Below are positions 1-52,416 of a DNA stretch of 52,416 nt, in pieces (position 1 is the stretch's first letter; each line of letters starts with the position of its first letter). Source of the stretch: Eubacteriales bacterium (lineage in GTDB: Bacteria > Bacillota > Clostridia > Oscillospirales > CAG-272); assembly GCA_045580755.1 (NCBI GenBank), contig JAZNOI010000119.1, positions 1 through 52,416 of the forward strand, written 5' to 3'. The translations under genes and the position numbers were made by a program. The notes beneath the pieces were generated by a model, which saw only the letters and a list, made by a program, of their open reading frames with translations, ran no database searches and was not told where the DNA came from.

Positions 1-12
1 TTCTTTATTCAT
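1..12 (-). CDS. 5' end of a gene running off the left edge (MNKE...), possibly arginine-regulated
   Basis: ATG at 12-10, AAAGGGG RBS-like sequence at 21-27, consensus promoter upstream; only 4 codons visible. Confidence 0.5.
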
Positions 13-33
13 ATTATATAACCCCTTTTGTGT

Positions 34-71
34 TGTGAATAAATATTCACTCGAAATCTTAAATATGCACA
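34..71. promoter_or_regulatory. ArgR/AhrC operator (ARG box) plus a degenerate tandem second box
   Basis: 34-51 tgTGAATaaatATTCAct fits WNTGAAT-W4-ATTCANW; AAATAT(T/G)CAC recurs 20 bp later; lies between promoter and RBS. Confidence 0.65.
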
Positions 72-72
72 T

Positions 73-101
73 ATTATACACTCGGTATTCATGTTTGTCA
101 A
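73..101 (-). promoter_or_regulatory. sigma-A promoter for the left-edge gene
   Basis: TTGACA (101-96), 17 bp, TATAAT (78-73). Confidence 0.8.
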
Positions 102-452
102 GCAAATAAAGCGTTAGTTTTTAAAATTCATATTTTGTTTACAATTGACCGAAAAAGCGGTGAAAGAATGCCCAAAAAAGTCCCGATATATACTATATTT
201 TTGTGTATTTTTCTGTTTGTTTCGTGTTGTTGCGATAAGTTGAAACGAATACCCTTTTTTTTAGACGAAAAATGCAATGCATAAAAGCGTGTTTATGCAT
301 AAAAAATTCATGAAAAAAGGATACACGTTTTTTGATCGTATATCCTTTTCAAAGTCAGTTTGGTTTAGAGGTTTTTTACACAAGATATACTATGGAAAAA
401 ACTCAGTCTTTTCATAATATATTCATCCTTTTGTTTTTATAAAAGGGGAAAT

Positions 453-1292
453 TTATTTCATATCGTGTTTTTGGAAATAAAGGTCCTGAAGTCTCTTTAC
501 AAGCTCGGGATTCTTTCCGCCGACTTTCTTTCCGTCGATCTCGTCTGCGGCAAGGAGAACGGTCGTTGTGCTTCCGATCATAACTTCATCTGCATTAAAC
601 AATTCGTCAAGAGTGTACTCTCTTTCTTCGCAGGGAATACCGAATTCGCGGCAGATCTCGAGCACGTGTTTTCTTGTGACACTGGGCAAAATGAGATTAT
701 CAAGGGGATGTGTGATAACCACACCGTCTTTGATTATAAAGTTTGCGGTATGGCTTCCTTCCGTAACGATATTGCCTCTGTGGAACACGGCTTCATCGCA
801 GCCTGCCTGCTTTGCTGCTTCGCTTGCCAGACAGTTGGGGATAAGGTTTATAGTCTTGATATTACAGAGGTAGAAACGGTTGTCTTCCTGTGTCAAAAGC
901 TTAACTCTCTTAGACTGGTCGCCTATCTTTTTGGGAGTTATGTAAGCAAAAAGTGAGGGCTTTTTGCATTCAGGGAAGATGTGGTTTCTGGCAGCAACAC
1001 CTCTCGACATTTGCCAATAGAGAATGAAGTCTTTTTCGTCTTCATCTGCTTTTTCGATAAGAGAGAGAAATACGTTTTCCATTTCTTCTCTTGTCATATC
1101 GATTTCAATTTTGAGAAGCTTGCAGCTGTTGTAAAATCTGTCGAGATGGTCGTCGAGGTCAACGGGCTTTCTGTTGTGGATAAATGCAACGTCATAAACG
1201 CCGTCTCCGAAATAAACGGCTCTGTCAAGAGCGTTTACTTTAAGTTCTTCCAGTGCGGCAATTTCGCCGTTGTAGTAACCGACATTTTTCAT
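453..1292 (-). CDS. dat: D-amino-acid aminotransferase (PLP fold type IV)
   Basis: DRAVYFGDGVYD, IKTINL (PLP lysine), VTEGSHTAN, ILPSVTR motifs; 279 aa. Confidence 0.8.
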   Translation of the reverse strand: MKNVGYYNGEIAALEELKVNALDRAVYFGDGVYDVAFIHNRKPVDLDDHLDRFYNSCKLLKIEIDMTREEMENVFLSLIEKADEDEKDFILYWQMSRGVAARNHIFPECKKPSLFAYITPKKIGDQSKRVKLLTQEDNRFYLCNIKTINLIPNCLASEAAKQAGCDEAVFHRGNIVTEGSHTANFIIKDGVVITHPLDNLILPSVTRKHVLEICREFGIPCEEREYTLDELFNADEVMIGSTTTVLLAADEIDGKKVGGKNPELVKRLQDLYFQKHDMK

Positions 1293-1402
1293 AATAAAAA
1301 TCTCCCTGTGGTTTTGTATTGTTTTAGTTACAATTAAATTATATTCTTCGGAAAAAATAAGTCAATGTATTTTGCTAAAATCATAATTAATTAAGTTTTA
1401 CT

Positions 1403-2953
1403 TTACGAAAAGTATTTTCTGTCAAGTGAGCGGAGCTGAATGGCTTCGGCGATATGTTTTACCGATATTTTGTCGCTGTTATCGAGATCGGCAATTGTCA
1501 GTGCAACCCTTAAGATCCTGTCATATCCGCGTGCAGACATGCCCAGCTTGTCAAAAGCACTTCGCAACAAGGTGTGGGCATCGCTGTCGAGAACGCAGTA
1601 TTTTCTAATCAAAGTGGTAGTCATATCGGCATTTGAGAACACGGGTTTGCCCGAATAAGTCGTATCGTTTTTGAAACGTTCAACAGCCCTTGCTCTTGCC
1701 GCGTCAACACGTTTTCTGATTTCAGCCGAGCTTTCGGCAGGACGTGTGTCCGACAGTTCATTATAAGACAGGGAAGAAACTTCGAGCTGAATATCTATTC
1801 TGTCAATAAGCGGACCGCTTATTTTTGATATGTATCTTTTAATATCTTCGGGTTTACAGGTGCATTTTTTTGTTGGATGTCCGTAATAACCGCATTTACA
1901 GGGGTTCATGGCACAAACAAGCATAAAGCTTGAAGGGAAGGTGAAATGCCCTGCTGCGCGTGTTATTGTGATACTGCCGTCTTCAAGCGGTTGGCGCAAA
2001 ACTTCGGTCGCGCTCTTGTTGAATTCGGGAAGCTCGTCAAGGAAAAGAATTCCGTTGTGCGCCAAAGAAAGTTCGCCCGGCATAGGGATCGCACCGCCGC
2101 CCGACAGGGCAACCGACGACATCGTATGGTGAGGGGAACGGAACGGTCTCTCGACGATCAGTGAGTCTGCAGGAAGGGTTCCCGAAATAGAATGTATTTT
2201 AGTCGATTCCACCGCTTCTTCAAATGTTATCTTGGGCAGAATGGAGGGAATGCGCTTTGCAAGCATACTTTTTCCGGTTCCGGGAGGACCGATGAGGAGC
2301 ACGTTATGGTTTCCGGCAGCGGCAATTTCAAGAGCTCTTTTGGCTTTTTCCTGACCTTTCACGTCAGAAAAATCCATACGGGAGCTATCTCTCTGTCTTT
2401 CAAAAATACTCTTATCAAATTCTATAGGTGTGATCAGCTTTTTACCGTTTAAGTGCTCAATAAGCTCGCGGATATTGTGGACGGGATATACTTTTAATCC
2501 CGAAACGACGGAAGCCTCTTTCGCGTTATCGAAAGGAACGAAAAGCTCTTTCTTGCCCTTATCTTTTGCACAGAGTGCCATAGAGAGCACTCCGCGAATG
2601 CTTCTGAAACTGCCCGACATGGACAGCTCGCCGATAAAAGACTTGGCGGAGAAATCGATCGATCTTTTCACTATGCCTCCGCAATGGAGTATTGACGTTA
2701 ATAACGCCATATCATAGGTCGAACCGACTTTTTTCATATCTGCGGGAGCAAGATTTATAACGATCGCAGTGTCGGGGAAAACAAATCCGCTGTTTTCCAA
2801 GGCGGCCTGTATACGTTTTTCCGCCTCTTTTACTGCGGCATCGGGAAGTCCTACTATTTCAAAGCAAGGGATCTTGTCCTGCATATTACATTCAACCGTT
2901 ACTTCAAAACCGTCAATGCCCATAATGCCCGATGAAAAAATAGTGGAAAGCAT
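1403..2953 (-). CDS. comM: YifB/ComM family Mg-chelatase-like AAA+ ATPase
   Basis: IVGLPDAAVKE, Walker A GPPGTGKS, RPFRSPHH, LFLDELPEF, AMNPCKCGY, SARGYDRILRVALTIADL. Confidence 0.92.
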   Translation of the reverse strand: MLSTIFSSGIMGIDGFEVTVECNMQDKIPCFEIVGLPDAAVKEAEKRIQAALENSGFVFPDTAIVINLAPADMKKVGSTYDMALLTSILHCGGIVKRSIDFSAKSFIGELSMSGSFRSIRGVLSMALCAKDKGKKELFVPFDNAKEASVVSGLKVYPVHNIRELIEHLNGKKLITPIEFDKSIFERQRDSSRMDFSDVKGQEKAKRALEIAAAGNHNVLLIGPPGTGKSMLAKRIPSILPKITFEEAVESTKIHSISGTLPADSLIVERPFRSPHHTMSSVALSGGGAIPMPGELSLAHNGILFLDELPEFNKSATEVLRQPLEDGSITITRAAGHFTFPSSFMLVCAMNPCKCGYYGHPTKKCTCKPEDIKRYISKISGPLIDRIDIQLEVSSLSYNELSDTRPAESSAEIRKRVDAARARAVERFKNDTTYSGKPVFSNADMTTTLIRKYCVLDSDAHTLLRSAFDKLGMSARGYDRILRVALTIADLDNSDKISVKHIAEAIQLRSLDRKYFS

Positions 2954-3061
2954 TTGTTTTCACTCCTTAAAAAATGACGTTTCAATACTTAATAATTATA
3001 TCACAACTGAAAGTTTTTTGCAATGATTTTATATTATTTGGAAAAGTGAATATAAAAATTT

Positions 3062-3102
3062 AAAAACCCTTTCAGGATAGACCTGAAAGGGTTTCTTTTT
3101 TG
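3062..3102. terminator. intrinsic terminator after rpsU
   Basis: AAACCCTTTCAGG-atag-a-CCTGAAAGGGTTT inverted repeat with A/T tracts on both sides. Confidence 0.8.
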
Positions 3103-3128
3103 TTTAAAATGAAATCTTCTTTTGTAAA

Positions 3129-3305
3129 TTACTTGAACTTACGCTTGCGAGCTGCTTCGGATTTCTTCTTGCGTTTTACGCTGGGCTTTTCATAATGCTC
3201 TCTTTTACGGAGTTCAGCAAGAACACCGGATTTAGCACACTGTCTTTTGAATCTACGAAGAGCACTGTCAAGTGATTCATTTTCTTTGACTTTGATTTCT
3301 GCCAT
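3129..3305 (-). CDS. rpsU: 30S ribosomal protein S21 (not in the ORF track, 58 aa)
   Basis: Manual translation [58 protein letters not shown]; GGAGGGAGG RBS. Confidence 0.97.
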
Positions 3306-3361
3306 TTTGTTTTCCCTCCCTCCATACTATGGAAAAGAGAATGTTACCATTCTTAAAGAAC

Positions 3362-3390
3362 ATTATACTCTTTTACATCAATTATGTCAA
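3362..3390 (-). promoter_or_regulatory. sigma-A promoter of rpsU
   Basis: TTGACA (3390-3385), 17 bp, TATAAT (3367-3362). Confidence 0.8.
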
Positions 3391-3429
3391 TATTTTTTTT
3401 GCATTTTTTCGCAAATTGTGGAAATATGT

Positions 3430-5847
3430 TTATTTTACAACCAAATTTACGAGTTTTTTGGGAACAAATATTTCTTTGATAATAGACTTTCCTTCGATAA
3501 AGGGCTTGATTTTTTCGTCGTTTTTAACTGTTGCCAAAGCGTCATCTTTTGATATTTCTGCGGGAATCAAGATCGTACCGCGGAGCTTGCCGTTGATCTG
3601 AACTGCAATTTCAACCGTGCTGTCAACAGTCTTAGCTTCGTCGTATGAGGGCCATTCAGCAAGTGAGCAGAAGCCGTTTCCGCCAAGCGATTCCCAGATC
3701 TCTTCGCAAAGGTGGGGAGCGAAAGGACAGAGGAGCTTAACGAAGGTCATCATCTCATCCTTAGTAATGGCACCCTTGTCATAGATCTCGTTTGTCAACG
3801 TCATCATAGCTGCAATAGCGGTGTTGAACTTGAGTTCTTCGATGTCGCTTGTAACTTTCTTGATAGTCTTGTGGAATGCGCTTTCGAGCTCTTTCGTTAC
3901 TCCGTTGCCGTTTATAAGATCGGTCATAGATGCAACTCTGTCGAGGAATCTCTTACAGCCCTTAACGCTGTTTTCGGACCAGGGAGCAGCACTTGCATAG
4001 TCGCCCATAAACAGAATATAAACTCTGAGTACGTCGGCGCCGTATTCGTCAACTACGTTGTTGGGGTCAACGACATTACCCTTCGATTTACTCATCTTGT
4101 CGCCGTCGGGACCGAGAATAAGGCCCTGAGCTGTTCTTTTTGCGTAGGGTTCAGCCATGGGAACAGCGTCGATATCGTACAAGAACTGATGCCAGAATCT
4201 CGAATAGATCATGTGTCTGGTAACGTGCTCCATGCCGCCGTTATACCAGTCAACAGGCATCCAGTAGTCGAGTTTTTCTCTGTCTGCCAAAGCGTTGTCG
4301 TTATTGGGGTCGATATATCTGAGGAAGTACCAGGACGATCCTGCCCACTGAGGCATGGTGTCAGTTTCTCTTTTTGCGGGAGCTCCGCACTTGGGACAAG
4401 TGCAGTTTACAAACGAGTCGATCTTTGCGAGAGGCGATTCGCCGCCCTCTCCGGGTTCAAAGTTGTCGACGTTGGGCAGTCTGAGCGGAAGTTCTTCGTA
4501 GGGAACGGGAACCATTCCGCATACAGGGCAGTGAACTATCGGAATAGGCTCACCCCAGTATCTCTGACGGTTAAATGCCCAGTCTTTCATCTTGTACTGA
4601 ACACCCTTTTCTCCGATGCCTTTTTCTTCGAGGTATTCAAGAACTTTCGCTATCGAGTCTTTTTTGTTTGTCATACCGTTGAGAAAATCGGAGTTGACCA
4701 TTTCTCCGTCGCCGGCGTATGCCGCTTCTTCGATATTTCCGCCCTTGATAACTTCAATTATATCAATGCCGAACTTCTTTGCAAAGTCGTAGTCTCTTTC
4801 GTCGTGTGCGGGGACTGCCATAATTGCGCCCGTACCGTAACCCATCATAACGTAATCGGAAATGTATACCGGAATCTCTTTGTTGTTAATGGGATTAATA
4901 GCCGAAAGCCCGTCTATTCTTACACCCGTTTTTTCTTTAACGAGCTGTGTACGTTCAAATTCCGTCTTCTTTGCACACTCTTCTTTGTATGCGTCGAGTT
5001 CGGATATGTTATTGATAGAATCTCTGTATTTTTCGATAATGGGATGCTCGGGAGCGATTACCATAAACGTTACGCCGAAAAGTGTGTCGGGACGTGTGGT
5101 GTAAATACGGAGAGTATCGTCTTTGTTTGCAAGCTTAAAGTTTACGAATGCACCGGTCGATTTACCTATCCAGTTGACCTGTTGCATTTTAATGTTGGGG
5201 AGGTAATCGACGTTTTCAAGTCCCTGAAGAAGCTTGTCTGCATACTCGGTTATGCGGAGATACCAAACGTCTTTTGATTTTTGGATAATATCCGTGTGGC
5301 AGATGTCGCATTTTCCGCCCTGAGAGTCTTCGTTCGAGAGAACGACCTTACAGTGAGGACAGTAGTTTACGAGGGCAGTATCTCTGAAAACGAGCCCGTT
5401 TTCAAACATCTTAAGGAATATCCACTGAGTCCACTTGTAGTAGTCTTCCTGTGTAGTATCGATAGTTCTGGACCAGTCGAAAGAAAAACCTACTCTTTTC
5501 AGCTGATCGGTAAATCTTACGATGTTGTTATCTGTAACTTTTCTGGGATGAATACCCGTCTTTATAGCGTAGTTTTCGGTAGGAAGACCAAAAGCGTCAA
5601 AACCGATGGGGAATAGCACGTTGTAGCCTTCCATTCTTCTTTTTCTTGAAATAACTTCAAGTCCGGAATACGCCTTTATGTGACCAACGTGCATACCTGC
5701 GCCGCTGGGATAAGGGAATTCAACAAGTCCGTAAAACTTCTTTTTTGTTTTGTCCGAGTCGTCGGCGTGGAAGATCTTTGCCTCTTCCCATTTGTCTTGC
5801 CATTTTTTCTCGGTTTCCGAAAAATTATATTTCATAATCGGTGTCAC
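3430..5847 (-). CDS. leuS: leucine--tRNA ligase
   Basis: FPYPSGAGMHVGH, TTRPDTLFG editing motif, GTGAIMAVPAHDERD, KMSKS. Confidence 0.97.
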   Translation of the reverse strand: MTPIMKYNFSETEKKWQDKWEEAKIFHADDSDKTKKKFYGLVEFPYPSGAGMHVGHIKAYSGLEVISRKRRMEGYNVLFPIGFDAFGLPTENYAIKTGIHPRKVTDNNIVRFTDQLKRVGFSFDWSRTIDTTQEDYYKWTQWIFLKMFENGLVFRDTALVNYCPHCKVVLSNEDSQGGKCDICHTDIIQKSKDVWYLRITEYADKLLQGLENVDYLPNIKMQQVNWIGKSTGAFVNFKLANKDDTLRIYTTRPDTLFGVTFMVIAPEHPIIEKYRDSINNISELDAYKEECAKKTEFERTQLVKEKTGVRIDGLSAINPINNKEIPVYISDYVMMGYGTGAIMAVPAHDERDYDFAKKFGIDIIEVIKGGNIEEAAYAGDGEMVNSDFLNGMTNKKDSIAKVLEYLEEKGIGEKGVQYKMKDWAFNRQRYWGEPIPIVHCPVCGMVPVPYEELPLRLPNVDNFEPGEGGESPLAKIDSFVNCTCPKCGAPAKRETDTMPQWAGSSWYFLRYIDPNNDNALADREKLDYWMPVDWYNGGMEHVTRHMIYSRFWHQFLYDIDAVPMAEPYAKRTAQGLILGPDGDKMSKSKGNVVDPNNVVDEYGADVLRVYILFMGDYASAAPWSENSVKGCKRFLDRVASMTDLINGNGVTKELESAFHKTIKKVTSDIEELKFNTAIAAMMTLTNEIYDKGAITKDEMMTFVKLLCPFAPHLCEEIWESLGGNGFCSLAEWPSYDEAKTVDSTVEIAVQINGKLRGTILIPAEISKDDALATVKNDEKIKPFIEGKSIIKEIFVPKKLVNLVVK

Positions 5848-5886
5848 TAACCTTTCAAATGATTTTCAAAAATTATATTATATAGA

Positions 5887-6267
5887 TTATATCAAAAGCT
5901 CCGAAATGTCAATGTCTTCGGCATCGCTCCAAAGCTTTTCGAGTTTATAAAAATCTCTCGTCTCTCGGTTGAAAATGTGAACTATGACCGAACTGTAATC
6001 GAGAACGGTCCACGTTGCTTCGTTGTAGCCTTCGATATGGTGGGGCGTGATCCCGTTTTCTTCGAGCTTTTCTTCAACCTCGCCTGCGAGCGCTCTTACC
6101 TGAGTATTCGAGTTGCCGCCGCAAATGACAAAATAGTCTGCAAGAACGGTTTTGTCATCGATACGAAGGAGTTTAATGTTCTTTGCTTTTTTTGCATCGA
6201 GTATCTTAACGATGCTTTCTCCCAATTCACGAGGGGAGAGTTCCGGTGTTTTGTTTTCAGTATTCAT
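5887..6267 (-). CDS. rsfS: ribosome silencing factor RsfS
   Basis: LDAKKAKNI, ADYFVICGGNSNTQVRALA, WTVLDYSSVIVHIF, RDFYKLEKLW; start moved to the ATG with a GAAAGG RBS. Confidence 0.93.
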   Translation of the reverse strand: MNTENKTPELSPRELGESIVKILDAKKAKNIKLLRIDDKTVLADYFVICGGNSNTQVRALAGEVEEKLEENGITPHHIEGYNEATWTVLDYSSVIVHIFNRETRDFYKLEKLWSDAEDIDISELLI

Positions 6268-6305
6268 ATTTTGCCTTTCAAATATATTAACGTCGGTAAT
6301 GCTTA

Positions 6306-7616
6306 TTAAGCTTTGGGAATGTCGATAGCTCCCTGGTTTATGTCGTCGGCTGATTGAGGTTTGCCGCCGAGGACGTACGCGGGGTCGCATATATAATACG
6401 GATTGAGGTATGCGGCATCGGTAGTGCTTGTAAACACTTTGTATTTGTCAAAAATGGCGTCGGTTACGTTGCTGTCGTAAATATTGTAATACTCGTTTAC
6501 GATATTCAAAACGCCGCGTCTGTTCATAACGTAATACCAAGCTGCGTAAGGAGGGGGCGTGGGGGAGTAGCCGGGCATAGTCATAAACGTCATATCGTTC
6601 AGATCAACGGACAGCATATTCTTTGCCAGATAAACCATCTGGTCTAAAGAAAGGTCGGTCTTTACGTGCTTAAACACCTGGTCTGCGATCTGGATGATCG
6701 TAGAAATGTTGAAGTGGTCTTTAACTTCTTTCAAAAGTGCGCTCATAAAGATCTTTTGAGCGTCTATCCTGCCTATATCTGCCTGGAGCCATCCCGATCT
6801 GAAGCGTACGAACTGTTCTGCTTTTTCGCCGTTAAGGAGTTGTTTTCCTTTTTTGAGATCGATAGTTAGATTTTGAGTATCGTCGTAGTAGTACATATCG
6901 GTCGGAATGTCAACTTCGACACCGCCGAGAATGTCAACGACGTTTCTGAAACCTTCGAGGTTGATCATAGCGTTATAATGGATGTTTATGCAGATATTCT
7001 TTTCCAAAAACTCGGAAAGACGTTGAAGTGCATATAAATCGGGATCGTTAACCTTTTTGTTTTCTCCCTCGGTTCTGTATATTCCATAAAGGGCGTTTAT
7101 CTTATAAGAACGGTAGTTAAGACAAACGTAGGTGTCTCTGGGGATCTGCATGACTGCTATATCTTTTTCCTTTACGTTATAACTTATAAGCATCATAACG
7201 TCGGTGTTGTCAGCCGCTGCATCTTTACCGATGAGAAGGAAGTTGAACATCTCGTCTTTGTTTACGGCAACGGACGAGTCGTTCTCGTTGTTTTTCATCG
7301 TGTCAAGCCCCGGATCTTCGGGAGGCTGTTCGGGAAGCGGAAAATCGGGCAACACGATGCTCGTATCAAGCGGAACCGCACCTTCTATGCTTGTGTCAAA
7401 AGTGGGAGCGTCGTTTCTGCCGTTGTCACCCGCAGTTCTGGTCATGACCCATATAAAAACTCCAAGCGCAACCAATGCGATCACAAGAATGATTGACAGA
7501 ACGACCCACATAGTGGTTTTCAATACTTTTTTCAGAGTTTTATTATTGTTTGTTTTTTCCGACACAGAAGTTAATGCGGTTTCTGTGCTTTTTTCTTTTT
7601 CGTTTTTCTTGTTCAT
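6306..7616 (-). CDS. LCP (LytR-CpsA-Psr) family cell-wall glycopolymer ligase
   Basis: N-terminal TM helix; FLLIGKD, TDVMML, QIPRDTYV, KINALY, FVRFR, DIGRIDAQK. Confidence 0.9.
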   Translation of the reverse strand: MNKKNEKEKSTETALTSVSEKTNNNKTLKKVLKTTMWVVLSIILVIALVALGVFIWVMTRTAGDNGRNDAPTFDTSIEGAVPLDTSIVLPDFPLPEQPPEDPGLDTMKNNENDSSVAVNKDEMFNFLLIGKDAAADNTDVMMLISYNVKEKDIAVMQIPRDTYVCLNYRSYKINALYGIYRTEGENKKVNDPDLYALQRLSEFLEKNICINIHYNAMINLEGFRNVVDILGGVEVDIPTDMYYYDDTQNLTIDLKKGKQLLNGEKAEQFVRFRSGWLQADIGRIDAQKIFMSALLKEVKDHFNISTIIQIADQVFKHVKTDLSLDQMVYLAKNMLSVDLNDMTFMTMPGYSPTPPPYAAWYYVMNRRGVLNIVNEYYNIYDSNVTDAIFDKYKVFTSTTDAAYLNPYYICDPAYVLGGKPQSADDINQGAIDIPKA

Positions 7617-7645
7617 TTCATTCTCCCCTATGCACTATGTTGTTG

Positions 7646-8998
7646 TCAAAAATGCGGAATTGAAATTGAGTTATCGTTTATATCTTGAGCATCATGAGGC
7701 TCTGGCGTAACAATATCCTGCCTGATATAGTATTTGTGAACGTGCGGAAAATAATTCTTGCTTGTAAACACTAAGTTTTTATCAAATATACCGTCTGTAA
7801 TCGGAAAGTCGTAAATATTAAAATACTTGTCGATCATTTCGCGCATATTTTTCCTTGCCATAACGTAGATGGATAAACCCGTACCGTCGGGATTACTGCC
7901 TATACTTGTTCCCATCATAGACATAAATCTTATGTCCGACATACTGATGTCAAGCATTTGTCTTGCAAAAAACACGCCGTCTGCAAGGTTGATATCTGTT
8001 GTGACGTATTTAAAGAAATCGCTTATGAGCGGAATGATGGTTGCGGCATTAAAATCCGTTTTGATCTTTTTAAGAAGCGCGCTGAGAAAGATTTTCTGTG
8101 CATCTATTCTTCCGATGTCGGCCTGCGCGTACGTTGATCTGTGGCGTATAAAAGCTTCCGCTTGATATCCGTCGAGATGTTGCAATCCCGGATAAATAGT
8201 AACTGTGTGTTTATATCTTGGATCGTGATAAGTCATGGGTGCGGGGACGTATACGTCGATACCTCCCAGTGTATCAACGATGCTTTTTACTCCCGCAAGG
8301 TTTATGCATGCATAATTGTGGATCTTTATACAGAGATGCTGTTCGAGCTCGCTTGCAAATTTTTCCAGAGCCACTTTTATATCCCGGTTGTTTGTAATGT
8401 AGTGGTACGGTACAAGTCCGTTGATCTTTCCGTTGTAGTAGCTGAGCTGAACGTACGTATCTCGGGGAATCTGTAACACGGAAATGTTTTTGGTCGTCGT
8501 GTTAAAGTTTATGAGCATGATCATATCCGTGTATATCGTAGACTCGTCGCAACCAACGATCAGAAAATTGTAAATATCCTGTTCGCTTTTTGGCGTTGTC
8601 TGCGGTGTCGGAGAGGTCGTCTCGCTGACTGTTGTTTCGGTTTCAAGGGGGGATTCTCCCTCGGGAAGTTCATTAAGCCCCGGGATGGTCTCGTGCAACC
8701 CCTCCGTATCAAACGGGGGGGGGACATTTGCCCCGTTGTCGGGTTTGTTTATAAGTAAAAAAACTATTAGCACAAATAAAGAGAGGATAATGGCAAAAAA
8801 AACATAGAGGAGTATTTTCAGTACAGATCTTTTCTTTTTTTTGCTCTTTTGTTCTGTCTTTTCTTTTGGTTCGTCTTTTTTGTTTTCGATTTCTTTTTTG
8901 GGTTCGGAAGTGTTATTTTTATTATCTATAGCCGTATCTTCGGCAGAAGGGGCTGCTTTTTCTTCTTCAGACGGAATAATTTCCCGGTCTTTATCCAT
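7646..8998 (-). CDS. LCP family protein (tandem paralog)
   Basis: TM helix; FLIVGCD, TDMIML, QIPRDTYV, KING, FIRHR, DIGRIDAQK. Confidence 0.9.
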   Translation of the reverse strand: MDKDREIIPSEEEKAAPSAEDTAIDNKNNTSEPKKEIENKKDEPKEKTEQKSKKKKRSVLKILLYVFFAIILSLFVLIVFLLINKPDNGANVPPPFDTEGLHETIPGLNELPEGESPLETETTVSETTSPTPQTTPKSEQDIYNFLIVGCDESTIYTDMIMLINFNTTTKNISVLQIPRDTYVQLSYYNGKINGLVPYHYITNNRDIKVALEKFASELEQHLCIKIHNYACINLAGVKSIVDTLGGIDVYVPAPMTYHDPRYKHTVTIYPGLQHLDGYQAEAFIRHRSTYAQADIGRIDAQKIFLSALLKKIKTDFNAATIIPLISDFFKYVTTDINLADGVFFARQMLDISMSDIRFMSMMGTSIGSNPDGTGLSIYVMARKNMREMIDKYFNIYDFPITDGIFDKNLVFTSKNYFPHVHKYYIRQDIVTPEPHDAQDINDNSISIPHF

Positions 8999-9010
8999 AT
9001 ATTAGCCTCC

Positions 9011-9589
9011 TTACTTCGATAAAATGTTATTATATGCCTTTACTGTTTCAATGTGAATATTTTTGCCTCTTGCAATCAAGTCTTCTATCGTTATTCTCAG
9101 CGACAAGAAGATCGCATCGTCAAGGCTTTTTTCGGGATCGCTTAAATCCTTGTAAAAATAATCGCGAATTCTTTTGCAGTCGTCAAATTTTCTGGTTGGT
9201 TCGATATAGTCCGCCAAATAGAGCAGTTTTTCTATAAGCGACATATCGGCTCTGCCCGTCGTATGATACTTTACCGCATTTAATATTTCTTCGTCCGCAA
9301 ATTCGGGGAAGTTCTTTTCAATAAATACCGGAGCAGAAAAAGCATGTAACGTTTTCGGCGAATTTAATGTCGACTCGTCAAGTATAATTCCTGCTTTTTC
9401 GCACAGTAAGATCTGTTCGTTTTCGGGCATTTCTTTTGTAATATCGTGCAAATACGCCGCAATAACAAGCTTTTTTTCGTCGATATCAAAAAGCTTGGCA
9501 AGCGATCTGCATTCGCTGACGACAGATAGTGTATGACGGTATCTGTAATCCGACATATACGGTTTGATCCTGTTTTCCAAATCAAACAT
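9011..9589 (-). CDS. yqeK: YqeK HD-domain Ap4A hydrolase
   Basis: RYRHTLSV, AAYLHDITK, KYHTTG, LYLADYIEPTR; follows nadD; start at the GGAG-preceded ATG. Confidence 0.9.
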   Translation of the reverse strand: MFDLENRIKPYMSDYRYRHTLSVVSECRSLAKLFDIDEKKLVIAAYLHDITKEMPENEQILLCEKAGIILDESTLNSPKTLHAFSAPVFIEKNFPEFADEEILNAVKYHTTGRADMSLIEKLLYLADYIEPTRKFDDCKRIRDYFYKDLSDPEKSLDDAIFLSLRITIEDLIARGKNIHIETVKAYNNILSK

Positions 9590-10214
9590 TGTGTTCTCCG
9601 TAAATATCATATTTGTCTATAAATTCTCTGACGTTTGGGGGGAGAAGCATAGACGTGCTCATATTGTTTTTGATCCTCTCGCGAATGTCGGTCGATGAAA
9701 TATCGATGGGCGCCATGGGAACGTCAACGATGCGCGCACCGTATTTATTTCTGTATCCGTCCTTGATGGCAAGGATCTCGTCCGACTCGTCGTAAGTGTT
9801 TCGTCTGACGATGTGAGCGATTTTTGCGAGTTCAAAGATCCTCTCGCAGTTTTTCCACTTGTCAAGCGTTACGAATATGTCCGTGCCGAATAGGATCGTG
9901 AGGTCGTCGGATATCCACTTAAAATGTTCGAGCGTCTTATAAGTATAACTGACCTCTTGCTGACGGACTTCAAAGTCGGAAATAATTATTTTGTCGTTGT
10001 AAAAGGGAAGATTGCTGAATGCTATCTGCAGCATTTGCAGTCTGACCCTCGGATCGTCTCCCGGAAGCTGAGCTTTATGCGGGTGGATATAGTTAGGCAT
10101 AATAAACAGTCGGTCGAGGTCACAGGCAGTCAAGAATGCAAATGCAGATTTTATATGCCCCAAATGTACCGGATCGAAAGTTCCGCCGTATATTCCGATT
10201 TTTACGTTACTCAT
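9582..10214 (-). CDS. nadD: nicotinate-nucleotide adenylyltransferase
   Basis: GIYGGTFDPVHLGH, SYTYKTL, ISSTDIRERI. Confidence 0.95.
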   Translation of the reverse strand: MSNVKIGIYGGTFDPVHLGHIKSAFAFLTACDLDRLFIMPNYIHPHKAQLPGDDPRVRLQMLQIAFSNLPFYNDKIIISDFEVRQQEVSYTYKTLEHFKWISDDLTILFGTDIFVTLDKWKNCERIFELAKIAHIVRRNTYDESDEILAIKDGYRNKYGARIVDVPMAPIDISSTDIRERIKNNMSTSMLLPPNVREFIDKYDIYGEHNV

Positions 10215-10216
10215 TT

Positions 10217-10507
10217 TTAAACCAGTTCAATTTTTTTGTGTTTTTTTGATTCGCGGTAAAGTACAAATCTCGTTCCGACGGTTTGTATAACGTCGGCATC
10301 AACTTTTTCTGCGATGATTTCGGCAGCCTCGCGAGACGAATACTCGGAGTTGTCAAGAACGCGCAGCTTAATAAGCTCTCTTGCTTCAAGTGCGTTCGAG
10401 ATCTGTTCGGTCATATTTTCCGTAATGCCGCCTTTACCTATCTGAAAAATGGTGTCGATGTGTACTGCAAGGCTTCTCAAATAAGCTCTTTGTTTTGATG
10501 TCAACAT
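10217..10507 (-). CDS. yhbY: YhbY family RNA-binding protein (CRM domain)
   Basis: MLTSKQRAYLRSLA, FQIGKGGI, LEARELIKL. Confidence 0.95.
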   Translation of the reverse strand: MLTSKQRAYLRSLAVHIDTIFQIGKGGITENMTEQISNALEARELIKLRVLDNSEYSSREAAEIIAEKVDADVIQTVGTRFVLYRESKKHKKIELV

Positions 10508-10525
10508 ATTTTAACCCTTTTTTGT

Positions 10526-11137
10526 TTATTTCAAGTTATACTCTTTTGCTTTTTCTGCAAGTTTTTTTGCAAATTCGCGCATCGCTTTGCCTCTGTGGCT
10601 GATCGAGTTTTTTTCTTCGGGGGAAAGCTGAGCGAACGTCTTGTTAAACGGTGGATAGAAGAAATAGGGATCGTATCCGAATCCGTTTTCTCCTGCGCTT
10701 TCTTCCGAAATATATCCTAAAACTTCGCCTTTTGTAACGATCTCCGCTTTTTGTTCGGGAAAGAGACAAACGACGTTCGTAACGAAGCGCGCTCCGCGTT
10801 GTTCTTTGGGGAGGCCTTCAAGCTTTTTTATCAAGAGCTTGTTGTTTTCGGCGTCTCCGCCGCCCGAAAATCTTGCCGAATGAACGCCGGGAGCGCCGTT
10901 CAGAGCGTCCACGCAAAGACCCGAATCGTCGGCAATGGTTATATAACCGAGAGAGGCGCCCGCCGATGCTTTTATTCTTGCGTTTTCTTCGAAGGTGTCG
11001 CCATTTTCTTCGATATCCTCGGTAACGCCGATGTCGTCAAGTGAAAGCACTTTTATTTCAATATCTTTCACTTCGGACATCATTCTTTCAAGCTCGGCGA
11101 TCTTTTTTTTGTTTCTTGAAGCTAATACGATTTCCAT
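10526..11137 (-). CDS. rdgB: non-canonical purine NTP pyrophosphatase (RdgB/HAM1)
   Basis: LASRNKKK, ENARIKA, ADDSGLCVDALNGAPGVHSAR, GFGYDP, KNSISHRGKA. Confidence 0.95.
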   Translation of the reverse strand: MEIVLASRNKKKIAELERMMSEVKDIEIKVLSLDDIGVTEDIEENGDTFEENARIKASAGASLGYITIADDSGLCVDALNGAPGVHSARFSGGGDAENNKLLIKKLEGLPKEQRGARFVTNVVCLFPEQKAEIVTKGEVLGYISEESAGENGFGYDPYFFYPPFNKTFAQLSPEEKNSISHRGKAMREFAKKLAEKAKEYNLK

Positions 11138-11145
11138 AATACACC

Positions 11146-12051
11146 TTATTCAAACAAAGCTTTTACGAATTCATCGGCGGTGAAGGGCTGGAGATCATCG
11201 ATCTTTTCTCCAACGCCGATATATTTAACGGGAATGTCAAGCTCCTTTTTGATCGAGAAAACTATACCGCCTTTTGCCGTTCCGTCCAGTTTTGTCAAGA
11301 CAAGTCCCGTGATATCAGCCGAGTTTTTAAACTCTTTTGCCTGTCTGACGGCATTTTGACCGGTTGTGGAATCGAGAACAAGAAGCGTTTCTCTTGCGCA
11401 GTCGGGGAGCTCTCTTGAAATAACTCTGTCGATCTTCGAAAGCTCGTTCATAAGATTCTTCTTGTTGTGAAGTCTGCCCGCAGTATCGATTATAAGAACG
11501 TCGGCTTTCCTGCTCTTTGCTGCAGAGACCGCGTCGTAAACGACTGCAGCGGGGTCAGATCCTTCGGTGTTTTTGATTATATCTGCGCCCGCTCTGTCTG
11601 CCCAGATCTGAAGCTGATCGATCGCTGCCGCACGGAATGTGTCTGCGGCGGCAAGAACGACCTTTTTGCCGTTTGATATGAGGTGGTGGGCGATCTTAGC
11701 AATAGATGTCGTTTTACCGACTCCGTTTACGCCGATAACGAGGATAACCGAGGGCTTTGTGGATAAGTCGAGCTGTCCGCCTTCGCCTATCATTCCTTTG
11801 AGTATCTCAATAAGAGCATTTCTCGTTTCTTCCGGGGATGACAAACGTTCATCCTTGATCTTTTCGCGGAGTTTTTCTATGATCTCCTCCGTGGATTCAA
11901 ATCCGAGGTCGGCAGCTATCAATAATTCTTCGAGTTCTTCGAGAAGATCTTCGTCGACCCTTACGAATGCTTTGAATAAGTTATCAACGTGTCCGAAAAT
12001 AGATGCTTTGGTCTTTGCAAGACCGTTTTTGAGTTTTTCAAAAAACGACAT
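11146..12051 (-). CDS. ftsY: signal recognition particle receptor FtsY
   Basis: GVNGVGKTT, DTFRAAA, DTAGR, TKLDGTAKGG. Confidence 0.97.
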   Translation of the reverse strand: MSFFEKLKNGLAKTKASIFGHVDNLFKAFVRVDEDLLEELEELLIAADLGFESTEEIIEKLREKIKDERLSSPEETRNALIEILKGMIGEGGQLDLSTKPSVILVIGVNGVGKTTSIAKIAHHLISNGKKVVLAAADTFRAAAIDQLQIWADRAGADIIKNTEGSDPAAVVYDAVSAAKSRKADVLIIDTAGRLHNKKNLMNELSKIDRVISRELPDCARETLLVLDSTTGQNAVRQAKEFKNSADITGLVLTKLDGTAKGGIVFSIKKELDIPVKYIGVGEKIDDLQPFTADEFVKALFE

Positions 12052-12090
12052 ATTGCTGTCCTTTCAATCTGTAACAATAAACTGTATGTA

Positions 12091-15000
12091 CTATTCAAGC
12101 TTGACGCCGAGTTTATCTTCGATCTCACGAACGTTGACCGTGAGCACTTTTGAGATACCTTTTTCGTACATGGTAACGCCGTAAAGTGTATCAGCCGATT
12201 CCATTGTACCTCTTCTGTGGGTGATCATAATAAACTGCGTTGCATCCGAATATTTTCTTGCGTATTCCGCAAATCTGACGACGTTTACCTCGTCGAGAGC
12301 CGACTCGATCTCGTCAAATATGCAGAAGGGAGAGGGGTTTACTTTGAGTATCGCAAAGAACAGAGCGATCGCAACGAACGCCTGTTCGCCGCCCGAAAGT
12401 GAAACGAGGTTTTTGATTATCTTTCCGGGAGGAGCAACGTTGATATCGATACCGCTCGTCAGAACGTCGTCGGGGTTGGTCAAAACAAGTTCTGCCGTAC
12501 CGCCGCCGAACAGTTCTCTGAACACGGTCTTAAAGTGCATGTTGATATCCTTCATTGCCTGAGCGAAACGTTCGCGCATTTCAACTTCAAGCTTAACAAT
12601 AATATCTGTGAGCTGCTTTTCGGCAGCCTCAAGGTCGGAGATCTGACTGTGCATAAAGTCGTATCTTTCCTTAACCTCTTTGTATTCATCAATAGCGCTT
12701 ACGTTGACGTGTCCGAGCCCTTTGAGCTTGCTCTTGTATTCGCTGAGCTGTCTGAAAGTCTCGTTGCGGTTTTCGGGGGTGATTTCGGGAAGCTCAAGTT
12801 CGGAAGCTGTGGTATAGGTCAGCTCGTACTCGTCCCAAATTCGTTCCGATGACTTGTCGAGATCGTTCTTCAACTGCTGGCAAAGACCTTCGAGCTTTGT
12901 GTAATTGCGGAATATAAGTTCTTTGTCGTTGGTTTTTTCTTTGATCTTCAGACGAAGCTCGTTTATCTTCTTTTCGTATTCTTCGTTCTTTTCGGAATAG
13001 TCTCCCTTTTCTTTTTCAAGGGAGGTGATAGTCAGAAGAGTTTCCTCGAGCTCGGCAGTGATAACAGCCTGTTTTTGTTTTGCGTTTTCTTCTTTTAGAC
13101 TGAAACTTTCAAGCTCGCTTGTTCCGAGAGCAATGCGTTCGATCAAAGAAGAGAGGAGATTTTCAGATGCTTCAACTGTCTTTTTAAGGTTTTCGGCATC
13201 CTTTCTGTCCTCGGTAAGACGAATAACGGAGTTGCTGTTTCTCTCTCTCAAAACGTCTATTTCCGTATTCTTGTTTTGAATATCGCTCTTTTGTTTATCG
13301 TATTCAAGCTTGCCTGCATTAATAAGCAGATTTATATCTTCAATTTCTTTTTCGATGCTCAGTTTTTTCTCGCGATAAAAGTCGTCTGCCTTTTCGAGCT
13401 TTTCCAGCTCGTTTCTGAGGTCGCCTAACGTCTTTTCATCTGCATCGATCTGAGATTTCAAGACCTCGTACTGAGTATTTTCGGCGTTAAAGAGGGAGGT
13501 GAGCAGAGAAGCGTTACCGAGATGCTTATCTCTTTCTTTTGCCGCTATTTCTTTTTCACCGTTGATCTCTTCAACGGTTTTGGAGAGCTTTTCGGCGTCG
13601 GCAGAAAGCTTCTCGCAGTCTTTTTTGAGTTTTTCGATCTCGGCAGTTCTTGTCAGCATACCGCTGTCTTTCTTTGCCGAACCGCCGGTATAAGAACCGC
13701 CGGCGTTTATTACCTGGCCGTCAAGCGTAACTATTTTTACTTTGTAGTTAAGTGTCTTTGCAGCCGAGCTTGCATTATCAATGTTGTCAAAAACAACAGT
13801 GCGTCCGAGCAGAAACTCGCTGACAGGTCTGAATTTTCCGTCGCATTCGGTGAGGTTGCTCGCAATTCCGATGTATCCTGCGAGGGAAGACAGAGTATCA
13901 ATGTTGATATTGAGTTTTTGAATCTGTATTGACGTCAGCGGATAGAAAGTAGCTCTTCCCGCATTATTTTCTTTAAGATGGGCGATCGCCTTTTTTGCCG
14001 CCGGCTCGTCAGCAACGACTATGTTCTGAAGGTTGCCGCCAAGCGCGGTCTCAATGGCAACTGTGTATTTTCTGTTTACCGTAATAAGCTTTGAGACGGG
14101 ACCGAAAATACCCGAAAGCTTATTCTTTGCGCTTTCGTTCATGACGAAGCGTACGCTGTTTGCATAACCCTCAAAGTGTTCTTCCATTCTTGCGAGAGCA
14201 TCGGCTCTTTGCTTTTTGGAAGCCATTTCGATATATAAAGAATTAAGGCTGTCGTTCAGCTCTTTTATTTTTTCGTCAAGCGAAGCGATCTTGTTTTCGG
14301 CATCGGATGCCAGCTTGTTTGACTCGTCCGTCTTTTTCTTGTAGCCATCAATGGTCGTTTCCGCTTTTGCAAGACGGGTTTTTAAAATATTTGCGGTTTC
14401 TTCAAGCGCTTCGATCTCGTTTTTAAGCGTTTCACAGCGTTCGTCCTCGCTTTTTCTTGAACCCGAAAGGGAAGAGAGTTCAATTTGTTTTGCAAATACT
14501 TCATCTTCTTTTGTTTTTATTATGGCTTCGGTCTGTTCAAGTTTTCTTTCAAGCTCAACGAGCTCCAAAAGAGCATTTTCAAGCAGTGAGTCTGCCGTTG
14601 TTCTTTCTTCTTCCGAAAGGGCAAGTTTTGACTGAAGCTCCTCAAGCTCCGTTCTTGCCTGAAGCAAGGATTCTTCTGTCTTTTGTCTTTCTTCGTTTCG
14701 GAGTGAAAGTTCGTTTTCCGATTGGATCTTGAGCTGTTTCAAATGCTCTACGTCGTTTTCAAGCACTTTCAGTGCACTTTCGTGTCCGAACTTCTTTTCA
14801 TTTGCGTTCTGAAGCTCTGTGATATTCTTTTCGGATCTTATCTTGTTTTCCTGCGAAGTGATAAAGAGACGTTCGCTCTGGTTTTCGAGAGATTGGATCG
14901 TATCGTCTACGATCTCAAGCTCTTTTCCCGAAAGGATAAAATCATCCTCGGACTTTTTTAGCCTGTCGCGAAGTTCTTTCGTATCGTAAAGCCAAAGAGA

Positions 15001-15687
15001 TATGTCGGCACTCTTTTTCTTGTCGTAAACGTCAAGATACTTTCGAGCCTTTTCAGCCTCTTTTTCCAAAGGACCGATCCTGCCTTCAAGCTCGTATTTT
15101 ATGTCATTCAAGCGAACGAGGTTTTCGTTTGTTGAATTTAGCTTTCTTTCAGCTTCGTTTTTCTTGTAGCGGTATTTTGAAATACCTGCCGCTTCTTCGA
15201 ATATGTTTCTTCTTTCTTCGCTTTTTTGTGAAATGATCTCGGCAGCCTTGCCCTGGCTGACGATCGAATAGCCCGTTTTTCCCACACCGGTATTCATAAA
15301 CATTTCGTGAATGTCTTTGAGTCTTGCGGGACGGCGGTTTATCATATATTCGCTTTCGCCCGAGCGGTAGTAGCGTCTTGTTACTTCCACCTCGTCATAG
15401 TCGATGTCGATTCTGTTTCCGTCGCCTGTGTTATCTATAAGCAGAGAAACCTCGGCATAGCCCATAGGGCTTCTAGATGCCGAGCCGCCGAAAATAACGT
15501 CTTCCATTTTTGTACCGCGGATATTTTTGCTCGAGAGTTCTCCGAGAACCCAGCGCATAGCGTCGGAAATGTTTGATTTACCGCTTCCGTTAGGGCCGAC
15601 TATGACAGTCATGCCTTTGTCAAAATTAATGGTCGTTTTGTCCGGAAAGGATTTAAAACCGTGGATTTCAAGTGACTTTAATCGCAT
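12091..15687 (-). CDS. smc: chromosome segregation protein SMC
   Basis: GPNGSGKSN Walker A, long coiled coils, hinge GRATF/GGSYTGG, LSGGE signature, DEIESALD. Confidence 0.97.
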   Translation of the reverse strand: MRLKSLEIHGFKSFPDKTTINFDKGMTVIVGPNGSGKSNISDAMRWVLGELSSKNIRGTKMEDVIFGGSASRSPMGYAEVSLLIDNTGDGNRIDIDYDEVEVTRRYYRSGESEYMINRRPARLKDIHEMFMNTGVGKTGYSIVSQGKAAEIISQKSEERRNIFEEAAGISKYRYKKNEAERKLNSTNENLVRLNDIKYELEGRIGPLEKEAEKARKYLDVYDKKKSADISLWLYDTKELRDRLKKSEDDFILSGKELEIVDDTIQSLENQSERLFITSQENKIRSEKNITELQNANEKKFGHESALKVLENDVEHLKQLKIQSENELSLRNEERQKTEESLLQARTELEELQSKLALSEEERTTADSLLENALLELVELERKLEQTEAIIKTKEDEVFAKQIELSSLSGSRKSEDERCETLKNEIEALEETANILKTRLAKAETTIDGYKKKTDESNKLASDAENKIASLDEKIKELNDSLNSLYIEMASKKQRADALARMEEHFEGYANSVRFVMNESAKNKLSGIFGPVSKLITVNRKYTVAIETALGGNLQNIVVADEPAAKKAIAHLKENNAGRATFYPLTSIQIQKLNINIDTLSSLAGYIGIASNLTECDGKFRPVSEFLLGRTVVFDNIDNASSAAKTLNYKVKIVTLDGQVINAGGSYTGGSAKKDSGMLTRTAEIEKLKKDCEKLSADAEKLSKTVEEINGEKEIAAKERDKHLGNASLLTSLFNAENTQYEVLKSQIDADEKTLGDLRNELEKLEKADDFYREKKLSIEKEIEDINLLINAGKLEYDKQKSDIQNKNTEIDVLRERNSNSVIRLTEDRKDAENLKKTVEASENLLSSLIERIALGTSELESFSLKEENAKQKQAVITAELEETLLTITSLEKEKGDYSEKNEEYEKKINELRLKIKEKTNDKELIFRNYTKLEGLCQQLKNDLDKSSERIWDEYELTYTTASELELPEITPENRNETFRQLSEYKSKLKGLGHVNVSAIDEYKEVKERYDFMHSQISDLEAAEKQLTDIIVKLEVEMRERFAQAMKDINMHFKTVFRELFGGGTAELVLTNPDDVLTSGIDINVAPPGKIIKNLVSLSGGEQAFVAIALFFAILKVNPSPFCIFDEIESALDEVNVVRFAEYARKYSDATQFIMITHRRGTMESADTLYGVTMYEKGISKVLTVNVREIEDKLGVKLE

Positions 15688-15729
15688 TTTGTCAATAGCC
15701 CCCTTTCTGCTTTTTTTAAAAACAAATAG

Positions 15730-16746
15730 TTATAGTATGTCTAATATAATATTATATCCTAAGATGTCATTTTTTTCAATAATTTTCATGGATTTTATAT
15801 TATAATTTTTCATTAATTTTTCTTTGTTCGACTTCTTTTGTCCGACCACCTTGGAGACGGCACCTTTTGCACAGTATATTACGATGTTTTTGTCTGAGAA
15901 ATCGATTTTTGAGCTGTCTATAAGCTCGGTTATTTTTTTGTAAAAAACGTAGTTTTCCGCAAGTTCTCCGATGGCGGGATGATAATCTCCTCCGTAAACG
16001 ATGTCGGGGTCATACAGCTCATCTCCCGATTGGAGTCCTATACGGATGACCTTCTTGTTTTCTTTCTCAAAAACCAGTAACACTTCACCCGTTCTCATAA
16101 TGGCATCGTCGAGTTTCAGTGGTAAATACTGTCCGCTTTTTGCCATTGAACAAAGCTCGGTCTCCCTCAAAACAACTGTGGGATATACCCTTGCTCCGTC
16201 GCAGAGGGAGGCAATTATATTTGCGGTCTCGATCTCTTTGTTTAAATCCGAACCCGGGAGGCCTATCATCATCTGACCGATAAGAGTAAAACCGTACTCT
16301 CTGATCATTATACAAGCTTTAATTGCACATTCCTTATCGTGCCCTCTTTTGCAGAGCGAAAGAACGTTGTTGTCCATCGATTGAAGTCCGAGTTCTATGG
16401 TCTTAACACCGTATTTTTTCAATATTGACAGTATTTCTTCGTCGATATAGTCGGGGCGGGTCGAAAGGCGTATTGACGATACTTTTCCGATTTTAATGTA
16501 TGAATAAGCGGTTTCGAGCAGGTATATCATATCTTCTCTGTCGATACCCGTAAAGCTGCCCCCGAAGAATGCGATCTCTGTTTCGCAAACGTCGGTGTCA
16601 ATTGTCGAAAGTGCGTTTTCTATTATACTTTTTACGTCATTCTTATTAAAAGAAGACGTGCCCGAGATGCGTTTCTGGTTACAGAATACACAGTCGTTCG
16701 GGCATCCTAAATGCGGTATAAATACCGGTATATTTACGTGTTTCAA
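15730..16746 (-). CDS. radical SAM protein (Elp3-like, no acetyltransferase domain)
   Basis: PVFIPHLGCPNDCVFCNQ CxxxCxxC, AFFGGSFT, LSTRPD, IELGLQS, YHPAIGEL. Confidence 0.88.
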   Translation of the reverse strand: MKHVNIPVFIPHLGCPNDCVFCNQKRISGTSSFNKNDVKSIIENALSTIDTDVCETEIAFFGGSFTGIDREDMIYLLETAYSYIKIGKVSSIRLSTRPDYIDEEILSILKKYGVKTIELGLQSMDNNVLSLCKRGHDKECAIKACIMIREYGFTLIGQMMIGLPGSDLNKEIETANIIASLCDGARVYPTVVLRETELCSMAKSGQYLPLKLDDAIMRTGEVLLVFEKENKKVIRIGLQSGDELYDPDIVYGGDYHPAIGELAENYVFYKKITELIDSSKIDFSDKNIVIYCAKGAVSKVVGQKKSNKEKLMKNYNIKSMKIIEKNDILGYNIILDIL

Positions 16747-16779
16747 TTTGATTCTCCGTAATTATTTGTAAGGCTTAAT

Positions 16780-17505
16780 TTAAGCTTGTCCAAACAGAGC
16801 AAGAGCCTCTTTTGCGGCGTTCTGTTCCGATTCACGTTTGCTTTTTCCGATTCCTTTTCCGATAACGTTGTTGTTGAGATAGGCTTCGGTCTCAAATACT
16901 CTGTCGTGGGCGGGACCGCTTTCGTTTACGAGTTTGTATTCGAGAACGTCGCCTTGCTCCTGCTGAATAAACTGCTGGAGCATAGATTTATAATCTTTTG
17001 TATTTCCTCGAATGAGTATTTGTTTTATCTCGTCGGTCGCGAAGGGAAGTAAAAACGTTTTAACGCAGGAAATTCCCCCGTCAATATACATAGCTCCCAA
17101 AACGGCTTCGAATGCATCTGCAAGTATAGAAGGTCTTTCACGTCCGTTTGTAAGCTCTTCTCCGTGTCCCATAAAGAGATACTTTCCGAGCTCGATCTCC
17201 TTTGCAAATTTAGCCAATGCTTTTTCGCATACGGTTCCGGCACGCACTTTAGAAAGCTCACCTTCGGGCAGATCGGGATAGTTTGTGTAGAGGTATTCGC
17301 TCACAGTTAAAGAAAGTATGGAATCGCCGAAAAATTCGAGTCTCTCGTTACATTCGGCTTTAACGTTTTTTGATTTTAATTCATTTGAAAAAGAGGAGTG
17401 TGTAAGGGCTTTTACGAGCAATTGCTTGTCTTTAAACGTGTATTTCAACGAGTTTTCGAGCCCTTGTATTGCACCGATTATTTCGTTTATATCATTGATA
17501 TTCAT
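16780..17505 (-). CDS. rnc: ribonuclease III
   Basis: ALTHSS, NERLEFFGDSIL signature, ADAFEA, C-terminal dsRBD. Confidence 0.97.
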   Translation of the reverse strand: MNINDINEIIGAIQGLENSLKYTFKDKQLLVKALTHSSFSNELKSKNVKAECNERLEFFGDSILSLTVSEYLYTNYPDLPEGELSKVRAGTVCEKALAKFAKEIELGKYLFMGHGEELTNGRERPSILADAFEAVLGAMYIDGGISCVKTFLLPFATDEIKQILIRGNTKDYKSMLQQFIQQEQGDVLEYKLVNESGPAHDRVFETEAYLNNNVIGKGIGKSKRESEQNAAKEALALFGQA

Positions 17506-18521
17506 TCTGTTTCACTCGTCTTTGCAGGTTCTTTTTTTGTTAATTGGGATGTCTGTCTTGCAATCTCCACGATAATACCCGTATTTACGTAATAAACTGC
17601 TTGTTTTATTGCGTTTTTAACGGCTTTTGCATCCGATGAACCGTGTGCCTTTATAACAGGCTTCGAGATGCCGAGAAGGGGAGCACCGCCGTATTCCGAG
17701 GCATCAAATTTCTTCTTAAAAGCTTTAAGTGTCTTTTTGAGAACGAATGCCGATGCCATAGCGATCGCGTTTTGTGTGAATAGCTCTTTAAGCTGTGCGA
17801 TCATAAACGAGCCGAACCCCTCGGTCATTTTCAAAACGACGTTGCCGGTAAAGCCATCCGTTACTATAACGTCGGATTTTGCGAAGGGAATGTCTCTGCC
17901 TTCGATATTGCCTATAAAGTTCAGATCGGATTCGGAAAGTCTCTGGTAAGCCTCTCTGTGAAGATCGGTACCTTTTGTCGGTTCGCTTCCGTTGTTAAGC
18001 AATCCTACGGTGGGGTTTTCGATTCCGTGGAGTTTTTCCATATAGATCGAGCCCATTTTTGCAAATTGCTCGAGATTTTCGGGAGTAACGTTGATGTTTG
18101 CGCCCGAGTCGACGAGCAGGGTAGGTCTTGCAAGCGGCAAAATCGTACCGATCGCTGCTCTGAGTCCGCGAATTCTTCTGACGATAAACGTAGCTCCCGC
18201 AAGCAGAGCACCGGTATTACCCGCGCTGACAAAAGCATCGCCCTTGCCCTCGGCAAGCAGTTTCAGTCCGACGTTCATCGAGGAAGTATTCTTTTCTCGA
18301 ACGACGCTCATTGCCGAATCTTCCATGGTAACAAATTCGGGGGCATCAACTATTTCAATTTTATCCATAGGCCAGCCTTTATCTGCAAAGGCGGTCAAGA
18401 TCTTGGTTTCATCACCGACAAGGGTTATATCGCAGTCATACTCTTTTATTGCCATTACGGCGCCTTCGACAAATTGTTCCGGTGGCTTGTCTGCACCCAT
18501 AACGTCAAGTATAATTCTCAT
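17502..18521 (-). CDS. plsX: phosphate acyltransferase PlsX
   Basis: ILDVMGAD, SAGNTGA, DSGAN, VTDGFTGNVVLK, KAHGSS. Confidence 0.95.
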   Translation of the reverse strand: MRIILDVMGADKPPEQFVEGAVMAIKEYDCDITLVGDETKILTAFADKGWPMDKIEIVDAPEFVTMEDSAMSVVREKNTSSMNVGLKLLAEGKGDAFVSAGNTGALLAGATFIVRRIRGLRAAIGTILPLARPTLLVDSGANINVTPENLEQFAKMGSIYMEKLHGIENPTVGLLNNGSEPTKGTDLHREAYQRLSESDLNFIGNIEGRDIPFAKSDVIVTDGFTGNVVLKMTEGFGSFMIAQLKELFTQNAIAMASAFVLKKTLKAFKKKFDASEYGGAPLLGISKPVIKAHGSSDAKAVKNAIKQAVYYVNTGIIVEIARQTSQLTKKEPAKTSETE

Positions 18522-18548
18522 AATTAATCTCCTGTATCGCGTGTGGGA

Positions 18549-19877
18549 TCAAATGTTTTTGATAGTGTTAACGTATTCGAGGGATCTGTTTGCCAAAGCT
18601 TCGTTTCTGAATCTCTTTCCGCCCTTGACCTTTTGTTCAAGGTTTGCAATCAGTCCGAAGTTAGCGTTCATAGGCTGGAAATTCACGACGTTTTTGTCGC
18701 TTATATAGTGCGCCAATGCGCCGATAGCCGTTATGTTCGGAAAGTCAATAAGATCAAGTCCAAGGGCTAGTCTTGCTGCATTAAGACCTGCAACGAATCC
18801 GCTTGAAGCAGATTCAACGTAGCCTTCAACACCCGTCATCTGTCCTGCAAAAAATATGTTCGGATATTCTCGCATCGAATAGAATTCGGATAGGCAGGCA
18901 GGGGAGTTTATGAACGTATTTCTGTGCATTACTCCGTAGCGCAAGAACTGAGCGTTTTCAAGTCCGGGGATCATCGAAAAAACTCTTTTTTGTTCGCCGA
19001 ACGTCAAGTGCGTTTGAAATCCGACGAGGTTATACATAGTTTTTTCGGAGTTTTCCTGTCTGAGCTGTATTACGGCATAGGGTTCTTTTCCCGTTTTAGG
19101 ATCGGGCAGACCGACGGGTTTCAGCGGGCCGTAACGAAGGGTGTCATACCCTCTCTTCGCCATAACTTCAACGGGCATACAGCCTTCAAAAACGTTGTTC
19201 TTCTTTTGAGAATCCGTGTCGAAATCTTTCAATTTTGCTTCTTCGGCATTGATCAACGCGTTGTAAAAAGCATCGTATTCGTCTTTGTTCATAGGGCAGT
19301 TGAGATATGAAGCCTCGCCTTTTCCGTATCTGGAGGCAGCGTAGATCACGTTCATATCAAGAGTCGATGAATTGACAATAGGAGCCGATGCGTCAAAAAA
19401 CGAAAGGTGTGATTTGCCGAGGAAATCTTCGAGATATTGAGAAAAACCGTCCGAGGTAAGAGGCCCCGTTGCAACAACGGTTATCTCGTCTTCGGGAATA
19501 GTCAATACCTCTTGTTCGATAATGTTTATAAGCGGGTTTGATCTGATCTCGTTCGTTACGTATTCGGAGAACTTATGTCTGTCGACGGCGAGAGCGGAGC
19601 CTGCCTCGACCTGTGTTGCATAAGCGGCTTTCATGATCAATGAATCCATAGCGTCAAGCTCAGCTTTGAGCAGACCTACGGCATTTGTCAAGCAGTTGCT
19701 TCTTAATGAATTTGAGCAAACGAGTTCAGCAAACGTATCTTTTGAATGGGCGGGCGTTTTCTTTGTCGGTTTCATCTCGTAGAGATCGACCGACACCCCG
19801 CGTTTAGCGGCTTGGTAAGCCGCTTCGCAGCCGGCAAGGCCCGCTCCGAAAACATTAATTTTGTTATTCTTCATCAT
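18549..19877 (-). CDS. trmFO: folate-dependent tRNA (uracil-54) methyltransferase TrmFO
   Basis: [44 protein letters not shown]. Confidence 0.96.
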
Positions 19878-22158
19878 TGGTCTTCTTGCTTTTTGAGCCC
19901 TTTTCTTCGCGGCTGTAATCGCATTTTTCGTTTCTGCAATAGATCAGTTTCTTTCTCTTTTTCATAAGAAGAGCGTCGCCGCATTTTGGACATTTTTCAC
20001 CGGTAGGCATATCCCATGAAGAGAAGTTACATTCGGGATATTTTTCACAGCTGTAAAAAGTAATGTGCTTTTTGCCGCCCTGTTTCGTGATTATCTTCGA
20101 ACCGCATATAGGGCAGGAAACGCCGGTTTCTTTCACGATCTGTTTTGTGTTACGGCAGGTGGGATAAGCGGAGCAAGCGTAGAACGAGCCGAACTTGCCG
20201 GTGCGTATAACCATTTCGGCACCGCACTTTTCGCAGATCATACCCGTTTTCGTGTCTTCCTTTACGGGTTTTTCTTTCTTTTCTTCTTTAGGTTTACCGT
20301 TCTTGTCGAGGGGTTTTGTGTTGCGGCAGGTCGGGTAGTTGGGACAAGCGGCAAATTTTCCGTATCTGCCGTTTTTAACTATCATTTTTACTCCGCAATG
20401 CTCGCAAATAATATCGGTTTCTTCGGGCGGAATGTCGATTTCGCCTTTTTTTGCGGCTTCTTCTGCTTTTTTGAGGCATTTTTCAAAGCCTTCGTAGAAT
20501 TCCGACAAAACGTGGAGCATATTGTCGTTGCCGTTTTCGATAGAGTCGAGTCTGTCCTCGAGCTGAGCGGTAAATTTGTAGTCAATGATCTCGGGGAAGT
20601 TTTCGATAATAAGTTTAGTCGTCATTTCGCCGAGATAGGTGGGTTTAAGAGACTTGCCCTCTCTTGTTACGTAATCGCGGGCGATAATGGTCGTGATAAT
20701 GGGAGTGTAGGTACTCGGTCTGCCGATACCTTTTTCTTCAAGCTGTTTAACGAGCGAAGCTTCGGTATATCTGGGGGCGGGCTCGGTAAAGTGCTGTTCG
20801 GGAAGAACGCTTTCCTGCTTTAAGATTTCTCCCTCTTTAATTTCAATCGGTTTTGCCTGTTTTTCGGTGTCGGCGAATTCACCGTAATCTCCGGGATCAT
20901 AAACGCAAAGGAAGCCGGGGAATTTTACGTTGTAGCCGCTCGAATGGAAAATATATCCCTCAGATTCAATTTCCGCATTAACTGTGTTGAGCTGAGCGGA
21001 AGCCATCTGCGATGCAAGAAATCTGTCCCAAATTAGCTTATAGAGCTTATATTGGTCGGAAGAAAGGTATTTTCTTATGTTTTCGGGCTCGAACGACATA
21101 GACGACGGACGAATGGCTTCGTGTGCGTCCTGAGAGTTCGATTTCGATTTATAGTATCTTTTTTGTACGGGATAGTATTCGTCACCGTATTTATCTTTTA
21201 TGAACTTTTCTGCATTAGCGGAAGCTTCCTGAGAAATGCGGAGAGAGTCGGTACGCATATAGGTTATAAGACCGTGTACGCCGCCGTTTTCGCTTCCGAG
21301 ATTTACTCCTTCGTAAAGTTCCTGAGCGATCTGCATGATCTTCTGTGAACGGAATCCGAGCTTTCTCGATGCTTCCTGCTGGAGAGTAGACGTTGTGAAG
21401 GGGGGCGCGGGATTGCGGTTCTTAACTGCTTTTTTTACCGATACAACGGTGAAATCGCTATTCTTAACAGCGTTGTATACTCTATCGGAATCCTCTTGGT
21501 TGCCAAGCTCGATCTTTCCGTTTTTATCGCCGTAGAAAACTGCTTTAAAAGGCTTATCTTTAGAGTTGAGCAGATTGGCTGTTATCGTCCAGTATTCCGT
21601 GGGAACGAAGGATCTGATCTCTTCTTCGCGCTCAACGATAAGACGTGTCGCAACGGACTGAACTCTGCCTGCGGAAAGACCGCTTTTGAGAGTTTTCCAG
21701 AGAAAAGGACTTGCCTTGTAACCAACGATCCTGTCGAGGATACGACGGGTCTGCTGAGAGTTTACAAGGTCCATATTTATGGGCTTGGGATTCTTGATCG
21801 CCGCCTTAACTGCGGTTTTTGTGATCTCGTTGAACGAGATCCTTTTTGCATTTGCGGGATCAATGCCCAAAGCATTTGCAAGATGCCATGAAATTGCCTC
21901 ACCTTCGCGGTCAGGGTCAGTTGCAAGGAATACTTTGTTTGCATTCTTAGCTTCTTTTTTTAGTTCAGTGATAAGGGGACCTTTTCCTCTTATGTTAATA
22001 TAACGAGCCTCAAAATTGTTATCTATATCAACGCCGAGCGAGCTTTTGGGCAGATCGCGGACGTGACCTTTCGATGCCGTAACTTTGTAGCCGCTACCGA
22101 GATAGCCTTTTATGGTATTGGCTTTAGCGGGAGATTCCACTATAACGAGATTTGACAT
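19864..22158 (-). CDS. topA: DNA topoisomerase I
   Basis: [44 protein letters not shown]-terminal Zn ribbons. Confidence 0.97.
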
Positions 22159-22217
22159 ATATTCACCTCATATAAATTATGGGATAGATTTTTTAGTAAT
22201 TTGTGCCCGAAAAAGTG

Positions 22218-23450
22218 TTACGAAAGCATATAACTTCCGCCGGGCATACATTTTACTATACCTTGTATTTCAAGAATTGTCAATGAAGACAATGTTTCCG
22301 ATACAGAAACATTTATTGAATAACATATTTCTTCAAGCGTTTTCGGCGTGGTTTTTGAAAGCACTTGGCATATTTTGATATGTTCATCGGGGAGTCCGTC
22401 AAAAGAGGGAAGCGGCTCTTCGGCAGGCTTATTAATGGGTGTTTCTTGTAATTCCGTTTCTTTCGGAACAGCCGGTCTTTTTTGTTTTGCGCCGGTAATG
22501 ACTATATCTTCCGTATTTGTAAAGGGGTTGTTCTTTTTTGTTTTTGAATTTTTTGCGGGATTTATTTTATGGGGGTATAAAAACTCGTATTCGCGCAAAA
22601 TATCGTTTGCGCTTTGTACAGCCTTTGCCCCCGAGCCGATAAGGCTGTTGGGACCGAGACTGTTATATTCTCCGAGTCTGCCGGGGATGGCAAACAGATC
22701 TCTGTTTTGTTCGAGAGCTTTATGCGCTGTGATCATAGCGCCGCTTTTCAGCTGAGCTTCTACTATAAGCGTACCCAAAGAAATGCCGCTGATTATCCTG
22801 TTTCTCTGAGGGAAAGAGTAACGTGTGGCTTTTGTTCCCGGAGCATATTCGGATATAAGCGTGCCGTAAGTTGAAAGTCGATCGTACAGTTCCGAATTTT
22901 CTTTCGGGTATACGACGTCTACGCCGCAACCGAGTATTGCAACTGTTTTTCCGCCCGCGTCCAAAGCAGCTCTGTGGCAAACAGAGTCGATCCCGAACGC
23001 CATACCGCTTATAACGTAGGCACCGCTTAAGGCAAGATCAAAAGAAATTTCGTAAGCGCATCTGCATCCGTACGACGACGGGTTTCTGGTTCCCACGGTT
23101 CCGATGCAGACCTCTTTGTCAAAATCGGGTAACTTACCTTTGTAATAAAGTAATACCGGCGGGTTCTTTATGGTTCTCAATCTCGAGGGGAAAAATTCGT
23201 CCTCGTAAGGCAGTATTCCGATGTTGTTTTTTTGGCAGTCTCTGAGTATTTTTACAGCGCAGTCGGTGGTCTTGTCCGACAGGAAAGCAATAATCTTCTC
23301 GTTTGAATCAAACACTTCGTTCAGTTCTTCTTCTGTTGCCTTATAAATTCTTTCGACAGAGCCGAATTTTTTATACAGTGTAGAAAAAGTCGGTGTATCG
23401 GGAGCGCATTTACAGCTCAGCCATACCCAATAAAGCAAATTATCAGTCAT
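22218..23450 (-). CDS. dprA: DNA-processing protein DprA
   Basis: PPVLLYYKG, VGTR, ISGMAFGID, FPQRNRIISG, SGAMITA. Confidence 0.95.
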   Translation of the reverse strand: MTDNLLYWVWLSCKCAPDTPTFSTLYKKFGSVERIYKATEEELNEVFDSNEKIIAFLSDKTTDCAVKILRDCQKNNIGILPYEDEFFPSRLRTIKNPPVLLYYKGKLPDFDKEVCIGTVGTRNPSSYGCRCAYEISFDLALSGAYVISGMAFGIDSVCHRAALDAGGKTVAILGCGVDVVYPKENSELYDRLSTYGTLISEYAPGTKATRYSFPQRNRIISGISLGTLIVEAQLKSGAMITAHKALEQNRDLFAIPGRLGEYNSLGPNSLIGSGAKAVQSANDILREYEFLYPHKINPAKNSKTKKNNPFTNTEDIVITGAKQKRPAVPKETELQETPINKPAEEPLPSFDGLPDEHIKICQVLSKTTPKTLEEICYSINVSVSETLSSLTILEIQGIVKCMPGGSYMLS

Positions 23451-23451
23451 G

Positions 23452-24234
23452 TTATCTGTACGCCTCCCAAAGAACTACCGTAGCAGCCGACGAAACGTTG
23501 AGGGATTCGGCGTCTTTTTCCATGGGGATAATAACCGTTCCCGTACAGCTGTCGATAACTTTTTCGTCGAGTCCGTGACCCTCGTTGCCCATAACGAAGC
23601 AACAGTTTTTAACGTTTTTGACCTGTTGGAGCTCGATCGCTTTATCGGTCAGCGCCGTTGCGTATACGTCGATGCCTTCCGATCTTATTTTACTTATAGT
23701 ATTGCAAAGGTCGTCGGAAATATATATCTTTGTTCTGAAAATAGCGCCCATAGAGGCTCTGACCGTTTTTTGATTGTAAATATCCGCGCAGTCACTCGAT
23801 ATAACGAGAGTTTTCTTTCCGAAGGCTGCCGACGTTCTGACTATCGTTCCGAGGTTTCCGGGATCCTGAAGACCCGAAAGAATAAGGCAGGGAGAGGAAA
23901 GCTTGAAGCTGTCCGTATCGCCTGTTTTGGCGTGCAGCTCGTCAAGATATTTCGCGACACAAATAATACCTTCGGGAGCGGAATTTTCTGACATTTTCAT
24001 ACACACTGAATCCGAAACGAGTACGGAAATGTCCATATCTGCAATTTCGGGATATTTTTGTGCGCATCTCTCCGTCAGAAAAATATTTTCGAGAATGACG
24101 TTTGACTCGATCGCCTCTCTTGTCAGTTTTATTCCTTCAAAGATAAAAGACTTTCTCTTTTCGCGGTACTTTTTTTCTTTGAGTTTTGCCGTTTCAACAA
24201 CGAGCGGATTGTTTCTGCTTGTTATCATATCCAA
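23452..24234 (-). CDS. TrmH/SpoU family RNA methyltransferase
   Basis: ITSRNN, FIFEG, QDPGNLGTIVR, VMGNEGHG, ESLNVSSAA; start placed at the TTG after AAAGGGGG (ATG at 24228 also possible). Confidence 0.9.
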   Translation of the reverse strand: MDMITSRNNPLVVETAKLKEKKYREKRKSFIFEGIKLTREAIESNVILENIFLTERCAQKYPEIADMDISVLVSDSVCMKMSENSAPEGIICVAKYLDELHAKTGDTDSFKLSSPCLILSGLQDPGNLGTIVRTSAAFGKKTLVISSDCADIYNQKTVRASMGAIFRTKIYISDDLCNTISKIRSEGIDVYATALTDKAIELQQVKNVKNCCFVMGNEGHGLDEKVIDSCTGTVIIPMEKDAESLNVSSAATVVLWEAYR

Positions 24235-24334
24235 AGTGAAAGCCCCCTTTCTTTTTAGAAAAATGTGTAAAAAAACACGCGAATATGACGGTGTATGACA
24301 TAATGCAACAAAATGCAACTATGCCTTTTGTAGC

Positions 24335-24364
24335 ACAAAAACCCGGGTGAATCCGGGTTTTTGT
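24335..24364 (-). terminator. intrinsic terminator after rplT
   Basis: ACAAAAACCCGG-gtgaat-CCGGGTTTTTGT inverted repeat. Confidence 0.8.
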
Positions 24365-24376
24365 TAGTATTATAAC

Positions 24377-24733
24377 TTATTTAAGTGCTTCTTTAGCTTT
24401 TTCTACGATAGCAGCAAAAGCTTCTTTATCGGATACTGCAATCTCGGAGAGCATCTTTCTGTTGAGGTTGATGCCTGCGAGCTTGAGGCCGTGCATAAGC
24501 TGTGAATAGTTGATTCCGTTTACCTTTGCCTGAGCAGAGATTCTGGTGATCCAGAGTGCGCGGAAATCTCTCTTCTTCTGCTTTCTTCCTACGTATGCGT
24601 AGTTACCGCTCTTCATTACAGCCTGCTTAGCCATCTTGAAGTGCTTGCTCTTTGCACCCCAATAGCCTTTAGCGAGCTTGAGTATTTTATTTCTTCTCTT
24701 GCGAGTCATCATAGCGCCTTTAACTCTTGCCAT
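24377..24733 (-). CDS. rplT: 50S ribosomal protein L20
   Basis: MARVKG...LAKGYWG...[16 protein letters not shown]...NRKMLSEIA. Confidence 0.98.
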
Positions 24734-24767
24734 TGTTTTGTCCTCCTGCTTTCAATTAATTTATCAA

Positions 24768-24959
24768 TTATTTAATAAGTGTTCTTACTGTCGGTGCCAT
24801 AGATTCGCTGAGGTAGCCTGCTTTTCTCAAGCTTCTCTTACGCTTTGCGTTCTTAAGACCGAGGTTGTGACGGTGATGCGAATGGTTGATTTTTACCTTG
24901 CCGCTCTTTGTAAGAGTAAATCTCTTAGCAGAGGCGCTGTGTGTTTTCATTTTTCCCAT
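24768..24959 (-). CDS. rpmI: 50S ribosomal protein L35
   Basis: MGKMKTHSASAKRF...; between infC and rplT; AGGAG RBS. Confidence 0.95.
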   Translation of the reverse strand: MGKMKTHSASAKRFTLTKSGKVKINHSHHRHNLGLKNAKRKRSLRKAGYLSESMAPTVRTLIK

Positions 24960-25043
24960 AGTAATGGACTCCTTTCTGGTATTATGCGTTATTGTACCGC
25001 GTGCGCGGCACCGCAAAATTCATAAAATTTTCTCTTTGAGTTT

Positions 25044-25595
25044 TTATTTAGAGTTCTTGACGGGAACTATCATCATAGACATAAATCTGCCTTCGAGAAC
25101 GGGCTGTTTTTCAACAGTGCCGAATTCCTGACAAGCCTCCTGGAACTGAGCGAGAAGCTCTTTTCCGATGTCGAGGTGTGTCATCTGACGTCCCTTGAAC
25201 TTTACAATAACTTTAACTTTGTCTCCGCCCTTCAAAAATCTGTGAGCGTGATTTACTTTAGTATTGAAATCGTTTACGTCAATTCTGCAAGAGAGCTGAA
25301 TTTCTTTCGTTTCAATAGTCTGCTGTTTCTTTCTTGCTTCCTTTTCGCGTTTGTCGCGTTCGAAGCGGAATTTGCCGTAGTCCATGATCTTGCAGACGGG
25401 GGGATCGGACTGTGCCGACATAAGTACGAGGTCAAGACCTTTGTCGTATGCGTTTTCCAATGCATCGATAAAGCTCAACATACCGAGCTGCTCGCCCTCG
25501 TTGGAAATAACTCGGAACATTTTTGAGTCGGAACATTTGAGTTCTGCTTTGATGTCCTCGTTTATGATATTGTCTTTAGCGTTCGTGTTTTTTAT
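25044..25595 (-). CDS. infC: translation initiation factor IF-3 with a probable non-canonical ATA start
   Basis: PPVCKIMDYGKF, KVKVIVKFKGRQ; GGAGGTG RBS followed by TTTT ATA ATA and no nearby ATG. Confidence 0.95.
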   Translation of the reverse strand: MKNTNAKDNIINEDIKAELKCSDSKMFRVISNEGEQLGMLSFIDALENAYDKGLDLVLMSAQSDPPVCKIMDYGKFRFERDKREKEARKKQQTIETKEIQLSCRIDVNDFNTKVNHAHRFLKGGDKVKVIVKFKGRQMTHLDIGKELLAQFQEACQEFGTVEKQPVLEGRFMSMMIVPVKNSK

Positions 25596-25624
25596 TATAA
25601 AACACCTCCACAAAAAAATAAAAA

Positions 25625-25745
25625 ATGCGCGACAGTCAAAACAACTCCGCACAAATCAACGACATATAAAAAATACGCCTTCAATCTATTAACCCGTGCA
25701 AGTCGATCACCGCAGGGTGAGAACGGAGCGTTCTGCTTCTTTTTA
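25625..25745 (-). promoter_or_regulatory. L20 ribosomal protein leader (autogenous control of infC-rpmI-rplT)
   Basis: Minus strand AGAAGCAGAACGCTCCGTTCTCACCC...GGGTTAA resembles the Firmicutes L20 leader; position between promoter and infC. Confidence 0.7.
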
Positions 25746-25752
25746 CCGTGTT

Positions 25753-25781
25753 ATTATAGCACGGGTAATCATTCTTGTCAA
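25753..25781 (-). promoter_or_regulatory. sigma-A promoter of the infC operon
   Basis: TTGACA, 17 bp, TGcTATAAT (extended -10). Confidence 0.85.
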
Positions 25782-25827
25782 GGGATTTGACAAAAAATAT
25801 TTTTACCCGCGCTTGATTGCGGACCTA

Positions 25828-25856
25828 TTGCAATTTTTTTACCGTTGTGCTATAAT
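25828..25856 (+). promoter_or_regulatory. divergent sigma-A promoter
   Basis: TTGCAA, 17 bp, TGcTATAAT. Confidence 0.65.
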
Positions 25857-25897
25857 ATATAAATAATATGGAAGTTCTTTACAGAAAGCGTGGTGAG

Positions 25898-26809
25898 ATG
25901 ATGGCAGAAGAAAAGAAACCGATCGGTGCGGACAACGGATCAAAACCGAACAATGCCGATAGAAATATAAATTCGCAGCCTGTTTTGAATCAAAGACCGG
26001 TCAGAACACATGGGCAGGCAGCAAACGTCGGCGCGCGAATGAATATAAAAGAACAGACTCCGTCTATGAGACGAAGTGCAAAAGAGGCTAAGAGAATAAA
26101 CCCCGAAGCTCCCGAAATACAAAGAAGTGCAAAAAGGGCGCAGGGCTACAAGATCAAAAAGAAAAAGAAGATCCTGACTCCCGAAGTGATTTTCTGTGCG
26201 GTCGTTTTTGTGATTATTTTCGCTTTGATGTCGGGCATGATCGCTCTGTCGTTTTATCTCAATCTAACGCATACGGAGCAAAAGGATTACGGTGATCTGA
26301 AGATCACAATGGGGCTTTCCAATAAGGTAAACGAGATTGAAAGCCAAAGCATACGCCAGGAAAAATACATCCGCGGCGGCGTGATGTATCTGGATATGAC
26401 CGAGATCGCAAGTTGTTTTGAATTTGTCGTAACGGGCGAAAAGAGCGAACGCAGATATATAACAGACGTAAAAAACGGTGAATACGTCAGATTTTATACC
26501 GGATCATCGGTAGCCGAGATAAACGGAACTATGATCAGACTTGATTCTTCGGTCATAAAAGACGGGGAAAGCGTCTTTGTTCCCGTGAGTTTTTTTGATG
26601 ATTACGTAAACGGAATGAAGGTCGATTTCGATGAAGACGAGGCTATGATCTCGGTTCTTCGGCTTACCGAATTTGACGAAAAAGACAGGATAGTTGAAGC
26701 GAAGATCAGCTTCAAACTGAAAAAGTCGGGGGAGTGCGCTCATATCGACGAGAATAAGCTCACCGAAGAAGAAAAGAATCTCACCCTTTTCAGCGGTCTT
26801 GAAAGCTGA
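25898..26809 (+). CDS. membrane-anchored protein with a copper-amine-oxidase N-terminal (stalk)-like domain
   Basis: Disordered basic N-terminus, one TM helix, then AEINGTMIRLDSSVIKDGESVFVPVSFF stalk-type motif. Confidence 0.6.
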   Translation: MMAEEKKPIGADNGSKPNNADRNINSQPVLNQRPVRTHGQAANVGARMNIKEQTPSMRRSAKEAKRINPEAPEIQRSAKRAQGYKIKKKKKILTPEVIFCAVVFVIIFALMSGMIALSFYLNLTHTEQKDYGDLKITMGLSNKVNEIESQSIRQEKYIRGGVMYLDMTEIASCFEFVVTGEKSERRYITDVKNGEYVRFYTGSSVAEINGTMIRLDSSVIKDGESVFVPVSFFDDYVNGMKVDFDEDEAMISVLRLTEFDEKDRIVEAKISFKLKKSGECAHIDENKLTEEEKNLTLFSGLES

Positions 26810-26862
26810 AAAAAGAAGAATAAAAAACAGAGAAACAGATAATATAGGTTGAAAGAATAACT

Positions 26863-27966
26863 ATGGTAGCATATAAGTGCAGAAGATGCGGCAGTGTGTT
26901 GCAGATAACAAGCAGTAATATTGCAGTATGCAGACATTGCGGCGCAAAATATTCGCTCCCTAAAAGTGCAGGGGCTGCATCCGGCGGTGCAAGGGGCTCC
27001 GTGAACAGAAACGCCGGTCGAAATACGGGACGCAGAAAGAAAAAGAACAGCGGCAACAACACGGTTCTGATAATTGCCGCTTTGCTTATAATTGCCGTTT
27101 TGGCAATTTCTTTATTCGTTGTGCTGTCGGGGAACGATCAGGGTTCAGAGAAGTATAAGGACGATGATGAACGTACCGAAAATAACGTAAACGATCCCGA
27201 AACCGAAGACAAGACCGAGACTGAAACAAAAGAACCCGAAACAACGGAAGAACCGGATGAGCCCGAAGAACCCGAAGTTATTCCCGAATTTAAAGCAGAT
27301 CTTTCGGATTATGAAATGTATATGAATCCTACGGGCGATCAAAGAGATGCTTATCTTGTAGTTGTAAACGTTGACAATCCGCTTCCTGCGGACTATAAGG
27401 CGACGGATATGATAAACGTAAAAAGCACGCGTAAAGACGGCAGACAGACACAGCAGTTGCGTGAATATGCCGCAAAGGCTCTTGAAGCTTTGATGCTTGA
27501 GGCAGAGGCGTGCGGAATGATCAGAACGAATACTCCGAGCGGCTATCCTTTATCTGTTATGAGTGCGTACAGAAGCTACGAATACCAGGGACAGCTTTTC
27601 AACCAGTACGTGAACAGTGAGATGGCGAACAGAGGCATTAGCCGAGCTGCTGCCGAGAAGATCGTTGAAAAATATTCAAACAGACCGGGCACGAGTGAGC
27701 ACCAGGCGGGACTTTGTGTGGATATGCACACACACCCATCGGCAAATCAGGGCTTTAAGAATGAGCCCGAAGCAAAATGGCTTGCAGAGAACTGTTACAA
27801 GTTTGGATTCATTTTGAGATATCCCGAGGATAAGATGGAGCAGACTAAAGGTATTATGTACGAGCCTTGGCACTTCAGATATGTTGGCAGATATCATGCA
27901 ACGAAGATGCATGAGCTTAATATGTGTCTCGAAGAATACGTTGAATATTTGGAAAACAAAGCATAA
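26863..27966 (+). CDS. M15B (VanY/LdcB-like) carboxypeptidase with N-terminal Zn ribbon and TM anchor
   Basis: SAYRSYEYQ, PGTSEHQAGLCVD (SxHxxGxxxD), GFILRYP, YEPWHFRYVG; CRRC/CRHC at the N-terminus. Confidence 0.88.
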   Translation: MVAYKCRRCGSVLQITSSNIAVCRHCGAKYSLPKSAGAASGGARGSVNRNAGRNTGRRKKKNSGNNTVLIIAALLIIAVLAISLFVVLSGNDQGSEKYKDDDERTENNVNDPETEDKTETETKEPETTEEPDEPEEPEVIPEFKADLSDYEMYMNPTGDQRDAYLVVVNVDNPLPADYKATDMINVKSTRKDGRQTQQLREYAAKALEALMLEAEACGMIRTNTPSGYPLSVMSAYRSYEYQGQLFNQYVNSEMANRGISRAAAEKIVEKYSNRPGTSEHQAGLCVDMHTHPSANQGFKNEPEAKWLAENCYKFGFILRYPEDKMEQTKGIMYEPWHFRYVGRYHATKMHELNMCLEEYVEYLENKA

Positions 27967-28008
27967 AAAAAGACCTCCGTTTTTAGTTCAAACGGAGGTC
28001 TTTTGTTT
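27967..28008 (+). terminator. intrinsic (probably bidirectional) terminator
   Basis: AAAAGACCTCCGTTT...AAACGGAGGTCTTTT. Confidence 0.8.
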
Positions 28009-28013
28009 GTTTA

Positions 28014-28050
28014 AATACACCGAAGGTAGTGTGAAGCATACACACTACCT
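28014..28050 (+). repeat. dispersed palindrome, copy 1 (AATACA + AGTG...CAC.CT hairpin)
   Basis: AATACA-ccga-AGGTAGTGTG-aagcata-CACACTACCT; similar to 40795-40833 and 43408-43449. Confidence 0.55.
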
Positions 28051-28063
28051 CTTATTTTTAATT

Positions 28064-28921
28064 TTAATTAATTGATTTTTTTAGAAAGTCTACGGCATCG
28101 CCGATGTTCTGAACGGGGTCAAGTCCTGCCTCTCTCTCGACTGTCAAGAATCCTTTATAGCCGATATCTTCAAGCGCCTTCAAATAAGCAGGGAAGTTTA
28201 CGTCGCCTTCTCCAAGCGCCTTCTCTTCAAAAAATTTCATAGCTTTAACTTCGGGGGGAATCGGGTGTACGACGCGGTAAATAAACTCGGGATTTCCCTT
28301 GTTTATCATAACGCCGTCTTTTGCATGAGTGTGAACGATATATTTTGCGAGGTTCTTTACAGCCTCAACGGAGTCCTCTCCGATGACCATACGAAGGTTT
28401 GCGGGGTCGAAGTTTACCGCAACACCGTCTGATCCCAAAGACTCGATAAATCTAACGAGGGTGGTCGATCTTTCGGGACCCGTTTCGATTGCGAAGTACG
28501 ATCCGTTTTTGTGGGCGTACTCGGCAAGCTCCGAGCACGCCTCCTGCATGATCTTAAATCTTTCGTGGTCGGGGTCTTCGGGGACGACACCGATATGGGT
28601 CGTAACGATATTTGTGCCGAGATCGTTTGCCAGATCAAGTATCTTTTTCAGCTTTGCAACGAGTACGGGGTTTCTTTCTTTATCGCTAAAGCCCATGCCC
28701 ATATCTCCGCAAAGGGCAGAAAAGACGAGACCTGCGTCAGCTACCTGTTTCTTCAGGGCTTTTCTTGCTTCTCCGTCCATATTTTCGGGCGAGCTTATTC
28801 CTTTTGTGGCATACATTTGTATACCGTCAACGCCCATTCTTGCGGCAAGATCAATTGCCGTGGATCTGTCGGTCTTAAAACCGTCTATAATTACGCCGAT
28901 TGGAAATCTGTACATATTCAT
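28064..28921 (-). CDS. sugar phosphate isomerase/epimerase (xylose-isomerase-like TIM barrel)
   Basis: FAIETGPE, VNFDPANL, HTHAKD, LGEGDVNF, LTVERE metal-binding pattern. Confidence 0.85.
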   Translation of the reverse strand: MNMYRFPIGVIIDGFKTDRSTAIDLAARMGVDGIQMYATKGISSPENMDGEARKALKKQVADAGLVFSALCGDMGMGFSDKERNPVLVAKLKKILDLANDLGTNIVTTHIGVVPEDPDHERFKIMQEACSELAEYAHKNGSYFAIETGPERSTTLVRFIESLGSDGVAVNFDPANLRMVIGEDSVEAVKNLAKYIVHTHAKDGVMINKGNPEFIYRVVHPIPPEVKAMKFFEEKALGEGDVNFPAYLKALEDIGYKGFLTVEREAGLDPVQNIGDAVDFLKKSIN

Positions 28922-28985
28922 TTACCTTTCGATCATAAGAGACACGGGCTGATGCGCATGCAGCAACCCGTGTGTAGTTTTTATA

Positions 28986-30536
28986 TTAGTGTTTGAAGTG
29001 TCTTTTTCCCGTGAATACCATTGCAATGCCGTATTTGTTGCAAGCGTCAATGGATTCCTGGTCTCTGATACTTCCTCCGGGCTGGATAATAGCCGTAATG
29101 CCTGCTTTGTGAGCGGCTTCAACGCAGTCTGCAAAGGGGAAGAACGCGTCGCTGGCCATTACGCTGCCCTTAACCTTGTCGCCGCCGTATTTGATAGCAA
29201 GCTCAAGTGCGGTAATTCTGTTTGTCTGGCCGGGGCCGATACCAACCGTGGCTCCGTCTTTTGCGAGTGCAATACCGTTTGATTTTGTATGCTTAACTAC
29301 CTTCATAGCGAACTTCATATCGCGGAGTTCTTCTGCGGTGGGAGCCTTTTCGGTTACAACTTTAACGTCTGCATCGTCATACATTTCGGTATTGAGCTCC
29401 TGAACGAGGAGACCGCCGGCAACCTTTTTCATATCGAACATTTCTTTGCTGTTGGGCTTTGCGATCTCGGGGAGACGGAGAACTCTGAGGTTCTTCTTCG
29501 TGCAGAGGATCTGCAAAGCTTCAGCGTCATATTCGGGAGCGATGATGATCTCGAGGAAGAGCTCGGAAAGCTTCTGTGCGGTTTTTGAATCAACGGTTCT
29601 GTTGAAAGCGACGATTCCGCCGAAAATGGAAACGGGGTCGGCTTCATAAGCTCTCATATATGCTTCGTAAACCGATTCGCCGATACCGACACCGCAAGGA
29701 TTTGCGTGCTTCAATGCAACGCAGCAAATGTCATCGCCGAATTCTTTGATAGTGTCGAGAGCGCCGTTGGCATCGTTGATATTATTGTAAGAAAGTTCTT
29801 TTCCGTTGAGCTGTTCTGCTGCAGCGAGAGTACCTTCAAAGCCTTTTCCTACTTCGCGGTAGAATGCAGCTGCTTGATGGGGGTTCTCGCCGTATCTCAT
29901 TTCGCTGACTTTTTCGTAAGTGAGAGAAAGCTTTTCGGGGAATGCGGGCATTCCGCTTTCTTTTCTGAGGTAGCCCGAAATGAGAGTGTCGTAAGCTGCG
30001 GTATGCTCAAAAACTTTGTATGAAAGCTTGAGTTTCGTATCTCTAGAAACTTCGCCGTTCGCTTCAAGCTCGCCTGTTACTGTGTCGTAGTCAACGGGGT
30101 CAACGATAACCGCAACGTCCTGCCAGTTCTTTGCTGCTGCACGGAGCATTGTGGGGCCGCCGATGTCGATGTTTTCTATTGCGTCTTCGCGTGTAACGTT
30201 GTCCTTAAGGATGGTCTGCTTAAAGGGATAAAGGTTGATCGCAACGATGTCGATGGGCGTAACGCCGAGTTCTTCGATCTGCTTCATGTGTTCTGCGTTA
30301 TCTCTCATAGCGAGAATGCCTGCGTGTATCATCGGATGGAGAGTCTTGACTCTTCCGTCGAGGCACTCGGGGAATCCCGTAACGTCGGAAACGTTTGTTA
30401 CTGCAATGCCGTTATCGGTGAGGGTCTTTGCCGTACCGCCGGTGGAGAGTATTTCATAACCCAATTTTTCGAGGCGGCGTGCAAATTCAACAACGCCGGT
30501 TTTGTCCGATAAACTGATTATAGCGCGCTTTTTCAT
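28986..30536 (-). CDS. purH: bifunctional AICAR transformylase/IMP cyclohydrolase
   Basis: [51 protein letters not shown]. Confidence 0.97.
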
Positions 30537-30561
30537 AGTGTTTTCACCTTTCTTTGTGTGT

Positions 30562-31191
30562 CTATATATTTTTTATTTTTACAATGTTGTTTTCTACGGA
30601 AAGTTTTTCGTTGCAAAGCAGATCGAGGGCTTTGGGAAGTATCTCCCATTCTGCATTTTCCATAACTCTTTTTTGCAACGTTTCGGGTGTGTCGTTTTCT
30701 TCAATATAAACGGCTTTTTGAAGGATTATCGGACCTCCGTCTGCAATCTCATTTACAAAATGGACTGTAGCCCCCGTAACTTTCACCCCTTTTTCAAGTG
30801 CGGCTTTGTGCACTCTGAGTCCGTAAAAACCCTCTCCGCAGAACGAGGGGATCAATGCGGGGTGGACGTTCAAAATTTTGTTTTGGTATCTGTTTATTAT
30901 CTCTCCGCTTAAAATGTGCATAAAGCCTGCAAGAACGATAATGTCTATATCACATTCTTCAAGTTTTTTGAGAATGGAGTTTGAAAAGTCCTCTCTGCTG
31001 TGTCCTTTTTGGATAACACAGCTTTCGATTCCGTTATTTGACGCCCTTTCCAAAGCGTATGCATTGGGGTTGCTCGAAAGAACAAGGGCGAGTTTACCGT
31101 TTGTAATATTACCCTCCTTGAAGGCATCGATGATAGCTTGCAGATTAGTTCCGCCGCCCGAAACGAGAACGGCAATGTTTTTCGTCTTCAT
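30562..31191 (-). CDS. purN: phosphoribosylglycinamide formyltransferase
   Basis: [40 protein letters not shown]; start moved to MKTKN. Confidence 0.96.
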
Positions 31192-31192
31192 A

Positions 31193-32581
31193 TCAGTTTT
31201 CTCCCGGTACGTGAACTGGATATTTACCCGTAAAACAAGCGTCGCAGTATTCGATGCTGGAATCTTTCGCAATGGTCTTAAGATCGCTGATGTCAAGATA
31301 TGCCAAGCTGTCTGCGCCGATCTCTTTTCTGATCTCGTCGAGAGTCAGACGGCAGGCGATAAGCTTGTCTCTCGATGCAATGTCCGTACCGAAATAGCAA
31401 GGATTGAGAAACGGCGGGGAAGAGATACGGAAGTGAACTTCTGTAGCTCCGGCGTGTCTTAACAGCTCTATGAGGTGAGCGCACGTCGTTCCTCTGACTA
31501 TTGAGTCGTCAACGACGACAACTCGTTTTCCTTTGAGGACTGCGGGCATGGGATTAAGTTTAAGTCTGACGAGGTTTTCTCTTTCCCCTTGCCCCGTTTG
31601 GATAAACGTTCTGCCTATGTAGCGGTTTTTGTTCAGTCCGACGCTGTACGGGATACCCGATTCGGCGGCATATCCGAGTGCGGCATCAAGACCGCTGTCG
31701 GGAACACCGATTACTATATCAGCGATATCTTTGGAGTCGCGTTTTGCGAGGCAACGGCCGGCTTCCTGTCTTGCAAAGTGAACGCTTTGACCGTCTATTA
31801 TTGAGTCGGGGCGTGCAAAATAAATGTGTTCGAAAATACATCCTGAAGTCTTCTGGCCGCATTTTTCTGTAATCGAGTGTATTCCTTGGTCAGTAACCGT
31901 AACGACTTCTCCGGGGAGAATGTCTCTGATGAATTCGCCGCCAATAGCATCAATAGCACATGACTCGGAAGCGAAGATCGTAGCCCCGTTGAGTTTACCC
32001 ATACAAAGAGGTCTGAATCCCTTGGGGTCTCGCACCGCAATAAGCTTGTTCGGTGTCATAATTACGAGCGAGTAAGCTCCGCTCACTCTGTCCATAATCC
32101 TTACGAGTGCGTCTTCCGTCGAAAGTGTCTTGAGTCTTTCTCTTGAAATAAGATACGCAAAAATCTCGGCGTCGGAGCTTGTGTGGAACATAGCGCCTGC
32201 ATCTTCGAGACTTTGTCTCATTTCGTTTGCACCGACGAGTGAACCGTTGAATGATACGGCGATCTGACCTTTCGTATATTTTGAAACGTAGGGAAGGTTG
32301 TTTTCTCTTCCTTTGTTTTCGGAAGAGGCATAACGAACGTGTCCGACTGCAATATTACCTTTGAGGTAATTCAAGATCATTTCGTTAAAGACTTCGTTTA
32401 ACAGACCTTCGTCGTTGTGGTTATAAATTTTTCCTTCATTGTTTACAGCGATGCCGCAGCTTTGCTGACCTCTGTGTTGGAGCGCGTAAAGGCCCGAATA
32501 CGTAGCCTGCGTAACGTTGATTTTTTTTGCGGGATCGAAAATTCCGAATACGCCGCATTCTTCGTGAATGTTTCCAAACAT
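31193..32581 (-). CDS. purF: amidophosphoribosyltransferase
   Basis: Propeptide then EE-CGVFG, LQHRGQ, GHVRY, YFARPDS, VVVDDSIVRGTT, Fe-S cysteines (CIFE, PCYFG, CDAC). Confidence 0.95.
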   Translation of the reverse strand: MFGNIHEECGVFGIFDPAKKINVTQATYSGLYALQHRGQQSCGIAVNNEGKIYNHNDEGLLNEVFNEMILNYLKGNIAVGHVRYASSENKGRENNLPYVSKYTKGQIAVSFNGSLVGANEMRQSLEDAGAMFHTSSDAEIFAYLISRERLKTLSTEDALVRIMDRVSGAYSLVIMTPNKLIAVRDPKGFRPLCMGKLNGATIFASESCAIDAIGGEFIRDILPGEVVTVTDQGIHSITEKCGQKTSGCIFEHIYFARPDSIIDGQSVHFARQEAGRCLAKRDSKDIADIVIGVPDSGLDAALGYAAESGIPYSVGLNKNRYIGRTFIQTGQGERENLVRLKLNPMPAVLKGKRVVVVDDSIVRGTTCAHLIELLRHAGATEVHFRISSPPFLNPCYFGTDIASRDKLIACRLTLDEIRKEIGADSLAYLDISDLKTIAKDSSIEYCDACFTGKYPVHVPGEN

Positions 32582-32617
32582 ATTTTATTATCCTCCGGAC
32601 GGTTGGGGTGCGTCAAG

Positions 32618-33115
32618 TCAAATGTTTTTGATTTCTTCTTGGAGCTTGGCGTCTTTTGCGCGGACGCCTTCTGCCATTTTAATCTTTTCTTCTTCAAGTT
32701 TTTTTGCCAAAGTTTCGTCTGACAATGCAATGATCTGAGCAGCAAGAATAGCCGCGTTTGCACAGCCGTCGATAGCAACTGCCGCAACGGGAACTCCGGG
32801 GGGCATCATTATTGTCGAAAGGAGTGCGTCCATACCGTCGAGAGCATCGCTCTTGATCGGAATACCGATGACGGGAAGTGTGGTATATGCTGCAAGAACA
32901 CCGCCGAGATGGGCAGCCTTTCCCGCCGCGCTTATAATAACTCCGAAACCGTTTTTCTTTGCGTTTTTTGCAAATTCGGCAGCCTCGGTGGGCGTTCTGT
33001 GTGCCGAATAAACGTGAGTTTCGAAAGGAATACCGAAATACTTCAGTTTTTCAAGACAATTTTTTACTTTCGGGAAATCGCTGTCGCTTCCCATAATAAC
33101 TGCTGCTTTTAACAT
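32618..33115 (-). CDS. purE: N5-CAIR mutase
   Basis: IMGSDSD, SAHRTP, AGKAAHLGG, PVIGIP, MPPGVPVA. Confidence 0.96.
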   Translation of the reverse strand: MLKAAVIMGSDSDFPKVKNCLEKLKYFGIPFETHVYSAHRTPTEAAEFAKNAKKNGFGVIISAAGKAAHLGGVLAAYTTLPVIGIPIKSDALDGMDALLSTIMMPPGVPVAAVAIDGCANAAILAAQIIALSDETLAKKLEEEKIKMAEGVRAKDAKLQEEIKNI

Positions 33116-33150
33116 TTTGTTCCTCCTGAGATAACAGTTTTGTCAGAATG

Positions 33151-33188
33151 AAAAACACAAAAAGGACATTCGTTTGCAGAACGTCCTT
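33151..33188 (-). terminator. terminator/attenuator in the purE leader
   Basis: RNA AAGGACGUUC-ugcaaac-GAAUGUCCUU followed by UUUGUGUUUUU, about 35 nt before purE. Confidence 0.7.
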
Positions 33189-33312
33189 AAGGGTTTATTT
33201 TTTTTGTTAAGTTGCAGTTTTCGCCGAGTGTTTTTGACAAATGGGTGCAAATGGTCTGTACAGACAAGCAAATAGAATGTTTAGCTTTCATTATGTCCGT
33301 ACGGCGAGCCAT
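33187..33312 (-). CDS. putative 41-aa leader peptide (uORF) of the pur operon
   Basis: GGAGG 7 nt before ATG; MARRTDIMKAKHSICLSVQTICTHLSKTLGENCNLTKKINP; stop codon overlaps the terminator 5' arm. Confidence 0.55.
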   Translation of the reverse strand: MARRTDIMKAKHSICLSVQTICTHLSKTLGENCNLTKKINP

Positions 33313-33348
33313 ATTAAAACCTCCGGCAAAAACAAAAAATACATTAAT

Positions 33349-33377
33349 ATTATACATATAATAATTGCAAATGTCAA
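33349..33377 (-). promoter_or_regulatory. sigma-A promoter of the pur leader/operon
   Basis: TTGACA (33377-33372), 17 bp, TATAAT (33354-33349). Confidence 0.85.
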
Positions 33378-33567
33378 TCAAAAAAACAATTTTTTTAGTG
33401 AAAAATGTACTGTGTTTTCAATTCGTTGTAAATACGGAAGATGGGTGAGAACCTTTCCTTTTCTCGTTATCAATCATATTTATGGATACATTATATAATG
33501 CATCAGTCTATATGTAAAGTGGAAAAATAGGATATCATCTAAAAAATATATAATGGAGAGATATCTT

Positions 33568-33780
33568 ATGATAAAATTACGTGTTTTGGAGTTACTGAAC
33601 GAAAAGGGAAAGACGAAATACTGGTTATACAAACAGCTTGGAATGAGTTATCAGAATTTCAGCAAGATGATCAATAACCAAACCAAATCCATTCGTTATG
33701 AAAACATAGAAACTATGTGTTTATTGTTCGAGTGCACACCTAACGAGTTATTTGAAATAACCGAAGACGGTGATTGTTAA
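33568..33780 (+). CDS. small Cro/CI-type (XRE) helix-turn-helix regulator
   Basis: MIKLRVLELL...TKYWLYKQLGMSYQNFSKMINNQTKSI...LFECTPNELF; GGAGAG RBS. Confidence 0.85.
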   Translation: MIKLRVLELLNEKGKTKYWLYKQLGMSYQNFSKMINNQTKSIRYENIETMCLLFECTPNELFEITEDGDC

Positions 33781-33796
33781 TATTTTTTGTAAACAC

Positions 33797-33824
33797 TTTA
33801 CAAATGGGAAAAAGTGTGTATAAT
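33797..33824 (+). promoter_or_regulatory. sigma-A promoter of cysE-cysS
   Basis: TTTACA, 16 bp, TATAAT just before the T-box leader. Confidence 0.7.
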
Positions 33825-33839
33825 GATATAAGAAGAATA

Positions 33840-34060
33840 ATGCGGTGATCGGGAAAATGCCGTCAAGAAAGGTTTTTAAAAGGGTTCAGAGACGTGTGTC
33901 ATTTTGGTGAGAGACACATACCCGCCGAGACGGAAGTGCGCCCGTGAGCAGGTGCCAATCACACCCGCTTTGTCAGCGATAAAGGACACGCAAGTTATAA
34001 ACCGAAGTGGAACCGCGGGAATTTACCGCCTTTGAGTAATATCAAAGGCGATTTTTTGTT
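33840..34060 (+). promoter_or_regulatory. cysteine T-box riboswitch
   Basis: Stem I elements (CAGAGA, GGTGAGA), specifier GAAG-TGC (Cys, 33937-33939), T-box AAGTGGAACCGCG (34005-34017), terminator CGCCTTTGA...TCAAAGGCG-ATTTTTT. Confidence 0.92.
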
Positions 34061-34080
34061 TTAAAGGGGAGACTGTGTGA

Positions 34081-34887
34081 ATGAAAATGAAAAAAGATAT
34101 TTTTGACGTGATTGCCGATGTGATCGACAGTGAGCCTGTGAAAATGGTCAAGGTTTACTGCAAGGAGAGCCGGGCGGTAAAGTGTTTGAAAAACATAAAG
34201 GAGACCGTTGCCGAGGACGTAAAAACGGTAAAGGAAAGAGACCCTGCCGCATCGAGTACGGCAGAGGTATTGTTGCTTTATTCCGGACTTCACGCTTTAT
34301 GGGCGCACAGAATATCGCACGCTCTTTATAAAAAGAATCACAAGTTTTCCGCAAGGCTGATAAGCCAGGCGGCAAAAACGATTACCGGAATAGAGATACA
34401 TCCGGGAGCGACGATAGGCAAGAACTTGTTTATTGACCACGGTGCCGGCGTTGTTATCGGAGAGACGACGGAGATCGGAGACAACTGTACGTTGTATCAG
34501 GGAGTTACCCTCGGCGGTACGGGAAAAGATACGGGAAAGAGACACCCGACTTTAGGAAACAACGTTATGGTGGGAGCGGGAGCGAGAGTGCTCGGCCCGT
34601 TTAAAGTAGGCGACGGTTCAAAAATTGCCGCAAACGCAGTCGTTTTGAACGAGGTTCCCGAAAACTGTACCGCAGTCGGAATACCCGCCAAGGTCGTAAA
34701 ACGCAACAATAAAAGGGTTGCCGACGACCTCGACCATATTCACATTCCCGACCCCGTTGCTCAGGAAATATCTCGTCTTGAAGCGAGAATAGCCGAGCTT
34801 GAAAAGGGGATCGTGAACACGAAAAAAGAGACTAAGCCCAGACAGCCGAGAAAGAAAAAAACGGCTGAAAGTGCAGATAAACAGTAA
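34081..34887 (+). CDS. cysE: serine O-acetyltransferase
   Basis: ERDPAA, TGIEIHPGATIG, FIDHGAGVVIGET, TGKRHPT hexapeptide repeats; exact start uncertain. Confidence 0.95.
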   Translation: MKMKKDIFDVIADVIDSEPVKMVKVYCKESRAVKCLKNIKETVAEDVKTVKERDPAASSTAEVLLLYSGLHALWAHRISHALYKKNHKFSARLISQAAKTITGIEIHPGATIGKNLFIDHGAGVVIGETTEIGDNCTLYQGVTLGGTGKDTGKRHPTLGNNVMVGAGARVLGPFKVGDGSKIAANAVVLNEVPENCTAVGIPAKVVKRNNKRVADDLDHIHIPDPVAQEISRLEARIAELEKGIVNTKKETKPRQPRKKKTAESADKQ

Positions 34888-34928
34888 AAAGGCAGTATAT
34901 AATTTACTTAAATAGGAGAATATAGGAA

Positions 34929-36329
34929 ATGAAACTTTATAACACTTTGACAAGACAAAAGAGCGATTTTACCCCTCTTGACGGCAATACGGTCAGAATT
35001 TATTCATGCGGTCCTACCGTTTACGGATATGCTCATATAGGTAATATGAGAACCTACGTGTTTATGGACTTTTTGCGCAGAACGCTTCAGTGGAACGGCT
35101 ATAAGCTTCTTCATGCAATGAATATAACAGACGTAGGTCATCTTGTAAGCGACTCCGACGACGGAGAAGACAAGATGAACAAGACTGCACGCGAACAGAA
35201 AAAGACCCCCTGGGAGATCGCCGAATATTATACGGGTGTGTTTTTGCGCGATATTGACAGGTTGAATATTCAGCGCCCCGAGATCGTTCCTAAGGCGACT
35301 ATGCATATTCAGGAAATGATAGAATTTGTTCAGGGTCTTTTGAAAACGGGATATGCTTACGAAACGAGCGACGGTATTTATTACGACATAAAGAAGTTCA
35401 AGGACTACGGTAAGCTTTCGAGAATGAATTTTGACGAAAACCAGGCGGGTGCCCGTGTTGAAGTAAACAGCGAAAAGCGTCATCCCGCAGATTTTGCTCT
35501 TTGGAAAAAGGCAGACCCCACGCATATCATGCAGTGGGAATCCCCCTGGGGAATGGGTTATCCCGGCTGGCACATTGAATGCTCGGCTATGGGTCTTAAA
35601 TACCTCGGAGAAGAGTTTGATATTCATACAGGCGGTGTTGACCATATTCCGATACACCATGAAAATGAGATCGCGCAGACGTGCGGACTTTTGGGACATC
35701 CTGCGGCAAAATGGTGGATACACGGCGAATTTATGCTTGTTGACGGCGGTAAAATGTCGAAGAGCCTCGGAAATACTTATACTCTTGACCAGCTTCAGGA
35801 AAAGGGTTATTCGCCTATGGTATTCAGATATTTCTGCTTGAATGCACATTACAGTCAGAAGCTCAACTTCACGTTTGAGGGCATGGATTCAGCTAAAAAA
35901 TCTTTGAAGAATCTTAAAAATCAGATCAAGAAGCATAAGGGTGCCGACGGAAAGGTTGACGAGTCCGTTCTTGCCAAATTTACAGCTGAATTTGAAGAGG
36001 CTATAAACGACGATTTGAATATTCCGAAGGCGTTGGGTGCCGTATGGAATATGGCGAGATATGAAACCAAATCGAATGATATATATGATCTTATCATTCG
36101 TTGCGATGCGATCCTTGGCATTGATCTTGACAAGGAAGACGTTGAAGAAGAGGTTGCAAACACCGTAGATACAGACCTTGACAGAGAGATCAAAGAGCAG
36201 ATAGCTCTCAGACTCGAGGCTAAAAAGGCTAAGAATTACGCAGAAGCAGACAGAATAAGAAACGAGCTTGCGGCTCGCGGAATAATTCTCACTGATACAA
36301 AAGAGGGAACTACTTATTCTATAAAATAA
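34929..36329 (+). CDS. cysS: cysteine--tRNA ligase
   Basis: CGPTVY, HIGN, DFALWK, PGWHIECS, HHENE, KMSKS. Confidence 0.97.
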   Translation: MKLYNTLTRQKSDFTPLDGNTVRIYSCGPTVYGYAHIGNMRTYVFMDFLRRTLQWNGYKLLHAMNITDVGHLVSDSDDGEDKMNKTAREQKKTPWEIAEYYTGVFLRDIDRLNIQRPEIVPKATMHIQEMIEFVQGLLKTGYAYETSDGIYYDIKKFKDYGKLSRMNFDENQAGARVEVNSEKRHPADFALWKKADPTHIMQWESPWGMGYPGWHIECSAMGLKYLGEEFDIHTGGVDHIPIHHENEIAQTCGLLGHPAAKWWIHGEFMLVDGGKMSKSLGNTYTLDQLQEKGYSPMVFRYFCLNAHYSQKLNFTFEGMDSAKKSLKNLKNQIKKHKGADGKVDESVLAKFTAEFEEAINDDLNIPKALGAVWNMARYETKSNDIYDLIIRCDAILGIDLDKEDVEEEVANTVDTDLDREIKEQIALRLEAKKAKNYAEADRIRNELAARGIILTDTKEGTTYSIK

Positions 36330-36344
36330 AAATGAGGTAAACAG

Positions 36345-37805
36345 ATGCTGAAAAAAATCGCACTGATATTTCTGGTGCTCACACTTTGTGCGGTGAGCAT
36401 GACATCGTGTTTTATCGTTGTAAAGAATGATACTCCGACTGTCGAGACGGAGGTTGAAACGGTTGAAAGGGTGGAGACTCTTCCGCCGAAACCGGATCCG
36501 CTGGAGGCGGGGAAAAAAGAGGCGGAAAAGGCGCTCGAAGGATTGTTTGAAGACAAGGACCTTGAAAAAAAGAGCTTGACTATGGTCGCTTCAGACGACG
36601 CTTTTATAAAATTCAGCTCTAACCAGGGAAGCGAATATTCAAAAGCCCTTCAGTTTCAGAATGAGTTGATATCGAAAAAACTGAACGGAACAGTTTACGT
36701 AAACAGACAGCCGTATCAGGCGTTTTTGAATGATATTCGTTCTGCAAAAGACACCGGAGAGTTTTACGCCGATCTTTTGCTCGTCCCCCAAAGGAGCTTA
36801 GGGCTTCTCCGCCAAAGCGGCTTGATACAAGACCTGAACGCCTTGTACGGAGATGCTTTTACCGATGAATGTTTTGATGCCGAAGAGACTCTTCAGGGCG
36901 TCGGCAGAACCTCTATGTACGGAGTTATCGGAGACGGATCAATAAATCCCGGCGCATATTACTGTGTATATTTTAATAAGGACCTAACCGACAGGAAAGG
37001 ATTGACAGCTTCTTTATACGAGGCGGCTGAAAAAGGCGAATGGAACCTTGACAAGCTTATCGAGGTTGCCGAAACTTGTATGGCACCCGGCGACGGCGAA
37101 GAGACAGCAAGCAAAAAGATGGGTATCGGAGCCGACAGTCAGGGAACTCTTATAAATACTTTGTTCGGGGCTTCCGGTATGAAATTTTTTAAAACGGCTG
37201 CGGGGGAATTGCCCACTGTGGCTGATAACGGCGAACGTTTTGATGTCTTTACGGCAAAGCTGAAAGAACTTATGATGTTTTCCGAGGTCTTTTGGCTGGG
37301 AGACGATGCTTACGAAAGATTTGAAAACGGAGAGATCGTGTTTTATGTAGACACTCTGGGAGTGTCAAAGGAGCTTTCCTCGAACATCGGTATTTTGCCT
37401 GTGCCTAAATTTGATGCGGCGCAAGAAGAATACCATACTCCGACTTCGGGAGAAGGATTGGTATTTGCAGTTCCTGCCGTCGGAGCACACACCGAGTATT
37501 CCGCAGATCTTATCAGGGCGTACAACGAAACCGCGGCAGTTATGAGAGATGCTTGGTTGAGAGATTTTCTCGACAACGTGCTCAGAGACCCGGAATCGTA
37601 TGAAATGCTCAAGATCATTTTCGAGAACCCTTCGTATGACTTTGCATATATGTACGGCGAGGTCTATCATTCGGTTGCGGAGTCGAGCTACAATGCTTTG
37701 TTCCAAACGATAACGTCAGACGTTAATTTCGATGCTTACGTTAATATGAACACGTTCCAATTTGCTATGGAGACAGCGATGATATTTCCCGTAACGAATG
37801 GGTAA
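36345..37805 (+). CDS. extracellular solute-binding lipoprotein (ABC-type, orphan)
   Basis: Signal peptide with lipobox SMTSC; VYFNKDL, GEWNLDKL, FENGEIVF, GILPVPKFD, RDPESYEMLKII pattern. Confidence 0.7.
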   Translation: MLKKIALIFLVLTLCAVSMTSCFIVVKNDTPTVETEVETVERVETLPPKPDPLEAGKKEAEKALEGLFEDKDLEKKSLTMVASDDAFIKFSSNQGSEYSKALQFQNELISKKLNGTVYVNRQPYQAFLNDIRSAKDTGEFYADLLLVPQRSLGLLRQSGLIQDLNALYGDAFTDECFDAEETLQGVGRTSMYGVIGDGSINPGAYYCVYFNKDLTDRKGLTASLYEAAEKGEWNLDKLIEVAETCMAPGDGEETASKKMGIGADSQGTLINTLFGASGMKFFKTAAGELPTVADNGERFDVFTAKLKELMMFSEVFWLGDDAYERFENGEIVFYVDTLGVSKELSSNIGILPVPKFDAAQEEYHTPTSGEGLVFAVPAVGAHTEYSADLIRAYNETAAVMRDAWLRDFLDNVLRDPESYEMLKIIFENPSYDFAYMYGEVYHSVAESSYNALFQTITSDVNFDAYVNMNTFQFAMETAMIFPVTNG

Positions 37806-37837
37806 TTGTAAACAAAGTGTTAAATAACCGAAATCCC

Positions 37838-37866
37838 TTTACAAAAAGGGGAAAATGTGGTATATT
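37838..37866 (+). promoter_or_regulatory. promoter of rpsO
   Basis: TTTACA, 17 bp, TGgTATATT. Confidence 0.65.
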
Positions 37867-37877
37867 TACAAGGTATG

Positions 37878-37960
37878 TAATCGCAAACTCGGTTTTCGGA
37901 CAAAAAAGCCAAGAATGCTTTGCTTCACCGACCGATTGCTTAGTTTATGCGAAAATAAAA
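37878..37960 (+). promoter_or_regulatory. Firmicutes-type S15 autoregulatory leader
   Basis: TCGCAAACT...AGTTTATGCGA enclosing stem with internal TCACCGAC..TTGCT, directly 5' of rpsO. Confidence 0.5.
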
Positions 37961-37976
37961 TATGAGGTGAAAAACT

Positions 37977-38240
37977 ATGTTGAAAGAACAGAAACAGCAG
38001 ATCATCGAAGCTAACAAGCTTCACGACGGAGACACAGGATCCCCCGAAGTACAGATTGCTATCCTTACGGACAGAATCAATACTCTCACAGAGCATCTTA
38101 AGAAGAACGCAAACGACCACCATTCCAGACGCGGCTTGCTCAAGATGGTAGGACGCAGAAGAAATCTTCTTAACTATCTTACAAAGAAGGATATCAACCG
38201 CTATCGTGCGATTATCGAAAAACTCGGTATCCGTAAATAA
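37977..38240 (+). CDS. rpsO: 30S ribosomal protein S15
   Basis: [35 protein letters not shown]. Confidence 0.98.
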
Positions 38241-38251
38241 GACACGCTTAA

Positions 38252-38288
38252 AATGGGGCAGAATTTTACGGTTCTGCCCTATTAATTT
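38252..38288 (+). terminator. terminator-like hairpin after rpsO
   Basis: AATGGGGCAGAA...TTCTGCCCTATT with a weak U tail. Confidence 0.55.
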
Positions 38289-38414
38289 ATAAAAACAAAA
38301 AACAAAAACGGCATAGTGGTTTAGCAGTTACATAGATGCCCGAGCGGTTTTGTTCGGACTGCTATATAAGTGCTAAAACCTATGACCGCGAGAATGAAAA
38401 AACGGAGGAAGAAA

Positions 38415-40742
38415 ATGTTTGAGAATTTTAAGACATTCGAGTATGAATTGTCAGGCAGAAAGCTTGTAATTGAAACAGGCAAAATGGCAGGCCTTGCAAA
38501 CGGTTCCTGCTTGGTTCGCTTTGGCGACACGGTTATTCTTGCGACCGCAACGGCAAGTGCAAAACCCAGAGACGGTATAGATTTTTTACCCCTTTCGGTT
38601 GATTTTGAAGAAAGACTTTATGCTGTGGGCAGAATCCCCGGCGGTTATCTCAAGAGAGAAGGCAAGCCTTCCGAAAAGGCTATTCTTACATCTCGTGTAA
38701 TTGACAGACCTATCAGACCCTTGTTCCCTAAGGATCTTCGTAATGACGTAAACCTCAGCCTTACCGTGCTTTGCGTTGACAACGACAACAGCCCCGAGAT
38801 CGCAGGTATGATCGGTGCTTCTATCGCACTTTCAATATCCGATATTCCGTGGAACGGTCCTATCGCAGGCGTTTTCGTAGGTTTGGTTGACGGACAGGTA
38901 GTTCTCAACCCCACCGTTGAACAGAGAGAGAAGAGCGATCTCGAGCTTACCGTAGCCGGAAGCCTTAACAAAGTAGTTATGATCGAAGCGGGCGCAAAGG
39001 AAGTTGCAGACGACACTATGTACGATGCAATTATGATCGCTCACGAAGAGATCAAGAATATCTGTAACTTTATTAACACCATCGTTGCAGAGGTTGGTAA
39101 ACCCAAGTTTGAGTATCCTTCTTGCGAATTTGACCACGATATGTTTGACAAAGTGTTTGATTTCTGCGAAAAGGACGTTATGTTTGCACTTGACACCGAC
39201 GACAAGAACGTTCGTGACGAGAGAATGCAGCCTATAACCGATGCGATCGTTGAGAAGTTCAGCGAAGAATATCCCGAAATGCCCGAAATTATCGGAGAAC
39301 TCATTTACAAGATCCAGAAGAAGATCGTTCGTCGTTGGTTGCTTGAAGACCAGAAACGTGTTGACGGCAGAAGAATGGACCAGATCAGACCCCTTGCGGC
39401 TGAAGTCGGCTTGTTCAACCGCACGCACGGAAGCGGTATGTTTACCCGTGGACAGACACAGGTCATGACTATCGCAACGCTCGGTCCCATAGGCGATGCT
39501 CAGATGCTCGTCGGTATCGACACCGAAGAAACGAAGAGATATATGCACCATTACAATATGCCCGGTTACTCGGTAGGTGAAGCAAAGTCTTCCAGAGGCC
39601 CCGGCAGACGTGAGATCGGTCACGGCGCATTGGCAGAGCGTTCACTCGTTCCCGTGCTTCCCTCGGTTGAAGAATTCCCCTATGCTATCAGATGCGTATC
39701 CGAAGTTATCAGCTCGAACGGTTCAACGTCTCAGGCTTCGGTATGCGGCTCTACACTTGCTCTTATGGATGCAGGTGTTCCGATCAAGGCTCCCGTTGCA
39801 GGTATTTCCTGCGGTCTTATTACCGAAGGTGAACGCTGGATGACGATGATCGACATTCAGGGACTTGAAGATTTCTACGGCGATATGGACTTTAAGGTTG
39901 CGGGTACTCACAAGGGTATCACCTCCATTCAGATGGACCTTAAGATCGACGGTCTTACACCCGAAATTATTAAGAATGCTCTCGAAGTAACACATAAGGG
40001 CAGAGATTACATCATCGATGAGATCCTTCTCAAGGCTATTCCCGAAGCAAGAGCTGACGTTTCCGAATATGCTCCCAAAATGCTCACTATGCACATTGAT
40101 CCCGATAAGATCAGAGAAGTTATCGGTTCCGGCGGTAAAGTAATTCAGAAGATCGTTGCCGATACGGGCGCTAAGATCGATATCGAAGACGACGGTACTA
40201 TCTATATCTCCGCAGTAAACAGAGACAGCGCTTATGCGGCAAAAGAGATCATTGACGGTATCGTGTTTGAACCCGAAGTAGGTGCTATCTACACGGGTAA
40301 GGTAACGAGAGTTATTCCGATAGGCGCATTCGTTGAATTTGCTCCCGGAAAAGAAGGTCTCGTACACATCAGCAAGCTCGACTACAAGAGAGTAGAAAAG
40401 GTTGAAGACGTTTGCAACGAAGGCGACGTTATCACCGTTAAGTTTATGGGAACGGACGAAAAGGGAAGACTCAATCTTTCCAGAAAGGACGCTATGCCCA
40501 AGCCCGAAGGCTATGAGGAAAGAGAAAGACGTCCCCGCCCCAATAACAACGACAGACCCCGCAACAACGGCGGAGATAAGTTCAGAGAGAACCCCAACAG
40601 ACGCCCCTACAACAGAGAAGAGCGCAAGAATGATGCTCCCGCTGAAGTAAAGGTCGAAGAACCTAAGGTTGAAGAACCCAAGGTCGAAGCTCCCGCAGAA
40701 CCTGAAAGCAAAGGCTTCTTCGGATTCTTCAAAAAGAAATAA
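38415..40742 (+). CDS. pnp: polyribonucleotide nucleotidyltransferase
   Basis: SRVIDRPIRP, RRE(I)GHG, SNGSTSQAS, DFYGDMDFKVAG, KH and S1 domains; GGAGG RBS before 38415. Confidence 0.98.
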   Translation: MFENFKTFEYELSGRKLVIETGKMAGLANGSCLVRFGDTVILATATASAKPRDGIDFLPLSVDFEERLYAVGRIPGGYLKREGKPSEKAILTSRVIDRPIRPLFPKDLRNDVNLSLTVLCVDNDNSPEIAGMIGASIALSISDIPWNGPIAGVFVGLVDGQVVLNPTVEQREKSDLELTVAGSLNKVVMIEAGAKEVADDTMYDAIMIAHEEIKNICNFINTIVAEVGKPKFEYPSCEFDHDMFDKVFDFCEKDVMFALDTDDKNVRDERMQPITDAIVEKFSEEYPEMPEIIGELIYKIQKKIVRRWLLEDQKRVDGRRMDQIRPLAAEVGLFNRTHGSGMFTRGQTQVMTIATLGPIGDAQMLVGIDTEETKRYMHHYNMPGYSVGEAKSSRGPGRREIGHGALAERSLVPVLPSVEEFPYAIRCVSEVISSNGSTSQASVCGSTLALMDAGVPIKAPVAGISCGLITEGERWMTMIDIQGLEDFYGDMDFKVAGTHKGITSIQMDLKIDGLTPEIIKNALEVTHKGRDYIIDEILLKAIPEARADVSEYAPKMLTMHIDPDKIREVIGSGGKVIQKIVADTGAKIDIEDDGTIYISAVNRDSAYAAKEIIDGIVFEPEVGAIYTGKVTRVIPIGAFVEFAPGKEGLVHISKLDYKRVEKVEDVCNEGDVITVKFMGTDEKGRLNLSRKDAMPKPEGYEERERRPRPNNNDRPRNNGGDKFRENPNRRPYNREERKNDAPAEVKVEEPKVEEPKVEAPAEPESKGFFGFFKKK

Positions 40743-40757
40743 GCATAAATGATCAAT

Positions 40758-40793
40758 AAAAATGCCCGTTAAAAAACGGGCATTTTTTGTTTT
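40758..40793 (+). terminator. intrinsic terminator after pnp
   Basis: AAAATGCCCGTT-aaaa-AACGGGCATTTTTT. Confidence 0.85.
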
Positions 40794-40794
40794 G

Positions 40795-40833
40795 AATACA
40801 AAAGTAGAGAGTGCGTGGTCTGCACACACTCTC
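40795..40833 (+). repeat. dispersed palindrome, copy 2
   Basis: AATACA-aaagta-GAGAGTGcGTG-gtctg-CACaCACTCTC. Confidence 0.55.
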
Positions 40834-40851
40834 AGTTGAAAAAATATGCGT

Positions 40852-40885
40852 AAAAAACGCCCTCATTTCTTGAGGGCGTCTTTTG
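40852..40885 (-). terminator. terminator of the 40892-42097 gene
   Basis: AAAAAACGCCCTCA-tttct-TGAGGGCGT. Confidence 0.8.
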
Positions 40886-40891
40886 TTGTAA

Positions 40892-42097
40892 TTAAAATTC
40901 CAGAATAACGTCTTCGATGGGGCAGCTTCTGAAGCCCTTGTCGTAAATGTGTTTGATCGCTTTAAGTACTCTTTCTCCGCAGTCGGGAATGTAGTTGACG
41001 TAGTCGGAGTAGTAATATTCTTCGTGGATCATAAGTCCGAAAATGCCGCTGTCGGGACGGAGTGCCATATAAGTATCCATCCAGGATTCGATATTTTCAG
41101 TCGGTATACCTTTGTTGTTGTTCAACACCATATCTGTATGGCAATAGTAGACATCCTCTTTGTTGTCTTTCCAAACGTCTCTGCCCTGGCTGCCTTCTTC
41201 AGCATCGGACTTGTTGTTGTATGCATCAAGACCGGCACCTCTGAGGTAAGCGGGAAGTCCGTCTCTGCCGTAATAAGAGAGATAAGCTTCGTCGTTATCG
41301 ATCTGTCTGAACGATCCGAACTGGATAAGATATCCGCCTTCACGGAAAGCGCGAAGGGGTTCGATATATCCGTTGCCCCAGTGTGCAGTCGTTGCGGGGA
41401 TAAGGGATTTAGGACCTGCAAAACGGAGTATTTCTTTGTGGACTTTTCTCATGGAATCGGCAATAAACTCACCGCTTAAATGCTTGTTGGGCATATCGGG
41501 ATAGTTTGCGTGAGCATGGTAGGAAAGCGTGAGCCAGTCGGCATTTTCTTCCCATTCCTTGCGATAGCGGTCGGTCATCATCGTGAGGTTAAAATACTCT
41601 TTATGTTCTGCAAAGTCGGCAGCAGATTCGTCGTTGAATTCATAATAGAGATTAAGGTGAACGTGTGCGCCGTAAAGCTCGTGTGCCTTTTTAAAGGGAG
41701 CAAGGAAATGATGATCGAAAAGTGAATGGTACTTTTCGGGGTATTTTGTGAGCTCGTACAGGAACACAACGCAGTCGTCAACCGTGAAATAAAACTTGTT
41801 TGTTGCGTTTTTGAGCCAGTAAACGACGATTTCGGCACGGTATCCGTTTTTTGTATCTATAGCGCACAAAGTGTTTCTGTAATTATAAAGAGGGATCTCT
41901 GCTGAATAAGTGTGTTCTTTTTCATCGTATTCTGCAGGTTTTCCGTTAATGGTAATAACTGCATTGTCGGCAGCTTTTACTTTTGCGTTAATGTAAAGAG
42001 CATCGCCGTCAAGTCTGCCTTCGTAGTTGTTGAGACAGTCTCCGTCAATATGCGAAATAAAGAAAACGGGATCGTAATTGTGGAAAAAATCGCGCAT
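40892..42097 (-). CDS. hypothetical protein, probable polysaccharide-deacetylase-like fold with an N-terminal beta domain
   Basis: YFTVDD, LSYHAHANYP and LMIHE resemble NodB/CE4-type motifs; GAGGTG RBS; own TTGATA-17-TATAAT promoter near 42130-42158. Confidence 0.5.
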   Translation of the reverse strand: MRDFFHNYDPVFFISHIDGDCLNNYEGRLDGDALYINAKVKAADNAVITINGKPAEYDEKEHTYSAEIPLYNYRNTLCAIDTKNGYRAEIVVYWLKNATNKFYFTVDDCVVFLYELTKYPEKYHSLFDHHFLAPFKKAHELYGAHVHLNLYYEFNDESAADFAEHKEYFNLTMMTDRYRKEWEENADWLTLSYHAHANYPDMPNKHLSGEFIADSMRKVHKEILRFAGPKSLIPATTAHWGNGYIEPLRAFREGGYLIQFGSFRQIDNDEAYLSYYGRDGLPAYLRGAGLDAYNNKSDAEEGSQGRDVWKDNKEDVYYCHTDMVLNNNKGIPTENIESWMDTYMALRPDSGIFGLMIHEEYYYSDYVNYIPDCGERVLKAIKHIYDKGFRSCPIEDVILEF

Positions 42098-42330
42098 TTT
42101 TATGCACCTCGCAATAATAATTTTTTTCAATTATAGCATACTAAAACGCCATTATCAATATGTTTTTTAATAAATTTACTTATTTTACAGCTGATAATTT
42201 AGGTGTATTGTGCGGTATCACGGCATTATTTTTTGTGTCATAATTTGTTGCAGATATAAATATGATAGGGTTAAAAAGGAAAAAGCGTTTTGTATATATT
42301 TACGAAATTCATTCTGCTTAGCAAAACTTG

Positions 42331-42359
42331 TTGACAAATGGAATATCCTTTGTTATAAT
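42331..42359 (+). promoter_or_regulatory. sigma-A promoter of acp
   Basis: TTGACA, 17 bp, TGtTATAAT. Confidence 0.85.
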
Positions 42360-42441
42360 TGGGGATAACGTCGGGTGTTTTTTATAAAACAGCCCTTTTT
42401 ATGATTGTTAAATTGATTACTATGCCAAGAGGAGATTATTT

Positions 42442-42672
42442 ATGTTTGAAAAAGTGAAAGAGTTATTGGTAGAATCTATGCAGATAAATCCCGAAGAAAT
42501 AACGATGAAGAGCGAGCTTATCGGCGATCTCGGAATCAATTCTTTGGAGCTTGCCGATCTTATACTTACCGTTGAAGAAAAGTTCGACATTGAAGTAAAC
42601 GACGAAGATATTCACAAGTTCGTTACGGTAGGCGACGTTGTAAACTATCTTTCCGAGGCAGTTGGCGAATAA
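42442..42672 (+). CDS. acpP: acyl carrier protein
   Basis: 76 aa, acidic; DLGINSLELADL, EEKFDIEV, TVGDVVNY. Confidence 0.88.
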   Translation: MFEKVKELLVESMQINPEEITMKSELIGDLGINSLELADLILTVEEKFDIEVNDEDIHKFVTVGDVVNYLSEAVGE

Positions 42673-42745
42673 TACTTTTGACTTTTTGACAGCGGACTTT
42701 CGTCGGCTGTCTTGATGTTTGTATGAAAAAAACGGTTAGAGGGAA

Positions 42746-43369
42746 GTGAAAAATGTGTTCGAGTTTTTTATAACCTTGGTAATAATAGGTTGTATAGCCC
42801 TTGTTCTCTGGGGAGCATGGAACATATATTCCGGTATGCTGGCGAGCAAAATAATGCAAAACGGCAGAAATAAAAAGAATTTTACATACAACTATCTCAG
42901 CGTCAGATTCAGCAGATTGAATACGATGAAGAACGTTAGACTTGAGGTTAGAAACAGAGATGCGGAAAACGGCAGATATGTTTCGGACATCGGTCTTGTG
43001 TTTGTAAACAGGGGCGGCGTTTTTATTATAGATCAAAATGCAGGCTCCGGATTTATCGATGTTAATCAAGGCGGAAAATGGAGCAGAGTGATCAACGATA
43101 AGTATTTTGCTTTCGACGATCCTTTTATAAAGAACACCGTGAGAGTAAAGGATATGAAAACCTTTCTGCACGACGAGGGCGTGGACAACGTGCCCATTCA
43201 CAACATAGTGTTGTTTACCGGCAGACGCGTTAAGTTTTCAAAGCGCTTGAACGGACTTATCAATGCTGACGAGCTCACTCCTTTTATGATAGACTTGAAC
43301 AAAGACAAGTTTTTGACCGGCGGCGAGATCAGAAAGATCGTAAAGCTTATAAAGAGCAAACAAATATAA
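42746..43369 (+). CDS. membrane-anchored NERD-domain-like protein
   Basis: N-terminal TM; pattern DIGLVFVNRGGVFIID...GFI...W...F.DP...N matches NERD layout, catalytic residues altered. Confidence 0.6.
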   Translation: MKNVFEFFITLVIIGCIALVLWGAWNIYSGMLASKIMQNGRNKKNFTYNYLSVRFSRLNTMKNVRLEVRNRDAENGRYVSDIGLVFVNRGGVFIIDQNAGSGFIDVNQGGKWSRVINDKYFAFDDPFIKNTVRVKDMKTFLHDEGVDNVPIHNIVLFTGRRVKFSKRLNGLINADELTPFMIDLNKDKFLTGGEIRKIVKLIKSKQI

Positions 43370-43401
43370 AAAACTGTGCGATGGTTCGCACGGTTTTTTT
43401 G
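43369..43401 (+). terminator. intrinsic terminator
   Basis: AAAAACTGTGCGA-tggt-TCGCACGGTTTTTTT. Confidence 0.8.
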
Positions 43402-43407
43402 TTATTG

Positions 43408-43449
43408 AATACAACAGGAGAGAGTGTGTGCGAAAGCACACACTCTCTC
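43408..43449 (+). repeat. dispersed palindrome, copy 3
   Basis: AATACA-acag-GAGAGAGTGTGTGC-gaaa-GCACACACTCTCTC, a perfect 14-bp stem. Confidence 0.6.
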
Positions 43450-43477
43450 TTGCTTCTGTTTGTTATCGGATGTTAAT

Positions 43478-44272
43478 TTATCTATGCTTTTTTGAAATGA
43501 GTTTTGCAGAAAAAAGCCACGCTGTAACAAAAGCTAAAACGTTTATTAAAACGGTTATCACAGTGTTGATAAAGAAGTCGAGCGTGAGCAACATCGTGAG
43601 CGGATCGCTGAAGAACGAGCCGTTGAACTTATCTTGGTCAAATGGGAAGAAAACGTAGTGCAGATATTCCCAAAGAGTGCTTGAAAAGCTGTCCAAAGAA
43701 AAACCGGATGCGCATGTTTTTATAAAGACGATCAGCATGAATATAAACGCGCAGGCGAGTATTCCCAATACGGTAAACAAAGAATATTTGAAGATCAGAT
43801 CGCGAACGCCTTTTTTGTGTGTCAGCATCCAGACACCCGACAGTATCAGTATCAAAACGATGAATACCGCGATGGCTTTTACAGTTTCAAAGAGCTCTCT
43901 GACGTCGTCCATGTGTTTTATTGACGTTTCGCAGAAAATATCAACGTTGTCCTGCGGTTGACCGTTTATTAAAACACCGTTCATCTGCAGCGAAAAGCTT
44001 GTTTTTTTACCGTTCAGAAAGTCTGTTATGTGTTCTATGACCTCGTCGATCTGCTTGTTTGTGAATTGGGCGTTTTTACCGGAAATACCGCCGATATACT
44101 TGACGGTGATTGTCTGCCCGTCTTCGGGATACAGACCGCATTTTTCAAGCTGGTTTACGTAATATTGGTTGCGGGTAGAAATAACAAGAGCAGGGAAGAT
44201 TATTGCCGAAAGTACAAGACAAACAGTAAACAGAATGATCGATAATCTGTGGATTACTTGTGTTTTTTTCAT
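43478..44272 (-). CDS. DUF1461 / lipoprotein intramolecular transacylase (Lit)-like membrane protein
   Basis: About 4 TM helices; KHMDDVRELF, YLHYVFF and DPLTMLL..DFF motifs. Confidence 0.7.
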   Translation of the reverse strand: MKKTQVIHRLSIILFTVCLVLSAIIFPALVISTRNQYYVNQLEKCGLYPEDGQTITVKYIGGISGKNAQFTNKQIDEVIEHITDFLNGKKTSFSLQMNGVLINGQPQDNVDIFCETSIKHMDDVRELFETVKAIAVFIVLILILSGVWMLTHKKGVRDLIFKYSLFTVLGILACAFIFMLIVFIKTCASGFSLDSFSSTLWEYLHYVFFPFDQDKFNGSFFSDPLTMLLTLDFFINTVITVLINVLAFVTAWLFSAKLISKKHR

Positions 44273-44309
44273 AAGAATACCTCCGAAATAATATGTAAAA
44301 ACTAAATGC

Positions 44310-45026
44310 TTATGCTATGAAAGCCCAGATAACTGCCACTAGTATGGCGGGGAGCATATTTGCTACCTTAACAGAGTTTTTGCTCAAGAGGTTAAGCCCC
44401 ACGCAGAAGATGAGGATCGAGCCGGTGAGCGACAGGTTGTGAAGTGCCGCTTCCGTCATATAAGGCTCGATAAACTTAGCCGCCAAGGTGAATCCGCCTT
44501 GGAGTATAAATACGGGAATGACCGAAAAAACACAGCCTTTTCCCATTGATGAAGTCATAACGATGATGATAATAAAGTCCAAAAGGGATTTTATTAAAAG
44601 TATGCTGTAGTTACCGAACAGACCGTCCTCTATTGAGCCTACGACCGTCATAGCTCCGATGCAAACTGTGATCGATGCGCTTACGAATCCGTCAACGAAA
44701 GAGGTATCTTTTCCGTTGCCCGTCTTTTTCTTCAGCCATTCACCGAAATGCTCGATCTTTTCGTCGATATTTATCAGCTCTCCGATCAGAGTGCCTATCG
44801 CAAAACTGCCGATCATCATTAGTGTTCCGCCGCTTGTGAGTTTTCCGTCCGATATAGACATTATTTTTTCCAATGCACCGCTTATGCCGATGAACATAAC
44901 GCATATACCGGTTGATTTTATAAGGGCGCTCTGTAATGATTCTTTCAAGAATTTTCCGAACAAAGCGCCGATGATGCCGCCGCCGAGTATTGCGGCGACG
45001 TTAATGATCGTTCCAAGTCCTATCAT
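44310..45026 (-). CDS. DUF554 family membrane protein
   Basis: GTIINVAAILGG, GELINID, FVDGFVSAS, CIGAM.VVGSIEDG, KVANMLPA. Confidence 0.88.
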   Translation of the reverse strand: MIGLGTIINVAAILGGGIIGALFGKFLKESLQSALIKSTGICVMFIGISGALEKIMSISDGKLTSGGTLMMIGSFAIGTLIGELINIDEKIEHFGEWLKKKTGNGKDTSFVDGFVSASITVCIGAMTVVGSIEDGLFGNYSILLIKSLLDFIIIIVMTSSMGKGCVFSVIPVFILQGGFTLAAKFIEPYMTEAALHNLSLTGSILIFCVGLNLLSKNSVKVANMLPAILVAVIWAFIA

Positions 45027-45073
45027 GATTATTTCCTATGTGTGCTGTGTGAACTGACAATTTTTAATGATTT

Positions 45074-45757
45074 TTAACAAAACATTTTGTAAAGCGAGCT
45101 CGTTCCGAGTCTCGATGCGCCGAGATCGAGAAATCTGACCGCGTCGTCGATCGATTTTATGCCGCCCGCCGCTTTTACTTTGATTCTTTCGCCGACCTCG
45201 TTTGCCATAAGCTCTACGTCGTGGAACGTCGCGCCGCCGCCCGCAAAGCCCGTCGAGGTTTTTATGTACTCAGCTCCGCTTTTTACGACGATATCGCACA
45301 TGATCTTTTTTTCGTCGTCGGTCAAAAGGCATGTTTCGATTATAACCTTGAGAAGCTTTCCGTCACACGCTTTTTTGACCTCTTTTATCTCGTCGAGAAC
45401 AGTCTCGGTTTTTCCGGCTTTCAGATCGCCTACGTTTATGACCATATCGATTTCGACAGCGCCGTTTTTTACTGCGTTTGCCGTTTCAAATACTTTTGTT
45501 TCTTTTGTCATATATCCGTTCGGAAAGCCGATAACCGTGCATATTGCAAGTTTTTTTCCGCAGTATTCGGCAGCCTCTTTAACGAATGAAGGCGGGATAC
45601 ATACGGAAGCCGTTTTTGCAGCCATTCCTTCGTCGCAGATCCTTTTTACGTCTGTCCACGTTGCATCTTGTTTGAGGATCGTGTGATCGCAATGGGACAA
45701 GATCTCTCTGCCTGTATATTTGCCGTATGTTTTGTCAAGTTTTGTTTGGTCGAGCAT
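45074..45757 (-). CDS. deoC: deoxyribose-phosphate aldolase
   Basis: DHTILK, CTVIGFPNG, EIDMVIN, LKVIIETCLL, IKTSTGF, VKAAGGI, RLGTS. Confidence 0.96.
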   Translation of the reverse strand: MLDQTKLDKTYGKYTGREILSHCDHTILKQDATWTDVKRICDEGMAAKTASVCIPPSFVKEAAEYCGKKLAICTVIGFPNGYMTKETKVFETANAVKNGAVEIDMVINVGDLKAGKTETVLDEIKEVKKACDGKLLKVIIETCLLTDDEKKIMCDIVVKSGAEYIKTSTGFAGGGATFHDVELMANEVGERIKVKAAGGIKSIDDAVRFLDLGASRLGTSSLYKMFC

Positions 45758-45758
45758 A

Positions 45759-46361
45759 TTATTTTTCCTCGTTGTACTTGTCTGTAATTCTGATCTCTTT
45801 TATTTTCGGACGGTAATCTCTGTGAACGGTGCCGTTGGCGTCTGTTACGACAGCCGTTGAGCAGATAAGGTCAACGACTTCCATACCTTCGGTAACGTAT
45901 CCGAAAGCCGCATACTTACCGTCGAGGAACAGCGAGTCTTGGTGAACGATAAAGAACTGCGAAGATGGGCTGTTATAATCGTTTCCGGTTCTTGCCATAG
46001 AGAGTGTACCTCTTGTATGCTGAAGGGTGTTTTGTACGCCGTTTTCCATAAATTCACCCTTGATGGTTTTGTCGCTTCCTCCGATGCCGTCGCCGTCGGG
46101 ATCGCCGCCCTGCATCATAAATCCGTTCATTATTCTGTGGAATTCAATGCCGTCGTAAAAATCGGATTCGACCAGCTCGACGAAATTTGCGACCGTTATG
46201 GGCGCATATTTTGATTCGAGAACTGCCGTGATCGTGCCGTATTCTTCTATTTCTATTTCGATCTCATAGAAGTCGTATTCCGGTTTTACTCCCGAGTCCG
46301 AGCAAGCAAAAAGTGTGAACGTCGATATAACGACGAGAATTAAACATATAAGCTTTTTCAT
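45759..46361 (-). CDS. cyclophilin-type peptidyl-prolyl isomerase lipoprotein
   Basis: Lipobox LFAC; APITVANF, FHRIMNGFMMQGGD, GTLSMAR, SQFFI, LDGKYAAFG. Confidence 0.92.
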   Translation of the reverse strand: MKKLICLILVVISTFTLFACSDSGVKPEYDFYEIEIEIEEYGTITAVLESKYAPITVANFVELVESDFYDGIEFHRIMNGFMMQGGDPDGDGIGGSDKTIKGEFMENGVQNTLQHTRGTLSMARTGNDYNSPSSQFFIVHQDSLFLDGKYAAFGYVTEGMEVVDLICSTAVVTDANGTVHRDYRPKIKEIRITDKYNEEK

Positions 46362-46503
46362 TTTTTGATCTCCTTGATATACAGTTGAGAAAATATTACC
46401 ACAAAATCTTTGTTTTTTCAAGTGGAGAGAGCACAAAAAGAGCGAATATTAATTTTTTGCCGTTTTCTTAAGACAAAAGAGATTATGTTAAGTCATTACG
46501 GTC

Positions 46504-46532
46504 TTGACATATCATGGATAATAGGATATAAT
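46504..46532 (+). promoter_or_regulatory. sigma-A promoter of the giant secreted protein
   Basis: TTGACA, 17 bp, TATAAT. Confidence 0.85.
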
Positions 46533-46586
46533 ATATAATATTAACAAAATCAATAACGAATATATCGTTTGTTTAGGGAGTATTGT

Positions 46587-49500
46587 ATGAAAAATATTGC
46601 TCGTTGGATCATGGCAATAATTGCTTTGATGATCGTATCCGTTGCCGTAGCGGCGATGGTTCCTTCCGCAGCAACCGCGGATAATATTATCTACATTTCG
46701 GATACGGGAAGCGGAGACGGTTCGTCTGCGAACAATCCTTTGGGACCCGAGACCAGGGTAACGAGGGCTGCTGCTGAGGGCACCGACGCATATAAGTATT
46801 ATTATGCGGTAGATGCTAACGGCGCAACTGATGCCACCAAGAAGTTCCATTTTAACAGTGTGCTTTATCAGGCGGCTGAAAAGCTTGCAAAGACGGGTGG
46901 AAGAATCGTTATAGTCGGTGACGTAAAGATCGGCTATTCGACGTCGTACAGCGGAACGAGCACTATTGACAGAGACTTCTTTATGCCGAACCACGGCAAC
47001 AATACCATTACCATTTCCGCGCAAAAAGGCGCGAAGCTTATAATTACCGAAGGCGCTCATATAAGTCTCGGTGGAAAAACTGTTTTTGAGAATATGACTT
47101 TTGCAACCGGAAAGACGGATCTGTCTGTTCCGAACGGTGTAAAAAACCGTTTGATCTGTTGCTATGGTTATGAAACGGTGTTTGGCCAGGGTATAAACTG
47201 TATAAATCTTGACGGTGATACTTCGGCTGATTATTTTCCGTCCATCGCCGGCGCACGCAGATACGGAAATAACACGTGCAACCCCAAGGTTACGGTCAGA
47301 AGCGGCGTATGGGGACACGTTTACGGCGGAAACAGAGGTAATGCCAACAACGTGCATACCGGCAATATTACACTGAATCTTGAAGGCGGTACCTATCTCG
47401 GATACATAATCGGAAGCCAGAAAGAAAACAGAGCAGTTCACGCAGGAAACCTTAACTTAAATATATCCGGCGGTATCTATAAGGGCCCGATATATGCCGA
47501 ATCCGACAAGGGCGTTTCGCAGGAAGGATACAAGGCAAATATAAAAATAACGAACGGCGAGTTTTCCGAAGCGGCTGTTGTGAAAAAGTACTACGGAGCG
47601 ACGGCTCCCGCTTATATGCCGAACGTTACGCTTGACCTGACGGAATGCAGATCGTCGGCACTCAGCTTGAATTACTTGCTGGAGGGATGCGATGCCGATA
47701 CGGTTCTTTATCCGATGGCTTGGAACACCGGTGTTGAGATCGTCAGCAAAGCAAATGCGGTTACATGCGGACAAAACCGTAAATACGACGGAACCGGTCT
47801 TAAGCTCAAGCTCAGCTTTACGATAGGCTCAAAAAATTATACGAACGAGCTTGACTATTCTTCATCCAACCCCTATTTTGAATTTGATTGCGACAGCTCT
47901 CTCCAGGGAGAAGCAACTGTTACTTGCAAATATGCGGGAGTGGAATACGACTCGTATGACGTAATAGTTACGTACCCCAAAACAATTTATATATCGAATA
48001 CCGGAACGGGTACCGGAAGCAGTGCTGCATCCCCCCTCGGACCGACCGTTGTCATAACAAGAGATGCACCGGTAGGTACTGACGCATACAACTATTACTA
48101 TGCAGTGGATGCTAACGGCGCATCTGACAGCACCAAGAAGTTCCATTTTAACAGCGTGCTTTATCAGGCGGCTGAAAAGCTTGCGGAGACGGGCGGACAG
48201 ATCGTACTCGTCGGAGACGTAACGCTCGACTATTCAACGTCATACAGCGGATCGAGTATCGTTGACAGAGACTTTTTTATGCCGGATCACGGGGATAATC
48301 TCATATATATCACGGCTCAAAACGGCGCAAAGCTCAATATTACGGAAGGTGTACACTTCACTTTCGGCGGAAATACGTACATTGACAATGTTGAAATAGT
48401 AACGAGTATGACAAACCGACTTATGTGCTGCAACGGAAATAAAGTCGTGCTCGGCGAGAATATCGTATGTTCGAATACCGCAAATTCAACCTCGAGAACT
48501 TATTTTATAACGGTTGCCGGCGGTCATAGATACGGCAATGCAACTTACGATACAGACCTTACGATCAAGGGTGGAACCTGGAACGACATTTACGGAAGCA
48601 ACCGCGGCAATGCAGGCTCGGTACACAAAGGCGACGTCAACCTCAGCATCCTCGGCGGTACTTTTAAGGGCGTAATAAACGCCGGTGCGAATACGGGTAA
48701 AGCCGTTCACAGCGGAAACGTGAACCTCTTTATCGGCGGCGGTACCTTTGCAGGTGATATATACGTTTGTTCGAGCATGGGTAACGGCTACAAAAACAGC
48801 GTTGCGAACGTTAAGATAAACGGCGGTACTTTTGCGAGCGGTTCACAGGTGCTTAACCACTATCAGTGGGTTGCCGCAACGACGGGCTATGCTCCTTATC
48901 TGACCCTCGACCTTTCGGAGTGTAAATCGTCAAATGCTCAGATCGAGTATCTTCTTACGGAATGCCCGGCAGATAAGATCATTTACCCCGCAAAATGGTG
49001 TACCAAGGCTACGATAAAAACGGAACCTAAAAACAGCGTTTGCTTCTTGAACGAACCCTTTGATGCGTCGGGACTTGTTCTGGACGTAACGTACAGAAAC
49101 GGAAAAACGGCTACTGTTGCTTATTCGGATAACAGCGGCGGATTTAAATTCTCGATAGACAGTACTTCGTTGGGCACAAAAACGATGTCGTGGAGATACG
49201 GAAACGTAGCGTACAAGACGACGCAGACCGAAGTAATAAACGTTCCGACTCCCGAGCTTTTGGGAGCGCAGATAGGCGTTAATTCGCAGAACATCGGCGG
49301 ATTAAGATTTGTTGCCGAGGTGAAAAAACCTTACGGAAGCGGAGTTAACGTTACCGACTACGGCTTTATCGCGTTGGACGATACTTATCTTACAAAAGAC
49401 GAACTTATTAAGTCGGGAACGCTCTACGGAATAAACATAAAGAATATAAGTGCGAACGGCACCGTGTTCAGACCCGAGAATCAAACGGTTTACAACAATA

Positions 49501-52058
49501 ATATGAAGATGACCTTCTCGGGCGTATATCCCAACCTTGTTTTGAGTGACTACAATAAACAGGTTGCCGCAATTGCTTACGTTAAGTTCACCTACAACGG
49601 AAAGACGTACGTTCGTTATTCCGACGTGGTGAAGAGAAGCATTCTCGGTGTTGCAGACGAAGCTTTGAACTCGAGTTTAGAATCTGAGTCGAACAAAGAC
49701 TGGATCAGAGCAAACGTTGTGGTTGCGTACGAAAACTACAATGCAGGCAGAAACGACCTCGTGGATTCTGCAAAAGCTACCGAACTCAGAAACAAGGTCA
49801 TGCAGGTGTATAACGAGGCAATAACGTATAAGTGGACGCCTTCGTCGGATATAGATCTCGACGGAACGGTATTTAAGGCGGGAACAACTTATTACGGAAT
49901 GCCTTACGTGAACAACAGAAAAGCTACTTTGAGCGAGTTTAAGTCTCATATAACTACCATAGGCGGAAATAACGTTTACGTGGGACCTATTCTCGGATAT
50001 CAGGAACTTTATGAAGGTCTTGCCGCTAATGCTACGAACGAAAAGACGTTTTATGAAGGTTCAGTACAGCCGTACCTCGAACACGTTGACAACGGATATA
50101 CCCATATAGAGAAATTTTTCCCCGGATGCGACTATTCGCTTATAGTGAATGCGTGGAACTCCGTAGGAACGAATGCAACGTGGCCCGTTAGCCTCAGTTC
50201 GTTTATTCCTTCTTCCGGAAAGGGAACAGTTCCCGTAGGAAACTACGATTCAAGTGCATCAAAGACCGATACGAAGACGATCGTTGATGCAAACGGACAG
50301 ACGGTTATGTATGCGGCATATGCGGCTTGCAAACCCGGAGACGTTCTTTTGAATATTAGTTCGAAAGGCAGAAGCTTGTGGGTCGTTTCGGCGGCATCGT
50401 CTGGCGAAAACGTTACCGTATCGCACGGAGGCGTGACACTTGTAACTAAGAATGACGGCTATTCGAACTATACTCAAAACAAGACTTATACGTTTGCAAA
50501 TCTGTACGACTCAGGCTTTATTCCCGTAACCATTCCCGAACTTGCAACCGGACTTCAGACACAGACGTCAGCCGTACTTACGGGCTTTGATGGCGACTTG
50601 GCAATGAAGACCGGTGTTATGAACGGCGTGATCGAATCGAACAGACAGATCATTTCCGTAAACGTTTCGATCAAGAGGGGCAGCAATGCCATTTACGACA
50701 AGACGATTTATTACAACTCGGCTTCAGATATGAACACGAACAGAGTTTATCTCACCGATTTTGATATAGCAAATACGGTCAAATATCTGGTCGAAAAGAA
50801 GTCGTACGTTTTGAGCGTAAAAGTTGAGATCGGCAAAGAGGGCGTAATAACGCTCGTACAGCATACTTATACAGCTCCCGCGATAGATTACTCCAAATAT
50901 TCATATTACAAGACTTTTGCTCTTCCGACAAATCTTGAGCAGGCAGCTATCGACCATATGTGGGATCAGTTCAATATTGAATGGACTCCGCAGCATAACA
51001 TTTTCCTGACCGGAGCGTCAAGCTTTAATCTTGATACGATGTTTCTTGCCGGAAAGACATATAAAGGTGTTATGTATTCGAATACGAGAGCGACTCTTGA
51101 TGAGTTTAACAGCGTGTTGACCACATCGGGCGGTAAAAAGGTCATGCCTGTTGACATAACGGGAAAAGAGACGAAGGTTGTGGGCGGAAAGACTTATTAC
51201 GTGATCAACTGGGATGATATCGTCGGAAACCATTGCAGTGCTGCGATGTATCACGCATATCAGCAGAGCAGCCGTATGTACGACCTTTCCAGACGTAACC
51301 CGAATATGAGAATACTCGGACTGTCGGGCGGTGACTACTTCTATGAAATGGGTGCTTGGGTCGGAGATACGCGTTCGGTTACGAAAGTGTACGGAGAGCA
51401 AGCAATGTATGAGGTATACGCACAGATAGAGAAGGGCGACTTCATTTACAAGAATGCACGCGGCGGCGGTCATACTCGTTTGATCGATATGAACGCATAC
51501 GTTGTTCGTGATGCAAACGGAAAGATCGATCCTGATAAGAGTTATATTACATGCGTTGAACAGACGGATACGCTGGAATCAACGTACAGCGGAAGTGACG
51601 GAACAACAGACTGGACATCGTCTCTCGGATATGATACGACCTGGTTTATGGACCATAAGTACACGTTCAGAAAGCTGTTTAACGGTAACTGTGTAATATA
51701 CAGACCCACAGAATTCATAACGAACGAAACTGAACAGGCGTACGTTGGATTGACATCGACAATCACACCTGCGATGCTCACGTCAGATAACGGAACATCG
51801 GGAACAGGTATTCAGGGTATCGTTGAGTCTAACTATCCTTTAAGAAGAGTTACGGTAAAGCTCTATAACACTTCTACCGGAGCACTTGTTACAACTGCAG
51901 AGAAAAAGGGATTACAGACTAATTATTCGTATAATCTTGCGAACTTCAAGAATACTTTGAATGTATACGGACTCCCTGCAGGTAATTACAAGATTGTTGT
52001 AACGGCTGAAATTGCAAAAGGCGTTGTTGATCTTGCGACGGTTTCATTCACGAAATAA
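46587..52058 (+). CDS. large secreted modular protein: two beta-helix-like + Ig-like modules, a linker domain, two papain/NlpC-P60-like + Ig-like modules
   Basis: Signal peptide; 432-aa tandem duplication; Big_3-like segments (FDASGLVLDVTYRNG); GNHCS...GDFI...GHTRL...VEQ in the last module; GGGAG RBS before 46587. Confidence 0.75.
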   Translation: MKNIARWIMAIIALMIVSVAVAAMVPSAATADNIIYISDTGSGDGSSANNPLGPETRVTRAAAEGTDAYKYYYAVDANGATDATKKFHFNSVLYQAAEKLAKTGGRIVIVGDVKIGYSTSYSGTSTIDRDFFMPNHGNNTITISAQKGAKLIITEGAHISLGGKTVFENMTFATGKTDLSVPNGVKNRLICCYGYETVFGQGINCINLDGDTSADYFPSIAGARRYGNNTCNPKVTVRSGVWGHVYGGNRGNANNVHTGNITLNLEGGTYLGYIIGSQKENRAVHAGNLNLNISGGIYKGPIYAESDKGVSQEGYKANIKITNGEFSEAAVVKKYYGATAPAYMPNVTLDLTECRSSALSLNYLLEGCDADTVLYPMAWNTGVEIVSKANAVTCGQNRKYDGTGLKLKLSFTIGSKNYTNELDYSSSNPYFEFDCDSSLQGEATVTCKYAGVEYDSYDVIVTYPKTIYISNTGTGTGSSAASPLGPTVVITRDAPVGTDAYNYYYAVDANGASDSTKKFHFNSVLYQAAEKLAETGGQIVLVGDVTLDYSTSYSGSSIVDRDFFMPDHGDNLIYITAQNGAKLNITEGVHFTFGGNTYIDNVEIVTSMTNRLMCCNGNKVVLGENIVCSNTANSTSRTYFITVAGGHRYGNATYDTDLTIKGGTWNDIYGSNRGNAGSVHKGDVNLSILGGTFKGVINAGANTGKAVHSGNVNLFIGGGTFAGDIYVCSSMGNGYKNSVANVKINGGTFASGSQVLNHYQWVAATTGYAPYLTLDLSECKSSNAQIEYLLTECPADKIIYPAKWCTKATIKTEPKNSVCFLNEPFDASGLVLDVTYRNGKTATVAYSDNSGGFKFSIDSTSLGTKTMSWRYGNVAYKTTQTEVINVPTPELLGAQIGVNSQNIGGLRFVAEVKKPYGSGVNVTDYGFIALDDTYLTKDELIKSGTLYGINIKNISANGTVFRPENQTVYNNNMKMTFSGVYPNLVLSDYNKQVAAIAYVKFTYNGKTYVRYSDVVKRSILGVADEALNSSLESESNKDWIRANVVVAYENYNAGRNDLVDSAKATELRNKVMQVYNEAITYKWTPSSDIDLDGTVFKAGTTYYGMPYVNNRKATLSEFKSHITTIGGNNVYVGPILGYQELYEGLAANATNEKTFYEGSVQPYLEHVDNGYTHIEKFFPGCDYSLIVNAWNSVGTNATWPVSLSSFIPSSGKGTVPVGNYDSSASKTDTKTIVDANGQTVMYAAYAACKPGDVLLNISSKGRSLWVVSAASSGENVTVSHGGVTLVTKNDGYSNYTQNKTYTFANLYDSGFIPVTIPELATGLQTQTSAVLTGFDGDLAMKTGVMNGVIESNRQIISVNVSIKRGSNAIYDKTIYYNSASDMNTNRVYLTDFDIANTVKYLVEKKSYVLSVKVEIGKEGVITLVQHTYTAPAIDYSKYSYYKTFALPTNLEQAAIDHMWDQFNIEWTPQHNIFLTGASSFNLDTMFLAGKTYKGVMYSNTRATLDEFNSVLTTSGGKKVMPVDITGKETKVVGGKTYYVINWDDIVGNHCSAAMYHAYQQSSRMYDLSRRNPNMRILGLSGGDYFYEMGAWVGDTRSVTKVYGEQAMYEVYAQIEKGDFIYKNARGGGHTRLIDMNAYVVRDANGKIDPDKSYITCVEQTDTLESTYSGSDGTTDWTSSLGYDTTWFMDHKYTFRKLFNGNCVIYRPTEFITNETEQAYVGLTSTITPAMLTSDNGTSGTGIQGIVESNYPLRRVTVKLYNTSTGALVTTAEKKGLQTNYSYNLANFKNTLNVYGLPAGNYKIVVTAEIAKGVVDLATVSFTK
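46686..49240 (+). repeat. intragenic tandem duplication, period 1296 bp
   Basis: IYISDTGSG/IYISNTGTG and KKFHFNSVLYQAAEKLA occur twice; 46835-46888 vs 48131-48184 differ at 1 of 54 nt. Confidence 0.9.
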
Positions 52059-52063
52059 AATAA

Positions 52064-52094
52064 ACAAAAAATCCCTTCGGGGATTTTTTGTTTT
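52064..52094 (+). terminator. intrinsic terminator after the giant gene
   Basis: ACAAAAAATCCC-ttcg-GGGATTTTTTGT. Confidence 0.85.
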
Positions 52095-52146
52095 GTATGT
52101 GGGCATAAAAAGGGTCTTTGTTCTTGGAAGGAGCTTTGTTTTTTAA

Positions 52147-52174
52147 GCGGGACGTCGAAGGCGCCGTCCCCTAC
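52147..52174 (-). repeat. GTAG-family REP-like palindrome
   Basis: Minus strand GTAG-GGGACG-gcgccttcga-CGTCCC-gc. Confidence 0.65.
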
Positions 52175-52204
52175 GGATGAAGATTATTAAATTTTAAAAG
52201 TTTT

Positions 52205-52416
52205 GGCTGGAGTCAAGAGGGCGCTTTTACAAAAGCGCGCCTCTTGTGGGGTTCGGGGCGAAGCCCTGACTGTTTGTACTCATTAAAAAACGCGGCGGCG
52301 TTTTTGTTTTTTCTTATTTATTTCTTTTTTATTACTTTCTTGCCTTGCCAAGAAAGTAAAACAAAGAAGGCGCCAAGGGGCAGGAGGTTTCGATTCCTCC
52401 TCCCCTTGACCCCCAC
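52205..52416. repeat. cluster of GC-rich hairpins, probable MITE/REP-like elements, truncated by the window edge
   Basis: Hairpins at 52214-52246, 52253-52269, 52332-52359 and 52374-52408. Confidence 0.5.

Follow-up and report, generated by a model that had tools for sequence, protein, structure and literature searches.

The window, that is, the whole stretch of 52,416 nucleotides analysed here (contig JAZNOI010000119.1 of an Eubacteriales bacterium, assembly GCA_045580755.1), carries the genes purE, purF, purN and purH on its minus strand, followed by a gene for a TIM-barrel protein. From our own reading of the sequence, we take the purF product to be of the iron-sulfur type. Purine operons are textbook examples of control by repressors (PurR) and by riboswitches (guanine, ZTP). 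The purE operon in the window is preceded by a leader with its own small open reading frame and an intrinsic terminator, and comprises the following features.

33372..33377, minus strand: -35 hexamer TTGACA, invariant in the 10 leaders extending that far
33349..33354, minus strand: -10 hexamer TATAAT; TGTATAAT is unchanged in 11/11 aligned leaders
33333..33342, minus strand: predicted start of the transcript, with the U-rich initial transcribed sequence GUAUUUUUUG, which is predicted to form the 5' strand of the long-range helix
33320..33324, minus strand: GGAGG, Shine-Dalgarno sequence (SD) of the leader ORF
33187..33312, minus strand: leader ORF, 41 codons and a TAA stop (ATG at 33312, TAA at 33189-33187), 3 of the codons for Cys
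33258..33302, minus strand: intra-ORF hairpin seen in MFE folds, arms 33302-33294 and 33266-33258, varying by lineage
33217..33235, minus strand: anti-SD segment within the ORF, predicted partner of the 5'UTR and SD
33198..33205, minus strand: A8 tract, not conserved, with predicted pairing to the 5' U-run
33151..33188, minus strand: intrinsic terminator, consisting of a stem-loop (33188-33162) and a U-tail
32618..33115, minus strand: purE (AIR carboxylase; Pfam PF00731, E 1e-59), first gene past the terminator, ATG at 33115
28986..32581, minus strand: purF, purN and purH, on the same strand after purE (Pfam GATase + Pribosyltran, Formyl_trans_N and AICARFT_IMPCHas)

The TTGACA and TATAAT hexamers are separated by 17 nt and form the top-scoring site within 32500-34200 (promoter score 12/12). 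From the spacing, transcription is predicted to start at G 33342, the seventh nucleotide past the -10 hexamer. The terminator stem consists of 10 pairs, including one G-U pair, and encloses a 7-nt loop followed by a T-run; the hairpin has a calculated energy of -11.9 kcal/mol, and the last two bases of the TAA codon are at the same time the first two bases of the stem. An earlier note on this DNA had described a perfect TTGACA-17-TATAAT promoter, a GGAGG-led uORF of 41 codons at 33312-33187 and a 10-bp terminator with a U tail overlapping the UAA stop, all of which were recovered, the terminator at 33188-33162. Its statement that no second promoter follows the terminator was also correct, as the 47 nt separating the terminator from purE contain no promoter-like site.

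The leader peptide gave no Pfam match, and no homologue of the window peptide was found among proteins of 22-72 amino acids, in a search that relies on shared 5-residue words and is therefore weak for a drifting peptide. Leaders with a uORF and terminator were absent at the other pur genes of the genus (purC, purD, purL and purM). Scanning the complete window genome for such leaders yielded 20 ORF entries at about 17 terminators with an adjoining ORF end. Judging by a reading of the listed peptides, with the entry on contig C33 as the only one inspected, the purE leader is the only clear leader of this design in the genome, and the remaining flagged ORFs look like C-terminal pieces of ordinary genes. 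The Cys-rich ORF flagged on contig C33 was discarded, being the C-terminus of a longer frame.

Conservation of the leader within the genus

When 61 related genomes were searched at the DNA level, the purE leader turned up in 10 of the 11 remaining genus members; the eleventh (G004, 80% complete) gave no match. The close relatives are uncultured gut MAGs. A scan of metagenomes for the terminator pattern added a single relative, contig L072, whereas 79 of the 80 examined loci were unrelated hairpins without purE, many of them matching on both strands. Across 151 genomes of the family, the hairpin pattern was restricted to the genus, apart from one chance match within a long ORF of genome G139. 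The leaders from the window, the 10 genomes of the same genus and L072 were combined to a set of 12; because they are kin, counts across this set overstate their independence.

All 12 leaders contain an SD-led ORF of 37-41 codons ending in TAA, with an SD-like purine block 7-12 nt ahead of the ATG codon. The first base of the TAA codon lies 3-11 nt ahead of an invariant GGAC in each of them, which is 1-9 nt before the terminator stem. The ATG codon lies at six different distances (120 to 126 nt) from the stem, and the reading frame is thus not in a fixed register with the stem across species. Only four blocks are conserved, namely the promoter, GUAUUUUG, the SD with the ATG codon, and the two arms of the terminator, GGACATTC / GAATGTCC, together with its T-run. 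Both arms are constant in the 12 leaders save for one G-U pair and one mismatch, and GUAUUUUG, representing the first transcript bases, is nearly invariant in all 12, while the rest of the 5'UTR varies. The approximately 120 nt between SD/ATG and terminator are barely alignable.

Codon changes in four close pairs of leaders occurred at nonsynonymous to synonymous ratios of 8:4, 15:7, 18:6 and 14:3, with the substitutions distributed evenly across the three codon positions. The substitutions look near-neutral, so the frame and end of the ORF are selected and the peptide largely is not. In dinucleotide shuffles of the individual sequences, an ORF from the conserved ATG codon had its first stop within the 12 nt directly preceding the stem in 32-119 of 2000 cases (1.6-6%), compared to 12/12 of the real leaders; multiplied over 7 divergent lineages, this gives 7e-11, a value which overstates the significance because the 12 leaders share ancestry. 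The earlier note had seen the leader ORF as coupled to the overlapping terminator, which is supported by this conservation in 12/12 leaders. It had also foreseen a comparison of purE upstream regions from related genomes in which uORF length, A-tract and stop/terminator overlap stay while the peptide drifts: length and overlap are indeed kept and the peptide drifts, but the A-tract is not retained. The longest A-run measures 8, 8 and 7 nt in three of the 12 leaders and 4-5 nt in the other nine, and leader L005 is devoid of an A-rich tract ahead of the stem. In the distal third of the ORF, A contents range from 0.30 to 0.62, with at least 0.40 in 8/12 leaders, and G contents from 0.05 to 0.23.

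The only codon family enriched in the genus ORFs is that for cysteine. Cys accounts for 63 of 459 residues (13.7%) in the 12 peptides, a 7-fold excess over the 2.0% in the long ORFs of the genome, and TGY triplets occur 63 times in frame versus 10 and 14 times in the other frames. These codons are dispersed along the ORF, and several genus members contain runs of 2-3 Cys, while the window peptide contains just 3 scattered ones. In the genus peptides, Cys is found repeatedly around positions 15, 21-22 and 33, and the short motif QPCC is likewise recurrent.

ZTP riboswitches and leader ORFs at purE loci of the order

The earlier note had recognized no guanine, ZTP or PRPP riboswitch consensus in the leader, in agreement with our Rfam check, in which neither the window as a whole nor any of 10 purE loci of the genus had a match at gathering score. 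A permissive scan of 33050-33500 produced only chance-level matches to eukaryotic families (E 0.47-3.9), and the purine riboswitch RF00167 was found in 0/12 genomes of the genus. In other genera of the family, 12 of 28 purE loci carry a ZTP riboswitch directly before purE according to Rfam, versus 0/10 loci of the genus. The ZTP (pfl) riboswitch RF01750 thus occupies the same position before purE in related genera, also with a terminator after it, but the window leader does not match it in sequence or structure. A single ZTP riboswitch is kept in 11 of the 12 genus genomes; the copy in the window genome is located upstream of a long ORF which we take for pyruvate formate-lyase from our own reading.

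The comparison was extended to 135 purE upstream regions of the order and to 70 more from named records, with no identical leader in common between the two samples. ZTP riboswitches were called with an nhmmer profile made from Rfam-confirmed copies, which marked 56/135 loci of the order sample and 0/70 of the named-record sample; Rfam analysis of 20 unmarked loci revealed one ZTP copy, which was not located before purE. Leaders were defined by a terminator within 200 nt of purE, and leader ORFs by an SD, a length of at least 15 codons and a stop at -15 to +2 from the stem, using simple pattern scans as finders for both elements. Such stop-abutting uORFs were present in 0/26 ZTP leaders versus 24/36 non-ZTP leaders of the order sample and 11/22 leaders of the named-record sample. 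Without pre-selecting the stop position, 29 stops of SD-led ORFs of at least 15 codons in the 58 non-ZTP leaders were located at -10 to -1, 8 at -20 to -11 and 3 at 0 to 9, and any other 10-nt bin between -390 and +80 contained at most 2, whereas the 26 ZTP leaders had zero stops at -20 to -1. ZTP riboswitches and stop-abutting uORFs exclude each other in the sampled purE leaders.

The 35 uORFs outside the genus represent about two dozen lineages by our own grouping of like peptides, with kin among them not being independent. Their peptides are unrelated among lineages, and the ORF is retained within genera sampled more than once (e.g., L216/L247/L256, L249/L253, L260/L279 and the L366 group). 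A search for shared motifs by 5-mer presence in 20 leaders gave nothing convincing after 1024 tests. Purine-rich tracts were considered as a class feature and rejected, as the mean A+G content of the 35 uORFs is only 0.49 (0.52 in the last 45 nt), at a mean A content of 0.26-0.29. Cysteine was likewise rejected as a signal of the whole class: TGY triplets occur 65 times in frame versus 40 and 52 times out of frame in the 35 uORFs, i.e., without an in-frame excess outside the genus, and their occurrence there mostly follows composition.

Predicted RNA structure of the leaders

In the MFE fold of the window leader, the 5'UTR together with the SD (33342-33315) is predicted to pair with a segment inside the ORF (33235-33217), and the 5' U-run with the A8 tract, which provides a structural explanation for the latter. 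The SD:anti-SD duplex of the window has an energy of -19.7 kcal/mol (p = 0.035 vs. 200 dinucleotide shuffles). We applied the same type of analysis, pairing the start codon and the 30 nt preceding it with the ORF body and comparing with dinucleotide shuffles, to three sets of sequences:

non-genus leaders (35): p<=0.05 in 9, p<=0.1 in 20, median p 0.09
genus leaders (12): p<=0.05 in 3, p<=0.1 in 4, median p 0.25
ordinary genes of the window genome (70): p<=0.05 in 4, p<=0.1 in 7, median p 0.53

The predicted partners cover the SD, and their sequences differ between lineages.

RNAalifold analysis of the 12 genus leaders returned the terminator as the sole consensus structure, with 0 covarying pairs and without conserved unpaired nucleotides outside the terminator. 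No antiterminator was detected in any of the 12, since the best complement of the 5' arm within the leader was no better than in shuffled sequences, 95-199 of 200 of which were at least as good. The 3' arm of the terminator pairs best with the SD region, reaching significance in only 3/12 leaders. A hairpin spanning from AUG+0..7 to about +60..66 appeared in 9/12 MFE folds, with z-scores from -2.1 to +1.8. The stem which the earlier note had placed inside the uORF is present in the MFE fold of the window leader, but its cognate arms pair best in only 3/12 leaders, and the internal stem is not conserved as such. The earlier note contained neither the cysteine-codon excess nor the SD:anti-SD helix nor the ZTP riboswitch at the same position in sister genera.

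Candidate mechanisms of purine gene control

With an anatomy that is conserved in the genus and recurs in other lineages, we consider it probable, on balance, that the leader attenuates transcription of purE-purF-purN-purH in a ribosome-dependent manner, by terminator occlusion of the pyrBI/pyrE type. Transcription would begin at the consensus promoter, and a ribosome would load on the strong SD during leader synthesis and translate the roughly 40-codon ORF. On reaching the TAA codon, its footprint would cover the 5' arm of the terminator, and RNA polymerase would continue into purE; because the 5' arm begins about 0-9 nt after the stop, the hairpin could not close under the ribosome. If no ribosome follows close behind the polymerase, the terminator would form and the transcript would end about 190 nt from its start. 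Given the predicted pairing of the in-ORF segment with the 5'UTR and SD, a ribosome could probably load only in the short time before this segment is transcribed, and with such an SD:anti-SD gate the decision would rest on one co-transcriptional ribosome.

Since the ribosome must keep pace, the output of the device would report the rate of leader translation relative to that of transcription. A nucleotide shortage slowing the polymerase, or brisk translation, would result in more read-through and more purine enzymes, whereas a fast polymerase, poor initiation or stalled ribosomes would result in termination and fewer purine enzymes. This direction of control fits purine homeostasis and the ON-under-shortage logic of the ZTP riboswitch that has been replaced, and it also agrees with the known arrest of purine synthesis in starvation responses. 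A purine-linked signal is suggested mainly by the position of the design ahead of purE; the leader shows no visible purine-specific feature, and no nucleotide-specific tract is conserved either in the 12 genus leaders or in the class.

Transcription-translation coupling is thought to be weak in Firmicutes, and Johnson et al. are said to have found in 2020 that the RNA polymerase of Bacillus subtilis outruns the ribosome. With such a polymerase, occlusion would be inefficient unless the polymerase pauses, and a conserved pause element was not demonstrable by comparing hairpins in 12 leaders or 5-mers in 20 leaders. A precedent for the occlusion step comes from E. coli: in the work of Li et al. 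2015, termination at tR2 fell from about 90% to under 10% when a stop codon was shifted from 28 to 5 bp ahead of this terminator, and it was restored once translation was removed (PMC4824070). The geometry of that construct, in which termination is lost in a translation-dependent manner, is the same as that observed here, with the stop 0-9 nt before the stem, but it is a synthetic E. coli construct and no natural regulator (PMC4824070).

Among natural attenuators, those of pyrBI (pyrL) and pyrE of E. coli come closest in design, both employing UTP-sensitive transcription-translation coupling. They share with the mechanism proposed for purE an ORF translated up to or next to an intrinsic terminator, a following ribosome that blocks the hairpin and the lack of an antiterminator. 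The pyrL leader is described as acting by transcription-translation coupling (PMC5021804). The regulated genes make nucleotides in both cases, but here they are purine genes in a Clostridia host, a conserved run of the cognate nucleotide is lacking, and the SD:anti-SD helix and the Cys-codon excess of the genus are added. The trp, his, leu and pheA attenuators also combine a short SD-led ORF with an intrinsic terminator in the leader of a biosynthetic operon. Unlike them, the purE leader has no detectable alternative antiterminator hairpin and no tandem codons for the pathway product, and ribosome stalling is predicted to lower expression rather than to raise it.

A broader reading, which we regard as tentative but possible, extends this proposal to many lineages of gut Clostridia (Oscillospirales-like). 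Purine synthesis would be governed there by a ribosome racing RNA polymerase instead of a metabolite-binding RNA or protein; an SD:anti-SD helix would gate a single co-transcriptional translation of the leader ending at the terminator, and this arrangement would repeatedly have replaced the ZTP riboswitch. The device of the genus would additionally read charged tRNA-Cys and thereby tie the cysteine or redox status to the purine pathway, the first enzyme of which, PurF, is encoded here and appears to be of the iron-sulfur type.

The Cys-codon excess of the genus suggests that charged tRNA-Cys is read as well, and because there is no antiterminator, a shortage of cysteine would lower purine gene expression. 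It is rather doubtful, in our view, that cysteine is the principal signal of the genus leaders, i.e., that ribosome transit depends on charged tRNA-Cys and a shortage lets the ribosome lag, the terminator form and purine synthesis shut down. The Cys content of 13.7% vs. 2.0%, the frame bias of TGY triplets (63 vs. 10 and 14) and the Cys runs in several members speak for such a device, as do the Cys-rich uORF attenuators reported from mycobacteria (10.1101/834739). However, the downstream genes are purine genes with none for cysteine or sulfur metabolism among them, the peptide of the window itself has only its 3 scattered Cys residues, the genus count is inflated by shared ancestry, and in other lineages the TGY bias is mostly due to composition, so cysteine cannot be the signal of the whole class. 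The polycysteine uORFs described by Canestrari et al. (10.1101/834739) are likewise Cys-rich short ORFs upstream of an operon, but those uORFs are leaderless, regulate cysteine genes and do so through access to the ribosome-binding site, whereas the leader described here has an SD, abuts a terminator and precedes purine genes.

The earlier note had favoured an ATP-sensing attenuator, in which low ATP pauses the polymerase at the distal A-runs, and the ribosome catches up and masks the terminator. Such a device would use the same occlusion architecture as the ribosome race preferred here, and the A-rich, G-poor distal third of the genus ORFs is consistent with it. We nevertheless consider it unlikely, because the A-runs are not conserved: the A8 tract at 33205-33198 is present as the note had described, but a run of at least 7 A occurs in only 3/12 leaders, and L005 manages without an A-rich tract. 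The class is not purine-rich either, with the 35 analogous uORFs elsewhere having a mean A content of just 0.26-0.29, and the A8 of the window is predicted to pair with the 5' U-run. Some A-richness adjacent to the stem would moreover be expected from an A-tract facing the U-tail. The Salmonella mgtCBR leader senses ATP. Its leader ORF (mgtM) has been proposed to link the nucleotide level to attenuation (PMC3641672), as envisaged for purE, but the A-rich feature is not conserved in the purE leaders.

Three further explanations appear very improbable to us. If the ORF were an independent gene for a small cysteine-rich protein and the terminator belonged to that gene, purE expression would rely on leaky read-through and translation would have no regulatory role. 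The frame staying open and the recurrence of Cys near positions 15, 21-22 and 33 and of QPCC are in line with this, but the near-neutral substitutions, the lack of a Pfam match or of a homologue in the protein collection, the lack of a promoter of its own for purE and the recurrence of the stop-at-terminator geometry before purE in about two dozen other lineages with unrelated peptides render it unlikely. A purely RNA-based element (a riboswitch not yet described, or a leader bound by a protein), in which the ORF would be incidental, would agree with the predicted closing helix, where the 5'UTR pairs with the distal ORF and encloses variable hairpins ahead of the terminator, and with a position at which relatives carry a ZTP riboswitch. 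It is argued against by the absence of conserved unpaired nucleotides, of a consensus beyond the terminator and of covarying pairs (0), and by the fixed-length ORF with a positioned stop in 12/12 leaders and the stop peak of the class, which are unexpected for an incidental frame.

Control at GUAUUUUG, finally, would involve polymerase slippage on the U-run depending on the UTP/GTP ratio, leading to aborted transcripts or to extra U residues that base-pair with the A-rich tract as well as the terminator foot; this resembles pyrG and pyrBI, which are controlled through slippage at the initial transcribed sequence, and is suggested by the near-invariance of GUAUUUUG in 12/12 leaders with an otherwise variable 5'UTR, by U-runs followed by G or A soon past the -10 hexamer in at least 4 other lineages (judged by eye) and by leader L010, whose U-run is interrupted and which also lacks an A-tract before the stem, but it leaves the conserved ORF unexplained, and 5'UTRs rich in U are frequent in AT-rich genomes, where they may do no more than help ribosomes load. 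Slippage at GUAUUUUG could also act alongside occlusion.

Terminator occlusion by a translating ribosome is a known principle, but its proposed use at purine operons of Clostridia is new, as are the alternation of the design with ZTP riboswitches and the proposed SD:anti-SD gate. No purine operon with a leader-ORF attenuator was encountered in our full-text literature searches, and a term search in an attenuator-prediction paper (PMC2965389) gave no mention of purE or purine. If translation of the leader sets the read-through into purE, as proposed by the occlusion mechanism, functional transcription-translation coupling would serve regulation in these Firmicutes, the purE leader would represent a natural example of coupling-based control in this phylum, and a sensor requiring neither a protein nor a ligand could replace a riboswitch. 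For genome annotation, a stop codon at most 10 nt from a leader terminator may be used as a rule to flag such elements.

Leader ORFs before purE in other families

Three species of one genus from another family (L216, L247 and L256) carry a 39-codon leader ORF before purE, the distal part of which, about 45 nt, is nucleotide-identical in all three. The first half varies, as judged by eye, and this pattern points to a constraint on the distal leader ORF that acts at the RNA or DNA level. The segment predicted to pair with the Shine-Dalgarno sequence of the leader ORF is located in the distal part of the ORF. L212 and L223 are purE leaders from another family. Within the leader ORF of L212, ahead of the terminator that abuts the stop codon, lies one more hairpin that resembles a terminator and has a T-run. 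The leader peptides of L212 and L223 contain runs of Cys codons.

The hairpin pattern used in the metagenome scan matched many unrelated contigs (L073-L151), often on both strands, and is therefore unspecific without the purE context. We take these matches to be terminator-like hairpins from other organisms.

Surroundings of the purE promoter

The cysE and cysS genes are preceded by a T-box leader and oriented divergently from the purE promoter, and a gene for a small helix-turn-helix protein lies between this promoter and cysE. The following features were assigned in the window:

33553-33780, plus strand: gene for a Cro/C1-type HTH protein of 75 amino acids (PF13443)
33836-34036, plus strand: T-box leader, matched with a covariance score of 53 bits, which is below the gathering score of 93 bits (E 5e-11)
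34027-34050: terminator-like hairpin, located before cysE
34081-34887, plus strand: cysE, downstream of the T-box leader
34929-36329, plus strand: cysS, after cysE

As read from the alignment, the specifier of the T-box leader may be UGC (Cys). The cysE gene is present upstream of purE at 7 of the 11 loci from the genus, and the HTH gene occurs between the purE promoter and cysE at four of the 11; the encoded protein could be a local regulator.

In five genomes of the genus, comparison by eye of the promoters of purD and purM (L230-L234 and L240-L244) revealed a recurring AT-rich palindromic motif, TAATTAT, directly after the -10 element. The same inspection located it within the spacer of the purE promoter (window positions about 33355-33371). 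The motif at the purD, purM and purE promoters may represent a shared operator or a chance occurrence in AT-rich DNA.

ZTP riboswitch and small ORFs elsewhere in the genome

The window's own genome (G000) contains only one copy of the ZTP riboswitch:

Contig C123, 2657-2741: ZTP riboswitch (L191), 62 bits

The long ORF behind it was read as a putative pyruvate formate-lyase gene, and the same single copy is present in 11 of the 12 genomes of the genus. Contigs C31 and C91 of G000 carry two paralogous 45-codon ORFs with a glycine/serine-rich middle part, each of which stops about 12 nt ahead of a strong terminator that precedes a gene by 95-153 nt. These ORFs may code for small secreted or modified peptides.
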